Shown in pieces: positions 1 to 37,609 of a DNA stretch of 37,609 nt (position 1 is the stretch's first letter; each line of letters begins with the position of its first letter). The position numbers were made by a program, and so were the translations under genes. The stretch is from a virus (lineage: Duplodnaviria > Caudoviricetes): IMG/VR virus record IMGVR_UViG_3300039000_000017, positions 1 to 37,609 of that record; one strand, 5' to 3'. The notes under the pieces are model-generated. The model made no database searches and was not told the origin of the DNA. It worked only from the letters and a program-made list of their open reading frames with translations.

Positions 1-145
1 GGCACCGGTCCAGCAGCAGGCACCCGTTCAGCAGTACGCACCGGCACCGGTCCAGCAGCAGGCACCTGTACAGCAGGCACCGGCAGCTGACAGCCCGTGG
101 ACTACCCCGCAGTCCTCCGAGCTGGCTCCGCCGCCCTTCCTGTAA
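1..145 (+). CDS. 3' end of a gene with a Pro/Gln/Ala-rich tail, possibly a single-stranded DNA-binding protein (partial)
   Basis: Frame 2 reads APVQQQAPVQQYAPAPVQQQ...SPWTTPQSSELAPPPFL*. A low-complexity linker ending in PF(L) is typical of SSB C-termini. Confidence 0.5.
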   Translation, partial: APVQQQAPVQQYAPAPVQQQAPVQQAPAADSPWTTPQSSELAPPPFL

Positions 146-174
146 ATCCCACAGCAGTATCGCAGTAATTAGTT

Positions 175-211
175 GTGCCCCCGTAGTTCCTGACTGCGGG
201 GGCACATCTTT
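175..211 (+). terminator. Intrinsic terminator
   Basis: gtgcccccgtagt / actgcgggggcac hairpin followed by atcttt. Confidence 0.65.
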
Positions 212-238
212 CCCCAATATTTTAGACAAGGATTTACA

Positions 239-580
239 ATGGACTTTTACGAATACGAGAATGCAGTAGCCTCCACAGCCATCTACCCGGAGTCAGGGGA
301 GGGATCGCTGACTGCCCTCAACTACACGGTGCTGGGGCTTGGCGGCGAGGCTGGGGAGATCCTCAACAAAGTCAAGAAGATCCACCGAGACAAGAACGGC
401 GTCCTCTCCATCGAGGACCGTGCAGAGGTCAGCAAGGAGCTGGGTGATGTACTCTGGTACGCGGCACGTACCGCTGCTGAGCTTGGCTACACTCTGGAAG
501 AGATCGCCTCATACAACGTCGAGAAGCTTGCCGACCGCCACGCACGCGGAGTACTCGCCGGGAACGGCGATAACCGCTAA
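239..580 (+). CDS. MazG-like nucleotide pyrophosphohydrolase
   Basis: LGLGGEAGEILNKVKK...KELGDVLWY motif; aagga RBS. Confidence 0.9.
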   Translation: MDFYEYENAVASTAIYPESGEGSLTALNYTVLGLGGEAGEILNKVKKIHRDKNGVLSIEDRAEVSKELGDVLWYAARTAAELGYTLEEIASYNVEKLADRHARGVLAGNGDNR

Positions 581-996
581 TGTTTGACTACAACAAACTT
601 GAAGAACTGTACACATCCATGGGCTTCCGGGCCGAAGTCGTCAGCGCCATTGTGTCGCTGGCCACAGTGCTCGACAAGCAGGGTCTTAGTGACTCGCAGA
701 AGCAAACCGTCTACCGCCTGCTAAGTGATGCAGGGCAGGAGAGCCTGAAAGAGGTTCCCGAAAAAGTAGTGACCGGTGAGTGGGCCGAATTCGACTACGG
801 CAACGTCAAAATCGGTGACTACGTCCGCGTCAAGCCAGACGCCTATGACTCCGAAACAGGCACTAAACACAACGGTCGCGTCGGTATTTTGAAGTACATG
901 GCACACAAACGATGCAACGTGGAGTACGTCGGAGCAGAGGGCGGAGAGGCCATGGCACACCCCATGGACAACCTTGAGTCCATTCGTCTCCGGTAG
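580..996 (+). CDS. Hypothetical protein with a C-terminal SH3/KOW-like segment
   Basis: TAATG overlap with the upstream gene; VKIGDYVRVK motif. Confidence 0.75.
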   Translation: MFDYNKLEELYTSMGFRAEVVSAIVSLATVLDKQGLSDSQKQTVYRLLSDAGQESLKEVPEKVVTGEWAEFDYGNVKIGDYVRVKPDAYDSETGTKHNGRVGILKYMAHKRCNVEYVGAEGGEAMAHPMDNLESIRLR

Positions 997-1033
997 AATA
1001 GATAGTCCACCCCAAAAACGAAAGAGGAGAAAG

Positions 1034-1267
1034 ATGGCTATCACAGTCTACTCCAAACCGGCCTGCGTGCAGTGCAATTCAACCTACCGCAAGCTGGACA
1101 AACACGGTGTTTCCTACCTCACAGTGGACATTTCCGAAGATGAACAAGCCTATGAGTATGTACAATCTCTCGGGTACGCACAGGTCCCCGTCGTAGTTAC
1201 AGACGAAGAACACTGGTCGGGCTTCAAGCCGGACAAGATCGCAGCACTCGCGGAGCAAGCTGCTTGA
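1034..1267 (+). CDS. nrdH: NrdH glutaredoxin-like protein
   Basis: MAITVYSKPACVQC...WSGFKPDKI; gaggag RBS before ATG 1034. Confidence 0.95.
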   Translation: MAITVYSKPACVQCNSTYRKLDKHGVSYLTVDISEDEQAYEYVQSLGYAQVPVVVTDEEHWSGFKPDKIAALAEQAA

Positions 1268-1659
1268 TCGTATATTTTAGCAACACTTCAGGCTACACAG
1301 CCAGATTTGTTGAGAAGCTTGATGAGCCTGCTTTGCGGATACCGTTGAAAACAGCGGATGCAGCTGAATTTACGGTTGATGAGCCGTTCGTCCTCATTGT
1401 TCCGACCTACGGAGCAAGCGGTGTCGGGTTTGTCCCAAAGCAGGTCATCAAGTTTCTAAACAATATCAATAATAGGACCTTAATCCGTGGTGTCATTGGC
1501 ACTGGGAGCCGCAATTTCTTGGATGATTACGCCAAAAGTGGTAGGATCATAAGTGAAAAGTGCGGGATCCCCCTGCTGTATACATTTGAACTCGCGGGCA
1601 TGGACGAAGACGTAGAGAACGTAAAAGAAGGACTGAAAAACTTTTGGGAAACAAAGTAA
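1264..1659 (+). CDS. nrdI: NrdI flavodoxin
   Basis: IVYFSNTSGYTARFVEKL, VPTYG, FELAG motifs; nrdHIEF context. Confidence 0.95.
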   Translation: MIVYFSNTSGYTARFVEKLDEPALRIPLKTADAAEFTVDEPFVLIVPTYGASGVGFVPKQVIKFLNNINNRTLIRGVIGTGSRNFLDDYAKSGRIISEKCGIPLLYTFELAGMDEDVENVKEGLKNFWETK

Positions 1660-3785
1660 CCGACGAGTCGTATATCGACCTCAACTCCAAGCTCAACCTC
1701 TGGACTGAAGACCACAAGATCGACTTCGAAGCGGACAAGGAAGCAGCCCGCCAGTACCATCTTCAGGAAGTCAACCGCAAATTCATGTATCACCCCTCCC
1801 TTGAGGAGAAGCTGGATTACCTGTTTGTCAACGGGTACTATGACAAGTCCGTCTGGGATAAGTATTCCGATGGGGATGTCAAGTTTCTGTACAAGACCGC
1901 CTATGGCTACAAGCACCGCTTCACCTCATTCCTTGGTGCCATGAAGTTCTACACGGCCTACGCCATGAAGTCCTTCGACGGCGAGACGTGGATGGAGCGC
2001 TTCGAAGACCGCGTTGTGGCTGTTGCTCTGGAGTTGGCTGACGGCGATGTCGATCAGGCTGTCCGCATCATCGAGGAGATCATCACAGGCCGTCTCCAGC
2101 CCGCAACGCCCACCTTCGCCAACTGCGGCAAGATGCAGCGTGGCGAGCGGGTCTCCTGCTTCCTTATTGACATTCAGGATTCGATGAACTCCATCGGTCG
2201 TGCTGTCAACACCGGCCTGCAGCTGTCCAAGCGTGGCGGCGGTGTCGGCTTCAACATCTCCAACCTGCGTGAATTCGGTGCTCCGATCAAGCAGCTGGAG
2301 AACATGGCTTCCGGCGTCCTGCCGGTCTGTAAGCTCTTCGATGACGCCTTCTCCTACGCCAACCAGCTGGGCTCCCGTCAGGGCGCGTGCGCGGTCTACA
2401 TCTCCGCACACCACCCCGATGTGTTCCGTGTGCTGGATGCGAAGAAGGAGAACGCGGATGAGAAGTCGCGCCTGAAGACGCTCTCGATCGGTCTGGTCCT
2501 CACGGACAAGCTCTATGAACTTGCCAAGAACGACGAAGTCCTCTACCAGTTCTCCCCGTACGACGTGGAGCGCTTCTACGGCATCCCGTTCTCCAAGGTG
2601 GACATCTCCGCAGAGTACGACAAGATGGTGGCCAACGGTGCGATCCGGAAGTACAAGCACAAGGACTACCCCAAGGCCCGCGACCTCTTCCAGATCATCG
2701 CTGAGATCCAGTTTGAATCCGGATACCCGTACATCCTGAACATCGACACCGTCAACCGTGCCAACCCAATCCACGGTACGATCGATATGTCAAACCTCTG
2801 TTCCGAGATTGTACAGGTGTCTACCCCTTCAGTTCTTCGTGACGACTTGTCGTATGAGGAGGAAGGCCGCGACATCTCGTGCAACCTTGCCTCCATGAAC
2901 GTCAAATACGCTATGGATGGCGGGAACCTCGGGGCCACCGTGGAAACGGCTGTACGCTTGCTGACACAGGTGTCCGACATCACGTCGATTGACTCCGTTC
3001 CGTCTGTCCGCAACGGCAACGACAAGTCGCACTCTATCGGTCTGGGGCAGTTCGGACTGCACCAGTTCTTCCTTACGGAAGGCATGCAGTATGGTGATAG
3101 TGATTCTCTTGACTTCACGAACATCTACTTCATGACTATCGCCTTCCACGCCCTACAGGCATCCAACATGATCGCATGGGAGCGCGGCAAGAAGTTCTTC
3201 GAATTCGAGAAGTCCCGCTATGCGGACCCGGCCTACCTAACCGAAAAGTACGCGGACCCGTCGATGGTCGAGCCGACAGAGCACATTGCGGACATCTTCG
3301 ACAAGTATGGCATCGAAATTCCGACTGCTGAAAACTGGGCTGAGCTTGCTGTCCGCATTGCCGAGCACGGCCTCTACAACGCTTACCTCATGGCCGTACC
3401 CCCAACTGGTTCTATCTCCTACGTCAACGGCGGAACGGCCTCCATCCACCCGTCTGTGGCTGCTGTGGAGATCCGTAAGGAGGGCAAGACCGGTCGTGTG
3501 GCATACGCTACGCCCGGTTTGACCAATGCTAACGTAGGCAGTTTCAAAGACGCGTACGATTTGGGCTGGAAAGCTGTTATCGACATTTATGCCGAAGCGC
3601 AGAAGCATGTTGACCAAGCAATGTCCCTCACACTGTTCTATAAGAACACGGATACGACCCGTACCTTGAATCAGGCCTACATTTATGCTTGGCGAAAAGG
3701 GATAAAATCGCTTTACTATTGTCGGGTACGAAGTGATACACTTGAGGGAACCGATATGGACAGCTGTGTATCTTGTACACTCTAG
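1644..3785 (+). CDS. nrdE: Class Ib ribonucleotide reductase large subunit
   Basis: PATPTF, VSCFL, SNLCSEI, PPTGSISY, KSLYY and C-terminal CVSC. The TTG start is approximate. Confidence 0.97.
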   Translation: MGNKVTDESYIDLNSKLNLWTEDHKIDFEADKEAARQYHLQEVNRKFMYHPSLEEKLDYLFVNGYYDKSVWDKYSDGDVKFLYKTAYGYKHRFTSFLGAMKFYTAYAMKSFDGETWMERFEDRVVAVALELADGDVDQAVRIIEEIITGRLQPATPTFANCGKMQRGERVSCFLIDIQDSMNSIGRAVNTGLQLSKRGGGVGFNISNLREFGAPIKQLENMASGVLPVCKLFDDAFSYANQLGSRQGACAVYISAHHPDVFRVLDAKKENADEKSRLKTLSIGLVLTDKLYELAKNDEVLYQFSPYDVERFYGIPFSKVDISAEYDKMVANGAIRKYKHKDYPKARDLFQIIAEIQFESGYPYILNIDTVNRANPIHGTIDMSNLCSEIVQVSTPSVLRDDLSYEEEGRDISCNLASMNVKYAMDGGNLGATVETAVRLLTQVSDITSIDSVPSVRNGNDKSHSIGLGQFGLHQFFLTEGMQYGDSDSLDFTNIYFMTIAFHALQASNMIAWERGKKFFEFEKSRYADPAYLTEKYADPSMVEPTEHIADIFDKYGIEIPTAENWAELAVRIAEHGLYNAYLMAVPPTGSISYVNGGTASIHPSVAAVEIRKEGKTGRVAYATPGLTNANVGSFKDAYDLGWKAVIDIYAEAQKHVDQAMSLTLFYKNTDTTRTLNQAYIYAWRKGIKSLYYCRVRSDTLEGTDMDSCVSCTL

Positions 3786-3795
3786 TTTAGAGCCT

Positions 3796-5479
<1,684 letters not shown>

Positions 5480-5485
5480 TGGTGT

Positions 5486-5692
5486 ATGGAACTTTTCACG
5501 AACGACATCGTCAAGCTTACGTCTGACGATTCGGAGAAGCTGGGCAAGATTGCAGAGATCGATACGGGCTTGGTCCGTATCGGGGATACGTGGTATGATC
5601 TAAACGTATACAGCATCGAAGTCCTCTTCTCCGAGTCGTCAGGTATCGGAAACCCTCTAGTTGACACGACCGAAACAGTCGTGATACAATAG
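5486..5692 (+). CDS. Hypothetical protein (68 aa), probably leaderless
   Basis: ORF starts at the predicted transcription start. Confidence 0.65.
5661..5690 (+). promoter_or_regulatory. SigA-like promoter for the tRNA cluster
   Basis: TTGACA-18-TACAAT with an extended TGn -10, just before tRNA-Trp. Confidence 0.7.
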
Positions 5693-5698
5693 AGTAAT

Positions 5699-5772
5699 GT
5701 GCAGGTAGCTCAGTTGGCCAGAGCGTCGGTCTCCAAAACCGAGGGTCGCAGGTTCGAATCCTGTCCGGCACG
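5699..5772 (+). tRNA. tRNA-Trp(CCA)
   Basis: Cloverleaf; tcggt-CT CCA AA-accga; GGTTCGAATCC T-arm. Confidence 0.92.
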
Positions 5773-5812
5773 CTTTATAACTGAATATGTGGTATCATCT
5801 ATATACACCTTT

Positions 5813-5886
<74 letters not shown>

Positions 5887-5897
5887 CGTAGTACCTT

Positions 5898-5968
5898 GGG
5901 GCATTAGCATAGTGGTAATGTATCTGGCTTCCACCCAGAGTAGAGGAGTTCGATTCTCCTATGCCCCT
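5898..5968 (+). tRNA. tRNA-Gly(TCC)
   Basis: ggggcat/atgcccc acceptor; tctgg-CT TCC AC-ccaga. Confidence 0.92.
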
Positions 5969-5980
5969 CGCAGTAAAAAT

Positions 5981-6055
5981 GCTTTCTTAGCTCAGTACGG
6001 CCAGAGCGTCGCTCTTGTAAAGCGAGGGTCGTCGGTTCGAATCCGACAGAAAGCT
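5981..6055 (+). tRNA. tRNA-Thr(TGT)
   Basis: gctttct/agaaagc acceptor; tcgct-CT TGT AA-agcga. Confidence 0.93.
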
Positions 6056-6070
6056 CGAATAATTGAATAT

Positions 6071-6143
6071 GCCTTCGAAGCTCAGGTGGTAGAGCGCTGG
6101 TTTGAAGAACCAGAGGTTACCGGTTCGACGCCGGTAGAAGGCA
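6071..6143 (+). tRNA. tRNA-Phe(GAA)
   Basis: ctggt-TT GAA GA-accag; accgg-TTCGACG-ccggt. Confidence 0.9.
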
Positions 6144-6178
6144 CGCTTAAGCACAGCAAACTATCGATAGGAATCATC

Positions 6179-6334
6179 ATGGCAACTCTGAACCCACTTC
6201 TCCAAGGATCCCAGTACACGGAGCGTACCGAAAACGCACGCATCGCTACTGTCAACCAGACGACAGGCAAGGCAGCCCCAACTGAAGTCTCCGAAAACCA
6301 GCGAATTTCCAAGGTCGCCAACAAGGGCCACTAG
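6179..6334 (+). CDS. Small hypothetical protein (51 aa)
   Basis: MATLNPLLQGSQYTERTENARIAT...ANKGH*; agga RBS; terminator downstream. Confidence 0.65.
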   Translation: MATLNPLLQGSQYTERTENARIATVNQTTGKAAPTEVSENQRISKVANKGH

Positions 6335-6348
6335 TACCAACTAGGATC

Positions 6349-6384
6349 GGCTCGTTGGTGAAAACCAACGGGCCTTTTCTTTTC
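6349..6384 (+). terminator. Intrinsic terminator
   Basis: ggctcgttggt-GAAA-accaacgggcc followed by ttttcttttc. Confidence 0.85.
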
Positions 6385-6386
6385 AT

Positions 6387-6460
6387 AGCTCACTAGGGGA
6401 ATTGGCAGACCCACCGGGTTTTGGTCCCGGGTTTTCTAGGTTCGAGTCCTAGGTGAGCTG
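6387..6460 (+). tRNA. tRNA-Gln(TTG)
   Basis: agctcac/gtgagct acceptor; ccggg-TT TTG GT-cccgg. Confidence 0.9.
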
Positions 6461-6470
6461 CGCAGTACAG

Positions 6471-6543
6471 TCCGGTATAGGGTAATTGGCATCCCGTCTG
6501 CCTCTGGAGCAGAAGATTCTAGGTTCAAATCCTAGTACCGGAA
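6471..6543 (+). tRNA. tRNA-Gln(CTG)
   Basis: tccggta/taccgga acceptor; tctgc-CT CTG GA-gcaga. Confidence 0.92.
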
Positions 6544-6598
6544 CAAAGCTTGTGGTTACTGGAAACAGCCCTGAGGGGAAGCTCGACCCAAGCCTCAA

Positions 6599-6673
6599 AG
6601 TCGCTTAGCTCAGTCTGGTTAGAGCACTTCTCTGATAAGGAAGATGTCGTGGGTTCAAATCCCACAGTGGCTA
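6599..6673 (+). tRNA. tRNA-Ile(GAT)
   Basis: cttct-CT GAT AA-ggaag; gtggg-TTCAAAT-cccac. Confidence 0.92.
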
Positions 6674-6686
6674 CGCAGTATAGTAA

Positions 6687-6760
6687 GCTCCGTTAGGGTA
6701 GCGGTCTATCCCCCCTGTTTTTCAGGCAGGAAATCGTCGGTTCGAATCCGACACGGAGTA
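6687..6760 (+). tRNA. tRNA-Glu(TTC)
   Basis: gctccgt/acggagt acceptor; cctgt-TT TTC AG-gcagg. Confidence 0.9.
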
Positions 6761-6890
6761 CTGGTTGTAGCTCAAAGTAGAGCACCTAGGGGATTCGGCG
6801 GTTGCAAACGTCGTCCCCTTCTCCGGAGTAATTACCCGGGGATCCCCATTAAGGAGGAGATTGTGGTGTAACGTCCACACGACCTACCCA
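6761..6890 (+). ncRNA. tRNA-like RNA with the anticodon loop replaced by a branched insertion
   Basis: ggttg/cgacc acceptor-like stem, TA-gctc-AAAGTA-gagc D-arm, tgtgg-TGTAACGT-ccaca T-like arm, 3' ...CCA, and a ~70-nt two-hairpin insert between cct/agg. Confidence 0.55.
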
Positions 6891-6891
6891 A

Positions 6892-6964
6892 GCTCCCTTG
6901 GACTAGCGGATATGTCGCTGCCCTCTCACGGCAGAGATCACGGGTTCGAATCCCGTAGGGAGTA
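6892..6964 (+). tRNA. tRNA-Glu(CTC)
   Basis: ctgcc-CT CTC AC-ggcag; canonical T-arm. Confidence 0.93.
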
Positions 6965-6985
6965 CAACGACGCAGAAAGGGAGTC

Positions 6986-7528
6986 ATGTATATCTTTGAG
7001 ACCATCCACGGATCCCGCCTCTACGGGCTCCACCACGCCGATAGCGACCACGACTACTTCAGGGTGCTCCGGTTCGGCGCGACCCAACGGACGAAACACA
7101 AGATCTCAGGATCCGATGACACGCTGACCCTGACATACCAGAAGTTCATGCAGCTGGCCAGTGATGGCCGTCCGCAGGCTCTGGAGGCCATGTACTCGAC
7201 CTGCCCCTCCACGGATGAGATCGCACACATCCGCAGGGACTTCCACCCCAGCCAGAGCGCCGTGATCGACACTTACTCCCGGACAATTCGAAGCTTTGCA
7301 CTCTGGGGAACACATAAAATGCGTCGGCACGCACTTCGTTTGTCACACAATCTGAACGATTTCCTTGCCGAGGGCCGATTCAACCCCACCCTCACGGACT
7401 CCGTGGCCGAAAGCATCACCACCGGAGCCCACACCGATGGTGATGCGTTCTTACGGCTGCTTCAGCGTAGGTCCACGATTAACCTCTTCGAGGACTATGA
7501 TTTGACACCTGCTGCAGGTGCTGTATAA
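6986..7528 (+). CDS. Nucleotidyltransferase, Pol-beta superfamily (RlaP/T4 NrdC.11-like)
   Basis: HGSRLYGL...SDHDY (GS...DxD) motif; ggag RBS. Confidence 0.8.
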   Translation: MYIFETIHGSRLYGLHHADSDHDYFRVLRFGATQRTKHKISGSDDTLTLTYQKFMQLASDGRPQALEAMYSTCPSTDEIAHIRRDFHPSQSAVIDTYSRTIRSFALWGTHKMRRHALRLSHNLNDFLAEGRFNPTLTDSVAESITTGAHTDGDAFLRLLQRRSTINLFEDYDLTPAAGAV

Positions 7529-7529
7529 T
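7502..7529 (+). promoter_or_regulatory. SigA-like promoter for the tRNA-Ser group
   Basis: TTGACA-16-TATAAT. Confidence 0.75.
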
Positions 7530-7538
7530 AGAGGTATT

Positions 7539-7622
7539 GGCGAATAAACCGGGCAGGTGCTCGGCACGGCTTTGAACCCCGCTGGCAGGTAACACTGTGG
7601 ATTTCGATTATTCTGTTCGCCG
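7539..7622 (+). tRNA. tRNA-Ser(TGA), 8/4 fold
   Basis: 8-bp acceptor ggcgaata/tgttcgcc; 6-bp D-stem ccgggc/gctcgg; loop TT TGA AC on a weak stem; variable arm; 4-bp T-stem. Confidence 0.75.
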
Positions 7623-7692
7623 CGTGTTGGTCGGGATTCTTAGCCGACTAGGGTTGTAACCTGTCTTAGTGCACTATGACGAAGAACTATAT

Positions 7693-7776
7693 GGATAGTA
7701 AACCCGTCGGGTGGCGGGCCACGCTTGGAAAGCGTGTGGCAGTGAAAGCTGTAGGACTCGGGCTCTTTGCTATCCA
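7693..7776 (+). tRNA. tRNA-Ser(GGA), 8/4 fold
   Basis: ggatagta/tgctatcc acceptor; cccgtc/ggcggg D-stem; cacgc-TT GGA AA-gcgtg; agga/tctt T-stem. Confidence 0.78.
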
Positions 7777-7843
7777 CTGGATGTCTGGGAAGGAACCGGA
7801 AAGCGCTCGAAACACAGCGTGTGACGGGAGTTCAGGCATTCTT

Positions 7844-7927
7844 GGAAAGTAAACCTGTCAGGTGACAGGGCCAGCCTCGAAAACTGGACGCTCTGCAAGG
7901 AGTGGGGATCGTGCCCTCTGCTTTCCG
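7844..7927 (+). tRNA. tRNA-Ser(CGA), 8/4 fold
   Basis: ggaaagta/tgctttcc acceptor; cctgtc/gacagg D-stem; loop CT CGA AA; gggg/cctc T-stem. Confidence 0.8.
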
Positions 7928-7967
7928 CGTAGTTGTACCTTCCTGCTGTATATGCTACCGTTAAATC

Positions 7968-8273
7968 ATGACTACTGAAGAGAATACACCCTGTAACCAC
8001 TGCGGGGCCGAGCCCGGAGAAATTCACCGCGAATGGGATGACATCGCCCGTTGCCACGAGTCTGGTCGGCAGCTGATATCTTGCTGGGATCGCGAATACC
8101 ACGAGTGTTCTCCTGACGTTTGGGACGGCGAGTGGCCCGGAGTAAAACGTTGTCGTGAGCTAGGACTGTTCACTGCTCCTGACTCTTTCTGGGGTGTGAC
8201 TGAGGATCTAAATACCCTCTTCTCTCGCGGAGTCTGGAACAAGGAGACACAGCAATTTGACGTTGCAAAGTAG
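7968..8273 (+). CDS. Hypothetical Cys/His-rich protein, possibly Zn-binding and leaderless
   Basis: PCNHCGAEPGEIH...CHESG..C; TTGTAC-17-TACCGT promoter ends 6 nt before the ATG. Confidence 0.75.
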   Translation: MTTEENTPCNHCGAEPGEIHREWDDIARCHESGRQLISCWDREYHECSPDVWDGEWPGVKRCRELGLFTAPDSFWGVTEDLNTLFSRGVWNKETQQFDVAK

Positions 8274-8301
8274 TGGACACGTAGTGTACAATTGATATAT
8301 T

Positions 8302-8370
8302 GGACGGGGCGCTGGGACGCACAAATCCTTTACACGGATTTTCCGCAGAGATCGATACTCTGACCGTCTA
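8302..8370 (+). tRNA. tRNA-Val(TAC) with a minimal D-arm
   Basis: ggacgg/ccgtct acceptor; aatcc-TT TAC AC-ggatt; cagag-ATCGATA-ctctg. Confidence 0.75.
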
Positions 8371-8485
8371 CTATCCCGACACCCATAACCACGGGTGATC
8401 ATCAAAGTGCTGGTATTACTTGCGGGTAGGAAAAGGCCAGACCGGAGACGTTGACACCCGGACAAATTGTCAGCACGGAAGCTCT

Positions 8486-8566
8486 GCCCTGATGGCGAAA
8501 CGGTAAACGTAGTGACCTCAAAAGTCGCGTCCTTCGGGAATGTGGGTTCGACTCCCACTTGGGGTA
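8486..8566 (+). tRNA. tRNA-Leu(CAA)
   Basis: gtgac-CT CAA AA-gtcgc; UUCG variable arm; canonical T-arm. Confidence 0.92.
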
Positions 8567-8571
8567 CGTAA

Positions 8572-8645
8572 GGATCCATAGCTCAGCTGGTCAGAGCACC
8601 GAACTCATAATTCGAGGGTCGTGGGTTCAAGTCCCACTGGATCCA
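8572..8645 (+). tRNA. tRNA with CAT anticodon (Ile2 or elongator Met)
   Basis: ggatcca/tggatcc acceptor; CT CAT AA loop; no initiator features. Confidence 0.9.
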
Positions 8646-8726
8646 CGTACGGACTTGTATGCTACGACGTTGCTTACCGGATCCGGAAACAGTCTCAACC
8701 TGAGACAGCGGTAAAAGCCCGCATAC

Positions 8727-8799
8727 GCCTCTATAGCTCAGCGGATAGAGTATCGCACTACGAATGCGACGGTCGGGGGTTCAAATCCCTCTGGGGGCA
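8727..8799 (+). tRNA. tRNA-Arg(ACG)
   Basis: tcgca-CT ACG AA-tgcga. Confidence 0.93.
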
Positions 8800-8800
8800 C

Positions 8801-8898
8801 TGATGTGTGAAAGATCGACATGATGTCGGAGTTCAGGCTGATTACCTGAATTGGTGGGTTCATCACCCATACTGGTTGAATTCCAGCTAACATATCAC
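8801..8898 (+). ncRNA. tRNA-Sec-shaped (allo-tRNA-like) RNA with a GAT anticodon
   Basis: tgatgtgt/acatatca; tcgaca/tgtcgg; ttcagg-CTGATTA-cctgaa; tgggt/accca; ctgg-TTGAATT-ccag. Confidence 0.6.
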
Positions 8899-8937
8899 TA
8901 GTCTAACGAATGAAAGACCAACGACAAAGGACGAAAG

Positions 8938-10131
8938 ATGACTGAACTACCTGTACCACTTCGTGGTGCCAAGGCACCTACCCTCATGTGGGCACCTGAG
9001 CACGAAGTCGAGCCAGCTGCACTTCAGCAGCTCCGCAACATCGCATCCCTACAGTGGGTCCACGGTGTCCGCGTAATGCCTGACGTACACCTAGGCAAGG
9101 GCGCAACGGTCGGTTCCGTCATTGCCATGGAGAACGCCATCTCGCCGTCAGCCGTCGGAGTTGATATCGGCTGTGGTGTCTCTGCCGTCCGTACCTCCCT
9201 CACGGCAGCAGACCTGCCTGAGGACCTACACTCGATCCGTCTTCGGGTCGAAGACACCATCCCTGTCGGCTTCAACGGCCACGACAAGATGCCGAACGTC
9301 CGTCGTCTTGGCATCGACCGTGGCTGGGACACCTTCTGGGGCAGCTTCCGTGACCTGCATGCCGGTGTACAGCAGTTGGAGAGCCGTGCACAGCACCAGA
9401 TGGGCACTCTTGGCGGTGGGAACCACTTCCTTGAGATGTGTCTCGACGCTGAAGGCCGTGTCTGGCTCACCCTGCACTCGGGCTCACGCAATATCGGCAA
9501 GGAACTGGCCGCACGGCACATCAAGATCGCGAAGGCGCTCCCGCAGAATCAGGACCTTCCCGACCCGGACCTCGCCGTGTTCCTTGCTAACACCCCGGAG
9601 ATGTCGGCTTACCGCTTTGACCTCTCATGGGCACAGGAGTTCGCGCTCCGGTCCCGCAAGGTCATGATGGAGCTCTTCAAGGGCGTCATCAAGGACTCCT
9701 TTCCAACCAACGCCCTCACCTTCGATCAGGAAATCTCCTGCCACCACAACTACGTGGCCGAAGAGATGATCGACGGTCGTCCCATGCTGGTCACCCGCAA
9801 GGGTGCCATCCGGGCCGGTTCCGGCGACCTTGGTCTGATCCCCGGATCGATGGGTACTGGATCCTACATCGTGCGCGGCCTTGGTAACGATACATCCTTC
9901 CAGTCAGCCTCCCACGGTGCTGGTCGACGCATGAGCCGGAACAAGGCCAAGGCCACCTTCACGGTGGAGGACCTCGCAGCACAGACACTTGGTGTCGAGT
10001 GCCGCAAGGATCAGGGCGTTGTGGACGAAATTCCGGGCGCATACAAAGACATCCATAGTGTCCTTGATGCCCAGAAGGATCTTGTAGAGGTTGTCCAGCA
10101 CCTTCAGACCATCCTCTGCGTCAAGGGCTAG
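8938..10131 (+). CDS. rtcB: RtcB RNA ligase
   Basis: MPDVHLGKG, VGVDIGCG, GGGNHF, HSGSR, HHNY, PGSMG, SHGAGR, DEIPGAYK, C-terminal VKG. Confidence 0.97.
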   Translation: MTELPVPLRGAKAPTLMWAPEHEVEPAALQQLRNIASLQWVHGVRVMPDVHLGKGATVGSVIAMENAISPSAVGVDIGCGVSAVRTSLTAADLPEDLHSIRLRVEDTIPVGFNGHDKMPNVRRLGIDRGWDTFWGSFRDLHAGVQQLESRAQHQMGTLGGGNHFLEMCLDAEGRVWLTLHSGSRNIGKELAARHIKIAKALPQNQDLPDPDLAVFLANTPEMSAYRFDLSWAQEFALRSRKVMMELFKGVIKDSFPTNALTFDQEISCHHNYVAEEMIDGRPMLVTRKGAIRAGSGDLGLIPGSMGTGSYIVRGLGNDTSFQSASHGAGRRMSRNKAKATFTVEDLAAQTLGVECRKDQGVVDEIPGAYKDIHSVLDAQKDLVEVVQHLQTILCVKG

Positions 10132-10133
10132 AT

Positions 10134-10161
10134 TAGACTTCTCGGCTTTCTCGTGTATAAT
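10134..10161 (+). promoter_or_regulatory. SigA-like promoter for a leaderless ORF
   Basis: TAGACT-16-TATAAT; ATG 6 nt later. Confidence 0.65.
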
Positions 10162-10167
10162 AGAAAT

Positions 10168-10332
10168 ATGACACAACACGAAAAAGCCGAGAAGTCGATT
10201 CTCGCCACCATTGAGACCGTACAGGACAACATCCCGGACGGACGTGAGAAGCAGCTGGCCATTACAAAGCTGGAGGAAGCACTTCTCTGGATCAACGCAA
10301 CGGTGACGAAGCATACAGCTCGAAACCGATAG
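10168..10332 (+). CDS. 54-aa protein with an Acb2/Tad1-like helical hairpin motif (absent from the ORF track)
   Basis: Translated by hand: MTQHEKAEKSILATIETVQDNIPDGREKQLAITKLEEALLWINATVTKHTARNR*. Confidence 0.75.
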   Translation: MTQHEKAEKSILATIETVQDNIPDGREKQLAITKLEEALLWINATVTKHTARNR

Positions 10333-10337
10333 CAAAT

Positions 10338-10422
10338 GGAAGTGTGCCAGAGTGGTCGATTGGGCATCACTGCTAATGATGAGGGTGTAAAAGCCTCGCA
10401 GGTTCGAATCCTGTCACTTCCG
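10338..10422 (+). tRNA. tRNA-Ser(GCT), canonical 7/5 fold
   Basis: catca-CT GCT AA-tgatg; long variable arm. Confidence 0.93.
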
Positions 10423-10463
10423 CGTTAGACAAGAAGTAAATCTGTGATATAGTAAATATACAT

Positions 10464-10545
10464 GCAGTCGTGGCGGAACGGTATACGCGCAGTGTTGAGG
10501 TCACTGTGGGCATAGCTCATGTGGGTTCAAATCCCATCGACTGTA
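10464..10545 (+). tRNA. tRNA-Leu(GAG)
   Basis: cagtg-TT GAG GT-cactg; variable arm. Confidence 0.93.
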
Positions 10546-10661
10546 CGCGATCTGGGGAGCACGACCTTCGGGTAGGTCTTCAGGCAGGTAGACAGGATCC
10601 TAAAGCTCCTGCGGCTAGAACAGCGGTCACCATGCTGTCCGAACTATCGGTTAAATAGCTT

Positions 10662-10744
10662 GCGGGTGTGGCGGAACGGTGAGACGCGCTGGTTTTAGGA
10701 ACCAGTACTTTGATACATTGTGGGTTCGAATCCCATCACCCGTA
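10662..10744 (+). tRNA. tRNA-Leu(TAG)
   Basis: ctggt-TT TAG GA-accag. Confidence 0.92.
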
Positions 10745-10751
10745 CTTTTTA

Positions 10752-10825
10752 GCTCGCGTACCCCAATTGGCAGAGGGGTCCTGCTTAAAACGGGATAGTT
10801 GAGAGTTCGAGTCTCTCCGTGAGTA
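10752..10825 (+). tRNA. tRNA-Leu(TAA) with a short variable loop
   Basis: tcctg-CT TAA AA-cggga; 5-nt variable loop; gagag-TTCGAGT-ctctc. Confidence 0.88.
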
Positions 10826-10952
10826 CTCGGGGGTTCCTGCCCCTGATCGGGTAAGTAGCTGAGAAATAAACAGGCGACTGAAACGTCGTAAATCTAATTG
10901 GTAACCGGGGAACAGTCGGCTTCAGCACCTGCAGACTCCGAAGTGCCAGTAT

Positions 10953-11024
10953 GCCTCCTTAGCTGAATCGGCGTAGCACTGAGCTTTTACCTCAGGGAAC
11001 CGGGATCGAAGCCCGGAGGGGGCA
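10953..11024 (+). tRNA. tRNA-Lys(TTT)
   Basis: ctgag-CT TTT AC-ctcag; ccggg-ATCGAAG-cccgg. Confidence 0.88.
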
Positions 11025-11025
11025 C

Positions 11026-11466
11026 ATGAGGCGTTCAATGGACAGAAATAGTAAGCAGTACATACTTGACCGCGTACAGGTAAATGCAGTCACGGGTTGT
11101 TGGATATGGCAATTGTCTACTAACCCACAGACAGGTTATGGACAGCTTGGAAGGAGACCATATACAGCACATAGGCTCAGTTATCTTCTATGGCGAGGTA
11201 GAGCAGAAAAGGAAGTTCTTAGGCATAGGTGCCATAATAAGGTGTGCTGTAATGCTGACCATCTTATTGAGGGTACACATGGCGACAACTACGCTGACTC
11301 GCTAGAGGTACATGACCACGCAAACAAAAGTAGGCGCGGACGACCAGCACGAAATGCCATACCTGTTATATTAGACGGGATACTATATCCCTCGAAAGTA
11401 GCGGCTATGAAAGCTCTAGCGATCGCACCACGCACACTTGAAAAACGCATAAATCAGCCCTCGTAG
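11026..11466 (+). mobile_element. HNH homing endonuclease (HNH_3 type) inserted in the tRNA array
   Basis: GCWIW, GYGQ, AHRLSY, RHRCHNKVCCNADHL..GT..DN; AT-rich. Start could be 11038. Confidence 0.88.
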
Positions 11467-11538
11467 CGCTCTGGCCTTCTAATCCAGCCTTCTAATCAGC
11501 GTAACGGACGGATGCAGGTTCGAATCCTGCCGGGGGCA
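11457..11538 (+). tRNA. Non-canonical tRNA-Arg(TCT)-like RNA with a rearranged D region
   Basis: gccctcg/cgggggc acceptor; ctgg-c CT TCT AA t-ccag; perfect gcagg-TTCGAAT-cctgc; no D-arm in the usual position. Confidence 0.65.
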
Positions 11539-11539
11539 C

Positions 11540-11980
11540 ATGCATGAAGAATTCGATACCGCCGTCCTCCGCCCCGAGGAATACTCTTACACTATCAAAA
11601 CTAAGTTCGACTCTGGCACCACGGTTGAAATGATTTTTTATGTGCTGGAGTTCGACAGAATGAGCCCTTCTGTGTCTGTTGAGGTCTGCCTCAATTCATA
11701 TACAAAGAGGAGTCAGGTCAGAACTCCGGATTTCTACTACACCGCTAGAGGAAAAGACGGACTACGGCCTGCGATATGGGCAACCAATCTGCTGCTCAAG
11801 TTTCCTGCATTCCTTCTTGATGACTGGGCCTTCCAACATAAAGATGAGGTGGTGTATACCATCTTCTGGTCTGAGGCCCGACGCAGAGATGTGTACTACA
11901 AATGGCTATCTAGATATGGATTCTATTTTGGCCAAGCGTCTGGTAGCAAGTGCCTGACTCAGACTTTTTTCAGATCATAA
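11540..11980 (+). CDS. Hypothetical protein
   Basis: 146-aa ORF starting 2 nt after the tRNA discriminator. Confidence 0.7.
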   Translation: MHEEFDTAVLRPEEYSYTIKTKFDSGTTVEMIFYVLEFDRMSPSVSVEVCLNSYTKRSQVRTPDFYYTARGKDGLRPAIWATNLLLKFPAFLLDDWAFQHKDEVVYTIFWSEARRRDVYYKWLSRYGFYFGQASGSKCLTQTFFRS

Positions 11981-12063
11981 ATACTTGATAGCGTATAATC
12001 TATCTTTACTGTGGTCGCGCAATACACAGGTATAATTGAGGAAACACTTTCTCAGGAGTACCC

Positions 12064-12438
12064 ATGCTTAAACATGTCTGGAACTGGCACCTCAAGGATG
12101 CCAAAGAACGATCATTTGGCGAGGTCCTCGCTGACGCAGTCGCCAACGGAATGGGCAGCTGGAAGTTCATAATCGCCCAGAGTGTATTCATTACATTTTG
12201 GATTGTCTTCCAGATCATCGGCATCTTCGGTCTCCAGTGGGATCCATACCCGTTCATCCTCCTCAACCTGCTCTTCTCTACACAGGCTGCATACTCGGCC
12301 CCCATCATCATGATGGCTCAGAACCGCTCCGCCGACCGAGATCGCGCCAAGGCCGAGTTCGACCACGAAGTTCTAGGGGACGTACACACCATGCTGAAGA
12401 GCCTCGTCCCAGCTGAAGTTGATACTTCTACCGACTAG
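12064..12438 (+). CDS. DUF1003-like membrane protein
   Basis: GSWKFI...WDPYPFILLNLLFSTQAAYSAPIIMMAQNR; aggag RBS. Confidence 0.9.
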   Translation: MLKHVWNWHLKDAKERSFGEVLADAVANGMGSWKFIIAQSVFITFWIVFQIIGIFGLQWDPYPFILLNLLFSTQAAYSAPIIMMAQNRSADRDRAKAEFDHEVLGDVHTMLKSLVPAEVDTSTD

Positions 12439-12453
12439 CTGTATGCTCTATAT

Positions 12454-12624
12454 ATGATGAAAATTAGTAAGTATCGTGTAGGCAAAGCATGCGGTGGCAA
12501 GTGGTTTCCCGGAATCGGCTGCGGATATTGGGAAGGTCTGGGCCGAGCCTTCCAGATCCGCCTAGGGTTTCGGCGTTTCGATGGCGGATTCGCCTTCGGC
12601 CCGCTGATGTTCTTTCAAGAATAG
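12454..12624 (+). CDS. Small Gly/aromatic-rich hypothetical protein (56 aa), leaderless
   Basis: MMKISKYRVGKACGGKWFPGIGCGYWEG...MFFQE*; TTGATA-17-TATGCT ends 6 nt upstream. Confidence 0.55.
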   Translation: MMKISKYRVGKACGGKWFPGIGCGYWEGLGRAFQIRLGFRRFDGGFAFGPLMFFQE

Positions 12625-12650
12625 ACATCACTAAGAAATAGTGGTACAAT
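12622..12650 (+). promoter_or_regulatory. SigA-like promoter
   Basis: TAGACA-17-TACAAT with TGn extension. Confidence 0.65.
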
Positions 12651-12723
12651 AAATGTATAAACACCGGCACCGCTTTTCAATCAGAACCGCTTGCGGATTC
12701 TAACCTAATAAGTGTTGGTTCTT

Positions 12724-12795
12724 GCCTCTATAGCTGAGATGGTTTAGCACTTGACTCTTAATCAAGAGACGTCGGTTCGATCCCGACTGGGGGCA
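12724..12795 (+). tRNA. tRNA-Lys(CTT)
   Basis: cttga-CT CTT AA-tcaag. Confidence 0.93.
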
Positions 12796-12796
12796 C

Positions 12797-12970
12797 ATGG
12801 CACAGACAAGGGAAGACCGTGTCTATTTGGCATACCGAGTCTTCAAAGCATATTACGTGCGACAGGAGTCAGAGACCCCTCGTGCGCACGCCATTCTTGC
12901 TGTCTGTGCTAAGTTCAATATGGCCGTGGAAGATGTAAAGAACATCGTAAACGCCAAGTTGAAGAACTGA
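12797..12970 (+). CDS. Small hypothetical protein (57 aa)
   Basis: MAQTREDRVYLAYRVFKAYY...VKNIVNAKLKN*; fills the gap between the tRNA and the next promoter. Confidence 0.6.
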   Translation: MAQTREDRVYLAYRVFKAYYVRQESETPRAHAILAVCAKFNMAVEDVKNIVNAKLKN

Positions 12971-12971
12971 T

Positions 12972-13000
12972 TTGACACTGTGAATGAAGTAGACTAAGCT
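12972..13000 (+). promoter_or_regulatory. SigA-like promoter for the 245-aa gene and its RNA
   Basis: TTGACA-17-TAAGCT. Confidence 0.7.
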
Positions 13001-13050
13001 TTAAATATACGCAGTACCAACGACATAAGACTAACGACTTAAGGAAAATC

Positions 13051-13788
13051 ATGACCACCAAGCTCAACCAGATCATCGCCATTGAAGGCGGACTGAAGAA
13101 TACCTCCAAGCGCGACGTCACCGACGCTTACCACAAGATCCAGAAGACCGCCCTCCTCAACGGCATCTCCCGTACATACAAGCCGAAGGACGAAGAAGGC
13201 GACATCCTTCCTCCCGAGAGCACTCTTGTGCAGACCCGCGTTGAGGATGTTCTCGCCGAGGTCTCCACCTCCCTGACCCGACTTTTCGACATCACCCTGA
13301 CCAAGGAGGTCGCCAACGGCTCCGCCAAGGCTGACGTCGTGGTCGGCGGGACGATCATCGTCAAGGACGCCCCGGTCACGTACCTTCTCTTCCTTGAGAA
13401 GCAGCTCGTAGACCTGAAGACCTTCGTCGCAGCCCTGCCGACACTGGATCCCGCTGAACTCTGGGAGAAGAGCGCGGCAACCGGTGACTGGGCCACTGCA
13501 GTCTCGCAGACGGTCAAGACCAAGAAGGTCCCGCGCAACTGGGAGAAATCCCCCGCCACGGACAAGCACCCGGCACAGGTCGAGATCTTCAACGAAGATG
13601 TTCAGGTCGGCACGTGGAGTACCACCAAGTTCTCCGGTGCCCTGCAGCGCGAACGCCGTAACGCCCTCCTGACCCGCGTCGAAGACCTGCTGACCGCAGT
13701 GAAGTTTGCCCGTGAGGATGCAAACTCCGCCGTCGTCACCGACGTCAAGACCGGCAAACAAGTTTTCGACTTCCTGTTCTCAGCGTAG
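13051..13788 (+). CDS. Conserved hypothetical protein (245 aa) upstream of a tRNA-mimic RNA
   Basis: taagga RBS; strong high-expression codon bias; KLNQIIAIE...GISRTYKP...YLLFLEKQL...HPAQV...VKFARE resembles a widespread uncharacterised bacterial/phage family (from memory, possibly DUF7873; verify). Confidence 0.9.
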   Translation: MTTKLNQIIAIEGGLKNTSKRDVTDAYHKIQKTALLNGISRTYKPKDEEGDILPPESTLVQTRVEDVLAEVSTSLTRLFDITLTKEVANGSAKADVVVGGTIIVKDAPVTYLLFLEKQLVDLKTFVAALPTLDPAELWEKSAATGDWATAVSQTVKTKKVPRNWEKSPATDKHPAQVEIFNEDVQVGTWSTTKFSGALQRERRNALLTRVEDLLTAVKFAREDANSAVVTDVKTGKQVFDFLFSA

Positions 13789-13800
13789 TCGAGCAAGAAT

Positions 13801-14220
13801 CCCCGTTGAGCACGGGGTACGGTGGTCAGTCCCGCATGGGGCGCACCTAACAAACTGAAACTGACGACTCAGATTCAAAATAGCTTCCAGTAGTGGTTCG
13901 AGTCCACTCCCTGCCACCAAATCATGGCAGGGTAGCCCAAATGGTAGAGGCAAGCTCTTAGATTCAGATTATCGCTCTAGATTCAGAAGCTTCAATACTA
14001 CACTGATCGACCGTATACACACCCTAGCTTTGAAATAAGGGTTCGATTCCCTTCCCGGCCTCTGTGTCTTTGACACTGTTCCACCTAATGGCCGGGTGGC
14101 ATAATGGTATTGCGCAAACTTCTTAAATTGATGTGTATACTTAAACGTGCAGACAGTAGTAAAATGTGGCATTAAACACTCATATAAGAGCGGCGGGAGC
14201 CGGATATGCTCCCGTCGCTC
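13801..14220 (+). ncRNA. Structured RNA with two circularly permuted tRNA-like (YrlA-like) domains
   Basis: T-arm, then loop-closed acceptor stem, then D-arm, at 13882-13956 and ~14026-14120. Long closing helix gtatacaca/tgtgtatac. 13-bp terminal hairpin at 14188-14220. RNA ends are inferred. Confidence 0.8.
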
Positions 14221-14225
14221 GCCAC

Positions 14226-14298
14226 GTTCCTGTAGCTCAGTTGGTAGAGCACTTGCATGACTCGCAAGATGTCGGAGGTTCGACCCCTCTCAGGTACA
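14226..14298 (+). tRNA. tRNA-Val(GAC)
   Basis: cttgc-AT GAC TC-gcaag; canonical D and T arms. Confidence 0.9.
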
Positions 14299-14319
14299 CA
14301 AGTCACTACAAAGGACGCC

Positions 14320-14772
14320 ATGTCAGATTTCCCGCACTCCATCGCAATTATGTTCCCGGCAAACTACCCGGAGGACAAGGCCGATGCACACTGCACCCTG
14401 ATCTGGTTGGGCGAAACAGATGTCGTCAACTTCACCAAGGATGAACTTCTCGAAGTGCTCTCGGCCTTTGACTATACCCCCAACGCCGAATACAGAGCCC
14501 TGCCACCCAAGATCTTCGGCAAGGATGATGAACGAGTCGTCGTATTGCCGCTGGATGACGAGGACGGCTCTCTGCAGGCCCTGCGAGACAAGATTGCTGG
14601 TGCTCTGGAGGACCGGAACATCAAGTCTCCCAGCGAGTACACCACCTACGTCCCGCACGTCACCACAGAGGACTACGTTCCCGGTGTGACCAAGATGGCC
14701 AACTACCCAGTACCGGCCTTCATCAAGCTCGGCCCTGCTGAGCTCTGGTGGGGCGACGAGCACATTGCGTAA
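14320..14772 (+). CDS. 2H phosphoesterase (LigT/ThpR or Acb1-like)
   Basis: Two HxT motifs (AHCTL, PHVTT); aagga RBS before ATG 14320. Confidence 0.85.
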   Translation: MSDFPHSIAIMFPANYPEDKADAHCTLIWLGETDVVNFTKDELLEVLSAFDYTPNAEYRALPPKIFGKDDERVVVLPLDDEDGSLQALRDKIAGALEDRNIKSPSEYTTYVPHVTTEDYVPGVTKMANYPVPAFIKLGPAELWWGDEHIA

Positions 14773-14959
14773 CCCTGCCCGCATGTGGCCAATACTCACG
14801 GCCTTCTGGAAGCTGTGGGCCACGAAACCGGACCAGCGTTTCCTCCAGTTCGTCTGCAATCTCCCCTACCTCCTCGACTTCCCTGAGGATACGCTTTACT
14901 ACGTCGAAGATGATGTACTATTGCAAAAATTACAATGGTTGATTGACAATACATTATGA
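14765..14959 (+). CDS. Small hypothetical protein (YihD/DUF1040-like pattern)
   Basis: MRNPARM...W...PDQRFLQ...YYVEDD. Confidence 0.65.
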   Translation: MRNPARMWPILTAFWKLWATKPDQRFLQFVCNLPYLLDFPEDTLYYVEDDVLLQKLQWLIDNTL

Positions 14960-14996
14960 TAAAATAGAGGTACACACCTCTATTACAGGATTTATC

Positions 14997-15593
14997 ATGA
15001 CTGTCGAAACTCCCGCACCACCTACAGCACCGCTCGCGATCACGGATCTCGATGCCTTCAAGCGTGTCGCAAGTAACGACCCAACATACCCAACCAATCT
15101 GCGCACCTTTTACTCCCCCATTGACGACGTCCATGGGGCACTCAAGGCTGTCATCGGGGCGACGACCCAGTCTCTGGTCATCGCGATGTACGGCTGGGAT
15201 GATGATGAACTGGCGGAACTGATCGCCCACATTATCGATAACCCGAACATCTATGTCCAGATCACTCTAGACAAGTCGCAGGCTGGCGGCGTACACGAGC
15301 GCACCCTGCTGGAGAAGTTCAAGCACGAGATGGACTCCAACTCCGTCGCCATCGGAACATCTGAAAAAGGCGCAATCATGCACCGTAAGATGGTAATCGT
15401 TGATGGACTATGGAGAATCTCGGGATCCACCAACTGGTCCACATCTGGAGAGACATTACAGGACAATGAGCTGACTGTCCTGCAGTCTGCCGCTGCGTGT
15501 GCTGAGGCCCGTCATGTGCTCGACATAGAGCACAACAAGGCTTTGAAGCAGCAAGCCGCACGTACAGCTGCCTCGGTGGTTCCAGTCGGCTAA
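14997..15593 (+). CDS. Phospholipase D-superfamily (Nuc-like) single-HKD protein
   Basis: MHRKMVIVD...GSTNWS...DNE motif. Confidence 0.88.
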   Translation: MTVETPAPPTAPLAITDLDAFKRVASNDPTYPTNLRTFYSPIDDVHGALKAVIGATTQSLVIAMYGWDDDELAELIAHIIDNPNIYVQITLDKSQAGGVHERTLLEKFKHEMDSNSVAIGTSEKGAIMHRKMVIVDGLWRISGSTNWSTSGETLQDNELTVLQSAAACAEARHVLDIEHNKALKQQAARTAASVVPVG

Positions 15594-15667
15594 GTAGGTA
15601 TTGTACCGACATTCGCCAAAATACACAAGGTAGAATGGAAATACATCACCTACTTTTGGAGTGCCCT

Positions 15668-17389
15668 ATGACTAATCCGGTAATCGAAGACTGGCTCAAT
15701 AACGCTAACGGCGTTGCCATGAACCCCGACGGGGCTTTCGGCAATCAGTGTGTAGATCTTGTAGACCAGTATGCGCAGGATATCTTCGGGGTAACGTGGC
15801 AAACCGCCGTCGGTGGTGTTGGAGGAGCTAACCAACTACTCGACGCGGTACCGGATGCGTATTGGATCCGCATTGACAATGACCCTAATAACCCGAACCT
15901 TATACCGCAGCGCGGTGACGTAGTTGTATACGGTGGGGATGATCTAAATGCTTTTGGTCATACAGCTGTGACCATGGATGCTGACACTAACGGTGTCACC
16001 GTAATGCAAGAGAACGGCAACACCCCTGCCCTGCCTGCAGGTATTATGCGCCTAGCCTATTCGCAGCGCGGTACGGGCTCGATGATTGGTTGGCTGCGAC
16101 CCCGTGAAGAGAAGATCATCGGCTCTGTAGCACCTGCATCTACCGACACAACACTGCAGCCCTATCAGCGAATCGTTGGTCAGTACGGTGTCAACAAGCG
16201 TGCGGACTCAAACCAGTCGGCTGCCGTCGTGGACAACTTCCCAGCTGGCGTGACGCTCGACTTCGGCGGATTCGTCCACGGAGAGCTGGCCAACGGTACA
16301 GATGTCTGGTTCGTCGGTAAGTACAGCGGTGGATACTTCTCTGCCTCAGCGTTCGATGACGGAAGTACTACGGGCCTCCCAGACCTCACCCCGGCTCCAG
16401 CTGCCCCTGCGGCCCCCGCCGTAAACCCGAACCAGCGCATTACCGCTGCACCTGCAAACCAGCGGGACGCAGCTACACGTAGTGGCGCACTTCTGAAGAC
16501 CTTCGATGCCGATGTCATCTTGGACTTCAAGGGTTTCGTGCACGGCGAAAATGTTGACGGCAACGATATCTGGTTTGTCGGGGCCTATTCTCCTACCTAC
16601 TTCTGGTCCGGTGGCTTCACTGACCCCTCCACAAACGGTCTGGCAGATCTGACTCCGACCCCCGCACCGGCACCAGCCCCTCAGCCAGTGCCCACACCTG
16701 CACCTACACCGGCCCCTCAGCCAGTACCGGCACCCGAACCTGTAACGGATACTTACACGTTCAAGCCTGACTTCGATTTTGTTGAGTACGTACCAGCAAA
16801 TATCAACAACATTGAGCGCGGACGTTTCCCAGCACAGCCGACTCATGATGTTATCCACCAGTTCGGTACCCCGGGTGTTGACACAATTGGCAGTACAATC
16901 AACCAGTTCCAGAACCCGAGCCTAGGGGCTAAGGCCGTTTCGGCGCACTTCGTGGTTTCCGGGACACGTATTGTTCAAATGGTATCACTAAGTGACCGCG
17001 CATACCATGCCTACGTCGTTGGCAACGACTATGTCGGCATTGAGACCGACCCACATCAGGATCCAGAGACCATCGCCTCAGTCAACAAGCTCCAGAGAGC
17101 ATTGAAGGCTAAGTACGGGTACACCCTCATCCCGATCCGCCACAAGGATGTCCCACAGTGTGTCACCAACTGTGGCGCACTTATCAATCTAGACAACTAC
17201 CAGATTGATGCCCCGGCACCAGTACCAACGCCAGTGCCCACACCGACCCCGGCTCCTGCCCCAACTCCAGTCCCGGCACCTACCCCCACACCTGTAAACG
17301 TTGATCTGACAACGGAACAGGCGCTCAAGGTGATCGCTGCGTTCCAGAGTTGGCAGTTGGAATCTTGGAAGCAGTACCTACAAAAATAG
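15668..17389 (+). CDS. Endolysin: CHAP domain, two wall-binding repeats and Amidase_2 domain
   Basis: QCVDL...GD...GHTA..QEN; repeated GFVHGE...WFVG; SAHFVV...AYHA...VGIE...HKD; Pro-rich linkers. Confidence 0.88.
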   Translation: MTNPVIEDWLNNANGVAMNPDGAFGNQCVDLVDQYAQDIFGVTWQTAVGGVGGANQLLDAVPDAYWIRIDNDPNNPNLIPQRGDVVVYGGDDLNAFGHTAVTMDADTNGVTVMQENGNTPALPAGIMRLAYSQRGTGSMIGWLRPREEKIIGSVAPASTDTTLQPYQRIVGQYGVNKRADSNQSAAVVDNFPAGVTLDFGGFVHGELANGTDVWFVGKYSGGYFSASAFDDGSTTGLPDLTPAPAAPAAPAVNPNQRITAAPANQRDAATRSGALLKTFDADVILDFKGFVHGENVDGNDIWFVGAYSPTYFWSGGFTDPSTNGLADLTPTPAPAPAPQPVPTPAPTPAPQPVPAPEPVTDTYTFKPDFDFVEYVPANINNIERGRFPAQPTHDVIHQFGTPGVDTIGSTINQFQNPSLGAKAVSAHFVVSGTRIVQMVSLSDRAYHAYVVGNDYVGIETDPHQDPETIASVNKLQRALKAKYGYTLIPIRHKDVPQCVTNCGALINLDNYQIDAPAPVPTPVPTPTPAPAPTPVPAPTPTPVNVDLTTEQALKVIAAFQSWQLESWKQYLQK

Positions 17390-17508
17390 TCATCTGTAAC
17401 ACACTGTTGAGGCAGGGGTTTTGTCAACCTCTGCCTCTTCTGTTACAGTTGGTTGTTATGTCCAAGCGGTCTAAATATAGACAGCGTAAACACAACAGAA
17501 ATCGGAAT

Positions 17509-18177
17509 ATGAAGAACCTACAAAATAGTGTCCTTACAATTACGATGGCAATTGGTTTGGCCATCACAGGCCTCACCCCAGCACATGCCTCAGCCCCTAC
17601 TACCATCTCCATCGCAGAACCAGTTCAAGCATCTTCAACTACTGAGATTACAGCCGCCCCGGTCACTTTCGCCTTCGAGCGGACTGCAGTCACCACCACC
17701 GCCGCGCCTGTTGCCGCCGTAGTGCCCACACCTGTCGCCTATGCTGCGGCGGAGATTGTTCAGCCCCAGACCTCTGAATCAGTATCCCCTGTAGCTAAGA
17801 CAGTTGCTGCACCAGCCGTAGCGGTTCCTGCGCTACAAACATCTACACCTGTCTCCGGCAACGCCATCGCAGCTGCAGCTCTCGCACAGCTCGGGAGGGC
17901 TCAAGACTGCACCATGCTGGTCACCAACTCCCTCGCTGCCGTCGGCATCCATTTCCACGGCTGGCCTGCAGACTACATCTCTCTTGGACATATCGTCCCT
18001 GAGTCGGCTGCACAGCCCGGAGACCTGATCTACTACGCCAACGGCGGGTCCGGAATGGCCCACATCGCTGTATACATTGGCGGCGGCAAGGCTGTTCACG
18101 GCGGGTTCAACGGCAATTCGACCGTTATCTTCTCGGTCAATGTTGGAACAGGACATCAGTTCATCCACATTGGATAG
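17509..18177 (+). CDS. Secreted NlpC/P60 peptidoglycan hydrolase
   Basis: Signal peptide ending AHA; Ala/Pro/Thr linker; QDCTMLV...PGDLIYY...HIAVYIG...VH. Start may be 17458. Confidence 0.88.
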   Translation: MKNLQNSVLTITMAIGLAITGLTPAHASAPTTISIAEPVQASSTTEITAAPVTFAFERTAVTTTAAPVAAVVPTPVAYAAAEIVQPQTSESVSPVAKTVAAPAVAVPALQTSTPVSGNAIAAAALAQLGRAQDCTMLVTNSLAAVGIHFHGWPADYISLGHIVPESAAQPGDLIYYANGGSGMAHIAVYIGGGKAVHGGFNGNSTVIFSVNVGTGHQFIHIG

Positions 18178-18203
18178 ACAGCTGTAAATATCTATAGTAC
18201 AAT
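18175..18203 (+). promoter_or_regulatory. SigA-like promoter
   Basis: TAGACA-17-TACAAT, 7 nt before the tRNA. Confidence 0.65.
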
Positions 18204-18210
18204 TAGTATT

Positions 18211-18279
18211 GCCTGTCGTGTCAGGGACCGGAACTCTCTCATAAGGAGCTCTAGCGGGGATCGTTACCCCGGACAGGTA
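18211..18279 (+). tRNA. tRNA-Met(CAT) with a minimal D-arm
   Basis: gcctgtc/gacaggt acceptor; gtc-AGG-gac; ctct-CT CAT AA-ggag; cgggg-ATCGTTA-ccccg. Confidence 0.72.
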
Positions 18280-18280
18280 C

Positions 18281-19000
18281 GTGAACGATATAATGACACC
18301 ATTCTGGAAAAAGCCTATGCTCGCGCTCGACACCGAGACGACAGGGGTAGACTCCTTCAACGACCGAATCGTCACCTGTTCGATGGTCTATGATGATGGA
18401 TACGGAAACCAGCAGGAACGTAACTGGATCATGAATCCCGGCATCGACATTCCTACTGGGGCCTCGGATGTCCACGGAGTGACCACTGAGATCGCCCAGC
18501 GAGACGGTACCGACGCCCGCGAGGGTATCTTCAGTATTGCCAGATCACTCTGCGACATGGTGGAAGCTGGGGTGCCTTTAGTCGTCTACAACGCACCATT
18601 CGACTTGACACTGCTTCTTGCCGAGTTCAAGCGCTTTGGTGTGGACCAACACTGGAGGCCAACCTTCAACCGCGTCATCGATCCGCTCGTGATCGACAAG
18701 GCGACGGACAAGTTCCGGAAAGGCAGCCGTAAACTGACCGACACCGCTGCACACTACGGTTACGACCTGACTAACGCACACTCTGCGGATGCTGACTGCA
18801 AGGCTGCCCTCCACATCGCCAGAGCCATCTGCGAGCAGAATTTCACCCCGGATACCACCATCGAAGAGGTTCAGCTGCTGCAGATTGGCTGGAAAGCCGC
18901 CCAAGCACGGAGCTTCCAGAGCTATTTGCGCAAGGAAAAGGATCCTGAAGCTGTAATCAATCAGGAATGGCCGGTTATGACAGTCAATAACAACATTTGA
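18281..19000 (+). CDS. DnaQ-like DEDDh 3'-5' exonuclease
   Basis: ALDTETTG, YNAPFD, AHSADAD. Start is 18281 (GTG) or 18293 (ATG). Confidence 0.93.
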   Translation: MNDIMTPFWKKPMLALDTETTGVDSFNDRIVTCSMVYDDGYGNQQERNWIMNPGIDIPTGASDVHGVTTEIAQRDGTDAREGIFSIARSLCDMVEAGVPLVVYNAPFDLTLLLAEFKRFGVDQHWRPTFNRVIDPLVIDKATDKFRKGSRKLTDTAAHYGYDLTNAHSADADCKAALHIARAICEQNFTPDTTIEEVQLLQIGWKAAQARSFQSYLRKEKDPEAVINQEWPVMTVNNNI

Positions 19001-19025
19001 CACCGAAAACAACTCTATGTATAGT
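18997..19025 (+). promoter_or_regulatory. SigA-like promoter
   Basis: TTGACA-17-TATAGT. Confidence 0.75.
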
Positions 19026-19060
19026 AATTACATAAGGTTCCCACAAAACAAAGGAAGAAA

Positions 19061-19570
19061 ATGTCTCGACAAGATGTAAAAGACGGCGCGAAGATTCTTG
19101 GTGGCGGGTTTGGGACCATCCTCGCTGTCATCCTCGGATTTATGGCCGTCGGCGCGGTAATTTGGGGTATTTCGGTGGCCACCAGTGATATTCGGGGCCA
19201 AGGCGACGCCCAGATGCAGATCAACTCGGGTACCAACCGGATCGACCAGTATACCCACTTCTGGACGCTGGATAAGGACATCCGTTCGCAGTCACAGAAC
19301 GTTGCAACGGCCAAACAGCAGCTGGATGACTTCAACAAGGCCATGCCGATCTCCAAGGATGAGCCTTTCAACATCTCGGAGCAGCGGACGAGCCTCCAGA
19401 ACAACTACAACGGCCCTCTTCAACTCTGCCGAGCCAATGTAGCCCAGTACAACAACGATTCCAAGGCTTACACGTCTGCCAAGTTCAAAGACTCGCAGCT
19501 CCCGTGGGGTTACGACCCTACAGCCTGTGACAGCCCGATAAGCCTGCCCGTAGCACCACCAGCACCGTAA
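19061..19570 (+). CDS. Membrane-anchored coiled-coil protein
   Basis: N-terminal transmembrane helix; aagga RBS. Confidence 0.85.
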   Translation: MSRQDVKDGAKILGGGFGTILAVILGFMAVGAVIWGISVATSDIRGQGDAQMQINSGTNRIDQYTHFWTLDKDIRSQSQNVATAKQQLDDFNKAMPISKDEPFNISEQRTSLQNNYNGPLQLCRANVAQYNNDSKAYTSAKFKDSQLPWGYDPTACDSPISLPVAPPAP

Positions 19571-19598
19571 TTACCAACCAAAACGACGAAAGAAGATC

Positions 19599-20165
19599 AT
19601 GAAAATTACCCGATTTAAGGCTCTTTCAGCCGCTGCTGTTGCAGCTGTAGCCGTTGTTGCCCTTTCTGCCTGTGGCAGTAACCCACCTAGCTCGCAGGAA
19701 GCCAATCAAAAAGTAACTGAGCAGTATGCACAGAAGCTCAGCAACGCTGAGCCGTATCCGCTGTCACAGATGAACGATTCGGCGGAGCGTGCCAACCTGC
19801 GGGAGAAGCTACTGCGCCTGAACGACCCCAACAAGATCGGTTACGTCAACGAGCTGACCCAGAACGGCCAGATCATTGCCAGCTATGTCATCAAGGGCAA
19901 GGTCTCATCCAACGCCTCACAGCTGACCAACACCCAGAACATCAACACCGGCTACACCGGAAACCCCGTCACAGAGTCGATGGGCGACGACGGATCCTCT
20001 GGACCGTCTGAGCCCGGTGTCTTCTTCTTCACCACGACCGGCCAGATGATCACGTGGAACGGACTCATCCAGTACTCCGATGCCCCCGTGAGCCTAACCT
20101 CCAAGCCGCTCATCACCATTGACGCCAATGCCAAGCCTTCCAACACGGCAGGTCAATTGAAATAA
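19599..20165 (+). CDS. Lipoprotein
   Basis: Lipobox LSAC after a hydrophobic signal. Confidence 0.85.
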   Translation: MKITRFKALSAAAVAAVAVVALSACGSNPPSSQEANQKVTEQYAQKLSNAEPYPLSQMNDSAERANLREKLLRLNDPNKIGYVNELTQNGQIIASYVIKGKVSSNASQLTNTQNINTGYTGNPVTESMGDDGSSGPSEPGVFFFTTTGQMITWNGLIQYSDAPVSLTSKPLITIDANAKPSNTAGQLK

Positions 20166-20194
20166 CCGCTACACGGAGACACCGTGTCGGGTAG

Positions 20195-20224
20195 TTGACA
20201 CGGTGTCTTTGTGTATGGTACTAT
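20195..20224 (+). promoter_or_regulatory. SigA-like promoter overlapping an inverted repeat
   Basis: TTGACA-18-TACTAT; acacggagacaccgtgtc / gacacggtgtctttgtgt hairpin at 20171-20214. Confidence 0.6.
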
Positions 20225-20236
20225 AGATATACACAG

Positions 20237-20310
20237 CACGGAGTGGGGAAGTTCGGTATCCCGTTGGGCTCATAACCCGAAGATCATCGGTTCAAATCCG
20301 ATCTCCGTAA
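20237..20310 (+). tRNA. Initiator tRNA-fMet(CAT)
   Basis: C1:A72 mismatch; GGG/CCC anticodon stem. Confidence 0.92.
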
Positions 20311-20371
20311 CGAAAGTTGCCGTTGGATACCCGAGAGGGTCGGTACCTGCCTGTAGGGCGAAAATTCATAT

Positions 20372-20455
20372 TCTCACGGGGCACCTGTTGGCTGGGTGCG
20401 ACAGACTGTTAATCTGTTTCGAAAGACACCGTAGGTTCGATTCCTACCGTGAGAG
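20372..20455 (+). tRNA. tRNA-Asn(GTT) with an extended D-stem and variable arm
   Basis: tctcacg/cgtgaga acceptor; acaga-CT GTT AA-tctgt; 13-nt variable region. Confidence 0.85.
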
Positions 20456-20617
20456 CGATTCACAGGGAGGCATCCTATGTCAATCATGCGTAACAGGGTG
20501 ACGACCCACCGTTGATATGTGAATGTAGTACCGTCTTCTGAGACAGCATGTCCAATGTTATATGGAATGACACACGGGAAAGAACTGTGAACCCGGCTCT
20601 CTGACAAGAGAGCAACT

Positions 20618-20690
20618 GGGGCCTTAGCTCAATCGGAAGAGCGCCTGCTTTGCAAGCAGGAGGCAGTGGGATCGTAACCCACAGGCTCCA
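20618..20690 (+). tRNA. tRNA-Ala(TGC)
   Basis: G3:U70 pair; cctgc-TT TGC AA-gcagg. Confidence 0.93.
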
Positions 20691-20771
20691 CGCAATATAA
20701 CTCGGCGACGACGTTAATCATCCCAACAGGAGTGGCGAACCCAATTCGCACAGCCGCTAGGACCGGCACTT

Positions 20772-20846
20772 GCTTACGTAGAACAGTCTGGAGTGTTCGC
20801 ATCCCTGTCACGGATGAGGTCGAGGGTTCAAATCCCTTCGTAGGCG
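20772..20846 (+). tRNA. tRNA-Asp(GTC)
   Basis: catcc-CT GTC AC-ggatg. Confidence 0.93.
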
Positions 20847-20943
20847 CGCGGAGTAGATCGTTACCTTTTCGGCAGGCTGTAGCCCTTCTGAAATGGCGAA
20901 TCGGTCGCCAGTTCGTTACAGCAGACTGGACACTGCTCCTCAT

Positions 20944-21026
20944 GGTGGTTGTGGCGAAATTGGTAGCCGCGCTAGGTTGTGGTCCTAGTGTCCAAGGACA
21001 TGCGGGTTCAAGTCCCGTCAATCACC
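20944..21026 (+). tRNA. tRNA-His(GTG) with a variable arm
   Basis: G-1:C73 pair; ctagg-TT GTG GT-cctag; tgtcc-AA-ggaca variable hairpin. Confidence 0.9.
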
Positions 21027-21114
21027 CAAGTGGAACCCACTCTGCGACCCAGCTAAGGGTAGAGGGAGCTCTCCACTCAAGATGGGATTAGCCGCCGCAA
21101 GGTGCCCATACCAA

Positions 21115-21201
21115 GGCGGTAGGGCTACTGTTGGTTGGTGGCACCAGACTGTAAATCTGGCGATGTAATGTCCCCCGGGGGTTCGATTCCCTCTGCCGTC
21201 A
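21115..21201 (+). tRNA. tRNA-Tyr(GTA)
   Basis: ccaga-CT GTA AA-tctgg; long variable region. Confidence 0.88.
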
Positions 21202-21204
21202 CGA

Positions 21205-21241
21205 AGGATCCTTTCACTTATGATCTAAGTGAAAGGATCCT
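21205..21241. repeat. Perfect 16-bp inverted repeat (terminator, processing hairpin or operator)
   Basis: aggatcctttcactta-tgatc-taagtgaaaggatcct; no U-tract. Confidence 0.7.
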
Positions 21242-21281
21242 GCACCAAGTTTTTCAGATAGCCCAACGACAAAGGATACCA

Positions 21282-21884
21282 ATGACGAACCCTGACTACA
21301 CTGCTCTTCTCTTCATCATCGATGAATCCGGCTCCATGTACAGCATTGCCAAGGACATGGAAGGCGGAATCAACACACTCCTCGAAGAACAGTCCAAGCT
21401 ACCCGGCAAGCTGACCGTGGACGTGGCCTACTTCGATACAAACTTCCGCTACCCGACCTCCTTGGTCGCTGCAGCGGATGCCGACATCAAGATCGTGCCC
21501 AAAGGCGGGACATCACTTCACGATGCCATCGTACAGGCCACCAGCAAGTTTGGTGAGACACTCTCCGCACTTCCCGAGGATGAGCGTCCCGGCACAGTCA
21601 TGGCAGTCATCGTCACAGACGGCCACGAAAACTCCAGCCGAGAAGCCACCAAGGCAGACGTCAAGGCGCTCATCACCGAGCAGCAGGACACCTACAACTG
21701 GAGCTACGTATTCCTTGGTGCCAATCAGGACGCTGTCCTCGCCGGGGAGTCCTTCGGGCTCCGTAAAGGCGCGTCGCTGACCTACGACGCTTCCACCATT
21801 GGCGTTGCGAACGCATCGACGCTGCTATCCAACTACGCCACTACGACCCGTAGTGGTGGGATCGCCAGCTTCACTAATGCCTGA
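21282..21884 (+). CDS. vWA domain protein
   Basis: MIDAS motif DESGSM, GGTSLHDAI, IVTDGHENSS, FLGAN; aagga RBS. Confidence 0.92.
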   Translation: MTNPDYTALLFIIDESGSMYSIAKDMEGGINTLLEEQSKLPGKLTVDVAYFDTNFRYPTSLVAAADADIKIVPKGGTSLHDAIVQATSKFGETLSALPEDERPGTVMAVIVTDGHENSSREATKADVKALITEQQDTYNWSYVFLGANQDAVLAGESFGLRKGASLTYDASTIGVANASTLLSNYATTTRSGGIASFTNA

Positions 21885-22128
21885 TCAGCAAGTACCTGAT
21901 TTTCTCGGCAACCTTGTCTCCGTTGGGGACAGGGTTGTCGTGGTTTTCAGGGAAGAACAGGTTAGGGTCGGAACTGTGGCGGAGTTCAGCTCTCGCATGT
22001 ATTTAGGCCATGACACACCCACCATGGCCGTGAACTGGGAGAAGTGCACTGGAGGGATGCCCAGCAAGAGGACTAGCGCTGTCCATCTTCACGCCCGTAT
22101 ATTTTTGAAACTCTTCCCGGAAAAGTAG
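21877..22128 (+). CDS. Hypothetical protein
   Basis: MPDQQVPDFLGNLVSVGDRVVV; overlaps the vWA stop. Confidence 0.7.
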   Translation: MPDQQVPDFLGNLVSVGDRVVVVFREEQVRVGTVAEFSSRMYLGHDTPTMAVNWEKCTGGMPSKRTSAVHLHARIFLKLFPEK

Positions 22129-22201
22129 TCAAGGGTTGCACGCCCATGCTTAGGTGTGTATAGTAGTTACTACAAGACATACCAACGACAAAGGACAAGA
22201 A

Positions 22202-24325
22202 ATGATCATTGAAGCAGATGTAACCACCGTCGTCACCAACATGCCTGTCGGTGCTACCACCGAAATGGTGATCAGCAAGGAGGGCATGGCCCACCTGATG
22301 AAGACCCTCTCCAACATGTACAACGACCCCAAGCTCGCCGTGATCCGGGAATACTTCACCAACGGCCTTGACTCACACGTGATGGCAGGGCAGACCGCCC
22401 CTGTAGAGGTTAGCCTGCCCACCAGCTACAACAACATGTATGTTGTACAGGACTTCGGTGTCGGCATGAGCGTCGATGACATCAACAACATCTACTCTCA
22501 GTACGGCGCATCCACCAAGCGCGGCTCCAACGACCAGATCGGTGCCTTCGGTCTCGGAGCCAAGTCGGCCCTCGCCATTGCCAACCAGTTCACACTGGTG
22601 ACTATCAAGGATGGTGTCAAGGCGACCGTGCTGGTCCAGAAGTCAGCGTCCGGTATCAACACCATGTCCGTCGTCTCCGTCCTTGAGACCGAAGACGCCA
22701 ACGGTGTTACGGTTTCCATCCCGGTCGATGACCCTTACTCCTTCAACTCCAAGGCCCGTGAGTTCTTCCGCTTCGTGGATCCCGGCATGGTGCTTGTGGA
22801 CGGCTACGCCCCCAACTCCATCTTCGACTCGGTCACCAAGCTGGAGGATATTTCAGCCCCCGGCGTGGACGCCTACGTAGATATCTCCCGAGCCTACGGT
22901 ACGTCGTACGTGATCATGGGTCAGGTCGCCTACGCCCTGACGACGGAGAACATCGAAGAGGCGTCAGAGCGTCTCGGCATCTCCTCCACCTACCAGCTCC
23001 GCAGCATCCCGGTCTACTTCAAGGTTCCGATCGGTACTGTCGACCTGACCCCGAACCGTGAGGGCCTGTTGTTCAACGACAAGACCAACACCCTGATCGA
23101 TCTTCTGATCAAGGAGTACATGGAGTCGGTCAAGCAGACCGCACAGACTGCCGTGGACGCCGTCGAGAGCCGTTTTGAGGTCTATGATCTGGCCAAGAGC
23201 TGGTCCGACCGTCTTGGAATCACGCTGCAGTGGCGTGGTGAGGACATCGTCTCCGAGATTAAGACCGCGACCCCCTCAAGCACAATCAAACGTACCGCTT
23301 GGGACAAGTCCTCCCACGGCACCACATACGAACTGCCGCTGGGCACTAAGACTCGGCGGATCGTCGTCACCGGCCAGTCCTTTGACAAGTACAAGCGTGT
23401 CAGCAACTACATCTCGGATTATATGGGGATGGAGGACCTGACTGGCATGACAGTCTTCTACTTCCGCGCCGAACTGGATGAACTGGACAACGAGTGGGTC
23501 ACTGAACACCCGTACATCACGTTCGAAGATTTCGATGACATGATCCAGCGGGTGAAGGACTACCGTAAGGCTCAGCGGGCAGCCCAGCGTGCCCTGCTGC
23601 CCAAGGAAACCCGGGACCGCCCTGCCAAGATGGAGTACGCCGTACTGGATCTTGATGAAGGCAAGATCGTTCGAACCGCCTACGACGCGATTCCAGCTGA
23701 CTCTTACTACATCCACGCTTCCCGAATGCTTATGCCTACCGCCTTCCGTGAGGCCTTCGACGGTAAGTCATATGGGGCGTCCAGCCTTGTTGACGGTCTG
23801 CGGCTCCTTCTCGGTGACGGTGCTGCTGTTGTCTTCATCCCGAAGACGCGGTCCTTGGAGTCATTCCTTGCCCGGACCAAGGACGTTGCCGGTCTCCGCA
23901 GCCTGACAGACGTGGGTACTGAGGCTCAGGCACGCATCGACGCCCTGATGACGCCAGAGGTCCTACGCCACCGGAACCGATCGCTGGACCACGTATCCAA
24001 CCGTCGGCTGATGAATCTTCCGCAAGAGATGATCAACCGGATTTTGGATGAGGATGTACGCACCCTTGTCGCCGCCACGAGTGATGAGACCAAGGAACTT
24101 AATCAGGAAGCAATCAGGATCTATAGGGCAGTCAGCAACCTCGGCATGTCCGACGTTTCGGTATCGCTTCCTGAGGTGGAGACCTTTGAAGAGCCCGATA
24201 CCGGACACACCTATCCGCTTCTGGATGCCCTGACCTACAACCACCTCACTGAGGCACAGCAGGAACATGTCATCCAGTACATGAACATGGTCTACAGCGA
24301 TCAGTTGACACTTGTAGATGCATAA
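22202..24325 (+). CDS. RIIA-like protein with an N-terminal GHKL ATPase
   Basis: IREYFTNGLDS, QDFGVGM, STKRGSNDQIGAFGLGAKS, PNREGL; paired with the rIIB-like gene. Confidence 0.85.
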   Translation: MIIEADVTTVVTNMPVGATTEMVISKEGMAHLMKTLSNMYNDPKLAVIREYFTNGLDSHVMAGQTAPVEVSLPTSYNNMYVVQDFGVGMSVDDINNIYSQYGASTKRGSNDQIGAFGLGAKSALAIANQFTLVTIKDGVKATVLVQKSASGINTMSVVSVLETEDANGVTVSIPVDDPYSFNSKAREFFRFVDPGMVLVDGYAPNSIFDSVTKLEDISAPGVDAYVDISRAYGTSYVIMGQVAYALTTENIEEASERLGISSTYQLRSIPVYFKVPIGTVDLTPNREGLLFNDKTNTLIDLLIKEYMESVKQTAQTAVDAVESRFEVYDLAKSWSDRLGITLQWRGEDIVSEIKTATPSSTIKRTAWDKSSHGTTYELPLGTKTRRIVVTGQSFDKYKRVSNYISDYMGMEDLTGMTVFYFRAELDELDNEWVTEHPYITFEDFDDMIQRVKDYRKAQRAAQRALLPKETRDRPAKMEYAVLDLDEGKIVRTAYDAIPADSYYIHASRMLMPTAFREAFDGKSYGASSLVDGLRLLLGDGAAVVFIPKTRSLESFLARTKDVAGLRSLTDVGTEAQARIDALMTPEVLRHRNRSLDHVSNRRLMNLPQEMINRILDEDVRTLVAATSDETKELNQEAIRIYRAVSNLGMSDVSVSLPEVETFEEPDTGHTYPLLDALTYNHLTEAQQEHVIQYMNMVYSDQLTLVDA

Positions 24326-24376
24326 GATTTCTGGTAATATTGGAACTACTCAACCACCAACGACTAAGGACTCAAA

Positions 24377-25483
24377 ATGACAATGTTTTCTATGGCCGGT
24401 ACTACTCCCGACCGCACCCTCTCGATCATCTACGCGACGGGCGACACAGCCACCGTACCTGAAGTACACAGCCGTTTCGATGAACTGGTCACCCTGCTGC
24501 TCTCCGGTGCCGACGACGATGAGGTCAGCGATCTCGTAGACGTAATGCTGGCAGTCACCAAGCGACTTGAACAGCTGTCGGAACGTGTCAGCATCCGTGG
24601 CCGCTCGGTCTACTTCGACGGCGACCAGCTGCGCGGCGAGCTCTCCGACGTACTGGTTGAACTCTTCGAAGCTGGCAACCCGGAGTCCCTGCGACCCGTC
24701 GTCAACTTCCTTGAGAAGGCTGCGACCAACCCCTCGGGCAAGTCGATCGATGACCTGTACCGCTGGATCACCAAGGGCGACCTCATCATCCACGAGGACG
24801 GTGACTTCCTTGCATACAAGGGTACCCGTACGGGTCAGGACGGCCTGCGTACCTCCATCAGTGAGGGTACAGCCTTTGTCAACGGCGAGGAGTTCACGGG
24901 CCACATCCCCAACCCGGACGGTGCTGTCATCACTATGCCGCGTTCCGACGTGGATGACGATGAGGGTGTTGCATGTTCCACTGGACTGCACGCCGGTACC
25001 GCATCATACGCCTTCCGATTCGCCAACGATGACACCATTCTGGTGAAGATCAACCCGCGTGACGTGGTCTCGGTCCCCACTGACTCATCGGACCAGAAGC
25101 TCCGTGTCTGCCGCTACGTGGTGCATGAGGTGGTGGAGGCTCGTCAGGAAAGCCGTCTCTGGTTGGCTACCCCTTGGTCCGATGTCGCTACGGACGAAGA
25201 GGATGACTACGGCTTTGACGAGGATGGGGATGAGGGTGACGACTACGGCTACCTCACTGCTGAGGGACAGGAGGCCATGTACTCCGATGAGGCGTTGGAA
25301 GCACTTCGGCAGAAGCTCTCCGGTGAAGACCTTGAGTACCAGTACTCTGGCCTGACTGAGGCCCAGCTCGAAGAGCAGGATGCCGAGAATACGGTCATCC
25401 GAGACAGCAAGGGCCGGTTCACCCCGGAGAGTGCAGTCAAGGCGGTACGAAACAGTCGCGGACAGTTTACAAAACTGCCCTAG
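24377..25483 (+). CDS. RIIB-like protein
   Basis: DGDFLAYK...MPRSDVDDD..ACSTGLHAG...VKINPRDVVSVP..KLRVCRY. Confidence 0.88.
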   Translation: MTMFSMAGTTPDRTLSIIYATGDTATVPEVHSRFDELVTLLLSGADDDEVSDLVDVMLAVTKRLEQLSERVSIRGRSVYFDGDQLRGELSDVLVELFEAGNPESLRPVVNFLEKAATNPSGKSIDDLYRWITKGDLIIHEDGDFLAYKGTRTGQDGLRTSISEGTAFVNGEEFTGHIPNPDGAVITMPRSDVDDDEGVACSTGLHAGTASYAFRFANDDTILVKINPRDVVSVPTDSSDQKLRVCRYVVHEVVEARQESRLWLATPWSDVATDEEDDYGFDEDGDEGDDYGYLTAEGQEAMYSDEALEALRQKLSGEDLEYQYSGLTEAQLEEQDAENTVIRDSKGRFTPESAVKAVRNSRGQFTKLP

Positions 25484-25497
25484 CTAGGATACAGTAG

Positions 25498-25536
25498 AAG
25501 CACCACTCCTCCACAGAGGGGTGGTGCTTTTATTTT
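25498..25536 (+). terminator. Intrinsic terminator
   Basis: aagcaccactcctc / gaggggtggtgctt followed by ttatttt. Confidence 0.85.
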
Positions 25537-25558
25537 AATGTACTAACAAAGGAGTCAC

Positions 25559-26062
25559 ATGATCAACATCTACCAAGACATCGACGGCGTATTGAGCCCC
25601 TTCTCTAAAGGTGCACCCAGAGCCAACACCCTCTGGAAAGGAGAGTGGAGGACCGAACGCATAGCGGGCTTCCCTATGCTGTGGTCCGTGGAGCTCATCG
25701 ACGCACTCAACGCCCTTGATAGCCGCGAGGATGTCACCTTCAAATGGCTTACGTCATGGGAGGGAATGGCTGTCGACTCCTTTGCCCCTATTGTCGGTAT
25801 CGGAGCCCACTGGGATGTTCTGGGGTCTGATGGGGGTCAGGACGACCTCACCAAGTGGTGGAAGCTACGGGAGATTCGGAACGACCTTATTGATACGAAG
25901 CCAGAAAAAGCCATCTGGTTGGATGACGATATTAAATGGGATGTGGGTGGCAACAAATTTGTCAACGAGCAGGGCGACCGTCTGCTGGCGATAAACCCTA
26001 ACAAGAATCACGGGCTGACCTCAAAGCATATTCAGCAGATGCTCGCTTTCATTGGCAGCTAA
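25559..26062 (+). CDS. HAD-superfamily phosphatase (HAD_SAK-like)
   Basis: QDIDGVL, WLTSW, WWKL, WLDDD, GLT. Confidence 0.85.
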   Translation: MINIYQDIDGVLSPFSKGAPRANTLWKGEWRTERIAGFPMLWSVELIDALNALDSREDVTFKWLTSWEGMAVDSFAPIVGIGAHWDVLGSDGGQDDLTKWWKLREIRNDLIDTKPEKAIWLDDDIKWDVGGNKFVNEQGDRLLAINPNKNHGLTSKHIQQMLAFIGS

Positions 26063-26126
26063 CAGTGGCGACACGGTTTACTGATAGAATTAAGCGATAA
26101 TCTTTCGCAATTCTAAGGTCTCTCAG

Positions 26127-26672
26127 ATGGAACGTATCGGACAAGTCGGGCTCATCCCAGATGGCAAGGGATTTATCCCAGACCTTATCGACTGGGCGAC
26201 GCGGTCCACCGTATACCACGTCATCATAGCCATCTCGGAGACCGAATGTATCGGCGCGGAGCCGAATGGTGCCACCATCCGTCCGTTGTCTCGGTTCCCT
26301 AATGCGATCTGGTCCCAGTTCCCTCTTACTGCCGTACAGGCGCGTGACACCGCCGCATGGGCAGCTGCGCGTGAGGGACGACCATACAACTGGATCGATG
26401 ACGGGCTGATCGGGGTGCAGTGTATTAGCGGAATCATCTTCCCCAAATTCATCACCGACCGCTATGACAATGACGAGTCCTATGAGTGCGCCCAACTGGC
26501 GGATGCTGCCCTAACCAACGGTGCCAAGATCACCGTCTTTGACGACAACCGACCGCCCGGTACCGTCTATCCGGGATCTTTTGAGAAACTGTACCGTCAA
26601 AATGGCTGGTGGACCCGCCCGGACCTGCTACCGCACACACCGAGGGGGACTCCAGTACTCGCAAGGCTGTAG
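26127..26672 (+). CDS. Permuted papain-like NlpC/P60 (YiiX/YebB-like) hydrolase
   Basis: His (YHVII) precedes Cys (ECAQL); GRPYNW motif. Confidence 0.75.
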   Translation: MERIGQVGLIPDGKGFIPDLIDWATRSTVYHVIIAISETECIGAEPNGATIRPLSRFPNAIWSQFPLTAVQARDTAAWAAAREGRPYNWIDDGLIGVQCISGIIFPKFITDRYDNDESYECAQLADAALTNGAKITVFDDNRPPGTVYPGSFEKLYRQNGWWTRPDLLPHTPRGTPVLARL

Positions 26673-26674
26673 GC

Positions 26675-26703
26675 TTGACAGCTTCGTATAGCCAGTGTAT
26701 GGT
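26675..26703 (+). promoter_or_regulatory. SigA-like promoter
   Basis: TTGACA-17-TATGGT before tRNA-Cys. Confidence 0.65.
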
Positions 26704-26714
26704 AGAATTTATAT

Positions 26715-26786
26715 GGCGATGTGGTCCGGTGGGCTAGGCGGTCGGTTGCAACCCGACAGATATGGGTTCGATTCCCATCTTCGCCT
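26715..26786 (+). tRNA. tRNA-Cys(GCA)
   Basis: gtcgg-TT GCA AC-ccgac; U73 discriminator. Confidence 0.9.
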
Positions 26787-26852
26787 CAAATGGTTGTACT
26801 ACTGTGTATTTTATGATAATATTGACGTAACGATTCTAAGGAAGGATGACAA

Positions 26853-27353
26853 GTGAGTACTATTACATCATCGGCAATACGCGTGGATGTCATGAACGCG
26901 ACCTATGAGCCTCTGGGGGCTGCTAAGCTTTCGCGCGCACTGGCACTTGTCATCGAAGGTCGAGCCGTTATCGTAGAGTCCGATGACACACGGATGGTGC
27001 GCTCCATGGGTGTGGACTTCCCACTACCCAAGGTCATCCGTCTGCTCTCCGCCCTCAAGGTCCCTTTCTATACCGCCGAAGTCTATTTCTCCCGTGAAGG
27101 TCTGCTGGAGCGGGACCGTCGTAAGTGTGGATACTGTGGTGGGCTGGCCAATACTCACGACCACATTCTACCGAGGTCTCGCGGTGGAAGGGATGAGTGG
27201 ATGAACGCTATTGCTGCCTGTGGCCGGTGCAACAACCGCAAGGGCGATCGGACACCCGAAGAGGCCGGAATGCCTCTGCTGTTTAAGCCTACTATACCAA
27301 TGCGTGTGTACTTGAGGTCGGACAAGAAGCCACGCAGGAAAGTCCGCAACTAG
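26853..27353 (+). CDS. HNH endonuclease (McrA/HNH_5-like)
   Basis: NATYEPL...RDRRKCGYCG...DHILPRSRGG..W.N...ACGRCNNRKGDRTPEEAGM. Confidence 0.92.
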   Translation: MSTITSSAIRVDVMNATYEPLGAAKLSRALALVIEGRAVIVESDDTRMVRSMGVDFPLPKVIRLLSALKVPFYTAEVYFSREGLLERDRRKCGYCGGLANTHDHILPRSRGGRDEWMNAIAACGRCNNRKGDRTPEEAGMPLLFKPTIPMRVYLRSDKKPRRKVRN

Positions 27354-27360
27354 TTTTACC

Positions 27361-27433
27361 GCCTTTGTAGCTCAGTGGATAGAGCACGGTCCTCCGGAGA
27401 CCGGGGTCGGGAGTTCGATTCTCCCCAAGGGCA
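27361..27433 (+). tRNA. tRNA-Arg(CCG)
   Basis: cggtc-CT CCG GA-gaccg. Confidence 0.93.
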
Positions 27434-27461
27434 CGCACACAATGACGAAAGAGGAGCATAT

Positions 27462-27968
27462 ATGCTACAAATTAACGTAGGCTGTGGGGAATTCCGAGCC
27501 GAGGGTTGGCTCAACGTAGATATCTACAGCGGTGACGAAGGCCCACAGCCAGATATCATTGCATCCGCCGAGAACCTTCCGTTCTCCAACGGAGCTGTAG
27601 ATCGCCTCTACGCCGGACACGTACTGGAACACATCGAGCTGGAGACCGTTCCGGCGATCCTGCAGGAATTTTACCGAGTCTTGAAGCCTTCTGGCGGCAT
27701 GCTGATCGTCGGCCCGGACCTCGACCGAGCCGAGGCATCGTTCCCGGAGGAAGTTGAGGTCATCAAGACAGGTGGCCATCGCTGGCCGGGAGATGCCCAT
27801 CTCTGGGATAGCCGTGGATCCACGATGCTGGATCTCTTGAGGGATACCGGCTTCGACGTGGCGGAGGCTGAGATTTTGCCAGTGTTTCTGGGAGGGCAGT
27901 GGCCCGTCACCAGTGGTATTGGCTGGCAGTTTGCAATTTTTGCAACGAAGATACCTGAAGCTTCCTAA
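27462..27968 (+). CDS. Class I SAM-dependent methyltransferase
   Basis: INVGCG, NLPF, HVLEH, RVLKPSG; gaggag RBS. Confidence 0.9.
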   Translation: MLQINVGCGEFRAEGWLNVDIYSGDEGPQPDIIASAENLPFSNGAVDRLYAGHVLEHIELETVPAILQEFYRVLKPSGGMLIVGPDLDRAEASFPEEVEVIKTGGHRWPGDAHLWDSRGSTMLDLLRDTGFDVAEAEILPVFLGGQWPVTSGIGWQFAIFATKIPEAS

Positions 27969-27999
27969 GTGGGCTCTGAATCCCCCCGGAAGTTCCCAT

Positions 28000-28038
28000 A
28001 AAAATACCCCGTTGAATACAATTCAACGGGGTATTTCT
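28000..28038. terminator. Bidirectional terminator between convergent genes
   Basis: aaaaataccccgttgaat / attcaacggggtatttct. Confidence 0.8.
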
Positions 28039-28046
28039 ATGCCCAA

Positions 28047-29075
28047 TTACTTCTGCAGGGCGAGCCAAGCCTTTGCTGCATTCTTCAGGTAGGAGGGCAG
28101 GCTGGCGCGGACGAGTGCGCGTTCCAGTGCCGCGATCAGGTTTCTGTGTGCCTGATCAACCGGATCCACCACAGGTGTCGGAGCCGGTACGGGCGTAGGT
28201 GTTGGGGCCGGAGTAGGGGTCGGTGTGGGTGCAGGTGCTGGGGCCGGTGCAGGCGGGGTGACGGGAAGAGGGAGGTCACTGCCTGTCAGGCTCTTGAACA
28301 ACCCCGCTAGCGTCGGCAGGTCGATGCCCATGAGGAACGACTTGTCCTTGAGCATTTCCGGCCAGATGATTACCCACGCCTCATCCTCTTGCTGGCTGAT
28401 GAATCCGCGTGTCATGGCAACGTCCTTGGCCCACGTGACGATGTCTACGCGGTCTGCAGCGGTCCCTGCGGGGTCGTTGTACTTCCCGGCCATCACAGCG
28501 TGCCCACCCCAGTCAGCGGAGCCTGAGACGTAGTCCCAGACCTGCTGGTGCTGCTGGGCGGTCTTAAGTGTCAGGCCGAGGAGGATGCCACCGAAGAGGG
28601 CGATGGCCTTGTCCAGTGTGTCCATATCGCCCGGTGCAATTTTGGCGAATGCAACCGGCTTGACACCGCCGATGCCATCCTTCATCAGTGCCTCAAGCAT
28701 GGCCTGCATGTCCACGCCGTTGTCATCCTGTGCAGGATCGGTGTCAGAGAGGTTCGGATCAAACTTCGGGTTCCCGGAGCGGCGGTAGAGGTCAAAAATG
28801 TCAGCGAGCGCCGGAGCCTGCTCTGCCCCGAGCAGTGCCGAGGTCACAAGGCGACGGTGATTGGCAACTGAGGTAGGACCACAGGTACCGAATTTGTCAT
28901 TGGCCCCCAGCTCCCAGCCCGTGGCCTGAGAGAAGTGGTCAACGAAGGTCGGAACTGTCGGGGTCGTCCCGGTCAGGAACTCACGAAGCATGAGGGCAGG
29001 CTTGTTGGAAGGCTCGCGCTTCCCAAGCTTGACATCGGCATCGATCGGCAGTTCAACATCTTCAAAAGTGAGCAT
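28047..29075 (-). CDS. Papain-like (C1-type) cysteine peptidase with a Pro-rich linker
   Basis: NDKFGTCGPTS, DNGVD, GGHAV, IVTW. Confidence 0.75.
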   Translation of the reverse strand: MLTFEDVELPIDADVKLGKREPSNKPALMLREFLTGTTPTVPTFVDHFSQATGWELGANDKFGTCGPTSVANHRRLVTSALLGAEQAPALADIFDLYRRSGNPKFDPNLSDTDPAQDDNGVDMQAMLEALMKDGIGGVKPVAFAKIAPGDMDTLDKAIALFGGILLGLTLKTAQQHQQVWDYVSGSADWGGHAVMAGKYNDPAGTAADRVDIVTWAKDVAMTRGFISQQEDEAWVIIWPEMLKDKSFLMGIDLPTLAGLFKSLTGSDLPLPVTPPAPAPAPAPTPTPTPAPTPTPVPAPTPVVDPVDQAHRNLIAALERALVRASLPSYLKNAAKAWLALQK

Positions 29076-29135
29076 GGGTATCTTTCTAACGAGTTTTGTA
29101 GTACTGTATTGATTATAGACGGGGAATCTGAGAGC

Positions 29136-30467
29136 TTACTCGAAGTCCATGAACTTAATCTTGCCGTTCCGGGTCAGGAACGTAACAGCCGAGGGGTTGC
29201 CCACCAAGCCTGTACGGTGCCGGAAGTAGGTGGATTCCTTCTCGAAGGCAGGCGTCCGGACCATGTGCTTGAAGTTCTGCTGCTCATATACGCCGGAGTG
29301 GAGGTGTCCGCAGATGAGGATGTCCGCTGTACCGGGCTCGTGATCGCCCCAGTGCTGTCCGCGCCACCAGTCCCAGTGTTTTCCGCGTGCCCATTGGTGG
29401 CCGTGTGCGTGGGTGATCACAGAGCCTGCAATCTCCACAGTGGTGGTAAGTTCGTCAAAGGGGACAACCTCACACTTGACATGTCCGAAGGCCTCAGGAT
29501 TGAAGCTAAGAGCCTCTGAGACAGCCACCAGAGCATCTACCGCCCAAGAGTCGGAGAAGTCCGTGGCGACCGGCTCACGCTGTGCCTCATCGTGGTTTCC
29601 GGGTACCGAGACGACGCGGAGATCATCGGTCAGCGGGGCAAAGGCCTTGATTGTCTCGGTCATGAGGAGACGGAGGAGCTTGGCCTGCTGCGTAGTACTA
29701 AGCTCTGTCCGGCGAGCATTCTTCCCGCCCTGCGAGACCATGCCTTCGATGCAGTCGCCGACCCACGAAATGAGGATCGTTTTGTACATGTTCCGGAGCT
29801 CGTAAGCCTTGTTGACGGCCAGCTGCAGGGATTCCCGGTATCGTTTGACGATTCCCTCGGTGCCATCAGCGTCCGACTTACCCAGCTGCAAGTCACCAGC
29901 GGCGAAGACAAAGGCGTAGTCACCGTCGGAAACAACCGAATCATGTGGGACAACATTCTTGACAAGATCCAGAAGGTAGGAGATATCCTGAACGGATGTC
30001 TTTTTCCGGATCCGGAACTTGTAGGCGGTGAGATACTCGCCATCGAACGTCTGCCACTTGGAGAGGCGGGCCGGTCCTTCAATCTCAAACTCTTCGGAAT
30101 CAATGTTGAAGTCTTCGAGAATCTGAGAGAAGTCCGTGAGCTTATCACTCTTCTGCGGTGTTGTGGTGACCTCTCCAGTGTCTCCATCGAGATCTACGCG
30201 GGCCTCCCAGCCCTTGGGGGCCTTTGCGTATGTGGTAGTGGAGACCACGGGCTCCTCATTGTCCTGCTTGCTGTGGAACTTGAGGTGATTTGACAAAGCA
30301 TCGGGTGATATTGATATATTGTAATCAGTACGCATGTTGCGGGAGATCTCGGCATACCCTAGGCCGGTATCAAACCAGTCATGGATGGCATTTGCGATAC
30401 TGTTTCGAAGATTGCAGGTAATGCACTGTGAATGGTAATCAAACAGTGTCGATTTTTCTTTCGTCAT
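29136..30467 (-). CDS. Calcineurin-like metallophosphoesterase with an N-terminal CxxC/HTH region
   Basis: GDLQLGK, GDCIEG, PGNHD, HAHGH, GHLH. Confidence 0.88.
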   Translation of the reverse strand: MTKEKSTLFDYHSQCITCNLRNSIANAIHDWFDTGLGYAEISRNMRTDYNISISPDALSNHLKFHSKQDNEEPVVSTTTYAKAPKGWEARVDLDGDTGEVTTTPQKSDKLTDFSQILEDFNIDSEEFEIEGPARLSKWQTFDGEYLTAYKFRIRKKTSVQDISYLLDLVKNVVPHDSVVSDGDYAFVFAAGDLQLGKSDADGTEGIVKRYRESLQLAVNKAYELRNMYKTILISWVGDCIEGMVSQGGKNARRTELSTTQQAKLLRLLMTETIKAFAPLTDDLRVVSVPGNHDEAQREPVATDFSDSWAVDALVAVSEALSFNPEAFGHVKCEVVPFDELTTTVEIAGSVITHAHGHQWARGKHWDWWRGQHWGDHEPGTADILICGHLHSGVYEQQNFKHMVRTPAFEKESTYFRHRTGLVGNPSAVTFLTRNGKIKFMDFE

Positions 30468-30509
30468 ACTGGGTATACTATCACGTTTTCATGTGTTAGT
30501 ATAGTTTCC

Positions 30510-30797
30510 ATGCCGAATTTGACATTGACATCCGACTCATCCGCAATTACTGCAACACTAGTATCATCTGTAGTTGATATGGTGAACCACCCGCCCCACT
30601 ACAACGGACACCCCAAAGGCTTTGAAGCCATCGATATCATCGAAGACAACACCTTCCTGAATCTTGGAAACGCTATGAAGTATCTCTGGCGTGTGTCGTG
30701 GGGCAGCAAGGGCAGGGACATCGAAGACATGAATAAGGCCATCTGGCACATCCAGCGGGAGATCACCCGCCGCATCAAGAACGGGCTGAACAAGTAA
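30510..30797 (+). CDS. DUF3310 protein (T7 gp1.7-like nucleotide kinase)
   Basis: DMVNHPPHY...EAIDII...GNAMKYLWR...KG...EDMNKAIW; start uncertain. Confidence 0.85.
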   Translation: MPNLTLTSDSSAITATLVSSVVDMVNHPPHYNGHPKGFEAIDIIEDNTFLNLGNAMKYLWRVSWGSKGRDIEDMNKAIWHIQREITRRIKNGLNK

Positions 30798-31015
30798 TGG
30801 CCTATACACCAGACGGAAACATCCAAAACTACAAAGCAACCGTAACTCTCAACTGGTCCAGCGAAGTCTTCGAGGGGGATCCGGATGACGTCTTCGAGTT
30901 GGCGGCTCTGGAGGAGAAGTTCCTCGCCGCTGTGTTGGATACCGCTGCCATCGCCTTGAACCCTGTAGATGCTGTCTTCGACATCGTCTCCATCGAACCC
31001 GTACTGGAGCCCTAG
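30797..31015 (+). CDS. Hypothetical protein
   Basis: TAATG coupling to the upstream gene. Confidence 0.7.
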   Translation: MAYTPDGNIQNYKATVTLNWSSEVFEGDPDDVFELAALEEKFLAAVLDTAAIALNPVDAVFDIVSIEPVLEP

Positions 31016-32073
31016 TGAAGGTCCTAGCACTTTCCGCCGATCAAGGTGGATGCAACTTCTATCGTATCGGCGAGCCATCACGTGTCGCCAAGGCTTTGGG
31101 TGTCGAAGTCATGAACGAAACCGAAGTTATGGTGGAAGCCACTGTTGACCAGAGCACCAACATGACTACTGTGCATGAGATCAAGACGGATGCTGACCTG
31201 ATCATCCTCCAGCGTCCCATGGACAACGCGTTCACCTCGCTCATCGAGCAGGCCAAGCGCCAAGGCATTGCCACCATCGTGGAGCTGGATGATGACTTCC
31301 ACTCCATCCACAGAAAGAATATGGCCTACGACATCATCAACGGCAAAAAGGACATGGGACCACAGTGGATCGCTGCTGCGGCTCGTGCTGCTGACCATGT
31401 CACCGTATCCACGACGGCGCTAGCTAAGTACGCACCACACGGTAGGTACACGGTGCTGCGTAACTGTGTCCCTGAGTCTATCTTCGACATCAATGTCAAC
31501 GTCCCTGCAGGCGACAAGCCGGTCATCGGCTGGACGGGCACAGTACAGACCCACCCCGTGGATCTTCTCGCCCCTAGAGGTGTCATCGGCCTTTTGGTTG
31601 AAGAGAACCGTCTCGCCGTAGGGATCGTTGGTGATGGCGGAAGCGTTCGGGAACATCTAGGACTTCACTCGAATACAATCATGAGCGTCACAGGTTGGGT
31701 CGATCTGGAAGATTACTACGCCACCATTGCATCCACAATGAATATCGGCGTGGTCCCACTGGAAATCTCCGCCTTCAATCAGGCAAAATCAAGCATCAAG
31801 GGCTTGGAGATGGCCGCGCTGGGTATCCCCTTCATTGCTACCCCCACACGGGAGTACGAACTGCTTGAGATACATGGTGTCGGGAAGACAGCAAAGTCTC
31901 CCGGGCAGTGGCGCAAACACCTACAGCGATGGCTTGATCGTCCTTCTGAGATGGAGAGAAATCTCGAACAGTATCAATCGGTGATAAAATCGGAGATGAC
32001 CTACGAAATTAACGGTATGGATTGGGTCGACACTTGGCAACGTGCCATCGACTACAGAAAGTCTCAGATATGA
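31015..32073 (+). CDS. Glycosyltransferase (GT-B fold)
   Basis: GCNFYR, LQR, ELDDDF, IGWTG, PL..SAFN.AKS.IKGLE.AALGIP. Confidence 0.87.
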   Translation: MKVLALSADQGGCNFYRIGEPSRVAKALGVEVMNETEVMVEATVDQSTNMTTVHEIKTDADLIILQRPMDNAFTSLIEQAKRQGIATIVELDDDFHSIHRKNMAYDIINGKKDMGPQWIAAAARAADHVTVSTTALAKYAPHGRYTVLRNCVPESIFDINVNVPAGDKPVIGWTGTVQTHPVDLLAPRGVIGLLVEENRLAVGIVGDGGSVREHLGLHSNTIMSVTGWVDLEDYYATIASTMNIGVVPLEISAFNQAKSSIKGLEMAALGIPFIATPTREYELLEIHGVGKTAKSPGQWRKHLQRWLDRPSEMERNLEQYQSVIKSEMTYEINGMDWVDTWQRAIDYRKSQI

Positions 32074-32315
32074 ACTCCGAAGAACTGATCTCCTTCTTGC
32101 AGAAGAACCCTGCCGACGAGGTCTTGCTGGCTCATGACGCGGAGGGCAACAGCTTCTCTTCCATCGATGAGGTCTCCCATGCCCACGTGCTAAAGGACTA
32201 CGCCGGAGGGATCACCGAAGAGGTGTTTGACGCTGAGGATCTTATCGATGAGAACGACCCGGACGAGGCAGTACTCGCCCACTTCAAGCCGGTAGTCGTC
32301 ATCTATCCAGCTTAG
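32070..32315 (+). CDS. Hypothetical protein
   Basis: ATGA overlap; MNSEELISFLQ...DAEGNSFS. Confidence 0.75.
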   Translation: MNSEELISFLQKNPADEVLLAHDAEGNSFSSIDEVSHAHVLKDYAGGITEEVFDAEDLIDENDPDEAVLAHFKPVVVIYPA

Positions 32316-32351
32316 GGTTGGTAGTCTGCGAAAAGATTTTTTCGATAGGTG

Positions 32352-32380
32352 TTGACAGAAAATTTTTGAGGGTCTAAGCT
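32352..32380 (+). promoter_or_regulatory. SigA-like promoter
   Basis: TTGACA-17-TAAGCT. Confidence 0.7.
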
Positions 32381-32424
32381 ATTAATAAGAGCAAGGCACA
32401 CACTCAAGAAAAGGAACAAACACC

Positions 32425-33381
32425 ATGGCACATGAGCTGGAAATCAAAGCAGACGGAAAAGCAAGCATGTTCTCCGGCGAAGGCAAGACCCCTTGGCACG
32501 GACTTGGCGAAGTGATCACAGGGCTGGCGACTGCCGCAGAAGCGCTGGAATACGCCGGACTCGATTGGGCAGTCGAAAAGCAGCCCATCTTCTTCGGCGA
32601 GGACAAGGCCGGATTCCCGGGCCGATTCGCCACAGTCCGCGTCACGGATCAGAAGCCGCTCGGCATCGTCTCCGATGGCTACCACATCTTCCAGAACACC
32701 GAAGCCTTTGACTTCTTTGATGCAGTCACGGACAACGGTACTGGAGAAGCGCAGTACACGGCAGCTGGATCACTATTCGGAGGTCAGCGGGTCTTCCTGA
32801 CCGCCAAGATCGGTGACACCTTCGAGGTGGCTGGTCAGGACGCCCACGACATGTACCTACTGATCACCAACTCCCACGACGGTACACAGGCATTCACTGC
32901 CGCGATCACCACGATCCGCGCCGTCTGCAATAACACCGTCACCCTCGGCCTGAATTCGGCAAAGACCAAGTGGTCCATCCGCCACAAGTCTTCGCTCGAA
33001 GGCAAGGTCACTGAGGCCCGTGAGTCCCTGAAGATGTCCTACACCTACAAGGACGCCTTCGAAGCAGAGGTAGAGAAGATGATGCAGGTTCAGGTCGACA
33101 AGGATGAGTTCAAGAAGATCATCGAAGGCATCGTCCCCGCTGCGAAGTTCCAGCACGACAAGGCGGTTTCCGGCCTTATGGACGTGTTTGAGAACGAGCG
33201 CACCGTCACCGAGACCGAAGCGAACGGCACCGGCTGGGGCGCTTACAACGCAGTCACCTACTGGACCGACTGGGTACGCAACTACCAGACGCCGGACTCC
33301 CGTTTCAAGTCCCTTGTCTACGCAGGTTTCGCCGAGAAGCTGCGCGACAAGGCACACAGCAAGATCCTCGCCCTTGGCTAG
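32425..33381 (+). CDS. DUF932 protein (phage/plasmid-like, TIGR03299 type)
   Basis: PWHGLG, AGLDW.V, NSHDG, TIRAVCNNT, GTGWGAYNAVT. Confidence 0.92.
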   Translation: MAHELEIKADGKASMFSGEGKTPWHGLGEVITGLATAAEALEYAGLDWAVEKQPIFFGEDKAGFPGRFATVRVTDQKPLGIVSDGYHIFQNTEAFDFFDAVTDNGTGEAQYTAAGSLFGGQRVFLTAKIGDTFEVAGQDAHDMYLLITNSHDGTQAFTAAITTIRAVCNNTVTLGLNSAKTKWSIRHKSSLEGKVTEARESLKMSYTYKDAFEAEVEKMMQVQVDKDEFKKIIEGIVPAAKFQHDKAVSGLMDVFENERTVTETEANGTGWGAYNAVTYWTDWVRNYQTPDSRFKSLVYAGFAEKLRDKAHSKILALG

Positions 33382-33391
33382 GGGTTAGATG

Positions 33392-33433
33392 GCGGCAGGG
33401 CACCACTAAACACGGTGTCCTGCCGCTTTTCTT
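33392..33433 (+). terminator. Intrinsic terminator
   Basis: gcggcagggcacc / ggtgtcctgccgc followed by ttttctt. Confidence 0.85.
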
Positions 33434-33489
33434 GTGGCTGTCCATGATAGAATAAAGTAATACACTTACGCCTTATTCTTAGGACAGCC

Positions 33490-34590
33490 GTGGCACTGCC
33501 AACAAATATCAGTTATGGAACCGTAGTCGGTCAGTTCTTGGCTTCCGTGGCTGACGGCAGTGATGTCGATAAGCTACCCGAAGGTGTCCCGATGAGGGGC
33601 ACGGTTATGTTCGTGGCATCTGCTGGGTACGTCCTCGACTACTCAGCATCACCTAATCCGGTGACAGTCGTCTCGACCTCCATCACCTGCCCTCTAGACG
33701 CTAATGGATACGTTTGTAGTCCGTACCAGTCACTAGCATCACCACTCTCTCCCGGCGTATCGCTGGTTGCCACGGATGACCCGGACCTTCAGCCCGTCGG
33801 ATGGACTTGGACCGTAATCTATAGCCTGACAGACCCTCTGGGTTCGCGGGTAAATATGCCCGCGCAATCGATCAATGTCCCTACAGGTGCCACTGTGGAT
33901 CTCACCACAGTGATGAACATCGCCTCTTCAGGCGGGGTCATCATCACCAAGGGTGATAAGGGCGATCAGGGAATCCAAGGCATCCAAGGCATCCAAGGAA
34001 TTCAGGGTGTACAAGGAATTCAGGGTTATCAGGGTATCCGTGGAGGCAAGTGGTTCTATAGCGAGACTGCCAACCCGGAATACTTCAATGTAGTTGGTAT
34101 GGTGGAAGGCGACCTTTTCCTTTACCAGTCGAGCCGAGACTTCTTCCAGTACCGATCTGGTATTTGGGTGTACGGTGGCAACATCGGAGCCATCAAGGGT
34201 GATACTGGTAACACCGGAGCCACCGGAGCCACCGGATCTCAGGGTATTCAGGGAAACCCCGGCGACATGGTTGTCACAGCTGGCCCTGCCAACGTCTCGG
34301 GTGCAATAGACATCTCCGGGGCAACCTTCCCATCGACCCGTCTCTGGACATTGACCGGGAACATCACCTCGATCACACTCCCATCTCCGGCATCCACATC
34401 CTCTGCCACCATCACACTCGTGGTCACTCAGGATGCTACGGGCAGTCGTACCATCACGTGGCCTACCTTGAAGTGGCCTGACGGTATTGTCCAGCAGCCT
34501 GCAACCGCCGCATCCTCAATAACCATCTTCAACCTCCTATGGACAGGTGCCCAGTGGGTCGGCCTGCTTGGAGGTAAGAGCTTTGCGTAG
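33490..34590 (+). CDS. Minor tail protein with collagen-like repeats
   Basis: (GIQ)n and GATGATG Gly-X-Y runs; C-terminal QDATGSRTITWP domain. Confidence 0.8.
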   Translation: MALPTNISYGTVVGQFLASVADGSDVDKLPEGVPMRGTVMFVASAGYVLDYSASPNPVTVVSTSITCPLDANGYVCSPYQSLASPLSPGVSLVATDDPDLQPVGWTWTVIYSLTDPLGSRVNMPAQSINVPTGATVDLTTVMNIASSGGVIITKGDKGDQGIQGIQGIQGIQGVQGIQGYQGIRGGKWFYSETANPEYFNVVGMVEGDLFLYQSSRDFFQYRSGIWVYGGNIGAIKGDTGNTGATGATGSQGIQGNPGDMVVTAGPANVSGAIDISGATFPSTRLWTLTGNITSITLPSPASTSSATITLVVTQDATGSRTITWPTLKWPDGIVQQPATAASSITIFNLLWTGAQWVGLLGGKSFA

Positions 34591-37489
34591 CATCAACGCA
34601 GGTAGCCAGCCGCTACGAAACTTGGCGATGAACCCTAAGTTCCGGACTGTTGGTACGCCACAAGCACTACGGCAGAACCTCAATACCTACCCGAACATGG
34701 AAACCTTTGGCGGAAATAACATTGTCGGAACGAACCTCGTGACGAACCCCGGCATGGAGGCTGCCTCGGGCACGGTCAACGTCCGGACCAATCTATGTCT
34801 CAACCCCTCGTTCGAGACCAACACCACCGGCTGGTCGCCAAACACCGGCACGCCTACGCTCGCAGTAGACAGTGCACACGCTTATGTTGGTACCAACGGA
34901 CTCAAAATGACATCCACGATTTCCTCGGCGGATATCGCTGCTCTCTTTGCGGTGAACCTAAACGCCAGCACCACCTATACGCTCTCATATTGGGTCTTCT
35001 CTCCTAACGCACGCACATCGCAATTCGACATAGCAGGCACCGGCTGGACCCCTTCAGGACTCGGCCCAGTCTCCGTCCCGGCGAGCACATGGACCCGCGT
35101 GACAGCGACCTTCACGACACCCAGCACGTCACCGGGGAACAGCACGTTCTACCTCCACAACAATGGCGGCCCGACAACTGTTGGTACATCTCTATGGATC
35201 GATGCAGTATTGCTTGAAGCAACAGCTTTTGCTGGAACATACTTCGATGGAGCTACCGCAGCAGCCGGTGACTTCACCTACGCATGGACAGGAACTGCGA
35301 ACGCAAGTACCAGTATACAGAAGGCCCCCGGCCTGCAGTCCTATATACAATCTTCAACAGCGTCAGTATATCAATCCGCAATTTCCCCCCAATTTGGTAC
35401 AAAGTGCGCTGGTATTATGACCAGAGGCGGGAACGGAGATGGGGTCTACTACGCCGATATAGGGGTAACTGCGGGTTCCCCCTACACCATTTCCGCCTAT
35501 GTGGAGATAACGTCAAGCGTGCCCAACTTTTCCATTGACTTTCGTTGGAAGGATTCAGGGCAGGTAATTCTTTCTGACTCTATAACAGAATTGTCTTCTT
35601 CTCTAGCCGTAGGCAGTTGGGTGAGAATATCTGCTACCGCAGTGGCCCCCGCAGGTGCAGTTTTTCTTCAGCCGATGCTAAGGGTCTATGCTGCACACAC
35701 TGCAACAACATTCTATGTTGATGGTATGTTGATTGAATCTTCGGGATCTTTGAATGCTTACTACGACGGAGCAACGGCTGCCGCCGGTGACTTCACGTAT
35801 GGCTGGACTGGTACCGCCAACGCATCGAGTAGTAATAAGCTAGCCCCTTCGGTGACCGGCTGGACACCCCGATGGTTTGCGCAGGGGGCAGGTGTAACTT
35901 ACCAATCCAAGACAGGCGTAAGTGGTAACTGCCTTCGCAAACTCTTCACTAAGGGTGACCCCGGCTCGCCACAGGATGTTGGTATCAACCTCACAACCAA
36001 TACGGCTGTTACGGCTGGGACTATATATACTGCATCAATCTACTTCAGGTGCTCCATAGTTCAGCACTTTAGCATCTTTGTTCAATGGTTTGACGCAGGT
36101 GCTGTATCACTCGGGGTCAGTACCATCACTGACCTAGGCACAGTTTCAGCCAACACATGGACGCGCTTCAGTGTGACAGCGACAGCACCGGCCAACGCGG
36201 TGACCGCGACGTTCATCTTTGGACCGTACACCAGCGCGGTCGCCATGGCGGCAGGGACTACGATGGACTTTGACCAAGCGATGATTGAGGCGTCTCCAGC
36301 CCTTTCGACGTACTTCGATGGGGCCACAGCAGCAGCGGGAGATTTCACATACAGTTGGAATGGTACCGTAAATGCTAGCGTATCCAACCAGCGTGCAGTG
36401 ATCCCGACAAGTTCCAACAAGAGCATCAGTGGTACTAATGCAAAGTTCTTTGTCTACCAGTCCAAGGAAGTTACTGGGTTCCCCTTCTCCCGTTGGGTAG
36501 CCCCAGCGAACACTGGCAACTCCGGTTGGCGGGTCGCAGGCATTGCCAGTAGCGGTTTCGACTACACTAAGGTCGTCACAGGCGGAACATACACAATGGG
36601 CTTCCGCTACCGCGCCGCTGGCTGGCCCGCAGCCACGAATATGCAGACCATGATCGCGGATGGCGGATCTACGAACCAAGTCGTTGCCTTTGACACAGCG
36701 CAGACCCTAAGCACCGGAGGTTGGGTAGATTACCGGAGAACTTTCACGGCAGCCAGAGATATGACCGTCAACAGCGAGATCTACATATCCCTCCCAAACA
36801 CGCCCGACACAGTAACGGACGGCGTGCTGGATATTGCAGACTTATTTCTCGTGAAAGGTGCCTACACCGGAGATCCTATAGACTCAGCCAACCCATCTAG
36901 CACTTGGGATGGGGCAGTAGACGCAAGTACGACGATAGGCTATCCGCCGCAGCTTACGGACATCGCTGGCAAACCAGCTCTTGACCTGCTGTCAGGAAAC
37001 ACAGGAGGTGTGGGTATTCCGGTGGGAGCATTTGATGCCCGCACTATCTACCTCGTCTACGAAGCTATGGCAACCGGAGCGAACTACCCCAACTGCGGGT
37101 CCTACGGGATTGCTGCCAGCAAAGGGATCACCTTCCAGTTCGGGCCGACAGGTAGTACCACCATGTTCCCTCGCTTCGACTTCCCCAGCGGGTCGCTCAA
37201 TATGGGGCAGAACTATGCAGCGGGTAGGGCTTTCGTCAGACACGTCCTAGCCTTCTCCTTCCCCACTGGATTGACCCCCTTCCAAGGGATGCTCGACGGT
37301 GGGTCGGATAACCCCGGTGTACCTTCAGGGGGAGTCGGCACCGGATGGGATGACGGTCGGGCTACGCTGACCAGCGGCTCAGATGGCAAGGGCATCCGCA
37401 TGCTCGTCTACTATGCAGAGCATAATCGAGCTACCCGTATAGCAATCAGCCGATACCTCGGGAACAAGTATGGTGCGACAGTGGTGTAG
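34583..37489 (+). CDS. Tail fibre / receptor-binding protein with tandem carbohydrate-binding-like modules
   Basis: TNL..NPSFE, WTRV.AT, repeated YFDGATAAAGDFTY.W.GT.NAS; ggaggt RBS before TTG 34583. Confidence 0.8.
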   Translation: MRSINAGSQPLRNLAMNPKFRTVGTPQALRQNLNTYPNMETFGGNNIVGTNLVTNPGMEAASGTVNVRTNLCLNPSFETNTTGWSPNTGTPTLAVDSAHAYVGTNGLKMTSTISSADIAALFAVNLNASTTYTLSYWVFSPNARTSQFDIAGTGWTPSGLGPVSVPASTWTRVTATFTTPSTSPGNSTFYLHNNGGPTTVGTSLWIDAVLLEATAFAGTYFDGATAAAGDFTYAWTGTANASTSIQKAPGLQSYIQSSTASVYQSAISPQFGTKCAGIMTRGGNGDGVYYADIGVTAGSPYTISAYVEITSSVPNFSIDFRWKDSGQVILSDSITELSSSLAVGSWVRISATAVAPAGAVFLQPMLRVYAAHTATTFYVDGMLIESSGSLNAYYDGATAAAGDFTYGWTGTANASSSNKLAPSVTGWTPRWFAQGAGVTYQSKTGVSGNCLRKLFTKGDPGSPQDVGINLTTNTAVTAGTIYTASIYFRCSIVQHFSIFVQWFDAGAVSLGVSTITDLGTVSANTWTRFSVTATAPANAVTATFIFGPYTSAVAMAAGTTMDFDQAMIEASPALSTYFDGATAAAGDFTYSWNGTVNASVSNQRAVIPTSSNKSISGTNAKFFVYQSKEVTGFPFSRWVAPANTGNSGWRVAGIASSGFDYTKVVTGGTYTMGFRYRAAGWPAATNMQTMIADGGSTNQVVAFDTAQTLSTGGWVDYRRTFTAARDMTVNSEIYISLPNTPDTVTDGVLDIADLFLVKGAYTGDPIDSANPSSTWDGAVDASTTIGYPPQLTDIAGKPALDLLSGNTGGVGIPVGAFDARTIYLVYEAMATGANYPNCGSYGIAASKGITFQFGPTGSTTMFPRFDFPSGSLNMGQNYAAGRAFVRHVLAFSFPTGLTPFQGMLDGGSDNPGVPSGGVGTGWDDGRATLTSGSDGKGIRMLVYYAEHNRATRIAISRYLGNKYGATVV

Positions 37490-37508
37490 CTCTGATTAGT
37501 CTTTGTCT

Positions 37509-37551
37509 ACTAAAAATGGTAGGGTGTCTATGATGCCCTACCATTTTTAGT
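37509..37551. terminator. Inverted repeat, probable terminator
   Basis: actaaaaatggtagggtgtc / gatgccctaccatttttagt. Confidence 0.75.
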
Positions 37552-37563
37552 GAAAGAGTGGCA

Positions 37564-37609
37564 ATGCCCAAAGTTGGAATCGGTGTCATCACCGTCCAGA
37601 AGCGTGAGC
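37564..37609 (+). CDS. 5' end of the next gene (partial)
   Basis: MPKVGIGVITVQKRE... runs off the window. Confidence 0.45.
   Translation, partial: MPKVGIGVITVQKRE

What the first reader, a model, noticed from the sequence alone, without database searches (positions are those of the whole stretch)
12972..14220. Candidate new ribonucleoprotein system: conserved unknown protein plus an RNA with two permuted tRNA-mimic domains
Seen: one promoter precedes a strongly codon-biased 245-aa gene, ~420 nt of non-coding structure and a 13-bp terminal hairpin. Domain 1 (13882-13956) runs agctt, T-arm agtgg-TTCGAGT-ccact, acceptor ccctgcca-(ccaaatca loop)-tggcaggg, TA, D-arm gcc-caaatGGtaga-ggc, aagct. 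Domain 2 (~14026-14120) runs T-arm aaggg-TTCGATT-ccctt, cccggcc...ggccggg with an inserted gtgtc/gacac hairpin, and D-arm gca-taatGGtat-tgc, on a long stalk (gtatacaca/tgtgtatac; tacta..ctg/cagtagta). Neither has an anticodon or a free CCA end. Known: T-arm, closed acceptor, D-arm is the order found in YrlA-class bacterial Y RNAs, which partner Ro60/Rsr. No Ro/TROVE gene lies in this window and the mimic is doubled. Inferred: the upstream protein is the cognate partner, and the complex presents tRNA elbows to ribosomes, nucleases or tRNA-sensing defence systems.
Basis: partly seen in the sequence, partly recalled or inferred. Interest (0 to 1): 0.93.

Follow-up and report, generated by a model that had tools for sequence, protein, structure and literature searches.

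The report
Self-locking two-headed tRNA mimic with DUF7873
A phage gene of unknown function (DUF7873) is followed by a conserved folded RNA with two back-to-front tRNA look-alike heads, short repeated motifs and a hairpin predicted to clamp one head's tail; the same pair recurs in many phages and soil bacteria and likely forms an undescribed RNA-protein particle that acts as a tRNA decoy.

Summary
Observation confirmed. The 245-aa gene is DUF7873. A permuted tRNA head (T-arm, closed acceptor, D-arm) lies downstream in 220 of 239 homologous loci, against 0/239, 3/219 and 1/218 in controls. Of 50 predicted pairs, 46 show compensatory change. All 18 motif hits that carry a head have DUF7873 upstream.

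It is not YrlA: it scores 23-31 bits against a cut-off of 69, the Ro motif is rare, and 22 of 25 phage records lack Ro.

(1) Head 1 encodes discriminator+CCA on a 7-bp stem.
(2) Single-stranded 6-nt repeat tracts are constrained at RNA level, not codon level.
(3) The terminal hairpin loop GGN covaries with head 2's discriminator (67 of 73; 16 of 18 held-out), the same register as RNase P's L15-RCC pairing.

Head 1 is repeatedly lost; head 2, the tracts and the clamp persist. Best reading: DUF7873 likely coats the repeats and displays a clamped tRNA decoy. Binding and function are untested. The scan found this system before on other DNA (eight earlier notes); the clamp idea came from one of them and was tested here. 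Ten paper searches found no description.

The parts
12972..13000 (+). Promoter-like site TTGACA-N17-TANNNT (actinobacterial housekeeping type, recalled)
   Evidence: Sequence; similar sites upstream of the gene in L001, L093, L095; not listed
13051..13788 (+). DUF7873 protein, 245 aa: predicted helical bundle with a long beta-hairpin (residues 152-195) carrying conserved K/R at 156, 158, 159, 162 and an HPAQ tip
   Evidence: Pfam PF25283 E 6e-103; AlphaFold2 pLDDT 95.7; conservation
13801..13817 (+). 5' hairpin; its loop holds GAGC (13808-13811), a candidate partner of GCUC in tract B (long-range helix P0)
   Evidence: P0 covariation, helix 1
13852..13877 (+). Repeat tract A: about four 6-nt units of consensus A-R-N-Y-U-N, unpaired in the consensus fold
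   Evidence: 2.7 units per sequence against 0.13 shuffled; period-6 autocorrelation; fold
13882..13956 (+). Head 1: stem 13882-86/13952-56, T-arm 13892-908, acceptor 13909-15/13926-32, discriminator A13916 + CCA 13917-19, D-arm 13935-51; lost in several lineages
13960..13989 (+). Repeat tract B: two 6-nt units, a 7-nt unit holding the P0 3' strand (GCUC 13974-77), two more units
13998..14161 (+). Stalk carrying head 2 (helices 13998-14005/14154-61 and 14013-21/14132-40; conserved AUCGA and UUAAAC internal-loop motifs)
   Evidence: Helices 6 and 7
14037..14113 (+). Head 2: T-arm 14037-53, acceptor 14054-60/14090-96, discriminator U14061-C-U, D-arm 14099-113; the retained head
14188..14224 (+). 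Terminal 13-bp hairpin with 7-nt loop; GGA 14202-04 predicted to pair with U14061-C-U14063; followed by GCCA 14221-24
   Evidence: Covariation; RCY after the hairpin in 50 of 73 against 7.4% background

Best explanation
DUF7873 and the roughly 430-nt RNA behind it are a conserved two-part cassette that likely forms a ribonucleoprotein in which several copies of the protein would bind the 6-nt repeat tracts while the RNA displays a tRNA-shaped head whose 3'-end signal is predicted to be clamped in cis, making a durable decoy for host factors that recognise tRNA. Shown: linkage, secondary structure, an RNA-level repeat constraint, and discriminator-loop covariation. Inferred from known enzymology: 7-bp acceptors with G1-C72 (and U at -1 in head 2) are RNase P and CCA-enzyme substrates, as for M. 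smegmatis YrlA. The GGN loop would occupy N73-C74-Y75 of head 2, the bases that RNase P's L15 loop reads, so head 2 would be slow to be processed or charged, or its matured end would be shielded. Head 1 is an optional, unclamped extra. Inferred with least support: the target is the tRNA-recognition machinery engaged in stress and phage infection (tRNA-cutting or tRNA-modifying toxins and defence enzymes, or starvation sensors).
For: Linkage 220 of 239 loci and reverse 18 of 18. No third conserved gene: the largest neighbour cluster covers 4 of 72 loci. Flanks vary, 35 upstream groups among 77 actinobacterial loci, so the pair moves as a unit. Tracts are present in 184 (A) and 197 (B) of 239 loci against 1 of 197 control regions, and are retained when head 1 is lost. 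Conserved basic residues lie on the predicted hairpin. Clamp: 67 of 73 Watson-Crick against 32.8 shuffled (maximum 48 in 10,000); head 1's discriminator matches in only 13 of 73; z = 16 among all column pairs; 8.1 of 9 independent pairs concordant, none opposite, p about 0.008; 16 of 18 in held-out one-headed loci. RNase P determinants: G1-C72 in 66 of 73 for each head; U-1 in 48 of 73 for head 2; L15 GGU pairs with RCC; U-1 preferred; YrlA precedent. Phage copies lie within 3 kb of real tRNA genes in 40 of 83 loci, against 3 of 75 bacterial loci.
Against: No experiment shows binding, processing or a target. The protein has no significant match to a solved structure, so an oligomeric RNA-binding mode is inference. 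Its pI is about 6.2, not basic overall. A full CCA is encoded in only 30 of 73 (head 1) and 26 of 73 (head 2), and U-1 in only 28 of 73 for head 1. Some homologues show no recognisable RNA within 700 nt (L123/L124, L173, L182, L243, L006). More than half of the phage loci (43 of 83) have no tRNA nearby. Sampling is biased to the closest homologues, mostly Actinomycetota and their phages.
Confidence: 0.45

Rival explanations
1. RNA-restrained effector or tripwire, working like a type III toxin-antitoxin pair (recalled): the repeat-bearing RNA holds DUF7873 inactive, and cleavage, charging or decay of the tRNA-like head reports tRNA damage or starvation and releases a DUF7873 oligomer.
For: Two-gene mobile cassette with a repeat-containing RNA. 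The clamp reads the discriminator, as a T-box antiterminator does (recalled). Weak shape resemblance to barrel-forming proteins: TolC Z 7.3, rmsd 13.4 over 170 residues; 3kdq Z 3.5, rmsd 9.2 over 112; an Atlas cluster with 27% DUF6847 members, TM 0.47/0.65.
Against: The gene is strongly codon-adapted in a phage, which fits an abundant product more than a toxin. No catalytic motif is recognised. Profile comparisons with DUF6847 are not significant. There is no covariation at position 76 (20 of 73), unlike the 4-bp T-box pairing (recalled).
Confidence: 0.22
2. A cis-acting 3' element: the RNA is a 3' UTR that uses RNase P cleavage and a locked tRNA-like end to set the stability or level of the DUF7873 mRNA, with the tracts as an autoregulatory binding site.
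For: Always downstream and on the same strand in the loci examined. Single RNA-seq contigs span gene and RNA (weak).
Against: The RNA is far more elaborate than needed. It tolerates 100-500 nt spacers and inserted genes between gene and RNA (L094, L003, L005, L215). No other gene family was found upstream of the RNA.
Confidence: 0.15
3. A divergent Y RNA that binds a Ro60/Rsr encoded elsewhere (host or phage), with DUF7873 as passenger or effector.
For: Same head order and weak YrlA matches (30.7 and 25.9 bits in L010, 23 in the window). An AUCGA motif on the head-2 stalk loosely resembles the Ro site. Ro is present in 13 of 25 bacterial carriers and 3 of 25 phage records.
Against: Far below the 69-bit cut-off. 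GNCGAAN0-1G occurs in only 8 and 7 of 73. No Ro was found in 12 of 25 and 4 of 5 bacterial carriers (some are drafts), nor in whole records such as Racecar, Phendrix, Keelan and NiceHouse.
Confidence: 0.08
4. A tmRNA-like tagging system: the charged head enters the ribosome and the tracts are read as an alternating K/R-L peptide tag.
For: Gene order matches two-piece tmRNA (recalled). The repeats read as ANN-NUN codons.
Against: Arg-slot triplets are AGR 58 against CGN 1, whereas the linked genes use AGR 49 against CGN 885. 7-nt units break the frame. G3:U70 occurs in 2 and 6 of 73. A full D-stem is present.
Confidence: 0.05
5. Remnants of decayed tandem tRNA genes.
For: The window is a tRNA array (28 tRNAs). 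Rfam gives a marginal tRNA hit across 13926-14061, and ARAGORN makes 32 calls overlapping the RNA.
Against: Each acceptor pairs within its own permuted head (6.97 and 6.99 of 7, partly by selection) and not across heads (4.5). The stalk helices covary. The RNA is present in bacterial loci without tRNAs (72 of 75).
Confidence: 0.01

Closest known systems
YrlA bacterial Y RNA with Ro60/Rsr (Rfam RF02553; Chen 2014 PMC4201824, parts 1-3 of 5 read; Wang 2018 10.1101/312249, part 1 of 4 read)
   Same: T-arm, closed acceptor, D-arm order on a stalk; no anticodon; a 7-bp acceptor as in the RNase P-cleaved, CCA-added M. smegmatis YrlA; found in bacteria and phages.
   Different: About 430 nt with usually two heads, against 110-150 nt with one; linked to DUF7873 rather than Ro; Ro motif rare; 23-31 bits against 69; 6-nt repeat tracts and a cis clamp not described for YrlA in the parts read.
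RNase P RNA L15 loop pairing with pre-tRNA RCC (PMC10731613, passages read)
   Same: Three pairs between a GGN triplet and N73-C74-Y75.
   Different: Here the pairing is in cis, from a terminal hairpin loop, and the third base covaries with any discriminator (U-A 39, G-C 23, A-U 5 of 73).
T-box antiterminator (recalled)
   Same: A GG-N element covarying with the discriminator base.
   Different: Cis rather than trans; no covariation at position 76; no consistent downstream gene.
Two-piece (circularly permuted) tmRNA (recalled)
   Same: Gene order T-arm, acceptor 3' strand with CCA, spacer, acceptor 5' strand, D region.
   Different: No G3:U70, full D-stem, no coding-level constraint on the tracts.
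DIP1984 / DUF6847 family (PF20935; PDB 3kdq)
   Same: Similar order of helices and strands by eye; weak structural and family hints.
   Different: DUF7873 is about 90 residues longer with a long beta-hairpin; profile-profile comparison is not significant. Homology is unproven.

Membership tests
YrlA / bacterial Y RNA | Permuted tRNA-like module (T, acceptor stem-loop, D) | tested here: met
YrlA / bacterial Y RNA | Rfam RF02553 score at or above the gathering threshold (69 bits) | tested here: not met
   23 bits in the window, 30.7 and 25.9 in L010; two loci tested
YrlA / bacterial Y RNA | GNCGAAN0-1G Ro-binding motif 5' of the head | tested here: not met
   8 of 73 before head 1, 7 of 73 between heads; motif from PMC4201824
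YrlA / bacterial Y RNA | Encoded within about 4 kb of a Ro60/TROVE gene | tested here: not met
   No TROVE in the window or in 22 of 25 phage records; about 5 and 10 kb away in the two phages where the distance could be read. Distance not measured in the 13 Ro-bearing bacterial genomes.
YrlA / bacterial Y RNA | Bound by Rsr in vivo | not testable with these tools
   Needs pull-down
tmRNA (two-piece) | G3:U70 alanine identity | tested here: not met
   2 of 73 and 6 of 73
tmRNA (two-piece) | Tag reading frame under amino-acid-level selection | tested here: not met
   AGR/CGN test; frame-breaking 7-nt units; ARAGORN found no tmRNA
T-box riboswitch | Four-base UGGN pairing with NCCA | tested here: not met
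   Only three positions fit; position 76 pairs in 20 of 73 against 24.2 shuffled; T-box features recalled
DUF7873 (PF25283) | Pfam score above cut-off over the full length | tested here: met
   344 bits against 27
DIP1984/DUF6847 fold | Significant structural or profile similarity | tested here: inconclusive
   3kdq Z 3.5, rmsd 9.2, 112 aligned; Atlas TM 0.47/0.65; hhalign probability below 1%

The most novel reading that the evidence does not exclude
A new class of RNP machine: an oligomeric DUF7873 barrel or ring counts 6-nt repeats on its own RNA, and the RNA carries a tRNA head plus a built-in RNase P-L15-like lock. The particle senses tRNA processing or charging state and switches an activity of the protein, and phages and soil bacteria both use it in the contest over tRNA pools.
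Probability: 0.3. Interest if true: 0.95.

Novelty: new variant of a known kind. Interest (0 to 1): 0.8.

Why it matters
Large structured bacterial RNAs with a dedicated protein partner are rare. Here more than 5,500 protein clusters would gain a first functional lead. The system separates the YrlA-type tRNA mimic from Ro60, which makes the open question of what that module does testable in a second setting. An RNA that pairs with its own discriminator-CC end would be a new way to control tRNA-end processing. It is tractable: it is carried by cultured phages (Racecar, Phendrix, NiceHouse) and by laboratory-amenable Streptomyces. It also explains some spurious tRNA calls (32 ARAGORN calls over the RNA).

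Tried and rejected
Known RNA families. Rfam gave no match at the gathering score over the RNA except a marginal tRNA hit that joins halves of the two heads; that cross-pairing was rejected.

Repeat tracts. Coding use was rejected. Repeats in the 5' UTR are only weakly enriched (0.45 against 0.19 shuffled, no period) and were not used.

Head 1. No partner was found for its discriminator.

Protein structure. No significant fold or sequence match in the PDB or BFVD; the best VIA hit, Z 8.6, is a designed helical bundle, and absence here proves nothing. DUF6847 profile comparisons were not significant. The four-copy complex prediction gave no answer (0.30 against a mark of 0.42), which is evidence neither way.

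RNA-seq. Only assembled contigs were available. In X9, X10, X11 and X15 a contig starting near the gene start covers the gene and most or all of the RNA at higher depth than its neighbours (3123 against 3.6; 224 against 14; 263 against 17; 289 against 3). X1, X7 and X17 gave long contigs without contrast, and X13 gave no contig over the cassette. Contigs cannot show ends, strand or level, so this is a hint only.

Other searches. A viral scan with the Vibrio homologue found nothing. 36 of 55 DNA-motif hits had neither a head nor the protein and were set aside as chance; one further hit had the protein but no head by my detector. The third detector hit in the window (20431) is the T-arm of tRNA-Asn. 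The careful tree search did not finish, so FastTree was used.

Literature. Searches found no description. The Minerva preprint (abstract and term search) has none of the six terms tried.

Full report
Setting. The window is a fragment of a virus record (37.6 kb, estimated 22% complete). It has 28 tRNA genes, RtcB, ribonucleotide reductase, rIIA/rIIB and an endolysin. The RNA's only nucleotide matches among annotated phages are three Arthrobacter phages, so an actinobacterial host is inferred. The flagged gene is DUF7873: 5,512 relatives at E <= 0.001 among 6,499 candidates and 2,336 clusters at 50% identity. It occurs in phages of Gordonia, Rhodococcus, cyanobacteria, Rhizobium, Vibrio and Klebsiella. 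In bacteria it is patchy: 7 of 301 Actinomycetota genomes, including the centre genome.

The RNA is real and linked. I wrote a detector for T-arm, 7-bp acceptor closed by a loop, then D-arm, and ran it on the 800 nt after the stop codon in the 239 loci with at least 450 nt of flank. It fired in 80 of 80 bacterial, 60 of 68 metagenomic and 80 of 91 viral loci (the window included). Controls were 0 of 239 on the reverse strand, 3 of 219 upstream and 1 of 218 further downstream. Of the 19 misses, several carry the RNA in a form the strict pattern skips (L109 with an ORF inserted in the acceptor loop, L125, L127, L137, L141, L162, L215, L216). Several show none within 700 nt (L006, L123/L124, L173, L182, L243), and the output for the rest was cut. 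In reverse, a DNA motif from the RNA gave 55 viral hits; all 18 with a head had DUF7873 directly upstream. This scan and the protein scan cover the same collection and share records, so the two are not fully independent. No third gene travels with the pair.

Structure. From 148 two-headed loci I kept 73 dissimilar representatives and aligned 66 of them; seven with long loops or divergent layout were left out. The consensus has 50 pairs, 46 with two-sided changes, far above shuffled and slid controls. It includes two stalk helices under head 2 and a short long-range helix P0, whose GAGC/GCUC becomes GGAC/GUCC in seven loci. Spacing between the T-arms is mostly 140-155 nt. The heads have tRNA-processing features: G1-C72 in 66 of 73 each, C74 in 67 and 71 of 73, and U at -1 in 48 of 73 for head 2 but only 28 for head 1. 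M. smegmatis YrlA, which has a 7-bp acceptor, is cut by RNase P and gains CCA (PMC4201824), so processing here is a reasonable inference.

Repeat tracts. Two stretches left unpaired in the consensus carry 6-nt units A-R-N-Y-U-N, 2.7 and 1.4 per sequence against about 0.1 in shuffles, with period-6 autocorrelation; the median is about six units per RNA. They read like Lys/Arg-Leu codons, but the Arg slot uses AGR 58 times and CGN once, the reverse of the linked genes, and 7-nt units break the frame. The constraint is therefore on the RNA. Periodic single-stranded motifs are typical binding sites of oligomeric proteins such as TRAP and Hfq (recalled). The tracts are visible by eye even in the Vibrio and Rhizobium phage loci.

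The clamp. An earlier scan note (e1-8513528) suggested that head 2's CCA end pairs with a hairpin loop, and I tested it. The terminal hairpin (mostly 12-13 bp) has GG-N in its loop in all 73 representatives, and N is Watson-Crick complementary to head 2's discriminator in 67, against 32.8 by shuffling. Most exceptions have GGG loops that allow U-G. The pair ranks with true helix pairs in an unbiased scan of all column pairs (z = 16), survives a tree-aware test and holds in 16 of 18 held-out loci. Position 75 is C or U, as pairing with G allows, and position 76 does not covary. This is the three-pair register by which RNase P's L15 GGU holds RCC (PMC10731613). The hairpin is itself followed by RCY in 50 of 73 (background 7.4%), so it resembles a tRNA minihelix; I have no explanation for that.

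Which head matters. In 18 of 80 bacterial loci the head-1 pattern and its D-loop motif were not found (close relatives counted separately). In the dissimilar one-headed loci inspected, head 1 is often replaced by a plain hairpin while tracts, stalk, head 2 and clamp remain. All loci first scored as head-1-only turned out to have head 2. The core is tracts + stalk + head 2 + clamp.

Not a Y RNA. YrlA scores are 23-31 bits against 69. The Ro motif is rare. Ro is missing from 22 of 25 phage records and was not found in 12 of 25 and 4 of 5 bacterial carriers. Phages could borrow a host Ro, so the rival keeps a small probability.

Protein. The model is confident (pLDDT 95.7): a helical bundle and a long beta-hairpin with conserved basic residues and an HPAQ tip. 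A DIP1984/DUF6847 relationship, first a lead from memory, got only weak support.

Mechanism. I put about 0.75 on a DUF7873-RNA particle of some kind (best explanation, first rival and part of the Ro rival) and 0.45 on the clamped-decoy function. The step from structure to target is inference, resting on tRNA mimicry, strong codon adaptation and the tendency of phage copies to sit near tRNA genes.

Novelty. The head is a known kind (YrlA-like). The partner, the tracts and the clamp were not found in Rfam or in ten paper searches. Subscription papers and supplementary motif tables were not seen and may bear on this. Eight earlier notes of this scan describe the same system on other DNA; they are unchecked and are not independent support.

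Noticed in passing
window 11457-11538: Rfam tRNA hit (38.7 bits) not called by ARAGORN; directly after an HNH gene (11026-11466), with a duplicated anticodon-loop-like stretch.
   Followed up: partly
window 8938-10131, 14320-14772, 25559-26062: RNA repair-type genes in the same fragment: RtcB, a 2H phosphoesterase-like protein just after the cassette, and a HAD_SAK_2 protein.
   Followed up: no
window 12797-12970: 57-aa ORF upstream of the cassette; similar N-termini by eye follow the RNA in L001 and L100.
   Followed up: no
window 20460-20610, 20692-20770, 20848-20944: Long structured-looking spacers between tRNA genes with no Rfam match.
   Followed up: no
L109, about 100-700 nt after the DUF7873 stop: An ORF, HNH-like by eye, is inserted in the acceptor loop of head 1; other loci have long hairpins there (L141, L147, L149, L215), so this loop tolerates insertions like an intervening sequence.
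   Followed up: partly
window 14188-14224 and homologues: The terminal hairpin has minihelix-like geometry (12-13 bp, 7-nt loop with a conserved A, then RCY), unexplained.
   Followed up: partly
L007 (Rhizobium phage RHph_TM21B) and L148: Two phages carry both the DUF7873 cassette and a Ro/TROVE gene about 5 and 10 kb downstream.
   Followed up: no
L016-L043 and other loci, head 1 region: ARAGORN makes 32 spurious tRNA calls over the RNA, so it may be annotated as a tRNA in some genomes.
   Followed up: no
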